Shown: one piece after another, positions 1 through 64,000 of the stretch
Position numbering within the stretch: position 1 is the first letter of the stretch
How the letters are laid out: the number at the start of each line of letters is the position of its first letter
NCBI GenBank assembly: GCA_051047955.1
Contig: JBPGPT010000054.1
Span: 1 to 64,000 of the forward strand
Direction: 5' to 3'
Source: Cystobasidiomycetes sp. EMM_F5
Taxonomy: Eukaryota
Length of the DNA stretch: 64,000 nt
Notes under the pieces: model-generated
What the model was told of the DNA's origin: nothing
Database searches by the model: none
Seen by the model: only the letters and a program-made list of their open reading frames with translations
Program-made: the position numbers and the translations under genes

Positions 1-1124
1 GAATCGTCATGGTTGACCATAATTGGACAGATGAGCGAAGTTTTCGCGCCGAAGATAGCATCAGAAGTGACGAATTCGTCCCCCTCCATATACAAGGCCG
101 TGGTAAGCGGCTCGTAACCTGACGCTGTGAGCATCATGTGAAGATGCGCGGGTCGAAAGACATGTCGATTCAAGGCGAAGCACAGCTTACCGACGGGACC
201 CTGCATACTCTGGATTAGCTAGTTCCTCAGTCACAATAAGACACCCACGTCATTCGGTACAGGGTAGTTTGTTGGCCTGACAAGGCGGAAGGCATAATTG
301 CCCGACGCGTCCGTGGTGAGTCGCCCTCTGCAATCGGCATGGCCTCCCGAGTATTGCTACAAAACAGCAGTGAGCCGCGACAATGTTTCCCTGGTACGAC
401 CAGCGTCATTACTGACCAGATCATAAAATCCGTCTGAGTCACCTTCCCAGGTATCGATAATACAGCCGGCGATGCCCTTGCCTTTCAGATCTAGGACTTT
501 GCCGGAAATGTACATGTACTCGCCCTTGCCATCGGACGCTATACTTTCTCCCATCTCGATGTTTTGCGCTTCCTCAGCAAAGAATGGGCCTAAGACTGAC
601 GACTCTGTCGCTGTGGATTTAGGATCTACAGGATGATTCATGGAATCAACCAAAGCCGATAGACCCAGAATGTCGGACAGCAGGATGAATTCATGCCGAG
701 TAGGCGAACTGATTTGGCCTGTTTTTGTCAGAAAATCCAGAGCTGTTGACCATTCTTCCGTAGTCAAGCTGACATCACGAGCGAAGTTGTGAAGAGCACG
801 GACGAGGTGCTCGAATATAAATTTCAGACGCGTACTTTCGCAGAGAGAGTTTATAGCGATCACGGATTCGGTTATATTCTCTGCTGTCACTGCATGAATG
901 TTTTTGCTGCATCAGTCTACACACTGCAACAATACCTTCGACAATGATCAAAAGGCGTACTATTGGTCAGATTCGGTAGCTTGCTGAGATCTATATTGGG
1001 AGCCTGTCAGAAAGCACCTTCAGTTCACAGCCCCTTGGCACGACCCCTCGCCCTACTCCTCGCTCCGAGAGTCATAGGCTCTCTGGCGTGCTTGTGTGCA
1101 CTTCACTCCTCGTCAGTTCACCAT
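1..1124 (-). CDS. Intradiol ring-cleavage dioxygenase (hydroxyquinol/catechol 1,2-dioxygenase family); 3' end runs off the window
   Basis: Spliced product reads APNIDLSKLPNLTN-MTAENITESV...EFILLSDILGLSALVD...SSVLGPF...DGFYDL/QY...RPTNYPVPND/GPVG...RPAHLH, containing the Tyr/Tyr/His/His Fe(III) ligands. The start is uncertain; the best candidate is ATG|GTGAAC at 1124. Confidence 0.9.
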
Positions 1125-1168
1125 CTAGGATCTTTGAGTAAGCTGACTGATTTGGTCTGATCCTCCAG

Positions 1169-1614
1169 GGCGCAGCAGCGAGTATGGCACACTCGTTAAA
1201 CGCTTCCAACGTCAACGGATACACCAAGCGAGTCACTGCGTCGTGCATATTCTCTATAGGCTATAGCATAGCAAATATCGTCCCAGCCCTGCTATTTGAT
1301 ACTGTAAGACGGATCTATCTTCTATCAAACAGCATAACGCTGACGCTTCTTTCCCTTGCAGGACTAGCAAGTTTGAACCAAATCACCCTTTGTCGACTAT
1401 GCTGACTCTTCATCTGTACAGCGCTCCTGCATATCATGAAGGCTTTGGCTCTACCATTGCCATGGCAGGCGTTGGCATCATTACAGCTCAGCTGCTGCGC
1501 GTCTATCTCCGCCGCCGCAACCAGCAGCGCGACAAGCTCGGCGAGACGGACACGAGCCACGGCTTTGAGGATGTGACCGACTTGAAGAATCTAGGAATGC
1601 GGTATCAGCTATGA
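1169..1614 (+). pseudogene. C-terminal fragment (last two TM helices and tail) of a DAL5/allantoate-permease-type MFS transporter
   Basis: SNVNGYTKR, APAY..G and RRRNQQRD...FEDVTDLKNLGMRYQL are DAL5-family C-terminal motifs. Introns 1304-1361 and 1367-1421 flank a 5-nt exon. There is no room for the other ~10 TMs before the antisense dioxygenase. Confidence 0.7.
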
Positions 1615-1914
1615 GGAGGCGGTAGTTGACTAGAGGTGGATTGGGCAGTGGAGACTGGAAATGACACTAATGACGGCCACGACGTGTATGTCTGGTTATG
1701 CTTTACGCCTCAATATGATGGTTGCGAGGGAGCGAGACTGCGGATTGGAGAGAAGTTCTTCACATTGCTCGCGGCATTCAGACCATGCTGCTGCTTGTAG
1801 CAATCTACATATTCGGATATTGTCTTTGCCACATCAACATGTCCAAAATTTGGAGTCTTCAAATTTCCAAAGTCTTGAACAAACCAATGACCAGCATATG
1901 AAAAGCTGAAAAGC

Positions 1915-4900
1915 ATGGGCGGCTCGCAGTTGACGCAGCTCAAGTCTGCGCTCGACGGCGCTGGGCTGTCGCGGAGCTCGCAGTCCAAAGGAAAGAAAGG
2001 CCGTCATGGTCAAGGAGCTGGGAGCAAGACGAGGTCTGGCGGTGGGAAGGATCCTGAAGCGAGACAGAGGAAGCTGAATGTGGGTATATTACCTTGAAGA
2101 GGCTGCTGGCAGGCTGATGGAGGCTCTTGTCCGCACGTCTGGCTCGTTTCTGATAAATTCACAACATTCTCCAGGCCATAACTGACTCGCTAAACAAGTT
2201 TGATGTAAAGACGACAAACACAAAGCATCAGATACTAGGCGCAAAGCCAGCGAGAGTCTCAACGGGGCGGCCGGGCTTGTCAAAACAGGTCGGTATTGAA
2301 AATGTGGGCAGTTGCGTCAATATGCACATTGTACTACATTAACGAAGCGACCGTATCTGCAGCGCAAGAGGACTCTGCTGCCGGAATGGCTGGACCGGAA
2401 CAGAACAGGAGCCATCGTCGACAAGCGGTTTGGTGAAAATGATCCTACTATGACACCGGAGGATAGGGCAATTCAGCGATTCACATTGGAACGGCAACGC
2501 CGAGCGGCAAAGTCTTCCTTGTTTGACCTGAATGACGATGACGAAGGAGATGGAAGCACAACCCTCACTCACTACGGTCAATCGCTCGGAGACGTCAGGC
2601 AGCCATTGCAGGATCAAGAAGACTTCTTCAAGCGTAGCAAGACAGTCGATGAAGGCGCAACAGCTCTGCCGCCAAAAAAGAGGACAAAGGCAGAGATTAT
2701 GCAGGAGGTTATGGCAAAGAGCAAAGCGTACAAGGTGTGTTCGAGTATTTACTGTGCAAAGTAACATACTAATCTAGCAACACAGTTCGAAAGGCAGAGA
2801 GTGCACGCAGAAGATGACGAGATACGACATGCCCTCGACGAAGATCTGTCTTCTATCCGTGATCTCCTCGGCGCATCCAATCGTAGATCCGAACCCGAAA
2901 GAGCGGAGAAGCTGCCTGTTACGATAGCTCCAACTCGCCGTCCAGCCGCTTCTGCTGCACAAGATACGACAGATGAGCCGATAGCAAGTACCAGTACCGC
3001 AAAGTTGACCTTCATTCCCGCAAGGCAGGACGATTCTGCTACATCTAGCATAGATCGAGCCATTCTGGCCAAATTGATCGGGGGAGATTCAGAGGATGAC
3101 GAGGATAAGCAGCCGTTGGACGACGATATCGACGCGATTGTTGATGACGATGATGACGTTCTTGCCAGTTTAGCAAAAGTCGAAAAACGTTCATCTCGTC
3201 GGCGCGGCGATCCCGAGATTGACAACATGGAGCCGTCAGATGATCCGTACGACCGCTTCGTACGAGAACTTGCCTTCGAACAGCGTGCTCGACCTTCCGA
3301 CAGGCTCAAGACCGAAGTCGAGATTGCTAGAGAGGCTGCAGCCGCGCTCGAGCGAAGTGAACAACTACGGCTGAAGCGTATGCGAGGTGAGGAAGATGCA
3401 GTGAGTGATGAAGAGGATGCAAAGAGTCGCGGAAAGAAGCGGAACAAGGGCAAACAACGAGCGCCGGAAGGTGACGATCTGGGTGACGATTTTGATGATG
3501 GACAAAACGGGGCAATAATGTACAGCTTGGGCCAAGGTTTGGCAGTACGCTCTTCAGACTCGAAGTCTGATCCTGAGGATGAGCAGGGTGAAGGCGTCGA
3601 AGGCGAAGATGGTGTAGCAAACGATAGCGAGGTGGACCATGAAGATGAGGAGGACGAAGATGCAGATGACGACCAAGATGACGACCAAGATGACGACCAA
3701 GATGACGACGAAGATGAAGATGAAGCAGACGACGCAAGTGATGCGGAAGAGACGGCTATGCTTGCCGACTTGCTTCATGGCCGAGATCAGGATCATCTAT
3801 CAGATGATTCGGAGGACGAAGACATCGGCCGAACGACAGCTTCAATGTACAAGGACAGCCTACGCGGTGCCCTGGTCTCTCGGAGGAACACGCCGAAAGC
3901 TATGCGCAAGGAAATTCCGTATACCTTTCCGTGTCCCACCTCTCACGATGAGCTGCTTACACTCTTGGATGGCTTGCAAGCGAGTGATGTCCCGCTCGTT
4001 GTAGAACGCATCCGTACTCTATATCATCCTTCCTTAGCCGACGGCAACAAGCAAAAGTTAGCTGTAAGTCCCTGAAGAATCTATTGTGGAGGTGTGAAAG
4101 CTAGCGTCTGATCCAAACTCCGTCATGCGACAGGTATTTACGACAGTCCTTCTTGAGCATATCATATATGCAGGTTCTGTCGAAGACGGATCATTTGCGT
4201 CGATTAACAGTCTCTTGCCTCACGTCTTCGACCTTGTCCCCTCATTCCCTCTGAGCAGCGCCACTTTCTTTGTGCGCAAGCTCGCGTTAATGCAGAAGAA
4301 CCTCGCAAGAGGGCTCGCGGCCGGGTCTCTTACCGCCACTTCCAAGACTTGGCCTGGTATGGGCGAGATTACTCTGTTGCGCCTCATTGGCATCATCTGG
4401 AGTACCTCAGATCTATCACACCCTGTCGCAGCGCCGGCTTTGCTGCTCATATCGCAATATCTTGGCCAGTGTCGCGTCCGCTCGCTTGCAGACCTGGCTA
4501 AAGGCAGCTTCCTGGTGACTCTGACCATGCAGTACGAGCAATTATCGAAGCGTCTCGTGCCAGAAGCACTCAACTTTATCATGCAAGGTCTTTTGCTTAT
4601 CCTGCCGAATTTATTAGACAACGAGGATTCCTCGATACCGGGCAATTTCCCGCTTCCTGATTTCCGTCGAGATGAATTGAAGCCGCTCAAATTGAATCCG
4701 ACCAAGGCAACAACACAGGCCGAAGCATTAGATTTAACTCTTCCTGCTGCACTGTCATGCAGCGATAATGACGAGCACACGAAAGTTGCTCTCACCAGCC
4801 TTCTGCTGGGTGCGCTAGGAGAGCTTGCTGGCTTCTACAATACCCTTCCGGCATTTATCGAACTCTTCCAGCCGACATTGGATGTTCTGGATTCCATCGA

Positions 4901-5427
4901 AACACAGCGGATTTCGTCGAGTTTACAGGTGCGCTGACGCGCTATTCTCGCAGTCATGGCAGTAGCTAAACAGTGGTATTCCGCAGAAAACGCTCTCTAC
5001 GACAGCAGACTCGGTTCGACGAATGCTCAAGCTATCGCGGTCTGCCCGACGCCCACTCACGCTCCAAGCGCACAAGCCGATCCCCATCAAGACTTACCTT
5101 CCCAAGTTTGAGGACGGGTATGCACCTGGACGTCACTTTGATCCAGACAGTGAGCGCAACGAGACACAGAAGCTGCAGGCGCTTGTGCGCAAGGAGCGCA
5201 AGGGAGCTATACGAGAGTTACGAAAGGATAATCGCTTCCTCGCTGGCGAAAAGGCTCGTTTGCAGCGCGAGAAGGATGACCAGTACCGCACCAAGATGAA
5301 CCGTGTCCGCGCGTCGATGGAGCTCGAAAGAGCGGATGAGAAGAGGTTTGAACGCACGAAAGCTGTGGAGACGAAGCGAGACAAGCAGAGGGCGGGCGGG
5401 GGCGGCGGCGGTAAGCGGAGGAAGTGA
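1915..5427 (+). CDS. NOP14: Nucleolar protein Nop14 (SSU processome)
   Basis: MGGSQLTQLK, DKRFGENDPTMT, LTHYGQSL, KKRTKAEIMQEVMAKSK, PSDRLKTE, RIRTLYHPSLADGNK, WSTSDLSHPV and ERKGAIRELRKD; multi-exon. Confidence 0.95.
3665..3709 (+). repeat. 12-bp coding tandem repeat (GATGACGACCAA)x3 plus a partial copy, encoding DDDQ in the NOP14 acidic linker
   Basis: Seen directly in the sequence. Confidence 0.9.
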
Positions 5428-5726
5428 GGGGTCGTTATTATCAGTTTAGCGTTGTTCACTGTCGTTGTGGAAGCCTTTGCATTGAGCTTGCACCTCGTCC
5501 ATCGATCAGGATTAGCTGACGGTGATGAGGTTTTCAGACAAGACGCTCCTGCGTTGACGATGAGGATGCCTGGACGGTCGCACTTGCTGGCGTAGACTGA
5601 CAATGGCCAGCTGGCTTGACGGCGTCATCCAATATCAAGACTGGGCTGATCCCATAACCCGCTGCTGAGGATATCGCAATATTACTCCTCCAATCCTCAA
5701 TCTCCAATCTCTCTCAAGTGCCCGCA

Positions 5727-8700
5727 ATGTCGTCCAGCGTCCGCGTAGCCGTCAGATGTCGGCCCTTGAATGCCCGCGAGATTGCTCGGGGCGCAAAGGG
5801 TCTCGTCGAGATGCACGGCAACCAGACTATTCTCCGCAGCCCAGACGGCGCTGACGGCGACGCGGCATACGCAAAGTCGTCTTCAAGGGTTCCGCATACC
5901 TTTACATTCGACCATTCCTACTGGTCGGCAGGGGCCAAAGACGAGCCAAACTATGCATCCCAAGCAACCCTCTTTGACGACTTGGGAAGGCAACTCCTCG
6001 AGCACTCGTTTGAAGGCTACAATGTGCGTGGTTGATTGCGGATACTCTGCACTCTCATTGACGATTGTGTTTATTAGACTTGCATTTTCGCATGTGTGTT
6101 TGACAAGACCCGAGTGAAGTATCCATACGGCTGACCAGAGCTGCCTGTCATCCCTCAGATGGCCAGACGGGAAGCGGAAAGAGCTACAGTATGATGGGCT
6201 ATGGCGCAGATCGAGGCCTTATCCCGTTGACGTGCAGCGGACTATTCGACGTGTGTATTGTAACCGACGGCCCATGTGACATTGACTTGCAACTTACTAC
6301 TGAAATGCCCTTAGCGTATCACTTCTGCGTCGTCAGACACTCTGTCCTTTCATGTCGAAGTCTCGTTCATCGAGATTTACAACGAGCGAGTCAGGTCTGT
6401 TCTAGCCGTGGTCCCACATGTGCATGATAGTTCGCTAACGCTTGTCGATTGATGAAGAGACCTACTCAATCCACGAAATAAGGGCAATCTCAAGGTCCGG
6501 GAACATCCAAGTCTGGGCCGTGAGTGCGATTGGCGCAAAGACTCGACTCCTGGGACTGATCAAACATTCAGCCTATGTGGAGGATCTCTCCAAACTTGCT
6601 GTCGAGAGCTTTGCAGAGATGGAGAAGCTGATGGATGAAGGAAACAAAGTATGTCGCTCTATACATGTTTCATCCCCTATGCTAATGATGGCGTAACCTA
6701 GGCAAGAACCGTTGCATCGTAAGAATGAATATCAGCCTGTATTGACACTACGAGCTAAAGTATGGACGTGCAGAACCCAGATGAACGAAACATCGTCACG
6801 CAGCCATTCCGTCTTCACAGTGCTGCTCACGCAGCGAAAGATTGACATTGCGACAAAGATGGTAGGAGAAAAGGTCTCGCGTATCAGGTCTGTCTCGAAA
6901 CACTGCTCCTGCTGCTGAGTCACTGATACAAGTTGAGCAGTCTGGTGGACCTTGCTGGATCTGAGCGTGCCAATTCCACTGGTGCTACTGGTCAACGGCT
7001 GAAGGAAGGTGCTAACATCAACAAATCTCTAACAACTCTCGGTAAAGTCATATCGGCCTTGGCCGCTCAGAGTGCGGCACCGAAAGGCAAAAAGAAAGCT
7101 ACTAGTGCTGAATTTGTGCCATACCGCGATTCTGTCCTCACTTGGCTACTAAAGGACTCGCTTGGAGGTAATTCGCGTACTTTCATGATTGCTGCCATAT
7201 CGCCCGCGGATTACGAAGAGACTCTAAGTACTCTACGATACGCTGATCAGGCCAAGAAAATACAAAACAAGGCAGTCGTCAATGAAGATGCCAACGCCAA
7301 GCTGGTCAGGGAGCTCAAAGAAGAGCTTGCTCTACTTCGTGCTCGTGTTGCGGGCACATCTGGCGAGTCGGTGTACGACTCGAGTATCCCAGCCGAACAA
7401 CAGATCGTTCGCTATCAGACCAAGTCGGGCGAGATCAAAAGCGTGACAAAAGCAGAGCTGCAGGAGCAGCTAGAGCAATCGGAAAAGCTAATGGCCGACG
7501 TCAACCAAACTTGGGAGCAGAAGATGGAGAAGACAATCATCATACACAAAGAGCGGGAACAAGCATTGGAGGAACTCGGAATAACCATCGAAAGAGGCAA
7601 CGTCGGCATTCATACGCCCAAGAAGATGCCTCATCTGGTCAACCTGAGCGAAGACCCCCTCGCTTCTGAATGCTTATTGTACCAAATTCGACCAGGTCGA
7701 ACGACAGTCGGAAACATTGATACGGCTGACTCGCTCGACATTCGTCTCAGCGGCTCGAAAGTACTTCCATTACATTGTTTCTTCGAGAACACAGGCGACG
7801 GCAACGTCGAGCTTCACGCGCTTCCGGGAGGAACTACGATGGTCAACGGTTTACGTGTGAACAGTAGCAAGCCGAAGCAGCTCAAATCGGGCTACCGCCT
7901 TATTGTAGGAGATCAGCACTTCTTCCGCTTTAACAATCCTGAAGAGGTCCGCAAGGCTCGAGGTAGTACTCCGGGTACGTCTGGCTTGTCGCAGAGTATG
8001 AGCATGGAAGGTCTGGAAGACAAGGCAGCTCAGCTCATCGATGATGACGAAGACCCTCCTAAGCGCTTTGATACGCCAGAACAGAGACCTGTCAGTCCGA
8101 CCGCATCGGCCGTAGATTGGAACTACGCTCGCAGAGAGGCGGTTCTAGCAAAGCTGCATGGGCAGGAAGTTGATCTGGACCATTTGGATGACCGCGAGCT
8201 GGATACTCTGTTGTGAGGCAATCTTATCATTACGATGGTGGTACACCCATGCTAATAGCAGCTGTTTACCGCGTCAGCTCTGATCTGATGAAGGTCCGGT
8301 CTCATCGGCGCCAGGCTACTGGTACCGGCAGCGGTCGCCCAGAGTCGCGCGCCAGCTTTATGGACAGTATCGACGAATACGATGCCGATCAGACTTCGGC
8401 ATCCGCGTTCGGAGACGTGGTCCGCGAAGAAAGCTCAAGTACTGATGAGACGAGTTTAGGCATGCTGTCAAACACGACCAGTATGAGTGCTCTTGCTGAG
8501 CTGCAGCTGCGTGAGACGAAAGAAGAGCTGCAAAGGGAGATGGATACACAACGCGAGGAGTACGAGGTTAAGCTGAAGTCGCTGGCAGAATCTGTTATTG
8601 CCATCGAAACAACTCGTGCGGAGAAAGCGAAGATGGAAGAGCAGCTTGTGACAATGCAAGAACAGATGCAGCAGGAGCTTGCGAGGCAAAAAACTGAATA

Positions 8701-11377
8701 TGAACACCGTATGGCACAAGTCGCTAGCAAGGCAAAGGGTCGCAAGATCCGAAGAGACGTGAACGGTCTCGATGATGACGAGGTGGATCTTGCACACAGT
8801 GTCATCAAGAAGTGGCGAAAACTTCAAAGAATCAACATGGCACAATTCGTCCTCGCAAAAGCTGTGGAACTCAAAAAGGCAAATGTTGTCAGCCGTGAAA
8901 TGAGCAAAGGCGTCACTTATCAGTTCTGCGTCCTCGACTGCACAGCACCTCCGATCTCATCGCATGAAGGTTTCTCTGGTGCAGTGTACGATTTGGGAGA
9001 TACTGCCGGGGAAGCTGGGAAGCATTCCGACAGCGACCTCCCTCGCATTGGCATAAAGGTGATTGATCGCAAAAACACATGCATATACACTTGGACATAC
9101 CATCGCTTCGAGCAAAGTTTGCAGCAAATGTATAGAATTCTGAGCCTACTGGACAAACCTTCGTATTCTCAGCATTTCAATCTTGAAGATCCTTTCTATC
9201 AATCTTCGCCGCCCTCTTGGACCTCCATCGGGACTGCGACAATACCGCTCGGCCCTCTCAGCAAAAAAATACAACTGCTGACGAATGTGCGGATCTACTC
9301 GCATTACGATTCTCAACAACTCGGTACTTGCTGCGTGCGATTTAAGCCACTAGCCGTCGCCAAATCTGACAGGGATTTCAGCCCGTCATTGGCTAACCCG
9401 CTGCTTGAAGGGAGTCAATACTCGTTTGAGATACAGGTAGATAGCGTGAGTGGACTGGACGGTGCCGATTTCTCGTCTATTCATTGTCAAATACATCGGT
9501 CGCAATTGATACCGGGCAATGACACTGTCGACGAGGTCTATACCTCGCCTGTCGCAGATCTGGATAGTACTGGAACAACTCGCATGCGACTACGCAAGAC
9601 GCTTTGTATCGCTATGTCAGAGGCTGTCTTCAAACGTATGGCCACGGGATACGCAACTATCGAATTCTTCGCAAAATGCAAGCCCGCCTATCTGATCAAG
9701 TGTGAAAAGTGGGACGCTACCAAGGAGGAGAAGGCACCCATTCGACCGGGACACATGAATCGAGCGGACAGCGATCTGAAAAGCAATACAACCGGTCGCC
9801 GCGCAGAGACCGAAATGCTCACGGAACATGTCAATGACGTAAAAGCAATGCTCTCTATACAAGAATTATCCTCGAGCGGCGCCTATGATTCTGTGCCGCT
9901 GACAATGTCAAGTCCGCTTGATCCTGGGGTTTTCAATTGCCGCCAAGGTCTGCAAAGACGGATCAAAATCGTACTTTCGCACGCATGTGGAAAGCAATGG
10001 CAATGGAAAACGGTCAAAGATGTCAAGATCGGTAATGTACGCCTACTTGATCCCCGCGGACACGTTCTAGACTCTCGAAATACTGTAATGGTACCGCTAC
10101 CCTCCTTGGCCAAGCGATCCAAGATAGATTTTACCGCCAACGGAACGACCTCGTTGACCTTCCTAGCCGCTTGGGATAGTTCAGCTCACAATTCCCTTTT
10201 CTTGGACAAACTGACAGCCACCGGACACCGCGTCTTGCTAGAAATGAGTTGGGATCTTGACACTGCCGAATGTTCAGAAGCTATCCATTTTTCCGTAGAT
10301 ATAGGCCTCTCCATGCAAGACAGAGAAGCCAGGAGGGGTACAAGATTGTTCAGATTCTTTACCTCGGAAAAGACATCAAGTCAGGCTGTACAACTGTTCA
10401 AGGTAACCCTCAAACCGAAAGATGTCAACAAACCGCACGAGCTTTGGCGCCTGGACACATCGTAGGCTGCTCAAAATAGTAATGTTGCATATACTCATTG
10501 CTTCCGTTCTAGGTCCACCTTTGTCCGAGGGCAAGAATTGCTGCTTGACTGGAAGCCTCGCGGTATTTCGCTCGTAGAGGATTTCTATGATCGCAGAAGA
10601 GTGGAGCTCGACCTGGCAGACGTCATGACCACAAAAGCTATTCTTGCCGTCATACACTCAACTCGACTGATCCCCGCAACCCTTGGTCAGCTTCCCGAAA
10701 CCCGCATGTGGCAAGCTTTGCAGCTATGGGAGAAGCGACTGGGGTACGCTAAGCAGGTAGATTCCCGTTACGATCAAGGTGTGCTGGGAGTGTCTTCTAA
10801 CGGACTTGAGCAGCGAGTCCAATTAACGCAAAATCCTGATTGGCACCACATCGAGCAAGCTGTCACAAGCCCGCGTCGCATAGATCAAAATGGAGCTCGT
10901 TTTCGGCGGATGATTGCGCAAGTTCAGCATGTTGCGAAAGGGTGAGCAGGCAATCGTCGTATTGTAACGTAAGGAAACCGTACCCTTCTGACGATGCGAG
11001 GCAGGGAGACCGTCGCGAAGCGTGGCTATCTATACATCATGCTCGATGACGGACAGGATGTATGGATGAAGGTCTGGGCGGTATTTCGCCGTCCGTACCT
11101 CACGCTGTTCCGACACTCCGACGAGATGGAGGAGTTGACAAACATTATCAATATTTCTACTGTGCGGGTAGACCACAGTCTGGAGCTAGAGCAAGTGCTC
11201 AATGTAAGTGAAAGCCGCCGTATCGCGCTCGCTGCGAGCTAACGAGAGGCATCCCAGCGGAGTCACGCGTTTGGCGTATACACCGGGGTCAGCGCCTTAT
11301 TCGTGGCGGCAGACACCTTTCCGATCATGCTAGAATGGGCTCAGCTTATCGATCCCAGCTGGAGACGACACGAGTAG
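5727..11377 (+). CDS. Kinesin-3 (KIF1A/Unc-104-like): motor, FHA, coiled coil and PH domains
   Basis: [40 protein letters not shown], the PHLVNL..D FHA region, RQGLQRRI, and a C-terminal PH domain (KRGYL...[13 protein letters not shown]). Stop TAG at 11375-11377. Confidence 0.95.
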
Positions 11378-12069
11378 TACATGCGACTTCGCATACGCCA
11401 TTCCTCGCTTGGCTGTCTGACGTTTTCGAAAAATTTCAGCAGCTGACGATGACACGATTACGATAATTACGAAAAGCATGAGCAGTATCAGGGCAGTAGA
11501 GCAGGAAGCAGTACAGTTCAGTTGTTGGAGTTCAGTGCAGTCAGTTGCGAAGTCGCGGAGACAGGTGACGGAGATGTATGCAGTTGTCGTGTCCGTCAGT
11601 CATGTTGTGGAGAACCATTAGCTATGCAACGGAACAAGGGACAACGCCGATGGAATGAAGCGCTTCTCGAGTCAATAGACAAAGGAGGACGATGTTCGTG
11701 CAATTTGATTCATGACATTGAGGATAGGGAGCGAAGAGAAGGACTCATCTAGGGGCTTACACAACCGCGGCGTCAGACACCCAAGTACGCAGCTGGACGA
11801 GCAAAACATCCTGCGAGACGTTCTTCGACTGCCATCAACCGAAAGTTTCTAAAGACAAGCTCCAGCCGCTTATACATTCCAACAATGACCGACTCGTAAA
11901 GACTAAGATCGCGACAAGTCAGCAAGACAATATATCGAGACGCACACTCTGTAGTCCTCACAATTCTGTAAAGTTTGCAAATATACTGGTTTGCCGCTGC
12001 TTTTTTGTTGCAGACACTTCAGACACTTCGACAGCGTACCAGATCGGTGCCAAATACGTCGAGAGACGC

Positions 12070-14118
<2,049 letters not shown>

Positions 14119-14450
14119 TGCTGCGGTTGCTGTGCTGCTGTGTTGGTACTTGTTCTCGTTTAATCCTCAAGTTGGCGCACTCCCAGCCTGCGTCCTCGCC
14201 CTGCTCGCGGGAAGGGCGGTGCGGTCCAATCGGAAGGGCGGACAGGCACAAATGAGATCATGGCAAGGTAGTGTCAAAAGGCAGGCAAGTGAGGGTATCT
14301 GTATGCATACAGAGACTCGCACAACGACGCTCGTCATGCCCGTCCTTTTCTCGTCGAATTTGGACGAGATTTGCGAGGTGGAGGTGGTGCTGCGGAGAAG
14401 ATACCCGCAGACACCCATCCATCCGCCTTTTACCTCTGCTCTAGGCGCGC

Positions 14451-16951
14451 TCAGTTCTGGCACACCGCATGCCCGTCTCCGCGGGGGTCAGACCCTGCAG
14501 CCCACACCTTTCTCCCGCTGACCTTGTCGGTGACGCGCTGGATAATCTGACCTCGTCCAAACATCATCTGACCGATGCCTGCAGACGATGACACATTACC
14601 CATCTATCAGCATACTCTGACCCATCACACTTTCCCATTATTCAATACACTCACCCTTTGTAGTGCCCACCTGGTGACCCATCTCGCCTAGTCTCTTGAC
14701 AACCTCTGGGTCAAAGCCTTCCTCGAAAAAGACTTCAGAATTGATGTCACCAGCAGAAGCAGCTTGCTCAGCAGCTCCTCCCGTGCCCGGTCCAGACGAG
14801 GGTGAGCTCGTCTCGGGTGGCATGCCCGCACTGATGCAGAAGCGAGGCACATCCAGTGCATTCTGCGGGTTGAACCCCTTGTGCAACATATTGAGCATGA
14901 CCTGAGTGTGACCTTGAGGTTGCATGAAACCGCCTGAGTATATTGACGAATCAGCCTTTCGCCACTGTCAGCCAGTTTACATAAACGCACCCATCACCCC
15001 AAACGCCATAAACAGCTCATCCTTGTCCCCCTCTTTCTCTCCCTTCTTAGTGAGCATGGCAGGAATGATGGTATGGTACGGTCTCTTTTTGCCCTTGAGG
15101 ACGTTCGGGTGCCCTTCTTCGAGGGTAAAGCCTGCCCCGCGGTTCTGCAGTGTAAAGCCACATCCTTTCGGCACGATACCCGTACCGACACCGGCATAGT
15201 TGGAAAAGATGAAACTGCAAGCATTGCCGTCCGCGTCGGATGTAGTGAGGTAGACGGTATCGCTCGAAGCGAGAGGCGTGCCGCGTCGGACATCCGCAGT
15301 AGCCTTCTTTGGGTTGAAGAGCTGTGCTCGCTTGCGGAGGTATTCCTATGTACGCCCTTCAGTATCCTGAATGACCTTCCAACAGCCTCTCCGTCACTCA
15401 CCTTACTGAGCATCTGCTCAAGGGGAACATGAACATGCTGCATATCTGCAATGTAGGCTCTCGTGTCTGCAAAAGCCAATCTGAGAGCTTCGATAGCAGC
15501 ATGGGTGTACTCGACGCTGTTGTGCTCCGCCTTGGACATATCCACGAGGCCCAGCTCTTGCATCTGCTCGAGGATACCCATCGCAATGAGCGGTGTCAGA
15601 CCTTGGCCGTTCGGGGGACATTCGTGTAATGTAAAGTGATCTTGGTATGTGTAGCTGATTGGATCCACTAGCTCGGACTCGTGCGCTGCCAGATCAGAAA
15701 GCTGGATGTGCCCGCCTTTGGACTGGACGACTACGAACAGAGCAGCGCATCACGTTAGACTCGCCAGTAGCGCACAAAGCATCCATTTGATTGAGAAACA
15801 TACCCTCGGCAATGGCTTCCGCGATCCGTCCCTCGTAGTAGCCCTTCTTGCCATTCTCTCCAAGACTACGCAGAGTCTTGGCCAGATTCGGATTGGAGAA
15901 GATCTGGCCAACCTCTGGCGCTTTTCCGTTTGAACACAACATCTCTGCACCGTTTGGGGATTGGTTCTTGAGCTTGTTTTCAGACTTCTTCCATAGGTAT
16001 GATCTGATTGGGGATAGTACATCAATGTTGTGACTCGTGAAAGGCTGAAATAGAGACAGAGACTGACGTGGTTTCAGAGACGGGGAAGCCTTCCTCGGCC
16101 AACCGGATAGCGGGTTCGAGGACTTGCAGCAGGCTCAGCTTGCCAGACCCGAAAGTCTTGATGGTGTCAGCAAAACCTGCTGCAGCTCCTGGCACGGTTA
16201 CGCTGGTAGGGTAGAATAGATTGTCAGATCAACCGATGAAGCTCGATAGCCCATATCGACCTACGCATGCACGCTGAGCAGAGGACTGATTGAAAAGGGG
16301 AGATGACACGTCAGGCTCAGTGTGTCGCGCGGAATAGAGGATCCCCACATTTCTCTCCCATTGATCCCGTCTTTTCGAACAGTATCCATGTCGAGCTTCT
16401 CCGGACTTCTCCCACTCCCATTGATGCCCTTGAGGGTCTTTGTGCTTTCATCCCAGTAGAGTGCAAACATGTCTCCGCCCATGCCGCAGTTGACTGGCTC
16501 GCACACGGACAGAGCGGCGGCGCTATGTTAGTCAGTTGCAGGGTGTGTACATCAGTCAGATGCAGGGTGTGAATATCAGTACATGCTGTCATGGTGCGGA
16601 GACTTTTGGTGTATGCCCACACTGCGACTGCTGCGTCTGCCGCATTTCCTCCCTTGTTTAGGATCTGTACAAAGGACATTATACAATGTCGATGCAATCC
16701 TTGCTGTCGCACTGTACGACATGTATACCTACCTCTAGCCCAATCTGCGAAGCGAGAGGCTGGGTGGAAGCAGCGACGCCTGGGGACAAAGAGAGTCGTT
16801 AGTCTGTTTAAACACTGTTAGACTAAACCCTCCCACCCTTTGCAGACCACACAACGCTTCTCCTCGAGCTGAAGCTAAACTTGTCATAGTCTGGGTTGAC
16901 TGCCCCGTCCTGGATGTGGCTCCAGAGGAGGTTGTTTACGGAGGAGGGCAT
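14451..16951 (-). CDS. Gamma-glutamyltranspeptidase-family Ntn hydrolase (soluble YwrD/HpxW-like type)
   Basis: [38 protein letters not shown], autoproteolysis site [23 protein letters not shown] and SDPRGDG. Confidence 0.92.
16531..16580. repeat. Imperfect 24-bp tandem duplication inside a GGT intron
   Basis: gtcagttgcagggtgtgtacatca followed by gtcagatgcagggtgtgaatatca. Confidence 0.8.
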
Positions 16952-17151
16952 GGTGGAGTGTTGTTTATATATCTTGCTGGTGTCAGTAGTCAGTAAGTAT
17001 TCCAATCAATCCAATTGCAATGCTTCCAACCTTTTCAATACAAATTACTTCAATCTTCGGCTCCGGATCTGCAACTTCGGCTTGCAATCCTCCAATTATA
17101 CGACAACCCGATAAGGGAGCATATGATAATAAACGATATCTCGTATAAGAT

Positions 17152-17916
17152 ATGGCAGCCCCGACACTGTCCGCCCGAGCAACTCCTGCAGACGCAGCAC
17201 TTCCGCTCTTTGCTCGGGGTGTCCTGGATCTTTTGGCGAGCTGGCCGGCGCTGAGACTGGCGAGGACGCACGGATGGTCTGCCAGGCGAAGTAACAACAC
17301 CGCGACAGCGAGCGACGGCTTGTCCGATGTAGCCCAGTTTCCGCCAGAGACGCCGCATCAAAAGCAGACGAGATTTGCAGAAGAATTGGTGGATGCATAC
17401 TATTCCGCAGCGACGACATTGCAAGACTCGTCCATACCCTCCAGGACATCCTCCACACACCCTCCCACTTCCACCGCAGTCTTGTCGTTGCCAGACAAGG
17501 ACCAACTCGAAGACTTTCTCCTCGACTTTTTTGAATACGAGTATGGCGTAGGTCTGGAGGACGGGAGTGAGGTGCAAGTCGTGAAGGATCTGAACGCAAT
17601 GTGGGACGAGTGCATGAGGGCGGGCAGTGGGCATCCAAGTTTTTCAGACAGTCTCTTGGAACGGTTTGCTAGACTGGCTCAGAAAGCAGCATCCGAAGAC
17701 CGAGACCCGACAACCGCATACAGAGGGACTAGAACCGGAGAGCAGGATGATGGTGACGACGACGACAGCGAAAGCGACGAGAGCGGAGATGACGCATTTG
17801 TCCAGGGCGATGGCATGGACGTGGATGGCATACCGCCGCTCAAAGAAAAGCAAGAACCGACAGTAGACGACGACGGCTTCACTATGGTCTCGAGCAGAAA
17901 AGGTCACCGACGTTGA
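17152..17916 (+). CDS. TSR2: Pre-rRNA-processing protein Tsr2
   Basis: Single ORF with FARGV...WPALRLA...GW, LEDFL...LEDGS and an acidic tail ending DDDGFTMV. Confidence 0.88.
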   Translation: MAAPTLSARATPADAALPLFARGVLDLLASWPALRLARTHGWSARRSNNTATASDGLSDVAQFPPETPHQKQTRFAEELVDAYYSAATTLQDSSIPSRTSSTHPPTSTAVLSLPDKDQLEDFLLDFFEYEYGVGLEDGSEVQVVKDLNAMWDECMRAGSGHPSFSDSLLERFARLAQKAASEDRDPTTAYRGTRTGEQDDGDDDDSESDESGDDAFVQGDGMDVDGIPPLKEKQEPTVDDDGFTMVSSRKGHRR

Positions 17917-18169
17917 TGGCTCCGGAGCGCCCACGCCTAAATCATCTCTTTTCTCAATAACATGTTCAACGCACAACGGCATATCGTCAAATACATTATA
18001 TCGATGCCAGGGAAACTGCATACACAATGCGAGGGGACTCTTCTCGGCCATTCCGACCATTGGCAAGCCAAGGCTGCCATTGCGGGGCTGTGCACAAGCA
18101 AAACTGCGGAACGGATAGATCCCAAAAGCCAAAGACCGCGGAGCTCGCATGTGCGGCTCAAATAAGCAT

Positions 18170-21100
18170 TCAGGCCTACGACGAGAGAAGGCGAGGAGCA
18201 TAGGGTGACGTGATGGAGACAACCAGTCAGCAAAAGTCACCTCTAATCTGCACCGCACTCACCAAGTATCGCAAAATTTTACGATTCTTGTCATCCCGTT
18301 CGAGGTAGTCCTTTTCAATGAGTCGCTCGATAGCCAGCTTGATCATCTGAATCTTTGGTGTGAAGCGTCTACTGAGCTGTGACGTGACTTCTGCCACCAA
18401 TTCCGTATGGACCATCTCCTTTCTCTGCTTCATAATGCGCACGAGCGCTGCGTCGACAACTTGCGCCCGTTCTCGATCTACACGCTCGTCCGTCACGCGC
18501 CCTTCTTCCGTCGTCTCGACACGGTTGGCAATGGTCGCGATTTTGATACGCACCATCGGCGCACTGAAGTTGGTGTTGAAGCTAAACGTATCGCTAGCCC
18601 CGATATTGCGCGAGGCTGGCGTCTTTGTGAGGATCTTGTATTTGGCACAAGCGAGTGACTGTAGAGTTCGCTTCAGGTAGGATTCTGGTAGTCCAGTCGC
18701 AACTTGTATATCCTGCAGAAGTAAAGAGCGCGACTCAGTGATACAGGGACAATATGAATAAAGAGTTTCGCCCGCTCACTGCATATGACAACTTCTCGCC
18801 ATCTGCCAGATTCTCGAAATGCGCAAGAACGACCATTCCATGGGTTGCGAGGTTAATCTCCTTGATGCCCTTAGCAAAGCGGACTTTGACGTCCACTGAT
18901 CCATGCTCTGGGTGCCACGATAATTTCCTGCCAGTATATCGCGTGTCGAAATACCTCTCAAAGCTCTTTGTGATTCTCATAAACTGAGGCGGCAGGATAC
19001 ACGCGACATCTGGCGTGGTAGGCCAGAACGAGGCGGTACAGATCTGAACGGCCAGCTCAAGTTCTGGTCGGTCAGAAGATAGGCTTTCCGCATACTTCCG
19101 GTATCCCGAATTGAGCTCGTCGGAGAAACCGACATCCTTCAGCATGCCCTCGGCTTTGGCTACAAAGGCAGCTCCGCACTCGAGTTTGAGCTTCTGGAGC
19201 AGTCCACGTTCTGCATCATCAGAAACACTTCGACCGAAATAGAGCCGGCGAGCAAGGTGACGCTTGTAATAGTCCTCAAATACGTCCTTGTCGGTAAGAT
19301 AGCGGAACAGCACAATTGTCTTGTCCAGCAAAGTCTCGACCTCGGCTTCGTTTTTCTGTACACAGCAAAAGACCGATGAGCAGCATAGGACAATCGCAAT
19401 CTCTGGACTTGATTTGGCTCACCCCCTTCAAGCCTTTCTTGAGCATCTCGTCCAGGAAGATGCTGATATATTCCGGACTCTTCTTGACTTGGTTGATAAA
19501 TGTCACAAAGGCCTAGATTGGATAGTCACAATATTAGCCTTGCGTCTTTCAACCAGCTGTTACATTTCCACAAACATCATTGATGGCATTTTGGAATAAT
19601 CGATCTTTTTCAAATGACTCTGCCCAAACCCTGTCCATCTTGTCTTTGAGCGCCAAAACAGAAGTGACCCATTCGATACCTGCATTATTCGAGGGCACTG
19701 ATGTCGCAGGAGCAGGCTTGCCGTTTCTGCCTGTCGAAGTAGCATCACCATCCTCAGCTCTTGCTTTGCCTTTGTCGAGTGATGACTTGGTTGCAGCTTC
19801 CGCGTCATCATCGGCGTCGCCAACTGCTGGTTTCGCGTTCGATTGACCCGACGGGATACCGGTAGCTGCTGCTTCCGATAATCTCGCACCCTGCTCTACA
19901 GTCCAGGCTTTGATGGCGCGAGTCATGAGTGCGTGTCCATCGCCGACTCTGCCGAGAAGCCTATACATCCTCCCTAGATCTTGCATATTCTCTTCTGCCA
20001 GTAGGAAGGGAATGCCAGACGTAGGATTTGCAAGAAGCATCTGAACATTTTCGCCAATGAGCGTCACATCCAGTATCGAGAGCAATAGTGGCTCGGTCGA
20101 AGGGTGCAGATAAGTCGCCGTTCGTTCGAGTTCCTCTTTAAGCCTCCTGTCTACTCTGGCAAGGAAGTCTGATGTCGTGTAATGTTCTAGGTTATACTCT
20201 GCCTCGGCTCGGTAGTACTGGCGAGTGCTTTCCAGAAATTCAGATTCCCAGTATGACTTGTACACACTTTCGCCTTCACCCTTCTTGCCTTCCACAGACA
20301 CCTCGCGCAGCTCACACAGCATGCTTGTCAGCGTGCTCAACAGACTCCGGCTGACGACTTCTCCGTCTCGCTCGAGGCGTATCAGAGCAAGCGATACTGA
20401 AAGGACGGTATTGGATATGGCAATTTCCGGATTCCGTAAGAGTGTTGTGAGAAACGCATGCAAGCCGAGAGTGTATGTTTTGGCAAGTCCGGCAGCTTCA
20501 GTGTAGACTTTGTCCTGATGATGTTGCGATACGATCAGTCCGAGTCCGACCCTTTGGCGTGTGCAGCCGTACCATGTACTTGAGTATATCTCTTAACTTC
20601 CTCATGACATGTTTGTGATCTTCCCACGCGCCCTTGAGTGCTGTCAGGAACGTCTCTCCCTCCATGGCCTGTGACAGTCGGTCATCGCGCTGCGGTCTCG
20701 ACGAAGGTCCGGCAATCGCATCTTCGTGTTTCGCCCCTGAAGCGCTATCCGCAACGGGGTGGGACGTGCTTGAAGTCGAAATCGCAGACGAAAGAAGGGA
20801 GACGGTCGGAAAAGCGGGCTCTACGCGGTGTCGGGCTTCGTTGTTTAGGTGTTTAATGATTAGTTCGGTGACGCCGTTATACAGCATTTCCGGTTGTTTG
20901 TGGAGGACGAGCTGTCGATAACAAGGCGCAGTATGTCGACATTGTCAGCTCTTCAATCGTATTGTAAGTAATGATGCCACAATTTCAGCGCACGAGGTAG
21001 GCATATCGGTAGCTGGAAACGGATGGAAAGCAGTCTCGTTAATCAGCCTCTACACCCATCAGAGCACCGACTAGCAACCCACTGCACTTCAAACGACAGT

Positions 21101-21328
21101 TTACTCGCATTCTTGCGCTGAATCTCCTCGATGGCCCTCGACAACCGTCGAAAGGTGTCCTTGAGCGCTTCTTCAGTCTGGTCGTGCTGCGAGTAGCACA
21201 GTGTGCTTTAATTCAGTATATAATGATCCATAACGTCCGCTTCCTTGTCCATGGTGCACCTTTGGCGGCGGCTTCACTCGCTTTGCCGTTCTCCTGGACG
21301 GCGACGGGATAGCCGTGGAGCTCTGCAT
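18170..21328 (-). CDS. CUL3: Cullin-3
   Basis: LYNGV, WEDH...LRDILKYMD, SPEYISIFLDE.LKKG, LFRYL.DKDVFE.YYKRHLARRL and the Nedd8 domain AALVRIMKQRK...LIEKDYLER; multi-exon. Confidence 0.93.
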
Positions 21329-21749
21329 GGGTTCAGGATATGCTATGACGAGCAATATAACCGCAGTAAGGCCATGTCCATTATTTCTAGTAAATGTTGA
21401 CACAAGTCCAGATTGCAAATCAATGTATGTATCCAAATTGTAGTGGAACGTGTAAAGTCTTGGATCAAGCTTCCATCAAAGAAGTACTTAAGCTGCAGTG
21501 AGGATATCAAGTATATCTCTGAAGAGCAAGCCAAACTTGACTTGCGAAAAAGCACGGTAACGCTTTTGCGGAAAAGAACGTAGATAAGTGTACATTATAT
21601 CATCAAACTTGTATGGACAACGTGAACAGCGCTGAAGACTGACCACTGCGTACATCTCACACCATATCGCGTATACAGACCGCATAAACATCGTCGTGCG
21701 GTGGATCGACTGAGCTGACGGAAAGGGATCCAATGGCAACCGCTTGCCA

Positions 21750-23994
21750 TCATGGAGAATAGCGGAAAGCCTTGTTCTCGCGGTCCGTCATGTCCTTCAA
21801 TCCTGAGACAATCTGACTGGTACGCGCTTCTGCGCTATCCAGTGTCGGATCATTGAGTGCCGCCTTGTCCCTTCGCTTGTTTTCGAGCGTCATCAAGCTC
21901 CAGCTTGCCCAGTAGCAGATTACGAGCGCAATCTGGAAACACATGACTGTCAGTAAGCCCGTGTGATACGTCGGCGCCTCATTAGCGAGGAAGGCGAAGG
22001 GTATGACGATGTTTGATACGCATTGGGCAATGAAGATGAGCGAGGAGACAGTAGTTTTCTTAGAAGCGCCAGCAAAGTTGCAGCCGACGACTGAAAGAAT
22101 CGTTGTGAATGAGCCTGCGAAAGGATCAAGCGACAGGATTGGTACAATTGTCAGTCTGCGCCTCATTTCCAGACAGTATTCAGAATTTTGACGCTTACAA
22201 TTGTTGCTGAACCAAGTAACAATTTGAGCACAAGAGAATGTCGTCAGCTGTCGTCGCTATATCTGCACAGAGTGTTAAATGCCCTTACAGTGCAATCATA
22301 TACATCATGCCCAACAATAGATTGCGGTTCTGAGGCGTAGGATAGTGTGTGTAGACGACCGCGGTAGCAGCCACAACACAACAAGCGGCCACGCTGAGCA
22401 TAGGTTGCTTGAGATTGCGGAAAGTCTTCGTAAAGCTGGCGAGACCAGTGACAAGCAAACAGACGACGGCCTGGATTGCGAAGGACGGCGTCGAGAGGAG
22501 GATCGTTCGAAGTTGATCAAAGCCGAGGCCAGCAATGAGTAGACCTTGGAAATTGGTAACGACAGCTCCTCCAGACTGACTGAGGAAGAGAGTCATGACG
22601 ACCCTGTGCGAACAAAGTCAGTAACGACCCTCGACCCATATCATCACACTTACAACCACACTCGAATATCGGTAAGTGCTTCCCAGCATTGCGACCACTT
22701 CCATGTCGAATTCTTGATACCAGTCTGACTTCGAGCGACTCGCTCGACTGCAATGGCTCTTTCGCGAGTATTTAACCAAGGCGTGTTGGCTGGATTATCC
22801 GGTACAAGCCACCACATAATGACTCCAGTCAGGAAAGTGAGAATGCCAAGAAGGAGAAAGATAAGCCTCCACGGTTGGAGACTGGTTCCTGTAGCGTGGC
22901 CCAGACCTAAAAAGGATGCAGAGGTCAGGGAGTGGGAATGGGTACGAAGCTAGAATACGGTGATACTTACCATAGAAGATAACCAACATAGGAATGGGCA
23001 GGAGACCATTTGTCAAAGTCCAGAGGCCGAATCGCCATGGCTGCTCTTGCTGTCGGTAAAATCGGCCCGTGAGGATTGTAAAGCCCGGGCTTAAACAGCT
23101 CTCTGTCAGCCCCAGACAGAACCTAGCAATCGCAACGCCTGTGAAGTCTTTAACTCCCAACATCGCCAAAATGGTTATGGCCCAAGCCATGGTCATGATC
23201 GACAGGAATTTGCCCATGTGAAGCTTCTGCATCGCCAGCAGGGACGGATATGTTCCTACTAGATAGCCGAAATAGAACTGAAGTTTACATTCCATCGCGA
23301 TTTATTCGATGTACGAGCAAGAGAACAGATTGAAAAGCAGAAAGAAGTTAATAACTGCTCGAAGCGGTGTTGAAGATGACAAAGAGGGCGCTTACCAGAC
23401 TGCCCACAATTGTATCGCGGTTTATTCGAGGTACAGGGCAAGAGAACGAATTGACAAGCAGAGTGAACTCAATGACTGCTCGAAGTGGTGTTCAGGATGA
23501 CAGAGAGGGCCCTTACCTGACAGCCCACGAGTATTGTGTGCCAACGAGATTAAGATCTGTCTTCAAGCCGAAGACGGCGGCGTTTCCAAGGGCTAGCCAC
23601 AAAAAAATTTACCACCGTCAGCTAGTAGCCGCGGCCATGTGAATATAAGTCGTACGCACCAGACTTGTCGACGAATTGTATTCCACACGTCCACGCCATG
23701 ATTGGTAGAAGCCGCCAATCGATTTTGCGCAAGACCCTCTTCTCTGTATAATCGGCTGAAAAGTCAGTCGGGAGAGTTCAGATCAGAGAATGAGTATAGT
23801 GGGACTTATTCATCTTCTGTAAAATCCAAATTCTGGCCTTTGAGTGCTTGACCTGCATCGTCGCCCTCGAGCTCGCTGTCTTCGAGGATCATGGGCATGG
23901 CATGCTCCCGGCCGAGCTCGGTATGCCCGATCTTCTCGTCCATCTTGGAGGTAGCATCAGTGGATGCGGAGGAGTCCAAACGATTCAAGACCAT
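21750..23994 (-). CDS. MFS transporter, DAL5/allantoate permease (anion:cation symporter) family
   Basis: RKIDWRLLP, YSWAVSLFYFGYL (via a 4-nt exon), RFCLGLTE, PDNPANTPWL, NFAGASKK, EAPTY..G and DMTDRENKAFRY. Confidence 0.92.
23294..23533. repeat. ~120-bp direct tandem duplication forming two homologous introns in the MFS gene
   Basis: 23294-23395 aligns to 23414-23516 at roughly 80-85% identity by hand alignment; the similarity extends into the adjacent exon sequence. Confidence 0.9.
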
Positions 23995-24328
23995 CTTGAA
24001 TGGCCTTGAAGGGTACGTAGGATATAGCCGGATAGAGTTTCGGAAATGAAGTAAGGATGGAGGGCAGTCTTGACGGCGGAAACAGCTGGGGTGGGAGGAA
24101 AGAGGGAGAGAGGAGTCGTCAGTGTGCAGAGAGTGCGCATTTGAGGCGCCCCGGGGTGTTCAATATGTGGCAGAAGTCAGCGGTAGGGCGGCCCGACAAC
24201 CGAAAGCTCCAGCATCGGGCCGCCGAGCCGACTATTGAACTGTTCATCCAGGCGGCTGGGCAGAGGCTTGATTAATACCATCGTCAGCATCAAGGCGCTG
24301 GTGTCAGCCCGTAACATGTCAGCCAGAC

Positions 24329-25499
24329 ATGGATAGCCCCGCTCAGACCCTCATCATCCATGAACCGCTGTATAAGATAGATACGCAGTTGGGCGAGGGA
24401 CCGCTGTATGATCCACAACGAGATGTGCTTCATTTCGTTGATGTGTCAGTGTTTGGATCATTGTCAGCTTCTCACTATCTTGGCTAAAGCATCCCGTCTC
24501 TCAGCGGCAAGAACACAGTCCATCATTTAGACATCAAGTCTGGGAATCTTTCCACAGACTACTACAGCGATTGCATAACATCGTTGGCTTTCCGCAAGAA
24601 TGGTCAGGGTGTAAGTCAGGTCATGCAGCATTGCCGTGGCTTGATCTGACATACGAAACGGAAACAGCTCATTGCAATCGCACGAGAAGGGCTTGCTGTC
24701 ATAGAATACCCTACAACGTCACGCTCGTCGCCACAGGAGCCTCACAAGCTGAATTACATTTGCGAGAATCCAATTCCTGCTTCCCTTCGAGATGTGCGCA
24801 TGTTCAACGACAGCGCCATCGACCAAAGAGGAAGACTATTTGCCGGTTCCAAGACACTGAGAGGTCAGCCATTCCTGGAAGAGACACGTCCCGGCCGCTT
24901 CTACAAGGTCGAGAAAGCTAAAGATGGGGTGCATTGGGTTTCGGAAGAAGTCGAGGCTATTGGACATTGTGTCGTGCCAAATGGAGCAGGTTTCAGTCCA
25001 GACTCCAAGACCTTCTACGTTGCCGATACAAGAGCCTTCAAGGTGTATGCATTCGACTACAACCTTGGCACCGGCGATCTGTCGAACCGAAGAGTCTTTG
25101 CAGAAACGCCTTGGGAGGGACGACCGGATGGCTTGACGATCGATGCCGAGGGATACGTGTGGGTAGCAAAGTAAGCTGACTAGGCTTCGCAGAAGTATCG
25201 GCGGAGGACTGATCTTCACCGTTGCGCACAACTCCAGATACTCCGGCGCGAAGGTCACCCGGTACAATCCACAGGGCAACGTTGCCCTGGAGGTGCTAAT
25301 ACCCAGAGCTCTCAATATTACTTCGGTGTACTTTGGCGGACCAGCAAGAGACATCCTCTACATTACGTCTGGCTCGCTGAACGAGAGCGGAGAGGACGGA
25401 GATGCGGAAAAAGTGCGGCGATACCCACATTCGGGAAGCGTATTTGCTATAAAGATTCCCGGTGTTACTGGAGTAGATAAGCCGCCATTTGACGGGTGA
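24329..25499 (+). CDS. SMP-30/gluconolactonase/regucalcin-family beta-propeller
   Basis: LGEGPLYD, RMFNDSAIDQRGR, PNGAGFSPD, PDGLTIDAEGYVWVA and TSVYFGG...LYITS. Confidence 0.92.
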
Positions 25500-25521
25500 G
25501 ACATACGCCTAGGCATAAAGT

Positions 25522-25830
25522 CTACCGCTTTCTCCGCATCCTGAAGGCCATGATTTGAGTGTTTGAAAGCTCTGGACGCTGCTTGAGCCAGTCCACAGCA
25601 TTGGACACAGTCTCTGATGTTGCGGCATTGTCGGACGGAATATCCGCAACCTGAAAGACCAGTTCCTTTGACATATTGTCAGGACCAACGCTTCCCAGTA
25701 GCATCATCGGCACTGCGCATTGAAGGAGTGCGGCTTCAAGATCAGGATGTGACGCATCTTCCTTCATGGATGCGATGATGTACGTATGGTGCGCAGAGTC
25801 ATAGGCGAGCGGTTGCGTCATTGTAGCCAT
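25522..25830 (-). CDS. Small protein resembling a stand-alone kexin/S8 protease pro-domain
   Basis: Intronless ~102-aa ORF with YDSAHHTYI..., LGSVG.....LVFQV and the C-terminus RMRRKR*. A TATATA lies at 25921. The family assignment is from remembered motif pattern only. Confidence 0.5.
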   Translation of the reverse strand: MATMTQPLAYDSAHHTYIIASMKEDASHPDLEAALLQCAVPMMLLGSVGPDNMSKELVFQVADIPSDNAATSETVSNAVDWLKQRPELSNTQIMAFRMRRKR

Positions 25831-25960
25831 TATGAACGAAGGAAGCTGCACTCTTGTTGCGGTTTCTTGTCAGACGATTCCCAGGCTTAATATGCGATGA
25901 GCTGTCTGCCTTCTGGTGCTTATATATGGTCAATCAGGCTGGATGATGCAGAGCAACAAG

Positions 25961-26732
25961 ATGTCGGATCTCTTTGGTGATTCGGATGAGGATATCAATG
26001 ACGGCGAGCAGGTTTTAACGCGACAGGCGACACTCGAACCAGGTGTTGCGACAGTCGCGGTTCCGTCAATCGATGGCCTGTATCTCTTCCGTGACCTTAT
26101 ATCGCCAGACGTACAAGAGGTAACAATCCAAGCCATCTCTTCCGCCGGGGCACTCTCGTTCAAACACCCGCAAGCCATGATCTTTCCCCGCTATAGCTCT
26201 TCCAATAAGGACACGCACAACTGTCCACTCTACTTGACAGATCTGTTGCACCATCTTAAATCTCTGCTATTCCCGTTGCTACCGACACACGATTTCGACA
26301 CGGTGTTTGACGAAGATCAGCCGCTCCAAACTATTCTCAACTTGTACGAACCGGGCCAGGGCATCGCGCCGCACGTACGTAATTCGGTCGACGTCGTTCA
26401 ACAGAAACTACCTCTGATCTCAGGTTCAGGTTGATCTTCCGCATCGATACGCTGAACCCATTGTGGGGATATCGTTCGGAAGTAGCTGCGTGATGGATTT
26501 CTACCCTCTGGATCAGCCACAACACTGTCAGAGCGTGCTTCTGTGCCCTGGAGACGTGTATGTCCTCGTCAGAGACGCTCGGTACCGGTACAAACACGGT
26601 ATAGCGTATCGAAGTGAAGATACCTATGTAGACGGAGAGGGAGTCGAGCATTGGCACTTACGACGCACAAGAATATCCGTCACATTCAGAAGGATGTTAC
26701 ATGGCGCTGGTCAACTATCTCTTCCAGCATAG
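25961..26732 (+). CDS. AlkB-family 2-oxoglutarate/Fe(II) dioxygenase
   Basis: GLYLF, ILNLYEPGQGIAPH/VD (HxD split by an intron), GISFGS, ARYRYKHGI and RISVTFR. Confidence 0.9.
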
Positions 26733-26790
26733 AGTGGACAACAGCGAAAAACAAAGTTCAGATCACCTATCTACAACGCGTATGCCAAAA

Positions 26791-27627
26791 TCAATCATCG
26801 TGGAATCCAAGCCCAGAGCCGACATCGGTGGGCTGAGGCATGCCCGGCTTTGCGTTATACGAAATTCGCCCAGCAGGCAAGAAGAATAATGCAATTCCAG
26901 CTCCGTTCCGGACTCGAGGGAAATGATGGCTTCCTGGGCCGGGACTCGTCCTGCAAGTTACGCTTAAGGGCACGGTGGGAGGGAAAAGACTCTAAACGCT
27001 CACCATCCTCGTCCGACCCAAAAATTGTCGAGACCCTCTAGCTCTGGCTTCTCACCAGACCCAGGCTCCGGAAAAAACATATTCACCTCGCCGTACTGGC
27101 CAAGACGGCAAACATTAGCATCTACACGGGTGTATGTGTACATAAGAATCATCCTCACTGGATGAGCATGATATTGACCCTGCAGCACTGAGTTCGTCTT
27201 AGACTGCATGTAGACTGCTGTGATGGAGAACCAGCTGAGTTCTTCGCTCGGCGCTCGTAGCCGCGACCGTCGGTAATGCGGTCCGTCGACTTCGATATTA
27301 GCTAGCCAGCCCTATCGTATTAACTTGAGTCAGCCGGTCTTTCTTGGCCAATGAGTGTGCTTACATCATTCAATCCTCGAAAGGCCAAGCGTTCGAGCGT
27401 TTGGTAGAATTCCGAGTCTCCGCCATATTCCGTGTTGAGCTTCGCTTCCAGCTTCTTGCCGGGTGTCAGATCCTGTTCAAATGGTATCCTACTGTCAGCT
27501 TCGTGGGGAGAGAAGATTACAGCCCGGTACACCGGCTTCCTACCTTGATCCTGGGCAAGAAATCCGTGATTACTTGAACAAATTCTAGCTCCTCCGCGGA
27601 AGGAGAATGGTGACCGTTGGCCGACAT
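26791..27627 (-). CDS. 4-hydroxylaminobenzoate lyase (PnbB)-like protein, 5 exons
   Basis: Spliced product reads ...KDLTPGKKLEAKLNTEYG...GWLANIEVDGPHYRRSRL...FSITAVYM...GQYHAHPYGEVN...GWTSPGPGSHHFPRVRNGAGIALFFLPAGRISY, matching the motifs I recall for bacterial PnbB. Confidence 0.85.
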
Positions 27628-27829
27628 GATGTCAAAGAGCGCCGCTGAGTTGGTACAGACCAACCAGGCGTTACTCGGGGATTTACTGCTACGGCTTCGA
27701 AGGATCACGTGCGGCGATTTCTCGGCAGTAATATGACCCTGCATATAAGCAAGCCTGGGTAGGCATGACCAGCTATCGCTCAATGTGTTGATTCCAATTC
27801 GCTATGACCCGCAGTTACAGCTTCCAGCT

Positions 27830-29236
27830 TCATATTGGATTCAAGCCTGCTAAACTTCTCAATCGTTCTAATATCATCAACGACAATACGGTATGAGGAA
27901 ACAGTCTTATGAAGCAGCCCGCGAAGCCTTTATACAGCGCGGTAGGACCTTCGTTCCGCAAAAGCAGCATCAACGCATGCGGAGCATTTCGATACCGCTT
28001 CTCAGCATCATTCATTATGCGGACCTTGATGACATCTATCGGTGCACTGCTAGCGCTGCACACGAATCCAGCGATACCTGAGCACAGCAAGTGTGTCCGG
28101 AATCCTTCTGGAAAGGTGTGCGGGTGGTGCTGCCTCAAGTACGTTTTTGCGATGTCGTAACTGCGAAAACAGTCAGGTAAAAGGTTAAATTGATAGATCA
28201 ATACACGCACGAGCCCATCTGAGTTGCGGTAAGAATGCTTGCTCTGCACAAGGAAAAGAGGCCGTAAGTGCAGTCTGATGCGATGATTTTATCCAGACTT
28301 GCCTGAATACTGTGGGCCCTACAGCCCTATATAATCCTAATATCCCGCGTTCGGCAACGACCGCTCGTACTTGCTGACGCAGAGTCAGATTTGCTCCTAC
28401 GGCTTGCATTCGCACCTTCAACAGATCTGCTGGGTTGGCGATGCCCGCGCCTAGGGCACCCGAGCCCATTCCGGCTAAGAGCTTGACGCCCATGCTGTTG
28501 ACATCCACTGACGGTGATGCTTTGTGTATGCTTGTCTTGAAGAAGTCATAGCAGCCCATTCTGATGCTACTGTACGTCCTGTTTCAGGCAAATTGCGATA
28601 CGAGGCGGCATATCAGTAACAAAACACGAGAGGCAACGATGCCAGCCAAGACCGGATTGCAACGCATCTACACGATCAGAACAAGGGAACTTGCAGACTC
28701 ACATCTCACGACACAGGGAGGCCTGGTCAATTTCACGCAGCGCGTCAGACGGCATTTAGCAAGAGTCTCGCGCATGACCTACAGACAAGCCTTTGTAGAT
28801 ACTGAAGATGCCTTCATTCCGGACCATAGAAATGAGCGTGGTGACGAACGATGGAGCGAATGCTTGGCCGGCTTGCTTGATGTATAATTGTTGTCGGACT
28901 TTGGTCTATAGATATGGGCGTGTTCGGGGAGATGACAGGTATTCACGCGTCAGAGGCCGATCATGAATAGCTGCTGACGACATGACCTACAAGATCTGCC
29001 TATCATCGCAAGCATTGGAAGCTTCAGCTTTTAAGCAATTTGCGAACCGTGAATTGCAGCTTACCGGATGCGTGACCATGGACGCTGCCGCATTAGCTAG
29101 TCCTGATGGCTCCATCATCAGCTGCAACAATCGAATGAACTTTTAAGTGTCCAACCTCACCGGCCAGAAGCATTTTCAAGGCGACCTCATGGGCTGGATG
29201 TCGTTCGTTTTCGAAAGGCAGAGCGAGAGCCGACAT
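27830..29236 (-). CDS. Mitochondrial carrier (dicarboxylate/oxoglutarate/UCP-like subfamily)
   Basis: Three Px[DE]xxK motifs: PADLTKVR (via a 9-nt exon), PADLLKVR and PIDVIKVR. Also REMTYSSIRMG and YKGF...FIRLFPHT. Confidence 0.92.
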
Positions 29237-29667
29237 GATTCGCTGAGCAGATACAGCAATGTTTCAGAGCATGGTTGTGGAAGTCGCACACATGCACACC
29301 ACTGTTGGTCTGCTGGCGACTCTATGGTTTATTCAAAGACAGCTTCTTTCCGTCGACGTTATTAGATCGAGTTTCGGCTACCCGGTCTATCCGACCGAAG
29401 CCAAATTACATGCGGGCGGGCGTCAGCTTGACTGGACAACACCAGCACATATCCTACAACTCCAGTGCCTTCCAAGAGGTCAGCGTTGAGCTGACGAGTT
29501 TCGTTCTTCTTCCTCGTATAAGTCACGTGATCGTATGCGCGTGTGGGACCCCGGCCTCTTTACGCCCGAGTGGACCGGGGTTGACTTTTATTTCCTCGTT
29601 CGTAAATAGCTTCCCGCACTGCCGGCCTTTGCTTCTCTCCTTCCATCTTCCATCTCTACTATCTGAC

Positions 29668-31485
29668 ATGCTCGTCTCCCTGCTCGGCGCTTCTTCACTC
29701 ATTGGCTTCGCTTCGGCAGCTTGCTTGCAGATTCGACAATCTTCTGGCGCTACTCTTCCAACACCCGCAAACGACCCGTTCTATTTTCCGACAAATTACA
29801 CATCTTTGAACAACGGCGCAGTGATTGGTAAGGCAGCCTTCGGAAACCACTTTTTCTGCAGCAAATGTACTGACATCTTGCGTTTAGCGTCCCGCTCGGT
29901 CTCGACAACCGTCGCACCAATACTTTCGCTTGTCTCCAATGTCACTGTTGCGACTTACCAGGTTTCATGTCCGTGTTTCTCCCAATGCCTCATTGACCTC
30001 CACTTACATCATTGGCTGGTTAGACCGTACATCTGGGCCTTCAGGAGAGCCTCTAACCGCAGTAGCAACAGTATGGGTTCCGACGCCTAAGCAGCCGAAT
30101 CTCCTGGTCAGCTGTATGTCCCAACCTTCTCCTAATGTGGAAAGTTGGTCGGATAACTTAATACTATTCTCGCAGATCAAACGCCAGAGGATAGCAACGG
30201 GATTAACTGCTCTCCCAGGTAAGTGAATACGTGCGTGTATACCGTCGCCGCCTCTGATTGTACTTGATCCGTCGCAGTTACAATTTTCTAGCAGGAGTAA
30301 ATGTCACTGCCTTAGGAACGGCTACTGGCGGCGATGTCGGCACAGTGGCTCTACTACTTCTCAGAGGCTATACGGTGGTGGTCTCGGATTATGAGACTTC
30401 CCTCGCAGCGTTTGGTATCGGTCAAGTGGCGGGAAGAGGTACTCTCGATGGAATCCGAGCGGCAATCGCCTTCAACTCGTCAGGATTGAATGCGAGTAGT
30501 ACGCTGGTCGCGGCGACCGGCTACAGCGGCGGCTCGTTATCAACATCTCACGCCCTTGCATTGCAACCAACGTATGCACCAGAATTAAAGATTGTTGCCG
30601 GTGCTACTGGTGGCTTGCCATCCAATTTGACGGCGAACGCACTGTTCCTGGATGGAACAATTGGTTCCGGGTGAGATAGCATCAAATTCATCCTCTCTCT
30701 CTGACTAACCGTGCTGGCTCTATTCTCAGTTTTATCCCCATCACGCTCGCCGGTTTCTACAGGTATTATGCCGGATTCAGAGCCTTCTTTGATGCCTACG
30801 CAACAGACTTCGGACGCACTGCATTGTAAGCGAAGTCAGTCCTGCAAGATTTCGCAAGATTGCTGATTACCTTGTTCACAGGCAATTTGCGAACTCAACC
30901 TGCTTAAACAATGTTCTTGCAAAGTATCCATACATCAACGTTTTTAACGGTACAAACTTCTTCACAAACGGAGCAACAATCTTGCAGAATGCCACAGTTA
31001 GAGCTGTCTTCGATGCTCAGACGTTAGGCTTGAACTCCTCTCAAGTGCCCAAAGTTCCTATCATTGCTAGTCACTGGTATGTACGCATGTCGTGCACTTC
31101 TGGCTTACAGCTGAGTAATCTCTTCCAGCATTGCGGACCAGACGGTCCCATTCCCGCAAGCTTACCGTAGGCAGCAACCTAGGCAAAGTTTCTGAATCCT
31201 ACTGACTTGGACAACATCGCAGAAACATGGACATCGTGGTGCAATACTGGCTCAGCACCCATCCAATTCATGGGTGACACGAATCCCAACTGCTCGCATA
31301 CCTCCGAGTATATTGTATCGCTTCCGAGCTACTTTGACTTCATCGCAGCCAGATTTGCGGGGGCAAGCGGGGCAACCAATTGCTCTTTCACCAATTCGAC
31401 TCGTGCGGTTCCTGCAGCGAGCGCTCTGGGAGCAAACGCGACTCTGATCTACGGTCAATTCATTGCATCCCTCAGCTCGGCATGA
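29668..31485 (+). CDS. Secreted lipase, LIP family (Candida/Malassezia-type)
   Basis: Signal peptide MLVSLLGASSLIGFASA, P..DPFY, VVSDYE, LDGIRA, nucleophile elbow GYSGG, and YAPEL; many introns. Confidence 0.88.
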
Positions 31486-31700
31486 AGGGGTTCAAATTCT
31501 CGTCTAATAACACGCATTGAAAAGGAAATGAAGGCAATTACCAAAGGAGGATATTAACCAGAATGACAGAAGTCAGCATAATCCATAAGGACTCTCAGCC
31601 TTTGTTTCGTTGTATGGAAATCCTTTCCGTCATTGAGGCACGTCCATCTGTTCAGGCTGTATCTTCTTTGCACACCGACCAAACCCGGCCGTTCGGGATT

Positions 31701-33795
31701 ATGCCATCTGGTCACAGTGTGACTTCAAGAAGAGGTCTTCGTCTGCTCGTACAGTCTGCCCAAGGTGTTCGAGCGCAGAACGGGTCTTTGGGCCATCCGT
31801 GCATCTGCAATCTAAGGCATGTTTCATCAAGCAGCGTAGCCAGGTCGATATCCTTCGCACCCTCAGCAGCCTCAACATCGTATTCATCGCCCGCATCCGC
31901 TTCCTTCTCCTCGACTTCGCAAGCCCAGGCATCCACATCGTCGAGCCCGACTAGTCCGCAGCCGAACGCAACGACAACGCCAGTTGCATCTACGAGAGGG
32001 CCAGCTTCACCTAAATGGCAGAGTAGAACTCGCCTTACCGACCTCGCTCTTGGTATCGCAGGGACGCTGGGCTTTTCGGCCTTGATATTTTACAACCTAA
32101 AGTCTACAAACGAGTCTGGCGGCCAAATGTCGAGCTTTACGACTATGTCTGCAAAGACGTTCACTCTTCCCATACCAACCAAGACTGGCGTCGACTTGCG
32201 TACAATTACCATGATTTCCAAACGAGCCGTTGACGAAAAGCTCAAGGAGAATGAGCGCAGCTTTGGTGTAGCTCGGCCTGGCAATCCGCTGTACCGGTAC
32301 GACACAAACAGCGTCGCATCGAATCCTATATGCGAAGACGCTGCTGCATTCACAATACTCGAACATGAGGGCAAAGATTGGATCCTTGCCAGTGTCTTCG
32401 ATGGTCATTCTGGACACGCAACTAGCCGCCTCATGGCAGTACAGCTAGAAAAGTACATTGGAAGAGAACTCATGCAGGTCTTCAAAGGTGGCTATCGGAG
32501 TCTGTCCATTGCAGGCGAAAGTTGGTGGAATGCCCTTCTTAACCCTTCAAAAGACAAAACTTCTGCTGCTCTATCAGCCAAGCTCGATGAGCGGATACAT
32601 CTCATTCCTGAAGCACTACGAAACGCATATCTTCAAGCGGATAAAGACATATGCCAACCTCCGCTAGACTACCTTAAATCGCTAGAAAATCCTTCGTCGC
32701 TGGCCAAGCTGACCGAAGAGCAACGCAAACATGGCATGGACCTGCTTATGCCGGCGTTGTCTGGGTCATGCTCCATCTCCACTCTCATCGACACGAGCGA
32801 AAGCCAAGCGTACGTTGCCTTGGCCGGAGACTCGCGAGCTGTAATGGGAACGTATCATCCAGAGACGGGCAAATGGTCGTGTCAAGTCTTGTCTGAAGAT
32901 CAGACGGGACGAAATCCCAAGGAAGTAGCACGAATGCGAAAGGAACATCCAAAGAACGAAAGTGAGCAAGTTATTATGCGCGGAAGAGTGCTCGGTGGCC
33001 TCGAACCGACTCGAAGTTTCGGAGATGCAAAGTACAAGTACCCTGTAGGTATGCAAGAAAAGCTCATTCGTACATTCAGTCCTTCCTCGAGGTGGAGTGC
33101 TCCAGCACTATATCAGACGCCTCCGTACGTGACGGCGGACCCCGAAGTATCGGTATTCCCATTGAGCACTCAGAACAATGACATTCATAAACAAGCTGTG
33201 TCGAGTAGTCCACCTGCTCTCTCGTCTAATACGTCAGAGTCCGCGACCTCGCCATCCATTGGCAAGCGCTTCATCGTACTCGCTACCGACGGTCTTTACG
33301 ACTGCCTGTCATCCGAGGAGGTGGTTGCGTTAGTCGCTGCGCGCTTGGACGGCGTAAAGGGGACAAAGTCTGGCACGGAAATACTCGGCCGCCTCGGGAC
33401 GTCAGACCAAAGTACCTCGGCATTCAAGAGCCACACACCGTCGGGGTCTGAAGGTTCCGACCAGCAAGCTAGTAGCAAGAGGAAGTTTACATTTGAAGAT
33501 GACAATTTGTGCACGCATCTCATCCGCAATGCACTCGGTGGGGCCAATTCCGAGCAAGTCTCGGGTCTGCTGAGCATCCCTGCCCCGCTCAGTCGGCGAT
33601 ACAGAGATGATGTAAGTGCAGACGAATGTGCGGGTCGATCAACCTGACTTGTGACACTCACTCCATTGATAGATTACCATCACCGTCATGCTCTTGGACT
33701 CGGAGCATGTCGACAAGAGCCCTATGAACGACACGAAGCAGATTCTAGGTGTGCATCAGATATATGACAATGCGCCCGTCAAGGCAAAGCTGTGA
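31701..33795 (+). CDS. PTC5: PP2C phosphatase, pyruvate dehydrogenase phosphatase/Ptc5 type
   Basis: SNPICED, VFDGHSG, GDSRAV, GGLEPTRSFGD, TPPYVTA.P, LATDGL and THLIRNALG...RRYRDD/IT. Intron at 33612-33672; the protein ends AKL*. The start codon is uncertain. Confidence 0.92.
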
Positions 33796-34076
33796 TGGCA
33801 GGTTATTATTGTTGACTGTGTGTAGCATGGGCCTTGCTGTAATCAACATGTATTACCTGGATAGCTTCTGACCAACCAATCAATACGAGCTCTTGCAAAC
33901 TGCGTATGATCCGCAATGAGGACTGCAGCTTCGATGCCCAACACTGCTGCCGCTGCTGCATGCTGCTGCCCGCTATTATTCAATGACTTGTAATCCTAGC
34001 CGGCTCACAACCAAGACTCGGACTGCTGGATGCTGCCCCCACCATCCCAGGACTCTCCACCACTGATTGCGCAGCC

Positions 34077-37000
34077 ATGGAGGCTGCCAGCTCTTCCAGG
34101 CTCCAGTCCCATTCCCATTCCCAGTCATCGCCGTCATTGCCGTCCGGACGGGCGTCCCACCAAGATGCCCCGATACGGCTGCTCGAGCCCCGCATCAGGC
34201 TGCTTTCGTATCGCATACCGCTGTCGGTGGTGCGCGGTGAGAGTCTGCAGGCGGGGCAGCCGTCGAGCAGGCCGGCGAACGATGCCAGTGTAGCTCCAGC
34301 GAGCTCCGGTGGAAACCATGCCGTCACTGCCAACGCAGCCGCTACCAACACCCTTCCTGCGTCGGAGACTGGCGCAACGCCCTCTGCGCAATCCTCGGTC
34401 CCGTCTTTTCATCTCGCGGCGTTTCTGCTGGGCGTGAACCCCACTGCTAGCACCCCAGCAGGACATACTCCAGGCGCGCAGACGCCGATTTCCACTCTGG
34501 CCAACACTCTAGCTGGCGCAACTCATGCGCCGACTAGCGGACAGAGTGCTCTTGGTCGAGAGGGCCTAGGATCTACCGCCAGCAGTGTTCATCCCACAGC
34601 TACTTCTACCAGTCTGTCGCCAATCTGGCGGGTAAGATGGGCGTGCTATAGCAGATCTCCTCCGCCTCTTTCGGATACTTCCGCATCGCTTCAAGTTCCC
34701 GGCAGCAGCTTTGGCGAGGTGTCCAACACTCAGACTCGACAATCTTCCCGTCCTTCGACCAGCCAAGGTCGAGGCATACGCCCAGGCTTGTCTCTGCGAT
34801 TGCCGTCAACCCACAGTCCTCCCACTTTCGCGTATAGCGCCGTAGAAGCTCCACCATCCTCTCTCCTGCCTCCCTACTCCTCGACCCGGCGGCCGCTGTC
34901 AGCTCGCCCTTTTAGCGCAACTGGCAAACGACGTGCGCGGGCCGACTCGTCCCTCTCGCAAAGAAGCAGTAAGAGACCTCGCTTCTCTAGCTCGTATTCT
35001 ACGAATCGCCAAAATCCAGATGGAGCGCCGAATCTAGAACCGCCGTGGCCGGGCCTTGAGGCATCTCATCCGCTATATCGTCTTTTGTCCTCTTTGCGCG
35101 GGCGTCAGCTTGAGGAAGAAGACCCCTTCTTTGTCGCACGTCGTCAATGGTCCGGGCAAGGTGCCAGCCCCGACAATTCGCCAGAAGTGACTGGCGGAGT
35201 AAAGTCTCAAGGCAAAAAGGGACATACGACAGCGACGCCTAGAACGCCTGCTACTCTACCAAACCGACTTTTTTCAATCCATGCAGATCTTTCAGATGGT
35301 GCGGTTCCGACGTTGTGCCGCAAATTGTGGCTGTTCGCAATCACGCCGCTTGACAACAGGGAGCACGTCAACGAAATGTTGACAGATTCGGAATTTTTTG
35401 GGTCTTATGCCAACCTCGATCGTGAGTTGCATGCAATACGACACGCAGATAACCGACATCCTTGTCTGATGTTTCTCTATGCAGTCCAGTCGAGCGGTTC
35501 TTTCACTTCACAAGACCTATTCCCTTCTTTGTACAATGAAAACGGACTCTATGCGTCACCATCCTCACGACCAGCGCGGCTCATGAACACATGCCTAATG
35601 CTAAGTGGTCCGGCGAATGCCGAGACAGCTCAAGCAAGTGAGCAACTACTGCGTGCGGTACGTGAACATCTCGAACAGGACATGGTGGATCAGTGCCATC
35701 CATCAGGCTTGGAACAAGGGCTGAAAGTAGGCGATGGCATACTCTGGCCAATAGACGACTCGGACTCGTCAGCAACCCCTGGTGGGCTCTATTGCGCTTT
35801 GAGTGTTCATTTTGATCATGAAGGCATCGTGGCCTCTGTCAGCCTGTCTCAGTGTCACGCACGTCGACTGACCAGGCTATGTTTGCCTGACGATGGGAGA
35901 GACGATGGCAGGGTTGAGAAACGGTCAGACATTCTACCTGGTCAGCAGATTGTCTTGCTGCCCCTGGGTCTGTCCGCAGTGTTCTGCCGCCATTATGGGA
36001 CAGGACAGTCGCGACCCATCAAGCAGGATGGCAAGGTAGCTAGTACTGAACAGCTCCTTCTTTCCAAGTATCAACAACATATGGCAACGTTGCCTCAATG
36101 CGAATACCATACCGACAATGATCAGACACAGTGGCTCCTGTGCACTATCGGCGATGAGGAGCTGCTTTGGCCATCAGCAATGACGCTCATGTACGACAAA
36201 CCGAGTGAAAAAACTGGTGCTGCCCATCAAAGTGGTTTGAGCTCTGGTATGCGACCGAAGGTGACACCTAATTCCAAGAGCTTGATTGGACGTCATTCGC
36301 GAGTGAAGCAGTTGGTTGCCCAGACTTCAGCATATATCGACCGCATCGGGCGCGAAAAAGAGCGCGAACGGCGCGAGAAGGCCGAGCGCTCATTGGGCAC
36401 ACTGGGTCACGACATCAATGCACTCAACGCAAAGCTCGATGATGACACTGTCACGTTAACAAATACCAGCAGTGATAGCAAGCATATCGGCGCTGCCGTG
36501 CCCAGTACGAATTCCTCAACAGTTGAACGTTCTGTCAAGCAAAGTGCTAGTCGTGTTTTGCCGAGAAAGACCTCTTCTCAGCCTGCACGATATTCAGCAA
36601 TGCGGTCCCTAGATAAACTAGCTGCCCTCCTACCTCCTCTACCCCCCACTCCTCGGGCATCAGAGCCTGTCGCTACCCAGTCTTTCAAACCCTTTACGTC
36701 CGCTGGCGCGGTTCGTGAATCTAACCACCCTCATGCAGCTGGTATCGAAGCAACCGATGAGGCAGGCCAATCGTCGCACAGTAGAGCGGGAGAGGCGGTA
36801 GATATAGGGCAAGTTTCGACACTTGACCAAGGCAACATGTTCCGTGATTTCATGTGGGATGACTACGGCAATAGTCATTTCGGCAGTAATGACACGCTAC
36901 GGGAAACGAACTTTTCCAGCAGCGTAACCTTTGCTGACGGCATTGGTAACATGTTCGACGGCCCTTTGACGGAAGACGATTTCAGCTTCTTCGACACGCC

Positions 37001-39991
37001 CGCAATTCCCACGGTTACAGAGTCGCTTCAACAATACATGCCGACATCTTCTAGAGCACTGGACGCCGCATCGACAGCAACAGCGTCTGCGGATCTAGCT
37101 TTTGTGACAGCTTCGGGGCCCGTCGATCATTTCAGCCACTTGATGCCGACCGGCAATTCCCCAGCTTCTGTACCGTACAGCGCGTCTCAGCCTTCGCGCG
37201 TTCTCCCTATGGACTACGTCTCTCAAAATTTGATGCCCTACTCAACATTCGATTCAGAGTCGCCTTCGTTTGGCCTCACTTTTGCTCCATCCCCGCAGAT
37301 AGCCTTCGAATGGTCTGCAACTAAGCAGACCGCGTCAGATACGTTTACATCTTTTCTTACACCCAGCTCTGATCAACAGCATGCAACAGACAACGCGACA
37401 GCCTACAACCACATCACAGAACTTGACGACAATACTGCCCTATCACTCAGTCGAGCCGCAGTAGGGATCGAGACCGCAATCACCGCGAGTCCAAGCAGCC
37501 AACGTCGGAAGACAGTGTCCGCTTTTCAGCCTCTCACGTTATCCAGTCCCGCAGCCGTTTCTAGCCAAAGTATGGTTTCGACAACCAGCTTACGACCCGC
37601 TCTTAAGAACAATGAAAACGCGAACTTGGCTGAAGTTCATCGCATTGCACGAGCAAATAATTTTCGAACCCGTTTTTTAAAATCCGCCGCAACAACAATC
37701 GATGCGGAGCTCAATTATAACCGCAATTGGATAATACGTGAAGATGCCGGCGAGCTAGTCTTCGATGAGTCTAGCACCTCTAGTGAAGATTCCAGTGACA
37801 ACGAGACACCGGATGATCATCCCATGTACGAAGCATCCCCTTTCCCTCAGACGCCCTTGACCGGGACCGGGCACTCAGCTATCGGGCCGTATTTGATCTT
37901 GGCCGGGTCATTGATGTCCTCGCTGTCGCGCTCGCAAGTCTCTTCTGAATCTGCGCTCGATACGAAAGACATTAAGGATAAGAACTCCCGGACTGCCAAG
38001 GAAGCTCTTATAACAGTCTTCTTTACCCAGCTTGTTGAGAATCCAGACTTTCGAGAACGCTGTGTTCCTCACGTCTTGCACACATCGGCCGGTAAGATGA
38101 ACAGTGTGCCTCGATTCGTGCAAGGTGGCTAATTATGTTCAATCAGAAATCGCAGAACGAGCATATCCAGAGGTGTGCGATACCGACCTGCTACCATACA
38201 GCACGATCAGGCCGCCAGAGCATGTTCAGCAGACATTTATTTCGTTGATGCATCACATGGCAGTGATGCGAATGTCTCTATCGGCAATCAAATTATGGGA
38301 GAAGGTGGCTCTACAGCCTATGAGCGGTCCCAAGGACGTGAAAGCTTTCGTCACTTGTGCTTCGTCCCTTGCTACCGATGTCGTGCGTTCAGCAATAGTT
38401 CCTTGGCTGGAGAATGTAGCCTCTGTATACAAAGTACGTCTCCTCTTGCATATTACGATGCGCAACTAATTTGCCGACGCCATTATTGTATCTAGAGCTG
38501 CGGGTTAGGTCACCATAGCTACCATACATACGAAGACCAAGACGACACACTACCGCTCATCAGTATTGACACAGGTGACAAATTGCTCAGCAATTTGGCG
38601 GAGCAGAATCTACTAGACAAAATGTCGGGGTTGAGTGCAAAGATCATTAAGCATAGCGGCACCGCAGCTTTCGGGGTCGTCTACATCCTTGTGGAGGACG
38701 CCGAGTGCAGTTCTGCAAATCTGATTCTGAACCAAATTTGCCTTCGCCTCCACCTAATAAGGCGTGGACTCATACCACACTTAGTGCCGATTTCGCTTCT
38801 GTCACGATCCTTAAGCCGGTTGCGACGCGCCACCTCAGCTAGATCTGGTCACGATAACGTAATCAGCAGACTCGCTTTTGCAATATACGATCGGCTGCAG
38901 CTATCCGTCTCCAGATTTGAGCCACCGTTTGCCAGCATTCTCATGAATTATCCGAAGGAAAATCCGAATCAGTCGACACGGCTGTGCTGTGCTCCAGCAT
39001 TCAAGATTATCCCTCAAGCGAGACAGCAAGTTGCCTTCACGCTGCAATGGCCGCCTCCGACTCTGGACATCCTGGATAGAAACCGTATCCTTCATGTAGC
39101 ATACGCAATCTCAGCGGACAAGAAATGGATAGCTCTAGCTACAATCGACGAAAAAGGGGAAAACTACAGTCTTCGTTCTCGGTCTATCGAAGGTCTCGAT
39201 GCCAAAACTACCCTGCGCAGAGTTTGGGCATTCGCAAAGGAATTTGCCGAGGTCGTCAGCGTCGAATGGCGCATTGTTATCACTAAAGCCGGCTTCATGC
39301 CATCGTCTGAACTGGTTGGTAAGCAGAAGTGGTCTCGTGTTTGAGAGCGTCCATTGACTATGTGGTTTGTCACACAGCCTGGACCGACTTGCTTCAGACA
39401 TGTGTTCCAAATTTGGCTCGGCCAGCCATGGTTTCCGTCTGCAGTATTGGTGACGCGGTAGAGCTTCAGCAAGGTGATGAGCCAGACCCATTCGATGCGA
39501 GTGCAGAAACCGCAAGTGGCAAACCGGCGGGTAGCCTCTATTATGCTGATTCTCGAACTTCGGCGTATGCGAGCTTTGCAAATCATCCTGTGGCAGTCTA
39601 TGAAGAAGCGGCTCCGCCTTCAAAGGCCTTTCCCATCCCATTTGTACCGCCCCGTGCATATTACGCCCTTTCTTCTGCATCGATCTATTTCGTCGACAAG
39701 CTTACCCCAGTCATCGATGGCTACAGCACCTTCCTCAGTGACGACGTACCAAGGCGAAGTCCTCGCAGCTATGCATTTTACTACCTCCTGACCGTGACTC
39801 ACAACGGATCCACCTATCCCCACTCGCTGGCCCGACACATGCGCGACGTGGCGCAATCTTTTGTAGATTTGCAGGCTCTGGGTCGCGAACGGTGGAGCCT
39901 ATGTCATCGCAGCATTGAAGTGTATCCGTATCACCTGGCTGCGGTGCTCCTGCTGGCGAGGTACGACATCGACTCGCTACTCCGGCCGTGA
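34077..39991 (+). CDS. MED13: Mediator kinase-module subunit Med13 (Ssn2/Srb9)
   Basis: TEDDFSFFD, WEKVALQPMSGPKDV, LHVAYAIS.DKKW...DEKGE, WRIVITK.G and PYHLAAV, with a long disordered N-terminal half. Confidence 0.85.
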
Positions 39992-40133
39992 GCATATATT
40001 CACACCAAGACGCTCGCTTGGATCTACCCGACGAGCGAGTCTCTTACAAGACATCCTGTAGCATAGCCATAGTAAACCATGTATCGATAGTCCTCGACGT
40101 CTTGGAATCACACCCAAACATGGCCAGACGAGT

Positions 40134-42401
40134 ATGAGCGCTGGGAAGCCAGGCGACGAGGAGAATGAGCCGCTGTTTACGCGCAACGGGGGAGCGTACC
40201 CTGCGGCGTCGGGGCATGACCATGACGAGGCCGACGAGGATATTTCAGCCATTCCTCCAGTCGCAGCAGGCAACAACGGCGCATACCCACCACCAAGATA
40301 TCAGCTAAAGTCTACGATAACGTCGCGCGAGTACGAGTACGAGGCCGACTCTGACGGGCTCAGCGCAGAGGATGCTGGGCCGCCGCAGCTCGAAGGGCTC
40401 ATGGCCAATGCCCAGAGCCGTGGCAGTATAGACGTCCGGGCTACCAGCATGGCTCGGAGGGGCACCTCGGACAGCGATGCTGGCCCGCCAAATCCTGGAT
40501 TGCACGTCGGCGGCGAAGATGAAGCTCGAGCTGGAGAGGGGTCCCTTTTGGCGGCAGTATCGTACGCAATCTCCGCAATACTCTGCTGCATGCACTGATG
40601 GGACTTGTTTATTTGCAGAAACAGTACGCTTGACCGTCTTGGACGGGAACGGGAGCGTTTGCGTTGACTGATGTCTTGACATTCTCGATGCAAAGTGGCC
40701 AATGCTATACTAGGAGCGGGGATTATTGGTCTGCCCTATGCTGCCCGCGAAGCTGGCTTCCTTACTGGCGTGACGCTACTCGTCCTGCTGGGCGTAATGA
40801 CAGACTGGACGCTGCGTCTGTAAGGTATGCCGAGCCATACCCAGCAACGTCTGTTGACGCCAGCGAATATTCTGTCAGAGTCGTAATCAACGCCAAGCTG
40901 TCTGGCAAGAAGACGTATGTGGACATCATGGAGTCTTGCTTTGGCGCATACGGCAGAGCTGCAGTGTCATTCTTTCAATTTTCATTCGCATTTGGGGGCA
41001 TGTGTGCATTTGCAGTCATTCTCGGAGATACAATTCCTCGTGAGCATCAGCCTCATGATTCATTCCAAAAGACTACATGGTAACCGCTCCTGTGCAGACG
41101 TTCTCAGCGGGCTTTTGCCCGGTATCGCACAAACAGGCATAGGCAGCTTTCTCTTCTCGAGACAGATTGTAGTTGGTCAGTCATAATCGTCCAAAATGGA
41201 TGCGGTCGACTTGCACTGAAAACCGTCGCGCATTAGTCTGCACAACTCTCGGCATTTCTTACCCTTTGTCTCTCTATCGCGATATCGAGAAGCTGAGCAA
41301 GGCATCAGCATTGGCCCTCGTTAGGTACGTTGGCAGTCAGTCTAACATTCGACGTCCCTCCGACTTCCTCTCATCCGTCAACCCGCAGCATGTGTATAAT
41401 CGTCGTGACTGTCGTCTTTGACGGCCCTTCGCTTCCGACTGACCTCAAAGGCGACCCTAGTGCAAGGTTTACCGTAATTTCACCCGGCTTTTTCGAGGCA
41501 GTCGGTGTCATCTCTTTCGCCTACGTCTGTCACCACAACTCGTTGCTCATATATGGGTCGCTCCGGACGCCGACTCTGGACCGGTGGGATAAAGTCACGC
41601 ATATTTCGACGGGCCTCTCCGTCGTTGCTAGCTTGATTATGACCATATCGGGCTACTCAGTATTTGTGAGCCCTGTTAGCTCTCTGATGCGAATCCTCCT
41701 AAATGCCCCGTAATTTGCAGACGGACAAGACCCGAGGCAACATCCTGAACAACTTTCCAGCAGATAGTAAGTTTTCGTTCATACAACGCAGAAGGTACAG
41801 TATGCTGACTTTTGTTTATCAGGTCTATGGGCTAATCTAGCGCGTCTGTGCTTTGGACTGAACATGATGACAACCACGCCGCTCGAATGCTTTGTATGCC
41901 GAGAAGTGTTTGAAAACTACTTCTTTCCCGGTCGCCCCTTCAATCCTAAGCGTCATATCATCGTCACAACGTGTATCGTCGTGTCAGCCATGCTGAGTAC
42001 GTGAGGTGTTTGGCGCACAGGCCCTGTGCACAGGCCTCGCTTACGAACAGATCTGCACAGCTGACTTGTGCTTACTGTTTGCTACAGTCTCTTTAGCGAC
42101 CTGCGATCTTGGTCTAGTGCTCGAAATCACTGGTGGCTTTGGTGCTACATGCCTGGCCTACATATTCCGTAAGTAAACCTCCGTGACCTGTGGCGTTGTG
42201 ACGAGACTCAAGAACGCTCACACTGGTTTTTGCGTTCGCGCGCTTACAGCCGCAGCGTGCAACATCAAACTGTCCAACGACCCGTTTGCTCGTTCAAAAT
42301 GGCCAGCTTGGGCTTCCGTCGCATTCGGCATCGTCGTCATGGTCCTCGCAACTGGCCTATCAATCTTAAAATCTGGTTCGAAACCTCACAAAGTATGTTA
42401 G
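40134..42401 (+). CDS. AAAP-family amino-acid transporter (Avt2/SLC38A11-like)
   Basis: NAILGAGIIGLPYA, FQFSFAFGGMCAF, YPLSLYRDI.KL, GVISFAYVCHHNSLLIYGSL and PLECFVCRE. Confidence 0.9.
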
Positions 42402-42631
42402 AGGCGTACTTCTATATCAGTTGAGCACAGGCCACATAGAGCAGTATGGGGTTCAGTATGTTGTTGTACCATTTATCGAATAAGAAGCTTTGAGGCGTGA
42501 GATGGGCTCAATGCGACGTTCACCATTATGAATCTTGCATACTAACTGAACTGATGCACTACAGCGGATATGCAGGGACTTCGATGCGATGCACTGCCCT
42601 TTTGACTACATGCTATGTGTGTCATGCGCGT

Positions 42632-45158
42632 TCACTCATCATCTGGGCGTGGCTGAGGAGCCTGTTGTCCGCCCCACAGTCCCCTCAGGAACCCGCCTAC
42701 TGCATCTGCACCTGTGCGTTGTTCATTTGATCCGGCTTGTCTTCGAATATCCGGTTGCTGCTGATCTTGCTCAACTACGTCGTCTCCCTCACTCTCCTCG
42801 TCGGTCTGTGTCTCATCACCATTACTAGCACCTGGGAAACCGCCAGGTAAAGCCGCATTGCCTCTTCCTGTCGCCGCAAACTGTTCGAGCTGCGCAATGA
42901 TGGCAGCCTGAGTATCGGGATCCATATCCTCTTCAGCCCCTCCAGCGGCAGGATCACCGGCTACTCTCTGGAGATACTGCATAACTCTTTGCAACAGCCC
43001 AGCATCGCCGGTCGGGTCCCCTTGGCCTGTTCCTCGTCCTCTCGCACTAGTCCCTCTGGCTCGTCCATCGCTGTACAGGGGTGCAAAGTAGCGGTCGTCG
43101 AACCCTCCTCCGTCCCTTGGCGGTAAGGGATCATAAGCGTTCAACAAGCCACGTGAAAGGACGGTGCGTGGTAAGGCGGATCGCAGGGATTGTGGGAGAT
43201 CAGTAGCTACGAGGACATGTCGAAGAATACCTTCCGGCACGGCGTTGTTGGGATAGCTACCCTGCGACCAGAGTTGCAGGCCGGATTGGATGTCGGGATG
43301 TGAAGAGGTGGAGAAAAGGGGACCAGAGGCTCGAATGGTTCTACCCAGCCATGCCATGACCTCGGGTTCTCGCCACAGTGTCTCGCTTCGATGCACATAA
43401 ACGGCTGACAGGAGCTGAAGGATGTACGAAGGTTTGCTGTTTTGAGGAAAGATAGGCACAGTCGCCATCTCAGTACGATTACATCATAAAGAAGGTTGCT
43501 CAACTCACGCATACTGTGCATCCTCGACTTTGGCATGGGGTAAGCGTGACAATTCGGGTGGCACATTCAGACCAAGCTTGTCGAGCAAGATGACTGCAGT
43601 AAGTGGGTATTTCAACATCGCTTGCTGGAGATACTGTGTCGCTGTATCATCTTTTGCATCCGACTTGACAGACGAAGCCTGCAGACTGGCATCTATCTTT
43701 GATTTTCCACTGCCGACAACATCATTGTCGAGATGCCACCTGCTGAGGGCTCGGGCATAGTACAAGCCAGGATACGCTTCGGCGTGCAGATACGAAGACG
43801 GGTTGCTCTGCGCCGTGCTAGACATTGCTTGCGGAAGATGATCTACAAAGTCGATAAACCAAGAGTACTGCTTGCATTTAGGTGCTGTGAAATCGAGACT
43901 GAGTGCGACGAAGCAGATTAGCGCGTAGATCAGACGACTGAACAGCGTGTAGACTGAGCTCACTAGATCAGAGCGCCATACGGATCGTCAAACGGCGAGC
44001 AAGCATACAGCAGCTTTGTATGCTCATGCAAGGTCCTCCACGTTCCCCGCTTCATGAGCGACTGTATCCTCTTTTCAATCGCTCTAAAGAACCCTCTGGA
44101 CTCTATCCTCGTGAAATCGAGTCTGGCATTTCCGTTTTGCAGATTGAAGTTGGGAGCGAGTGCGCGTTCGTAGGCGTATATTGCTCTGTCTAGAAAATCA
44201 GACGACATGCCCTGATCGCCCTGCTGATGAGCCATATCTGACAGCTGGAGGAGATTCTCTACGTGGTATGGGTGTACGTGCATGAGCGCGAGGAGGGAAT
44301 TGGGGTCGTGCGAAGATACTGCCTCGAGGTACATTTGCGTAATCTCGCGGTACGCTCTGCTGTGTTCGAATGACCAGACTGTCTCGCCGGTGGACGACGA
44401 GACTACTTGCATCGACAGGCCTGCTTTTGCCAGTGCAGGATTAGGCCAGCTCTGTAGTGGTCTGGCTAGAAATGTCCCGCCGGCATTGCCGGCGTACTGT
44501 CGGCCCAGTTGATGGTGAGGGTTTCTCGCTCGTGCGCCCACTGGCGTGGACGCAGAGGACTGGTTGGCGGATTGACCTACCACTTTGGCACCAAAGAAGC
44601 GTTTGAGTTCCTGTACTGGATCTAGATGGGACTTGTCGACGGAGAGGAGGGTGCGAAAGTGCGACAGGGTGGTCGTAGTGGCGGTAGCTGAGGATGGATG
44701 TGGTGAAGCGTTGTCGGAGGAAGAGGATGGTCTGGATAGATTACTCAGTCTTGTCATTGAATACCATTCCAATCCATGGCCCACTCGATGCCCAACTCCT
44801 TCAATGCCCGGTCAATATCGTCGAGGTCTTCGTCGTCGTCGTCGTCGTCGAGTATACCTTTCTTCTTCTTCCTCTTCTTCTTCTTCTTGTTCTTGTTTGC
44901 TTTGCTCTTGCTTGAATCACTCGCCATCTTCCTCGTCGCTGTCGCAGTATTCACATCATCCTCGTCGTCTTCTGCATCGTCGTCGTCGTTGTCCAACACT
45001 GCAAACGATGACTTTCCAGACTCGGGCAGTCTAGTTGTTGCCATATCTTGATGAATATCGTTGATGATGTCCATCCCATCACCCTCCCCCAAACTGCTGC
45101 CCACTATCCCAGCCCCAATCTCGTCGTCTTGCTGCCGCCGTCTGCTCCCTCGAGGCAT
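42632..45158 (-). CDS. RQC1: Ribosome quality-control factor Rqc1/TCF25
   Basis: K-rich and D-rich N-terminus, LDP..ELKRFFG, HPYHVENLLQLS, RGTWRT..E..KLL...DDPYG and YDPLPP. Intron at 44732-44784. Confidence 0.88.
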
Positions 45159-45298
45159 GTTTGAATATCGTTGTAATGGAATGAAATGAAACAACGTTTG
45201 GATTATATGAATCAAGCTTGAAATTATTATTCGATATCCAATCCTCAAAACTGCTCTTGACCACTCGACAACTAGACCAAATCGACAGACCAGCAGTC

Positions 45299-48200
45299 AT
45301 GGACGGTGAGGAGCACGGCGATGAGTGTCGAGCATGCTAGATGGATATCCTGATATCGCTCACTCGCAGGCCCGTCGGATCGAACAGACGTCTTTGACAC
45401 CCCAGGCGGCAGGATTCTCTGTGTGGCAGACATCAGAGGTGAGTGGGAGGGTGTACAGAGAGGTTGTAACACGCTGATGGGGTGGTCATCTTTTACCGTT
45501 TATGCCATCCCGTTTACGCCATTCCCCAGGCAAAATATCCAAACTCAACGATCTCGCAAAGCAGCACAATGCAGCCGCAATCATCCACACGGGAGACTTT
45601 GGTTTCTATGGTCTGTAGATGCGTATGCTCGAGCTCCGTCTTCGTCTGACTTTTCCCGCAGACAAGGACTCGATAGACCGCATATCCGACAGGACCCTAC
45701 GGCACCTCGTCCAGTACTCTGCCATCATTGACAATGCTGCCAAAGACCGCCATTTCCCTACGTCCCCAGGCCACACCCTCTCGCTCGGTCAGATGCGGGA
45801 AAAGCTCCTCAACCCTCCGCCAGAACTCATGGCAGACGTAAAGAGGTCAAACCCAAACGCAGACTTTCTCCTGTCCGAGTTTCCAAAACTCGTATCTGGA
45901 GAGTTGAAGCTCGCCGTACCAGTGTATACCGTGTGGGGAGCGTGCGAGGATGTAGCCATTCTGGAAAAGATGAGATTGGCACCCCTGTCGACCATGTCGG
46001 GCACACAGTCTTCTGCTCCGTCCGGCACACCCTCCGAGTACTCGATTCCCAACCTCGCAGTCATTTCAGAAGGTCAAACGAGGTGCATCGTCCTCGGAGG
46101 ACTCAGACTCCGCCTCTTTGGACTAGGTGGTTCAGTCGTCGGACATAAAATGTTTGACAATGGAGAAGGGAGTGCGACGATTGCAGGTGGAAACGGGACA
46201 ATGTGGACCACTGCCCTTCAGATTGGCGAACTGATCGATACTGCTCAGCGGGTGGGTCGATAGAATACGACTGTATCGCAGATTGGCGCACAAACTGACT
46301 TGCCGTGTACATGGCAGGTCTTTGACGCCTCCGAGACACGCCTCTTCATCACGCACGCCAGCGTCGGTCGGGAAGGCTTGCTCGCTCAGGCTGCACTCGC
46401 AATAAAAGCAGACTTTACCCTCTCCGCCTCGCTGCACTTTCGATACGGCTCGTCGTACAATGACATTTCCGTCCAGTCCGACACAGACTCGTACCGCGCA
46501 AAGTTTATACAGGCCAACAGAGGCTTCATGGATGTTTACGATAGCGTAAAGACGCAGGTTGACAATGTCATCGAGTGAGTGGCCGTGTGTGTATGTCAGA
46601 TCTAGAGCTGTCTTTCTAATATGTAAATTTTCGCAGCGAACATCAAAAGAAGCTACTCGCCAATGCTGTAGCCGTCGCAAAGCGTGTTCCGGCAGAAGCA
46701 GGGGAAGAACCAGCGTGGCGAAATTCCTGGCACTGGAATTTACCAGACGTCGCTTCTGGCAGTCTAGTGCTCGACCTTCGCGATGGACGGGTGGGAAGTG
46801 AGATGCGCAGTACCGGTTTCAACTTTGCGTACCGGCTCAAGAGCAATCAGAATAATGCGGGACCGCTTCAGCATCACGGTATTGCCGCCAATGGATTTGT
46901 GAGTGCTCAGCAACAGGACAGAAGACCCCAACAGCAACAGCAGCAGCAGCAGCAGCAACAACAACAACAGCAGCAGCAGCAGCAGCAACAGAATGCGAGA
47001 CCTGCCAACAATGCTGCACCGGGCTCATTCCAGGGAAACACCAATGCTCAGCAAAGACAGGGCGGCAATGCCGGAACATCGCAACAATTGCAGCCGCAGC
47101 AGCAGCAGAACAGACAGGCTACTCCCCAGCCAGCAGTGACAGCTGCTTCCCAATCGTCTGCTGCTACTTCTGTTTCTGCCAGCCAATCTGCAACATCCAA
47201 CAACGCACAGACCTCTTCCCAGCACAGTCGGGCAGGTACCCCGTCAACTCAACCACAACAGCAAAAGCCACAGCAAGCCCAAGCAAACAACGGGCAGCCG
47301 TCTCAGCAGCAGCAGCATCAGAACCGTCAATCCCCGGTACAGCATACGCGGGGCTCTGGATCCGGGTCTGGTTCTGGACCAAGTTCAGATGCGTTTGCCA
47401 ATGCAACGAGCAATGCCTTCCGCTCCAACCATCCGTTTGCTAGAGGTGGTGGTGCGAATGGACGGGGAGGAATCATGCACGGCGGAGTCAACAGGCTCAA
47501 CAGCAACAGCAATCAGAACCAGCCTCAACAGCACGTCTTGACGGCCGAAACTCCTGCTCCATCTGCTCCGAGTGACGCTGCCGAGACTGACAAGAAGGAC
47601 GCTGCGCTGCCATTGGACTCTGCCACGACTACGCCAAAACCTGTCGAAGCTACAAAAGAAGGACAGGTTGCCCGACCTGCCGATGCGAGCTGGCGACGAC
47701 AGGAAGGTGGAGAAGCTGGAGAGCGACGCAGTTCTGGCTTCAACAACAACAAACAGCAGCATCAGCAACAGCAACGAGGAGGTGATAATGGCCGACAATC
47801 GTCTGGCGGAGAAGGTGCTGCTTCCCCCTCACAGCCAAGTGGACCCGAAGGCGGCAACGGCAATAATACCAACTTTAGAGGATCTGGACGAGGTGGTCCG
47901 CGCGGAGGAAGAGGAGGAGGAAGTATGCGCGGATTCCCAAACCAACGGCATGCAAGCAATCAAGGACCTGGTCATCAAGCTCAACAAAGTCAGGACGGAG
48001 CGAGCGGTGACGGTAACAGCACCTCTGCTGCTGCAGTTAATGTAAGCGGTGGAGAGGGTAACAGCAGCGGACCCAACAGCACTGCCGCACCGGGAGCAGG
48101 TGGAGATCGCGGTCGAGGAAGAGGTCGTGGTGGTCGTGGCGGTTTTCATGAGGGAGGTGGTCGTGGTCGTGGAGATGGCAATTTCAGAGGCGGCAACCGC

Positions 48201-48404
48201 GACTTTAGCAGAGGACAAGGACACCGCACAGTATCGTCATCGGATGGGGGCGCTAGTGCTGGCGCCAACAAGAATGCTGGTGGTTCTGCTGATGCGGCAC
48301 CTTCTGCCAGCCCAGCAAAGCCGAATCCACCTGCGTCTGCATCGACCGAGGCACCAAAAGCACCTGCATCTACGCCGGCACCCGCTCCAGCATCGGCATC
48401 GTGA
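45299..48404 (+). CDS. Conserved fungal DUF2433-type metallophosphoesterase-fold protein with a Q/N- and RGG-rich C-terminus
   Basis: RILCVADIRG, IIHTGDFGF, VYTVWGACED, IAGG.GTMWTT.LQIGEL, ADFTLSASLHFRYG and W..SWHWNL.D. Confidence 0.8.
46929..46991 (+). repeat. CAG/CAA trinucleotide tract encoding 21 glutamines
   Basis: Seen directly in the sequence. Confidence 0.95.
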
Positions 48405-48712
48405 GTCGCTTGCAAATCAGTGCGGCTATAGTCTAGCAACAGGACGACCATGATACGCAATCCTGGGGTAATGCACGCATGTCTGTTGCAGTCAAAGCAA
48501 CCGACCAAGACCGACAGCGGATTGCACACTGCAACAGGAAGGATATTCCGCTGCATCGCCGTCAGGATGGCTGCAAGATTGGTGCAACCTGGCGACAAAC
48601 CAAAGCGGGTCGCAGGAAGCCAGGAGAAAGCGGAGAGCGGAAAAGTTGGGCGACTAGCTGCAGACGTTGTTTACGGCCATGATGATGATTGCAGTGAACA
48701 ACGGCCTTGAGG

Positions 48713-51655
<2,943 letters not shown>

Positions 51656-52192
51656 TGGCGACATAGAGACAGATTGTGTTCTCCGTAATGATCTGCGTCC
51701 CTATATCTAGCAATAACAACGCGAATATTGAGTAACATAATCCGCAAATCGTATGGACTGCTAAGTGTGATGTACAGCTTACATAGATACGACAGTAAGC
51801 CGGGGATGAGTGCGTATAGACAAGTGTTGATTTACAAGAGTAACGTGAGCAGAGATACATAAATGAAGGGAAGACTGGCGATGGACCGCATGAGAAATCG
51901 AATGTGACTGTGTGACTGATGATGCCAAGCGTATTCTGCGGCAGACTGTTTTGACTCGTAGGTACGGGATTCTTCACACGGGACTGGCACTCTGACTGTA
52001 CAGTCTATGTTCTACTGCTAGATGTGATGTGCGGATTGACGAGGGATCGCTTGCGCTGCATGGGTAGGGTTATATGAAGCCGTTTTCGCGGACACTGGCG
52101 ATATCTTTTGCAGTAGCCTAGTTACAATGACGTGGACGCCGAGCGTTCCTTCGCGGGTTGTATTGACCGGTCCGCTGGCACTAGTCACGGAA

Positions 52193-55096
52193 TTAATCGC
52201 TCCTCGACAGGAAATCCGAAACGTCTGGGTTTGGCGAATGCTGATCTTCGCGCGAGATGGAAGTCGGCTGTTGCCAGGTCCTGCCTTCGTGCGAATTTGA
52301 TGAAGGTAGAACAGACCCCTGTCCGTTGAAGGCAAAATTCGGGCCCGAAGGCGACGATCCGCCCAGATGCATTGGACTGTAAGGCGTATAAGGGCCGCCC
52401 ATCTGCGCGGCGACTGATTGATGTTGCTGATATAGACCCGCTGTTGATGGCGGAGACAAAGGCGCTCCCGATAACATATGGTGTCCCAAGGTTGCTGGAT
52501 TTATCGGCGCAAAAGCGGAAGGCGAGACTCGGGAGTACGGCCCTCCCGCACTAGTGGACTGTATGTCGCGAGGCCAACCATAGCCTTGCGCACTAGTTGC
52601 GCTTAGCATGGGTTGATACGGGAGACTAGTGCTGACTGGTGCGGCCCCAACACCGGCTGCAATCGACATCGCGTCATACGGTCCAGTATGCTGCGGCTGT
52701 CCCGACCCTACGACAGCGGCACCAGGGCCAAGTGACAGCCCAAGACGGGCCATGTCCATGCGAACAGCGTCAATTTCGCCGGCTGTTGCACTGCGATAGC
52801 CGCCAGCCAAAGCGCTAGCGGAATTGCCATTGTTACCGACAGCAGATGCGATCTGTTTCAGCGTTGAATTGTCTTGACCTTGCACCATCCTCCAGACAGA
52901 TTCGAAGGGAACATGCAGCGCATTGGCGAGCTTCCGTACGTGCTCGACCTGCTTGTCCCCTTGCGATCTGCCCCAAGAGAGGCGAATGCGACTCTTCCCA
53001 TGGATAGGGAAATCGTGCATCTTGGCTATAGCAAGTTCGGCATCTGACCTTCTCACAAACTGCACAAATCCACAACCTTTGTTTGGCGGAACTTTGACAT
53101 AGGTAATCTCGCCGAAATGCTGGAAAAATGTACGCAAAGTGTCTTCAGAAATTGACGCAGGGAGACCGCCCACAAAGACTGTCGTATTGTTTGGATCGCT
53201 ACTGGGCGATAGCGGACTGGTGGGGTAGCTGCCAGGATGAGAAGAGCTGCTACGCAAAGCTGGCGAAGCGCGACTCTGCGACATGTTCATCGGGCTAAGT
53301 ATCCCACTTGACGAAGCGGAGAGTGGCGAACTGATTGGTACATTGAAAGCCGATGCATTCGGGCTGAGCAGCCCCGGAGATCGGCTCTGTCCCAGACCTG
53401 GGCCCGTTAATCCGAAAGGCGCGCTGCCTGAAGCAGACTCGCGCGAAGCAAAGGCTGCTGAGCCTGCAAAGTCGGGCCGCGTAAATGCCGTCCGCTCATT
53501 TCCATCCGGAACGCTGCCCTGTCCTTGATCTTCTATACTGCTTGTCAGGTTGTGGCTGGGAGACGCGGTGCCGTTTTCCCTCGACAATGCTCGTTGCCGC
53601 ATGCCTGTGCCTCCAGGGCCGCTTGCTTCGCTGATTCGCAAAGTTCGACCACGAAGGCTTAAGCCTCCACCAGCTGTATTCTGACCAAGGGCTAGTGACC
53701 GATGCATATCAGCCTCCTCGCCAAAGCGCACAAAGCCGTAGCCACGAGAATATCCGGTCGCTTGATCGTACATGATCTTGGCAGATTTAGTGGATGGGAA
53801 TATCGGAGTAAACAGTGCCTATAGCCAACGACATGATACTTAGCATAGACAGAAGTTGTATAGGCAATGCCATCACGTACCACTAGTTCGCCCTCGGTCG
53901 TCTCCCGACCGATGTCGCCAACGAATACTGAATATTCGCCCTCCCATTTAGGTTGTACACCTGGTAAGCCAGTCGCCCAATTGACTGTAGCGTACAACCA
54001 CGCCTCCTTCAGTATCTTTAAACCGATTGCTCGAAGGGCATCATGCCGACTCACGCTTGAACGTCCTCTCACTGCCTGGCATCAGCATGGGCGGCTGTTT
54101 CGCAAACTGAGCCAGGACAGACTGCGCTTGATGGGCAGCTGGAAAGGTGATGAAGCAGTAACCGCTGGATGTCGAAGCGCCTTTGATCATCTTTACGCTA
54201 GTCAGGATAGATTGGGCACCGCTCTGATCTCGGTCCCACCCCAAGGCAGCTATGCACCGTCGAATATAAGTTTCGTCCATCCACGCTTCTAGATCTCCCA
54301 TCCAAAGCGTGGCTGACGCTCGTTGCCCAGAGTCTACATCGTCGAGTTCGCGCTGCTCTCGAATCGCGCTCAACTGATCAGTATCAGACGCAAATGGTAC
54401 ATCGGAGGGAGCCAAAAGCCGATCTGTGTTGTCCAAGCCGCGAAGGCCCAGGCTTTCAGACGATGTGATTTCGCCGACTAAGCCTGACCCGATATGCACA
54501 TTGCTGCTCGAGCGTTTCCGCTCATATGGCTCGGTCATTGCTACGCCCTCATCTATCGCGCCGTTGAGGAAAGGTGTTTTGTACGACGCACTGCCCACGC
54601 TGTTCCTGTGTGCATGGCTAGCTGTAGCGCTACTAATAGAAGGCCAGGGTGTCGTGTGCTGCTGGGAAGCAGTATGCCCGTGCATGGAAGGTCGAGAAGC
54701 AGTAGATATACTTGCGGGCTGTGTGCTATTGTTGCTGGGAGGACTCGTGCCCAAGCGTCCGCTGCCTATTGCTGCCAAGGGCGACTGTGGCTGCAGAGGT
54801 AAGCCGCTCGAGGATACGCGAGTAGTCAAGTCGGGCCTAGTGGAGAAACGTGGCGAGGTAGCTTCGTCAAATTGTTGCTGTTCCTGTCGCGGACTTCGCG
54901 AGCCAAGCGATAGCGAATTCATGCTGGCATGGAGGGTATTTCCACCCTGTCCCATTCTCGGTGATTTGTTGGATGCTGCATTGTTGGCGTGGTTCTGTGT
55001 ACCAGGCGTTGCGGACGAATCGGCTGCAGAGACACCGCTTGCAGCTTTCCGGGCAGATGTCGGATACGTCCAGGTGGAAAGATTGGAAGCTGCCAT
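52193..55096 (-). CDS. Three-RRM RNA-binding protein, Nam8/Ngr1/Csx1 family
   Basis: TLWMGDLE.WMDE, GYCFITF, LNWATG, EYSVFVGD, SRGYGFVRF, DPNNTTVFVGGL and RIRLSWGRSQ. The exact 3' end is uncertain. Confidence 0.88.
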
Positions 55097-55882
55097 TAGA
55101 CTATGCTGGACGGCTCTTTCGGCCGGGCACGTTACAAGATGTTTGCAGAATACTTGCGATGCGATATGGCACGCAGAAAGCGCGCACTACCTTGCGAGAC
55201 GTGTGAGTTCTTTCAAAACGTGGTGCCGATCCCGGCAGGAACAATCCGGGAAGGTCAGTATCCGACGAGTGTGCTTTCTTGACGGTATGCGCGTATGCCA
55301 GGAGCAGTACAGTATCAGTTGCTATTGCGATAGCCTGTGCCGAAGCCTGTCAGGACTGTATTGGGTCTTGGATATGCTCGGGGACGTCCAAAGTCCGCTG
55401 GATCCTGGCGGAGGTGGAGCAGGCCGCAGCGAGGCGAAACTTGCGTAGGCTGCGTTTAGGATACGATACTGACGGCTGGACTGCTCTTGCGCTGACTCCC
55501 GACTGCGCGATGGACTGATGCCTGTTTATCCGGCGAGAAAGAATGGCTCAAGCTGAAGTTGCTGGCGACTGGCGAAGTGAGCGGCGTGGGCTGGCTGATG
55601 TTGAGCCAACAGCGCGTACAGAATGCTCGCAGACGGGCAGTCGCCCAGCGAGTGTTTCGGTAGGCGGAGAAGCAACATGCAGCGCGCGTAAACGATGTAA
55701 ATGTTGATATTCAGCAAGACAACGAGCGGCAGGCTTGACACAGTGAGCACTATCTCTGTTGCGAGCTGAGGAAAGGTCTCCTGATTCACCCATCGACAAA
55801 GTTGCCCGACAGCGTCGTCTTGTCGTACGTATCCTGCGGCATTCCCAGCGACATCCATCGCGACTGCCTGAAGACTGAACTC

Positions 55883-56479
55883 TTACAACCTTGATGCCTG
55901 ATCCTTGCTTGCTGACGCCAGATCTTGCAGGAAATGCAATTGCATCCCCTCGACGGTGCCGGAGCTACGTAGAGCCAGGTAGGGTCCTCCCGTTCTGTGA
56001 TGCGTCAAGGCGTCTCTGTTTTCGTAGCTGCGGCCAGAGATGAGCCTTGTCGTTAATCAATCAATGAATATTGTTAACTCACTGCTCTACAACCACAAAC
56101 TTGTTGGACTCGGGCCCAGCACCTCTTAAGGCGCGATACCTAAACGACTTGCTTCAGAAGTGTTGCCATTGCATACGCGTTACTTTCCACAACTCACGAT
56201 ATAGTCCCGGGCTCGTTGCTCTTGTCGTTGCAGTATGCCTCGACATCCTTCATCAGTCTTGCAAACTCGTCGGCCTTGTCCGGCTTGGCCGTAACGTGGG
56301 CTTTGTGGTCAGCGAGGCATTCGTCAGTGTCCCTCAGCTGGTGTCAGCGCGGATATCGTGTACCGATGGTGTAGAAGCGGCCTTTGATGTCTTCGCTGCA
56401 TTCACAGGATATCTAATAAGCGGGACAGTCTGGTCTTTTTGCTCAACACTGACTGGGGCATCGGTGGTGCGGCAGCCAT
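55883..56479 (-). CDS. Small ABM (antibiotic biosynthesis monooxygenase)-domain dimeric alpha/beta barrel protein
   Basis: Spliced product reads MAAAPPMPHEDIKGRFYTIAHVTAKPDKADEF...NEPGTISYR...KFVVVE.YENRDALTHHR...QASRL*. It is missed by the ORF track because the exons are short. Confidence 0.8.
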
Positions 56480-56587
56480 GGTGGAGTAGTGGTGAATACG
56501 GTGTTCGAAGGACGCAGCGTTGTGTTGGATGGCAATTGATGTACATGTCTCCGCTTCATCATCATCATCAAGGCACCGTGACATTGA

Positions 56588-59026
56588 TCAACACCCGCGA
56601 ATATACTCTAGCAGATGACCAACGATATCCCGCAGCTTTGCGCCCTCGTTGAATGCTCCCGATGTGCCATCCGCATCGCCATTCGTCTGCAAAGTCTTGC
56701 TGTCTATGCCTGTCGAGTCTCCTATATTCCTCTGGTACTCTTCCAGAACATCGACAACTTCCTTGAACGACGAACCTGCTTTGGCAAGCAAGTCGCGAGC
56801 ATGATCTCGGACCTGAAAGTCCGCAACACAGATTTAGCACACCCTTCGCTTCGCATAGACTGCCTCGACTCACGCCGTCATCTTCCATGCATATCCAAGC
56901 CAAGATGTAATCTGCCAGCTGTAGGCTGTACAAGCCTGCATCGAGACGACGCAAGTACTCTTCCACGTCATCTAGGTCCAACCCTTCCTTCTCTAGCATT
57001 TCGCGATCCCGCTTCAACTCGGCTTCTCGCTTTCTTACTCTTCCTAGCAGGGCTGTACGAATAGCGACAAGACGGGTGACTTTGGCATAATCCTCCTCGA
57101 CGAATTTGCGAAGAACGCGTATCCGAGAGACAGACTCGGACGGTAGATTCGCAAAGAGAGATGCCAGTATACCGAGAACGTGTTCTTCATCTGTCGAGCT
57201 TAGAATGCCCCACTTTTTACCAGCTTTCGCTTCCTGAGAGATGGGGCTGGATTCAGCCGGTGATGAGAGGGAGCGCTGTTGTTCAGGCTTACCGTCTGCA
57301 TCAAAGCGCTAAATAGCCCTTTGAGACCTTGCGCATCGACAAAAGTCTCGCACGCCTGCGCTCCCGCTTCCCCACTCATTGCATGATCGAGGACTTTGAT
57401 TGCCCTCGTTCGAGCAAGCAGTTTTTCTCGCATCATAATAACCATCAACTCGGTTCCTTCCTCTTGCACAAATATCGCTTTCGTCTCGGATGATGACAGG
57501 GCCGAGCAGAGTGCATCAAAGATGTTTTCCATGTATTCCAATTCTTCCGCTCCGAGCGGGTCTCGTTTTCGAAAAGTCTGGAAATTGCGAAATGTCAGTC
57601 GTCTGTGGATAAGCCAAGTGGGATCTACAGCTCACCGAGAGAACTTGCAGAGCTACTTGTACTCCGCCTTCCTTCGTAAAGGCATTTCGGGCATCCGCAC
57701 CGGCATCGCCTTGTAACAGGATAGCCAGCAACTCAGCTGCATACTGTCTATTCTGAGCCATAGCAGGATCTTCTGCTTTCTGTTTATCCTTGACCTGTGC
57801 TGCAGCTTTGCCCTTTTGCTTGTCCATCGAAGGTGGCTGCAGGCGTTTGAGCAGCCATGCCAGCAGAGTCGTCTGCGATGTGATTGTCGTCGACAATGTC
57901 GGTAGAAGAGACAAGAGGTTCTCGACCAAGCCAAGAGTGTGAAATACACCAGCTCGTTCCGCCTCCTCTTCTGCTTCCCTCAGCCGCGATATGTTGGCTA
58001 CTGCCAATTCAACGAGCTGTGCCTTGACGAGATCATCAGCCAGTTTTGCTACAGCGTCTCTTGCTCCGCCATCTACATCCTCGTCCTCATCTTCATCCCC
58101 TCCTTCTCCAGCTTCGGCAACATCGTCATCCGTCAGTTCTTCCAGCACGTTGACGACGGATAGTGAAATGTCAATATTCTCGTGTGATAGTAAATCTGCC
58201 AGGGACGACACAATGCCGAGCTTTGTCAGTTCGGGATAGAAGGCTGTCGGATTGGATGTGAGGAGGAGCAGCTCTTGGATCGCCGTATCCAGGGCGACTT
58301 CAGAGTCAACGTACCTGTTTTGCATGGGGTCAAACGGGATTTAGTTGGAATAACACACGCTCCACCCACTTTTCAGGCTGTCCTGCCCATTTTATCCTCA
58401 TTTCGGCATTCTTGTTGATGGCTCTCTCGAGGTTGAGTAGCTGTCTCCGCACGCTCTGCAGGCTGAGAGCAGAAGGGTCATTCCGGGTGTCTTGTCCGTC
58501 GTCTCCCTCGTCGAGTATCTCCAGAATCTGAACGGAGAGTCGTTAGAATACGCGCAAAGAGTACATACGACACTCTACGCACCTGCTTTTGCGTGCTCGA
58601 CAGACCACCGCCAAAGAACCGACCATCCGCATCTTCCTCGACAAAGTAGTCGCTGTCGTTGCCCGGCGCAAACGAAGCTTCGTAGGAATTATCCATATCT
58701 TCATTGTCGTCGTCGTCGTCGTCTTCTGCCACCGTCACTGCCGTCTGCTGCTGCACCAGTCGTTGTTTGCCCTTGTATCCGGCAATGTCTGCGTGAATGC
58801 CACATAAAAAGAGAGCGATATGCCCATCAGCACGCTCCCATCCCATCCCGTTCCATCGCTCATCCCATCCAATATCCCCCCACCGTCGCTAGCTTTCCGC
58901 TTTGCTGGACTTGCCAATAACGAGCTTCCAGCTGTCGGCAGCTTCGGGGCCTGCGATGGAATGGAACACTGTCAATGGCTGTTATCGTGTATTGCTCTCA
59001 GTGCCGACCTTGAAGACGGCGTCCAT
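56588..59026 (-). CDS. CTNNBL1: Beta-catenin-like protein 1 (PRP19/NTC spliceosomal component)
   Basis: EEDADGRFFGGGL, YVDSEVALD, LLSHENIDI, NRQYAAELLAILLQ, EYMENIFDALCS and YLRRLDAGLYSLQ. Confidence 0.92.
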
Positions 59027-59230
59027 GGTTGTTGCGGAATTGGCGAAACGGCAACAAGGGTTCAATATTTTGGATAGTGTCAATCTTGACTCTGCTCCAA
59101 TTGCTGAATACAAGACTACTGCAAACGCACACTGCAGTCTTAGACGCTGTTCTGCTATACCATAACCGCCTGAATCACCGCCAGCCTCGTCAAAGCGCCA
59201 TCCTTTCACGACATCTTCATCAATAAATCC

Positions 59231-60185
59231 ATGGCATCCAAGTCTGGCAATCCAGCCTCTGCGGCACTCGACAGCGGCAGCAACACGCCAGTAGTAGCGT
59301 CAAGTGCAGTTGGAGTGTCCCAGTCTCAGTCCCAGTCTGGATCCACGGCCGCAGCCAACGGTGGATACGACTATTCCGCATACTACGCCCAGCAGGGCTA
59401 CACGCCCGTAGCAGCGACGTCGACGGGCTACGATTCGACTGCGTATTCGTCGTATACCAGTGCAGCGGCAGGGACGAGCGGGGGTTACTCGTACAATTCC
59501 TACCCGGCCTACGATGCGACTGGATACGGCTACGGAGCAGAGTCGTCGAGCTACGCATCAGGCTCGGCGGGAGGTTACGGCATCACGGATGAAGAGCTCG
59601 CAGCACAGCAGTCCATCTGTGAGTATTGCGCCAATTCATCCTGGTCTGACACTGGCTGACTCGGATGACGTTCCAGACAATGCCGACAATGCAGCGCAGG
59701 CAGAGTTTACAAAGAAGGCCCAGAAGGGTCAAGCGAGGCGGACAGTGTTGCGCAAGGGAGCGGGAGAAGTATGGGAGGATGCGACCCTCATGGAGTGGGA
59801 TCCATCGCACTTTCGCCTCTTTATCGGCGATCTAGGCAACGACGTAAATGACGATACTCTCATTGCCGCCTTTGGGCCAGACAAAGGCTGGCCGTCGTTT
59901 GTCAAGGCCAAAGTAGTGCGAGATAAAGTAACAAACAAGACGAGGGGATACGGCTTTGTGTCGTACTCTGACCCGGAAGACTTTATGAAGGCGTGGAAGG
60001 CAATGAATGGCAAGTACGTCGGATCGAGGCCTGTCAAGATTCAGAAGGCGTCGACAGGCGTGAGGCAGGTCGATATAGGCCAGAAGAAGGCAAAAGATCT
60101 CGACACGAAAAAGAAGAAGACTGGACCGAGCAATAAAGTCAGAGGCGCACTCCAGACAAACTGGTCCGGGCATATCAGACGTTGA
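59231..60185 (+). CDS. RBM42-like RRM protein
   Basis: RTVLRKGAGEVWEDATLMEWDPSHFRLFIGDLGNDV...GYGFVS...MNGKYVGSRP. Confidence 0.9.
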
Positions 60186-60565
60186 GGTGGGAAGAGGTTC
60201 GGCGTGCATGCTGTTAAACATATGTATATATATACATATCAGTCGAGGTGATTATAGTAAACGATGTAAGAGCATTTATTTGTTTATTGCAACTCCGCAG
60301 AATGCGCATGCAATAGGTTTCATCGCGTCCAGTTTATACAACGCTGACCTTGCTACGCTCTTCTTAGATGCGATCAATCGGCTCTTCCAGTGATCCTGCC
60401 AAACCCATTCTCCCCAATATTGTTGCTCATTTTTGGGAGGCTATTCCTGCCTGTTGCCTTTAGCTGACGTATATCAGTGCGGCTCTCGCGGTGCGCACTT
60501 GCTCGAGGTCGCCGTTCGTTAACCTTCCTACTTTGCCAAACATTGATTGTTCAAGGCTGTCTCCA

Positions 60566-62774
60566 TTACTTCTCAAGCCATGCACCGACGGTGTCGGCTG
60601 CAGCGATGCGAGTCTCCGGACGATTGGTGCCGTTAAAGCGCACGCTATAGCAAAATGACTTTCAGCAATGAGCTCAAGAGCGGACGGAAGCCACTCACAC
60701 GAGGCCCGCCGCTTCAATCTCGTCCACATAATCCTCGAATGTTGCGTATTTGAGACAGGTCCACTGTCTGCCATTCGGGAGTCAAAGTGTGTTCGCAGAA
60801 ATGCCTAGAAATGGCCACATACTTATTCAATGCATACTTGACTGCGCCCAGCAGCGGCTCTCCAGACCACATGACTTGCGATATCTGGATGGCGTACAAA
60901 AGAGGACGTGCGCGAATTTTGACTGTGCTTCCGCTCATGCTTGTACCTGCACAGGAGTCAGTAAATAGTTTGATGCAGGTGGTCCGCGGCAAGATGCTTG
61001 CCTTGGATCTTAGCACTGTCCAGTGCCTGCCACATCTTCACGTAGAGTTTGGATTTTGCTCCTTCATTATGAGAGAAGGTGCACTTGTCTGCAAAAGCGC
61101 AATGATTGTTGTAGAAGTGGTTTTTGCAGGGCACAGTCCGATGATTCGCCGATGTCGCATCTGATTTGACAGCTTGACCTGGTGCAGGAATACTATTACT
61201 GTCGTATGTAGTGCCCTTTGCCACCGGAGATGCAAGGGCATTCAAAACCGAAATGCTTTTCCACACATTATGCTGTGGAAGAGCGGGCGAGAAGGCGGAT
61301 GCGTTAGGCGCAGCGATCGCAGAGTTGTCGGCAGGCAGTGCAAGAGCTGTGCCATCTCCTTCAGTCGTATTGCAAAGGTCGAGAGACACCATCTTTGGTG
61401 AGGTCAATTTTTCAGCAGCTTTCTCATCAGCGGCAGACGTGAGAGATTGCATGTCGCCTGGCTGGGGCGCGTTTGCTGACGTTGAGCTCGTTACGGCTTC
61501 CGTCTTGTCGGATTTTGCGCGGTAAGAACTATTGTATAGAGGCTCTCGGCGAAAGAGACCAGCCGGCAGCTCGAAGAGCGGCAGTCCTAGATCCGCGTAT
61601 CCCCTTCACCCAAAGTCAGCCTATTCCACCATGACGTGCTGCATTCCACTTACTTTGCCATGAAAGATCCGTCTAAACGCGTGGCCACGAAGTCTGTCAG
61701 CCTTTGAATCATCGTATGAGCATAAAATCCCACTCTTAAGAACGATTAGCTTGTCGGACATATTAACAGTCACAAAATTGCTGAAATGCCAGCCTGATAA
61801 GCTCGGCGCGTGCATCAAGCATATAACGTATCATGAGTCCCTTACTTGAGTGCACCAATATAGCCTGCATCGTGAGAGCCGCCGATGATGATGGCGCCGC
61901 ATTGTGGCACTCCAGCGTAAAGTCGCATTGCCTCTGTCATTACCATTTAGCGGATGTTTGTCCGTCAGATACAGCGCTCGGATTGTGCACCAGAGACCCT
62001 ACCTTTGATTTTGTCGTCTGCATTATCTTTGCCGAATCCCACGTCAATCACAGCCAAAAGGTGCTGGGCGCTGCTCAGCCCTTGGATGAAGTTGTCATAA
62101 TGTATGCCGCCAATATTAGCATATTGTTTAAGTGCTGATCTCAGCCCTTCTCTGTTAAAGTCTGGAGTCGGAAAGGTGTCAATTCGCTTGAGGATTGAGG
62201 CGTCATTACCGACGTACAGATATTGACAATGATGGGGAGCTTGTCGACACCATCACCAGCCCAAGTGGCAAGACACGAACGTAGCATAGCCAGCAGATCT
62301 CGAGCTGCCTGCCGTCCGCCCTCTGCACCGACCTTCATCAATTCTTCAGCAAACTGCAAGAATATGGATGATCAAATGAAACCTGTTAAACATATCGTTT
62401 ATATACTAGCTCACTATGAGTCCGTCGCCATCCAGTAGAGCTACAGCGAAAGCTGCATCGCTGCATTTCCTGTGGGCTTTCATAGCTTGGTCCAGGGATG
62501 CCTGAAGGTCTTTGTTCTTGCGCTCGGTTTCGCTTTCTTTAACCTTGCATTCTTTGTTTAGCGAGCGCATAGCTTCCATACTGAGCTGGATCTCGTCTCT
62601 CTGAAGAAGTTGTCAGACAATACGTCAAACGCAAATCTTGTCAGACGAATTCACCTCAACTACTAGGGCCTCCTTCTCGAGTTTCAACTTGTCGACTAGA
62701 TCGGTAAAAGCAGTCATAATGGACGTGACCTGCGAGACATATTCGCCCGGGCTTAGGTATGCGTCGCCGCCCAT
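60566..62774 (-). CDS. Uncharacterised protein: coiled coil, NYN/PIN-like domain, CCCH zinc finger and C-terminal LOTUS-like winged helix
   Basis: LLDGDGLI/F, GAEGGRQAA, IDVGFGKDNADDKIK, GGSHDAGY, C-x8-C-x5-C-x3-H, and PLLYAI...FEDYVDEIEAAGLV. About 10 exons; stop at 60566-60568. Confidence 0.75.
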
Positions 62775-63353
62775 GTTGACCAAAGTTCTGTGATTGGAGG
62801 ACGCAACGGAGGTTTGGGCCGCGATCTTATTGGAAGGGAAGGAAAGAGAGGCAAGCCGCCCAGGCGTTTGCGTGCGAGACTTCACGTTCTCTTTGTTCAA
62901 CGTCTGACACTTGCACGCCATTTTGTGATCACCAGACGGTGTGCCCAACGGAAAACCAGTTCATTCAGATTCTAGGTTTCGCAAAACGGCAGCGGAGGCG
63001 GAACCGTGACAACCTCTATGGGTAGAGCAGAGCCACTTGTATACCAGCGGCAAGTAGATTATCATTGCAGTGTGCGAAGTATGCGCGAGCCGCGCAGTAT
63101 ATCCTATCGAAGTCTGCCCTCCTCATCTACGCTTGCCTGCCCGTATCGACGCTACAAGTGAGAAGGATCGCTCTCATGAGCTCCGTGAGGTCAGTCATCA
63201 GCGTTGAACAAGACGGAAGTAGGTGGAGACGGAGACGGAGGTTTGCCACATTGGAAGAAACGGAGTCATCTAGCATGACAACCTTTGTAATGGCGGTCAT
63301 CAAGAGTCAGTCTCATACAGCTCTGCAGCTATTGACATGTTGCGTTTTCCATT

Positions 63354-64000
63354 TCAGCGGCGAGACTCTGCGATGGCCTTCGTTACGACCACATAGGAAT
63401 TTGGTGTATAGCGACCACTAACGTACGCTCTACCGCGCTTACTTCATCAGCTCAATGCTTCAAAATTTCATGCGGATCACTCACACGAAGCCGCTTTCCT
63501 CTACTTCGTCGAGATAATCATCGAGACATTCAAATTGATCCTCCAGCCACGAGTTGATCCTATTAAACTGTCAGACTTGTCGTAATCGACAGTGTATACA
63601 CAGCGTACTGTTGTAGTGCAAACAAGACTATTTGAAACAAAGGCCGATAACACAGGCTTTGTGCGATATCGACAGCATATAGAAGGGGGAGCGCACGTTG
63701 CTCGGCAGTACACGGTCTAGAGGCACGCTCTGCATGTATATCTGCGTATCAGCAAAGCTGTCCACAAGACTAGCCTTATACGCACCATTGTCTGCCCAAG
63801 TTTCAACGGCTCTCCACATTTTGATACACGTATCCGAGATACGATTCGCAGAGTGACTGTGCTGGCAAGAATGGCCAGTTGAGCATTGCTGATGTAGAAA
63901 GAAAGGTTTGCATGGCAGACTCTCGTACATTCCGACTTCGACCGGCCAGGGCCAAGGTGGTCGAGTTGTCTGGCCAAAAGTGCCCGTTGGTTGAACGTCT
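63354..64000 (-). CDS. 3' part of a tandem paralogue of the 60566-62774 gene (CCCH finger and LOTUS-like helix); 5' end lies beyond the window
   Basis: CKPFFLHQQCSTGHSCQHSH, KMWRAV, RALPLLYAVDIAQ and LDDYLDEVEESGFV. Three introns sit at the same positions and phases as in the neighbour. Confidence 0.8.

Follow-up and report, generated by a model that had tools for sequence, protein, structure and literature searches.

Twin introns around a predicted 4-nt micro-exon in a basidiomycete transporter gene: probable origin by tandem duplication across a donor junction

A transporter gene of Cystobasidiomycetes sp. EMM_F5 carries two neighbouring introns of similar sequence, A and B, which are separated by an exon of only four nucleotides, TCTG. 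We propose, with a probability of about 70%, that a tandem duplication spanning a donor site produced the second intron together with the 4-nt exon, which the gene would now require. The proposal is supported by the position of the repeat, which starts in the upstream exon and stops short of the acceptor, by the intact reading frame of the gene, and by the paralogues, none of which has two introns at this place.

Results

Structure of the host gene

The gene lies in the window, by which we mean the whole 64,000-nt stretch of DNA that was analyzed, from contig C204 of an assembly of 253 contigs and 18.3 Mb. A kinesin-3 exon gave 120 listed matches with identities of 61-66%, the named ones being basidiomycetes from all three subphyla, and no close relative of this basidiomycete is among the matches listed. 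The gene model was obtained with our own spliced aligner, using a profile of six near homologues and with splice sites not supplied. Under these conditions the aligner returned the A/TCTG/B structure, and the frame is open throughout once the gene is spliced with eight introns. Two exons gave MFS_1 Pfam matches that stayed under the curated cut-off, and the nearest homologues are fungal MFS transporters, one of them named as an ACS-family allantoate permease. With both the domain and the family homology present, the membership in the DAL5 family that had been proposed from a residue pattern is upheld, and we annotate the gene as a putative MFS transporter of the allantoate-permease (DAL5/ACS) type. 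The features are as follows.

21750..23994, minus strand: MFS_1 transporter gene, predicted allantoate-permease (DAL5/ACS) type, nine exons and eight introns, from spliced alignment, Pfam and homologue names
23994, minus strand: start codon of the MFS gene, read from the sequence, as the alignment starts only at 23901
23517..23592, minus strand: exon 3, 76 nt, with duplication copy 1 beginning at its final 12 nt (23528-23517)
23400..23516, minus strand: intron A, 117 nt, phase 2, GT-AG (GTAAGG...CAG), its last 8 nt resembling the end of exon 3
23396..23399, minus strand: micro-exon TCTG, 4 nt, which finishes a Ser codon and encodes Leu
23278..23395, minus strand: intron B, 118 nt, phase 0, GT-AG (GTAAGC...CAG)
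22971..23277, minus strand: exon 5, 307 nt, starting with F-Y-F-G-Y

Similarity of introns A and B

Re-reading of the sequence gave the coordinates, lengths and ends of intron A, TCTG and intron B exactly as in the original prediction. The arrangement is thereby confirmed in the DNA, and its splicing is predicted. Global alignment of the two introns yielded 94 identical columns of 120 (78%) and a score of 153, compared to 24.8 ± 7.9 in 1000 shuffles. Within the homologous part, identity holds at 91 of the 109 positions aligned (83%, two gap columns, K2P 0.19), in agreement with the 80-85% over about 100 nt estimated beforehand. The 18 differences comprise 11 transitions and 7 transversions, numbers too small for an assessment of RIP-like bias. 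When all 8911 intron pairs of the gene family in the genome were compared, the A/B pair scored 129 and the next best pair 30. The introns had also been described as about twice the local typical length, and this holds as well, the other family introns (n = 132) having a median of 60 nt (interquartile range 55-65), with at least 100 nt in five of them.

Predicted need for the micro-exon

Skipping of TCTG shifts the reading frame, and retention of either intron introduces stops. The claim that only the inclusion of TCTG keeps the frame went too far: 311 splice forms keep it (five single-intron forms and 306 other or equal two-intron forms), and the TCTG form scores highest. Against a profile of 152 homologues this form reached 188.9 bits, the next one 184.6 bits, and the best single-intron form 174.4 bits. 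The runner-up, 4.3 bits behind, requires a GC donor and a GAG acceptor, and among the top 15 forms by score the TCTG form alone combines GTAAG donors with CAG acceptors at both introns. In an alignment of the 152 homologues, from which seven were left out for end gaps, the segment is exactly 12 residues long in 144 of 145, 13 residues in the remaining one, and shorter in none. By these measures the TCTG form is the best candidate for the splice form in use.

The coding sequence also bears a record of constraint. In a model of neutral decay at half the A/B distance, which presumes equal mutation rates in exon and intron, about 4.7 stops are expected in the 1503-nt coding sequence, whereas none was observed, an outcome seen in 0.9% of 2000 simulated runs. 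About 14 indels would be expected in the 1503-nt aligned coding sequence, at a rate taken from the two gap columns, and again none was observed. As the reading frame survived the divergence of the introns, selection appears to have acted after the duplication, and the absence of stops and indels relative to the neutral expectation suggests that the gene yielded a correct mRNA over most of the period following that event. Protein conservation and selection together thus point to the inclusion of TCTG in the mRNA.

It is unlikely, although this is the best of the competing explanations, that the duplication is real and the TCTG form does not work. In that case 244 nt would be removed from a weaker GTCAGG donor at 23521 with the loss of three residues, or the gene would be a recent pseudogene. 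Such a single-intron form is in frame, and the branch signals of A and B are weak (see below); against it stand the scores (174.4 vs. 188.9 bits), the lack of any shorter segment among the 145 homologues, and the preservation of the GTAAG donor and the CAG acceptor in each intron despite 17% divergence of the intron bodies. The possibility of a recent death of the gene is raised by intron 1, which has no GT donor at the junction position of the homologues. A candidate for this intron is the following.

23746..23809, minus strand: intron 1 (64 nt), candidate U2-type AT-AC intron with the donor ATAAGT, a branch site CTGAC and an acceptor at the first AC after the branch site

This candidate restores the residue count of the homologues exactly, which argues against a dead gene, and gives a profile score of 1403, compared to 1352 for the best GT/GC-AG alternative, which drops 10 residues. 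Its donor is U2-like apart from the AT, and is the sole AT donor among the 132 family introns. A genome search for the minor-spliceosome RNAs U6atac and U12 gave no match, but its controls likewise gave none, so that it carries no weight either way. AT-AC accounts for 0.019% of the splice sites annotated in fungi (PMC7072748), and U2-dependent AT-AC introns are known (PMC1557818). The alternative is that the GT donor of intron 1 was lost and that the gene died recently.

The weakness of the branch signals was assessed in the same set of introns. It had been noted that neither A nor B has an obvious CTRAY near its acceptor; we confirmed that the motif is absent from both, while 82 of the 132 other introns contain it and 124 of the 132 contain YTRA. 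In intron B, TTAAC lies some 71 nt upstream of the acceptor, with TTGAG in register in intron A, and the AG-free run before the acceptor extends over 66 nt in A and 75 nt in B (median 21.5 nt). A best branch score as low as that of B was found in 2 of the 132 other introns, and one as low as that of A in 26 of 132, with a matrix seeded on CTRA by which TTAAC is penalized. These observations fit a distant putative branch point and the use of the first AG in both introns. The U2 snRNA was found in the genome, and its 5′ part carries GTGTAGTA, which we take to be the standard branch-pairing sequence. This U2 snRNA (L025:1501-1742, contig C68) measures 242 nt against a model of 192 positions, and hence has an insertion of about 50 nt.

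Extent of the copied unit

The similarity of the two introns is part of a tandem repeat that covers the intron and crosses the splice boundary, beginning in exon 3.

23408..23528, minus strand: first copy of the tandem repeat (period 121), made up of 12 exon nt and about 109 nt from intron A
23287..23407, minus strand: tandem repeat copy 2, the end of intron A, the micro-exon and about 109 nt of intron B

The 12 nt upstream of donor A and those upstream of donor B are identical at 10 positions, a value attained by 2 of 17424 control pairs. This substantiates the reported resemblance of the end of intron A plus TCTG to the end of the upstream exon. The match ends upstream of these 12 exon nucleotides, and at the other side it is lost 6-9 nt before the acceptors. 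No duplicated exon sequence above the control level was found on the 3′ side, where the acceptor end of B was compared with the exon end and with the end of A (27 of 137 and 29 of 137 control intron ends, respectively, score as high); the duplicated exon sequence is confined to 12 nt on the 5′ side. Tandem Repeats Finder does not report the period-121 repeat. The copied unit thus consists of an exon end, a donor and an intron body without its acceptor, which points to a tandem duplication at the DNA level rather than to the copying of an excised intron. Taken with the single introns of the paralogues described below, the exon homology, its stop before the acceptor and the period of 121 support the original proposal that an exon-intron junction was duplicated, giving rise to a new intron and a micro-exon.

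An explanation about as improbable as a non-working TCTG form, and if anything slightly more so, is that only the intron was copied, via RNA, to a site 4 nt away, by reverse splicing or retrohoming, or that two older introns on either side of an old micro-exon were homogenized by gene conversion. Introns A and B do begin in register at the donor, and half of the known same-gene intron duplications have been ascribed, as a possibility, to transposition within a transcript (PMC3609843). However, a copy of the intron as a unit should match up to the acceptor and not into the exon, whereas here 12 exon bases take part in the match and the last 6-9 nt fail. Neither route finds support in the paralogues, since two introns at this site occur in 0 of 14.

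Paralogues and ancestral state

Eight of the 14 paralogues have one intron within the segment that corresponds to P0001 residues 112-124, and none has two, which fits a single ancestral intron, the paralogues serving as a proxy for orthologues of sister species. These counts omit L014 as a near-duplicate of L012, and the introns of distant paralogues were called automatically, with possible errors. The eight introns occupy eight different positions. Such a spread of positions or phases within residues 112-124 may mark a hot spot at which introns slide or are gained in this transporter family. In paralogue L013 the intron lies exactly at site A, and no paralogue has an intron at site B. P0002 has no intron at the A/B site and is too distant, at only 58% identity, to polarize the change. 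A metagenome scan gave 247 pattern matches, among them one locus, an intronless 1801-nt contig (P0001, 66%), which is probably a cDNA.

Several other features of the family were recorded. The transporter copies L012 (contig C193) and L014 (contig C228) are near-identical, an in-frame stop in L012 corresponding to Trp in L014, and may be alleles, a recent duplicate or redundant assembly. L011 (contig C13) has no introns amid an intron-rich family and is possibly a retrocopy or a transferred gene. Exons of 4, 7, 8 and 9 nt occur among the 120 internal exons of the family, and a second micro-exon is present in the same gene.

22199..22206, minus strand: second micro-exon of the MFS gene, 8 nt, between dissimilar introns of 82 and 84 nt

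The introns flanking the 8-nt exon resemble A and B in their first 7-8 nt. We considered them as an older twin pair and rejected this, the local score ranking 3672 of 8911 and the similarity being at the level of chance.

Proposed course of the duplication

If the second intron arose by tandem duplication across the donor junction, the starting point would have been a single ancestral intron at this place. A local duplication of about 121-125 nt would have taken in the exon's final bases together with the donor and the bulk of the intron, leaving the acceptor out. The upstream copy would have retained its donor, and probably its branch region, and would have recruited an acceptor in the copied exon bases, where CAG spans the Val-Ser codons. 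The four bases between the recruited acceptor and the second donor would then have become the new exon. With a compensating 4-nt change the inclusion of TCTG would come into frame, so that two introns would be spliced and the ancestral protein length kept.

The sequence around the junctions offers a possible source for such a change. The exon end and the spliced junction have a 4-base periodicity, CTGT CAGT CTG, and removal of one 4-nt block from the spliced junction yields each of the present junctions without any substitution. Two orders of events could lead to this state. In the first, the old intron was at site B and each copy lost one 4-base unit: the inclusion of TCTG would add four bases, a loss of four bases from exon 3 would correct this, and the second loss, inside intron A, would be neutral. 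In the second, site A held the old intron, the duplication produced an exon-less AG/GT junction, and both acceptors then shifted by 4 nt, which would need about four placed changes. Within the duplication explanation we lean toward the first order on grounds of economy, and give the second a little less than an even chance. The intron of L013 at site A, with none at site B in any paralogue, leans toward the second order, although the eight paralogues use eight positions. A more specific reading, that the locus preserves a record of the birth of an obligatory micro-exon, in which a junction duplication was followed by the loss of one 4-base unit per copy that locked the inclusion, is offered tentatively, as less likely than not.

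Copy number in the genome

The original prediction had allowed for an introner-like event and had proposed a genome search with the intron as the query, in which only two copies would indicate a local duplication. This was the outcome. A DNA search of the genome with the intron, in which the best candidates only were scored and for which the assembly may be incomplete, returned one locus. Two 21-nt patterns searched without mismatches gave two copies only, A and B; with up to three mismatches they gave these two copies and one 3-mismatch match each, compared to 3 and 0 for reversed controls. The folding z-scores of A and B relative to 200 base shuffles were +0.03 and +0.56. We also scanned four 200-kb blocks together with the window, in total 864 kb or about 4.7% of the assembly, for recurrence, and no second twin-intron pair was found in these 864 kb. 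Among the 3398 donor pairs scored, A/B alone was above 27. The scan gave 15 near-tandem regions, and two besides A/B were inspected in sequence. One of them (L047:4900-6200, contig C112 at about 415-416 kb, minus strand) contains repeated exon-intron units with a period of 143-163 nt that code for a Cys-rich repeat, and is an ordinary internal duplication that lengthens the protein. The other (L092:9430-9710, contig C35 at about 169.4-169.7 kb) is a two-copy tandem repeat of 128 nt without twin donors.

These data bear on the notion that A and B are introners or introner-like elements inserted twice, 4 nt apart. The two introns share with introner-like elements a length of about twice that of regular introns (PMC3609843). 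In contrast, introners occur in many copies in unrelated genes and have a stable secondary structure, whereas A and B are two copies at one locus, their 21-nt patterns are at control level beyond these two copies, they fold no better than shuffles, and no other twin exists within the 864 kb. As only A and B were found in these searches of the assembly, the introner explanation is largely refuted. Least probable of all is an assembly artefact, already thought unlikely in the original prediction: two sequencing runs each gave only one short contig, identical to the window and outside the A/B junction, but the copies differ at 18 positions and by two gaps, and a single copy would put the gene out of frame.

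Discussion

Duplication of introns within a gene is already known. Among fungi, same-gene duplications (SGD) account for 82 introns in 11 of 24 species, and segmental duplication is the source of half of these introns (Collemare, van der Burgt, de Wit 2013, PMC3609843). Introns A and B share with them the similarity of copies within one gene only and an ordinary folding energy, and, with both predicted to be spliced, they count at 83% identity as similar copies in the same gene only. Segmental SGD copies exon sequence too, as here, but flanks the intron with duplicated exon at both ends, whereas A and B have 12 nt on the 5′ side only and the protein is not lengthened. SGD introns are also of ordinary length, whereas A and B are twice the median and have a 4-nt exon between them (PMC3609843). 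In its working the pair resembles a segmental duplication, with a geometry that is one-sided.

The intron gain described for a potato RdRp gene is close in mechanism (Ma, Lan, Niu 2016, PMC4974935). As proposed here, the duplication extended over one boundary, the signals of the parent intron were mostly inherited, and one splice site was recruited from the exon. The potato case had the acceptor side copied and a donor recruited; A and B are its mirror image, with the donor side copied, an acceptor apparently recruited and a micro-exon left over. The potato case rests on RNA-seq and outgroup genomes, while A and B are known from the DNA of one genome. In the account of these authors, gained introns with an identifiable source are few, and the copying of a pre-existing intron is counted by some as multiplication and not creation (PMC4974935). 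In Zymoseptoria, tandem duplication within a gene makes up under 1% of the gains of single introns (cited in PMC4457414). The Rogers model, in which duplication of an exonic AG/GT yields an intron (PMC3443670), likewise derives an intron from tandem DNA duplication with the protein unchanged; its source is purely exonic, whereas the source of A/B is mostly an existing intron.

Tiny exons and adjoining introns are both on record in fungi. In Coprinopsis cinerea, internal exons of at most 15 nt occur in 1,165 gene models, and ones of at most 3 nt in 89 (PMC12230235); frame-essential tiny exons like TCTG are common there, while for TCTG the probable source can still be seen. Stwintrons also consist of two adjoining U2 introns in a fungal gene, but in them one intron splits a splice signal of the other, whereas A and B have their own donors and acceptors with exon bases between (PMC8469720). 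A stwintron was accordingly rejected for A and B, both being complete and the sole new GT formed after removal of A giving an out-of-frame product. The literature searched, mainly the main text of open-access papers, yielded no account in which a junction duplication gives rise to a micro-exon. The twist relative to known same-gene intron duplication is a 4-nt exon that is predicted to be obligatory and comes without gain of protein.

A and B form a single locus in one genome, and the general picture of intron gain is unchanged. The value of the locus lies in a source and breakpoints that are still readable, and in the tie between an intron gain and the origin of a 4-nt exon. The A/TCTG/B segment also provides a compact minigene for the question of how a 4-nt exon is dealt with by a fungal spliceosome when the introns on either side lack CTRAY. 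If the proposed course is true, one exon end was split between two exons with the protein unchanged, and junction duplication followed by a compensating deletion may generally yield the frame-essential micro-exons of basidiomycetes, its trace being mostly erased by divergence.

What the first reader, a model, noticed from the sequence alone, without database searches (positions are those of the whole stretch)
60566..64000. Tandem pair of candidate RNA-decay proteins: NYN/PIN-like domain + CCCH finger + LOTUS-like winged helix
Seen in sequence: after manual splicing, gene 1 has a coiled coil, a domain with acidic motifs LLDGDG, GKDNADDKIK and GSHDAGY, a canonical C-x8-C-x5-C-x3-H finger, and a C-terminal module RARPLLYAIQISQ...EPLLGAVKYALN...FEDYVDEIEAAGLV. 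Gene 2, whose stop is ~580 bp upstream of the gene 1 start, shares the finger, KMW.A, RALPLLYAVDIAQ...RPLFQIVLFAL and LDDYLDEVEESGFV, with three matching intron positions. This is a real but strongly diverged tandem duplication. Established knowledge: NYN+CCCH is the Regnase/MCPIP architecture and NYN+LOTUS (OST-HTH) is the MARF1/Limkain-b1 architecture; both are animal RNA-decay or anti-transposon/antiviral nucleases. Inference: this may be a fast-evolving fungal RNA surveillance or defence nuclease family combining both accessory domains. Whether gene 2 has the NYN-like domain cannot be seen in this window.
Basis: partly seen in the sequence, partly recalled or inferred. Interest (0 to 1): 0.78.

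Follow-up and report, generated by a model that had tools for sequence, protein, structure and literature searches.

The report
Tandem fungal NYN-like zinc-finger genes
Two neighbouring, intron-rich fungal genes are diverged members of an uncharacterised protein family whose core domain folds like the RNA-cutting NYN domain of animal MARF1, followed by a zinc finger and a probable winged-helix tail whose LOTUS identity could not be shown.

Summary
Gene 1 (60566-62774, minus strand, 10 exons, about 543 aa) and the 3' part of gene 2 (63354-64000+) are real, diverged tandem paralogues. They share motifs, a C-x8-C-x5-C-x3-H finger and three intron positions.

This is a fungal family of coiled coil + DUF7923 + CCCH fingers. 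An AlphaFold model of a homologue matches the MARF1 NYN domain at Z 14.9 and VPA0982 at Z 12.5. The next match scores 8.2. No sequence method links DUF7923 to NYN. Gene 1 keeps 33 of 37 conserved family positions. The Asp at the end of strand 2 in MARF1 is an invariant Asn across this family.

In the 76 relatives retrieved, tandem CCCH fingers or an SRA domain occupy the place of the C-terminal module. That module scores equally well against OST-HTH, MarR, GntR and PadR profiles. It therefore looks like a generic winged helix, and LOTUS is not shown. It could not be folded, because spliced sequence cannot be handed to the fold tool.

One exon junction (exon 6) has an unresolved frame conflict, and no RNA data were available. 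Nothing supports a defence role. Verdict: a new variant of a known kind, of moderate interest.

The parts
60566..62774 (-). Gene 1 coding span, ATG 62774-62772 to TAA 60568-60566, about 543 aa. An in-frame upstream ATG at 62921 is an alternative start.
   Evidence: The spliced model is open over 543 codons. It scores 186-196 bits against an HMM of 75 family members.
62655..62774 (-). Gene 1 exon 1 (40 codons), start of the coiled coil
   Evidence: Donor GTGAAT, 54-nt intron. It aligns with the N-terminal helix of homologues.
62415..62600 (-). Gene 1 exon 2: coiled coil, then strand 1 of the NYN-like domain (LLDGDG; D97, D99)
   Evidence: There is a weak Pfam coiled-coil hit (DMPK_coil, E 0.0055).
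62218..62353 (-). Gene 1 exon 3 (GAEGGRQAAR ... IIVNI)
   Evidence: Pfam DUF7923, E 1.1e-4, profile positions 18-63.
62003..62161 (-). Gene 1 exon 4 (YFNREGL ... DVGFGKDNADDKIK; N150, D187, K192, D196)
   Evidence: Pfam DUF7923, E 4.1e-7, 30.4 bits against a 24.5-bit cut-off, positions 66-117. Fragments P0001-P0004 read across this junction without an intron.
61846..61933 (-). Gene 1 exon 5 (EAMRLYAG ... GGSHDAGYIGAL; H221, D222)
   Evidence: Pfam DUF7923, E 1.3e-4, positions 120-146.
61654..61780 (-). Gene 1 exon 6 region, unresolved. Acceptor 61780 encodes the conserved strand NNFVTVNMSDKLIVLK but breaks the frame at the GTAAGT donor 61653. Acceptor 61734 (AAG) keeps the frame but drops that strand.
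   Evidence: Family HMM scores of the four splice variants were 196.4, 188.3, 186.0 and 168.6 bits. See also the alignment.
61017..61603 (-). Gene 1 exon 7: end of the NYN-like domain (GYADLGLPLFELPAGLF), a 132-aa Ala/Ser/Thr/Pro-rich linker, the CCCH finger and the KMWQAL helix
61525..62471 (-). NYN-like domain (Pfam DUF7923), residues 84-283, introns included
   Evidence: HMM envelope, coordinates. The fold is inferred from the homologue model.
61069..61128 (-). Gene 1 CCCH finger, C-x8-C-x5-C-x3-H (residues 416-435)
   Evidence: Pattern found. Pfam zf-CCCH hits are weak (E 0.02-0.03, below cut-offs). It aligns with the first finger of the family.
60823..60946 (-). Gene 1 exon 8: first part of the C-terminal module (RARPLLYAIQISQ ... 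YALN)
   Evidence: 15 of 40 columns are identical to gene 2.
60699..60767 (-). Gene 1 exon 9 (QWTCLKYATFEDYVDEIEAAGL): putative recognition helix
60566..60644 (-). Gene 1 exon 10 (VRFNGTNRPETRIAAADTVGAWLEK, stop): putative beta wing
63786..64000 (-). Gene 2, first visible exon (runs off the window): CCCH finger at 63912-63853 and the KMWRAV helix
   Evidence: Pfam zf-CCCH_12, E 0.074.
63609..63729 (-). Gene 2 exon homologous to gene 1 exon 8 (RALPLLYAVDIAQ ... FALQ)
   Evidence: The intron before it is 56 nt, GTGCGT..CAG.
63485..63559 (-). Gene 2 exon homologous to gene 1 exon 9 (LDDYLDEVEESGF)
   Evidence: 49-nt intron, same phase 2 as in gene 1.
63354..63429 (-). Gene 2 last exon, stop TGA 63356-63354
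   Evidence: 55-nt intron, GTGAGT..TAG, phase 2 as in gene 1.

Best explanation
Two tandem paralogous genes of a fungus encode divergent members of the Pfam DUF7923 family. Gene 1 has, in order:
- an N-terminal coiled coil, probably for self-association;
- an alpha/beta domain with the fold of the MARF1/LabA-type NYN nuclease domain;
- a 132-residue low-complexity linker;
- one C-x8-C-x5-C-x3-H finger;
- a C-terminal module of about 80 residues with a winged helix-turn-helix pattern. This module replaces the tandem CCCH fingers that most retrieved relatives carry.

The most likely mechanism, which is inferred and not shown, has two parts. The finger and the winged-helix tail bind a nucleic acid, most probably single-stranded RNA. 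They present it to a metal-dependent phosphodiesterase pocket formed by residues at the C-terminal ends of the parallel strands: D97 and D99 (strand 1), N150 (strand 2), D187 (strand 3), K192 and D196 (following helix), and H221 and D222 (after strand 4).

Shown here: gene structure, paralogy, family membership, family-level NYN fold, and retention of the conserved residues.
Inferred: catalysis, RNA as the substrate, and the fold of the tail.
For: Family membership:
- Three consecutive exons hit PF25540 at contiguous profile positions 18-63, 66-117 and 120-146.
- The spliced protein scores 186-196 bits against an HMM of 75 relatives.
- blastp against the stored relatives gives a best E of 6.8e-32.

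Fold:
- The AlphaFold2 model of homologue P0013, built with a 75-row alignment, has pLDDT 89.2.
- VIA-align against 48,161 chains gives mouse MARF1 NYN Z 14.8 (147 of 150 residues, rmsd 2.7 A) and VPA0982 Z 12.5. The next matches are ExoIX 8.2, Rae1/YacP 7.4 and T4 RNase H 7.3, all PIN-like nucleases.
- Human MARF1 NYN scores Z 14.9.
- The top Foldseek hits are also MARF1 NYN (probability 1.00, TM 0.74).

Residues:
- Gene 1 keeps 33 of 37 invariant or near-invariant family positions, including all 7 invariant ones.
- A low-confidence hhalign alignment to 49 bacterial NYN domains pairs IDGDG with iDfeN, FFN with YcDW, GKEAAD with GKNaaD and HDnGY with gDSDF. These correspond to the positions of MARF1 D178, D215, D246 and D272 as described in PMC6217404 (passages read).

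Tail:
- The gene 1 + gene 2 profile aligns the same core (FEDYVDEIEAAGLVVRF...ETRIA) to the recognition helix plus wing of four independent winged-helix families. Scores are 22-25, against 13.4 for an alpha/beta control.
- Of 106 unrelated real-protein windows, 0 to 2 reach those scores per template.

Context: relatives pair the same domain with other nucleic-acid readers. zf-CCCH_tandem occurs in 21 of 76 and SAD_SRA in 18 of 76.
Against: - Gene 1 itself could not be folded. The fold rests on a homologue about 37% identical in the domain.
- No sequence method links DUF7923 to NYN. Pfam NYN is absent at E <= 1 in 10 homologues. The full-length profile comparison gives probability 0.25%. The domain-level hhalign gives only P 0.005 and probability 6.9%. 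Foldseek found no match at E <= 0.001.
- The strand-2 aspartate, which is essential in MARF1 (D215A is inactive; PMC6217404), is an invariant Asn in the family. Activity may therefore be altered or absent.
- The residue mapping comes from secondary-structure positions and a weak alignment. It does not come from a superposition, and clustering of the residues in space was not measured.
- The winged-helix reading of the tail rests on a two-sequence profile with modest scores.
- The exon 6 frame conflict means that either the conserved strand 5 is missing or the model needs an implausible 40-nt intron or a sequence error.
- No expression data were available.
Confidence: 0.6

Rival explanations
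1. The NYN-like domain is a pseudo-nuclease. The family binds RNA through its fingers or tail and acts as an adaptor or regulator without cutting.
For: An invariant Asn sits where MARF1 has the essential strand-2 Asp (PMC6217404). The motif after strand 4 is HD rather than the SgDsDF of bacterial NYN domains. No sequence-level match to any nuclease family was found.
Against: The other three acidic positions, plus D187, K192 and H221, are invariant or nearly so across 75 sequences from distant fungi. That pattern is typical of an active site. VPA0982, a NYN-fold protein, also lacks an Asp at the aligned strand-2 position (alignment), so that Asp is not universal in the fold.
Confidence: 0.22
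2. The C-terminal module is a true LOTUS/OST-HTH domain. Genes 1 and 2 would then rebuild the MARF1 architecture (NYN + LOTUS) with an added CCCH finger.
For: hhalign of the module against bacterial OST-HTH domains covers 65-67 columns, nearly the whole domain, in the expected register. The score was 28.1 (P 1.2e-4), and 23.6 and 17.5 with other settings and templates. None of 200 column shuffles reaches these scores. NYN + OST-HTH is a known pairing in bacteria and fungi (PMC5499597 and PMC2848206, passages read).
Against: MarR, GntR and PadR profiles score as high (24.8, 23.1, 22.1). Pfam OST-HTH does not hit the exon translations at E <= 1 or <= 10. An HMM of 49 OST-HTH domains scores 0.2 and -2.1 bits on spliced genes 1 and 2. 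None of the 76 relatives carries PF12872 in the precomputed lists.
Confidence: 0.2
3. The proteins act on DNA or chromatin rather than RNA. The winged helix would be a DNA-binding module and the NYN-like domain a DNase or flap-type nuclease.
For: 18 of 76 relatives fuse DUF7923 to a SAD/SRA domain (E 3.6e-45 in P0042). The profile also hits UHRF1 SRA in the PDB. The second tier of fold matches is made of 5'-3' DNA exonucleases (ExoIX, T5 D15, Pol I 5' nuclease; Z 6.8-8.2). MarR, GntR and PadR are DNA binders.
Against: The two best fold matches are a demonstrated ssRNA endonuclease (MARF1) and its bacterial relative VPA0982, well above the DNA nucleases. CCCH fingers of this spacing are mostly RNA binders; this is established knowledge and was not tested here.
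Confidence: 0.12
4. Gene 1 is a decaying or mis-assembled copy, with a frameshift in the exon 6 region, and gives no functional full-length protein.
For: The conserved strand DKLIVLK is readable only in a frame that cannot be joined to exon 7 through consensus splice sites. With the GTAAGT donor at 61653, that reading stops after about 290 residues.
Against: 33 of 37 conserved positions are intact. There are no stops in any of the ten exons. The finger and tail are conserved with gene 2. Two alternative GT..AG solutions keep the frame. A single-base assembly error in the G run at 61604-61601 would also explain the conflict; this is inference.
Confidence: 0.1

Closest known systems
Pfam DUF7923 (PF25540) proteins of fungi, for example the 'C3H1-type domain-containing' and 'C-x8-C-x5-C-x3-H type zinc finger' proteins of Rhizoctonia, Ceratobasidium, Trametes, Calycina and Trichoderma (names as given by sources)
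   Same: Coiled coil, DUF7923 domain with the DGDG, N, DVGxGKxxAD and HDxGY motifs, a linker, then a first CCCH finger followed by a short helix.
   Different: Genes 1 and 2 lack the zf-CCCH_tandem (PF25543) or SAD_SRA C-terminus. They carry instead an 80-residue Cys-poor module that a profile search found in 0 of the 80 stored proteins. Gene 1 sits on a terminal branch of 1.50 substitutions per site, against a median of 0.08.
MARF1 / Limkain-b1 (NYN + RRM + LOTUS repeats), an animal ssRNA endonuclease
   Same: The nuclease-domain fold matches at Z 14.8-14.9, rmsd 2.7 A, with 146-147 of 150 residues aligned. Acidic residues sit at the ends of strands 1 and 4 and at the start of the helix after strand 3. 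The nuclease is combined with separate nucleic-acid-binding modules.
   Different: There is no detectable sequence relationship (12-15% identity in the structural alignment). The strand-2 Asp is replaced by an invariant Asn. There are no RRMs. A CCCH finger is present. There is one tail module rather than eight LOTUS repeats, and its LOTUS identity is unproven.
Bacterial and fungal LabA-like NYN ('LK-nuclease', DUF88) + OST-HTH proteins, for example VPA0982 (PDB 2qip)
   Same: The fold matches at Z 12.5 over 148 residues. The order is the same: nuclease domain first, small helical nucleic-acid-binding domain last. This pairing is common. OST-HTH was found in 148 of 301 genomes sampled from one bacterial phylum (the phylum of G003), and the 28 open frames read from them were NYN + OST-HTH proteins.
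   Different: The Pfam NYN and OST-HTH models do not match. The motif after strand 4 is HDxGY rather than SgDsDF. A coiled coil, a long linker and a CCCH finger have been added.
Regnase-1 / MCPIP1 (ZC3H12A) family
   Same: A PIN-superfamily nuclease-type domain is combined with a single CCCH finger.
   Different: There is no PF11977 match. The finger lies 132 residues downstream rather than abutting the nuclease domain. The fold is closest to the MARF1/LabA branch, and Regnase was not among the rows listed. That absence does not exclude a lower-scoring match.

Membership tests
Pfam DUF7923 (PF25540) | Match to the family HMM above the gathering score (24.5 bits) | tested here: met
   Exon 4 alone scores 30.4 bits. 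Exons 3 and 5 score 22.5 and 22.3 bits at adjoining profile positions. The spliced protein scores 186-196 bits against an HMM built here from 75 members.
Pfam DUF7923 (PF25540) | Conserved residue set (DGDG, GG, N, DVGxGKxxADxKI, HDxGY) | tested here: met
   33 of 37 invariant or near-invariant positions are kept, including all 7 invariant ones.
Pfam DUF7923 (PF25540) | Complete domain including strand 5 (DK[IL]V[LV]L) | tested here: inconclusive
   The strand is encoded at 61780-61735, but it can be joined in frame only by a 40-nt or a 144-nt non-consensus intron. The consensus-type model omits it.
NYN domain (MARF1 / LabA-like, PF01936; PIN-like superfamily) | Alpha/beta/alpha sandwich with a parallel sheet that superposes on solved NYN domains | tested here: met
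   Tested on homologue P0013, not on gene 1 itself. 6fdl_B Z 14.9, 5yaa_A Z 14.8, 2qip Z 12.5; next best 8.2.
NYN domain (MARF1 / LabA-like, PF01936; PIN-like superfamily) | Four conserved acidic residues (strand 1, strand 2, helix after strand 3, strand 4) | tested here: inconclusive
   By secondary-structure position and a weak hhalign alignment, three are kept (D97, D196, D222 in gene 1). The strand-2 position is an invariant Asn (N150). No residue-level superposition was possible.
NYN domain (MARF1 / LabA-like, PF01936; PIN-like superfamily) | Sequence match to the family model | tested here: not met
   No PF01936 hit at E <= 1 in 10 full-length homologues or in the exon translations. Profile-profile A3 against A4 gives probability 0.25%. 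Domain-only hhalign gives P 0.005.
NYN domain (MARF1 / LabA-like, PF01936; PIN-like superfamily) | Mg/Mn-dependent ribonuclease activity | not testable with these tools
   Needs a biochemical assay.
LOTUS / OST-HTH (PF12872) | Sequence match to the family model | tested here: not met
   No Pfam hit on exons 8, 9 or 10, or on the 107-aa open frame. These are fragments, so this is a weak test. An HMM of 49 bacterial OST-HTH domains scores 0.2 bits on spliced gene 1 and -2.1 bits on gene 2.
LOTUS / OST-HTH (PF12872) | Profile similarity that is specific to OST-HTH among winged-helix families | tested here: not met
   OST-HTH 23.6 and 17.5, against MarR 24.8, GntR 23.1 and PadR 22.1. All exceed nearly all background windows, so the signal is generic winged helix.
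LOTUS / OST-HTH (PF12872) | Winged helix-turn-helix fold | not testable with these tools
   The module is split over three exons, and spliced sequence cannot be handed to the fold tool. No intron-free relative was found.
CCCH zinc finger (PF00642 and relatives) | C-x8-C-x5-C-x3-H spacing | tested here: met
   Found in both genes. The gene 1 finger aligns with the first finger of the family.
CCCH zinc finger (PF00642 and relatives) | Pfam score above the gathering cut-off | tested here: not met
   Gene 1 scores 14.6-15.0 bits against cut-offs of 20.5-29. Gene 2 zf-CCCH_12 scores 13.2 against 27.
Regnase / ZC3H12A (PF11977) | RNase_Zc3h12a domain directly followed by a CCCH finger | tested here: not met
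   No PF11977 hit. The finger follows a 132-residue linker.

The most novel reading that the evidence does not exclude
DUF7923 is a previously unrecognised family of MARF1-type NYN ribonucleases that is widespread in fungi. Its substrate reader is exchangeable: tandem CCCH fingers, an SRA domain, or in this tandem pair a LOTUS-like winged helix. On this reading genes 1 and 2 independently rebuilt the animal MARF1 layout and act in transposon or mycovirus RNA surveillance.
Probability: 0.2. Interest if true: 0.7.

Novelty: new variant of a known kind. Interest (0 to 1): 0.5.

Why it matters
Fungi lack a characterised counterpart of the animal NYN endonucleases MARF1 and Regnase. This work gives a catalogued but unexplained Pfam family (DUF7923) a concrete, testable fold assignment and a short list of candidate catalytic residues. 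It also shows that the family swaps its nucleic-acid-binding tail between zinc fingers, SRA and a winged helix.

Full-text searches for DUF7923, PF25540, PF25543, PF25542, zf-CCCH_tandem and zf-CCCH_12 found no paper. The assignment may therefore be new to print. Pfam or InterPro notes could not be consulted.

If activity is confirmed, the family would be an entry point to RNA decay or genome-defence pathways in fungi. If not, it is one more example of a nuclease fold reused for binding.

Tried and rejected
- Own-genome search: no genome is held for this window.
- Word-indexed protein searches with exon 7 and exon 4 found nothing.
- The exhaustive representative search with exon 4 gave only 4 short fragments. 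Their alignment then seeded the search that worked.
- RNA evidence: no RNA holder was listed, so no reads were laid.
- Earlier scan notes: none for this place. One unrelated archaeal NYN note was not used.
- ESM Atlas on exon 4 and exon 8: no usable hit.
- Metagenome scan with the exon 8 alignment: one locus, with a 22-aa match containing a stop and nothing else of gene 1. I judged it a chance match.
- PDB sequence searches. The exon 8 profile hit only espin at E 1. The family profile hit SRA, CCCH and coiled-coil chains but no nuclease.
- Global hhalign of DUF7923 against NYN was meaningless.
- Regnase/MCPIP1 was not among the rows listed by either VIA-align run. This does not exclude a lower-scoring match.
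- dN/dS between the paralogues was not computed. At 25 of 82 identical residues, synonymous sites would be saturated.


Full report
**What is there**

On the minus strand between 60566 and 62774 I rebuilt a 10-exon gene with nine GT..AG introns of 50-111 nt. It translates to 543 residues without a stop.

The visible part of a second gene runs from the window edge to a TGA at 63356-63354, which is 579 bp upstream of the gene 1 ATG.

tblastn of spliced gene 1 against the whole window finds gene 2 and nothing else. The linked E is 3.4e-7, with 28.6% identity over 49 aa at the finger and 41.7% over 36 aa in the tail. Over the tail, 25 of 82 aligned residues are identical. The three introns visible in gene 2 (56, 49 and 55 nt) have the same phases as their gene 1 counterparts. 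Two sit at identical aligned positions and the third lies within one residue.

The surrounding 60 kb encodes ordinary eukaryotic housekeeping genes: Nop14, kinesin-3, cullin, PP2C, Tcf25, AAA ATPases, RRM proteins and CTNNBL1.

**A weak spot in the gene model**

Homologues have a conserved fifth strand, [L]DK[IL]V[LV]L, followed by GY. Gene 1 encodes NNFVTVNMSDKLIVLK behind a good acceptor at 61780. That frame cannot be joined to exon 7 (GYADLGLPLFEL...) through the strong GTAAGT donor at 61653, because the reading then stops after about 290 residues.

- The model that keeps the frame with consensus-type sites uses an AAG acceptor at 61734 and omits the strand.
- Two other GT..AG solutions keep both the strand and the frame. 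One needs a 40-nt intron and the other a 144-nt intron with a weak donor.
- Against an HMM of 75 relatives, the four variants score 196.4, 188.3, 186.0 and 168.6 bits.

No RNA run was listed, so this stays open. A one-base assembly error or a genuine lesion are both possible.

**Family**

Exons 3, 4 and 5 each hit Pfam DUF7923 (PF25540) at adjoining profile positions. Exon 4 alone is above the gathering score.

Direct protein searches with exons failed. An exhaustive search with exon 4 found four short fragments, which read straight across the exon 3/4 junction and so support that intron. Their alignment retrieved 76 full-length proteins, mostly from Agaricomycetes, with six from ascomycetes or unnamed sources.

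The usual layout is coiled coil, DUF7923, linker, a CCCH finger, then tandem CCCH fingers. PF25543 occurs in 21 of 76. Another 18 of 76, all from polypore fungi, end in a SAD/SRA domain. None carries OST-HTH.

Spliced gene 1 aligns to these over residues 20-300 at 25-43% identity, with a best E of 6.8e-32. It keeps 33 of 37 conserved positions.

In a FastTree of 73 domain sequences, gene 1 has the longest terminal branch (1.50 against a median of 0.08). Under midpoint rooting it joins the ascomycete group deeply. Rows whose match covered fewer than 130 profile positions were dropped, and support values were not examined. The sample was seeded from basidiomycete-like fragments, so 'no close relative' may reflect sampling.

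**Fold of the core domain**

I aligned 75 of the 76 relatives, leaving out the partial P0075, with P0013 first. AlphaFold2 gave a model with mean pLDDT 89.2. It shows a 49-residue helix followed by a beta-alpha repeat with five parallel strands.

- Foldseek found nothing at E <= 0.001, but its top rows were the MARF1 NYN domain (E 2.1e-3, probability 1.00, TM 0.74 on the target).
- VIA-align against 48,161 representative chains gave mouse MARF1 NYN Z 14.8 (147 of 150 residues, rmsd 2.7 A) and VPA0982 Z 12.5. After a clear gap came ExoIX 8.2, Rae1/YacP 7.4 and T4 RNase H 7.3.
- A second look added human MARF1 NYN at Z 14.9.

The family therefore has the MARF1/LabA-type NYN fold.

At the level of sequence there is no link. 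Pfam NYN is silent. A PDB profile search finds no nuclease. Full-length profile-profile comparison gives 0.25%.

**Candidate active site**

According to PMC6217404 (passages read), MARF1 needs four aspartates:
- D178 at the end of strand 1;
- D215 at the end of strand 2;
- D246 at the start of helix 3;
- D272 at the end of strand 4.

In the model, the conserved DUF7923 residues occupy the corresponding places (P0013 numbering):
- D62 and D64 after strand 1;
- the invariant N108 after strand 2;
- D145 after strand 3;
- K150 and D154 at the next helix;
- H179 and D180 after strand 4.

A weak domain-level hhalign (P 0.005) against 49 bacterial NYN domains, fetched through the genome search, gives the same pairing. 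Gene 1 has D97, D99, N150, D187, K192, D196, H221 and D222.

So three of the four canonical acidic positions are kept and one is an invariant Asn. I could not superpose structures or measure distances, so spatial clustering is inferred from topology only.

**C-terminal module**

In place of the tandem fingers, genes 1 and 2 have about 80 residues with a single Cys. A profile of the two finds nothing in the 80 stored proteins.

Pfam gives no hit on the exon translations. Because joined sequence cannot be given to the Pfam or fold tools, I tested the LOTUS idea inside the script box.

- I collected OST-HTH domains from bacterial genomes. From one phylum, 28 of 31 loci were used. From two more phyla, 15 of 16 and 7 of 7 were used. 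Dropped loci are listed in steps_to_tell.
- An HMM of the 49 distinct domains scores 0.2 and -2.1 bits on the spliced proteins.
- Profile-profile scores were 28.1 (P 1.2e-4) or 23.6 against the one-phylum set, and 17.5 (P 0.009) against the three-phylum set. They cover 65-67 columns.
- None of 200 column shuffles reached them. Of 106 unrelated real-protein windows, 2 and 0 did.

The specificity control was decisive. MarR, GntR and PadR profiles built the same way score 24.8, 23.1 and 22.1, while an alpha/beta control scores 13.4. Background windows reach these in 1, 0 and 0 of 106 cases. All four winged-helix templates align FEDYVDEIEAAG to the recognition helix and LVVRF...ETRIA to the wing.

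The module therefore looks like a winged helix, but nothing singles out LOTUS.

**Known background**

NYN + OST-HTH and OST-HTH + CCCH pairings are already described (PMC2848206 and PMC5499597, passages read). The second paper notes that fungal LabA-like PIN domains are usually fused to OST-HTH. Full-text searches for the Pfam names and accessions of this family found no paper.

**Verdict**

This is a real tandem pair of divergent DUF7923 genes. The family has a MARF1-type NYN fold. The CCCH finger is confirmed by its spacing. The tail is probably a winged helix and is not shown to be LOTUS.

The most likely function is RNA binding coupled to metal-dependent cleavage. The Asn at the strand-2 site keeps a non-catalytic reading alive, and the SRA fusions keep a DNA-related reading alive. 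Nothing supports a defence role.

Noticed in passing
proteins P0029, P0041-P0043, P0046, P0047, P0050, P0051, P0054, P0055, P0057-P0064: 18 of 76 retrieved DUF7923 proteins, all from polypore-type fungi by the source names, end in a SAD/SRA (YDG) domain. This domain is known from UHRF1 as a reader of methylated DNA. It suggests a link between this nuclease-like fold and DNA methylation or genome defence.
   Followed up: partly
proteins P0022 and P0026; P0007 and P0013: Other fungi also carry neighbouring copies. P0026 and P0022 have consecutive locus tags (FRC10_006974 and FRC10_006975) on one 33,423-bp contig. P0007 and P0013 share a contig. P0005 holds two DUF7923 domains in one 844-aa protein. 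Local duplication seems recurrent in the family.
   Followed up: no
window 62921-62919 and 60938-60936 (minus strand): An in-frame ATG 147 nt upstream of the chosen start would add 49 residues to gene 1. Exon 8 holds an in-frame ATG three codons after its start (MSGSTVK...), so the tail could in principle be translated on its own.
   Followed up: no
window 59174-60185 (+): An RRM-domain gene (Pfam RRM_1, E 4.2e-14) ends at about 60185. It converges on the 3' end of gene 1, about 380 bp away. Another RRM gene lies at 52193-53818 (-). This is probably coincidence, but both neighbours are RNA-binding proteins.
   Followed up: no
window 56568-58340 (-), 42632-44811 (-), 6927-10465 (+): Split open frames of CTNNBL1-like, Tcf25-like and kinesin-3-like genes show that the whole window is intron-rich core chromosome with housekeeping content.
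   Followed up: partly
L001:2860-2925: A metagenome contig holds a 22-residue stretch resembling the RARPLLYA motif (55% identity). It has an internal stop and no other similarity to gene 1. I judged it a chance match.
   Followed up: yes
loci L118-L148: OST-HTH was found in 148 of 301 sampled genomes of one bacterial phylum (the phylum of G003). In all 28 open frames that I read from them, it follows a LabA-type NYN domain in a protein of 250-430 residues.
   Followed up: partly
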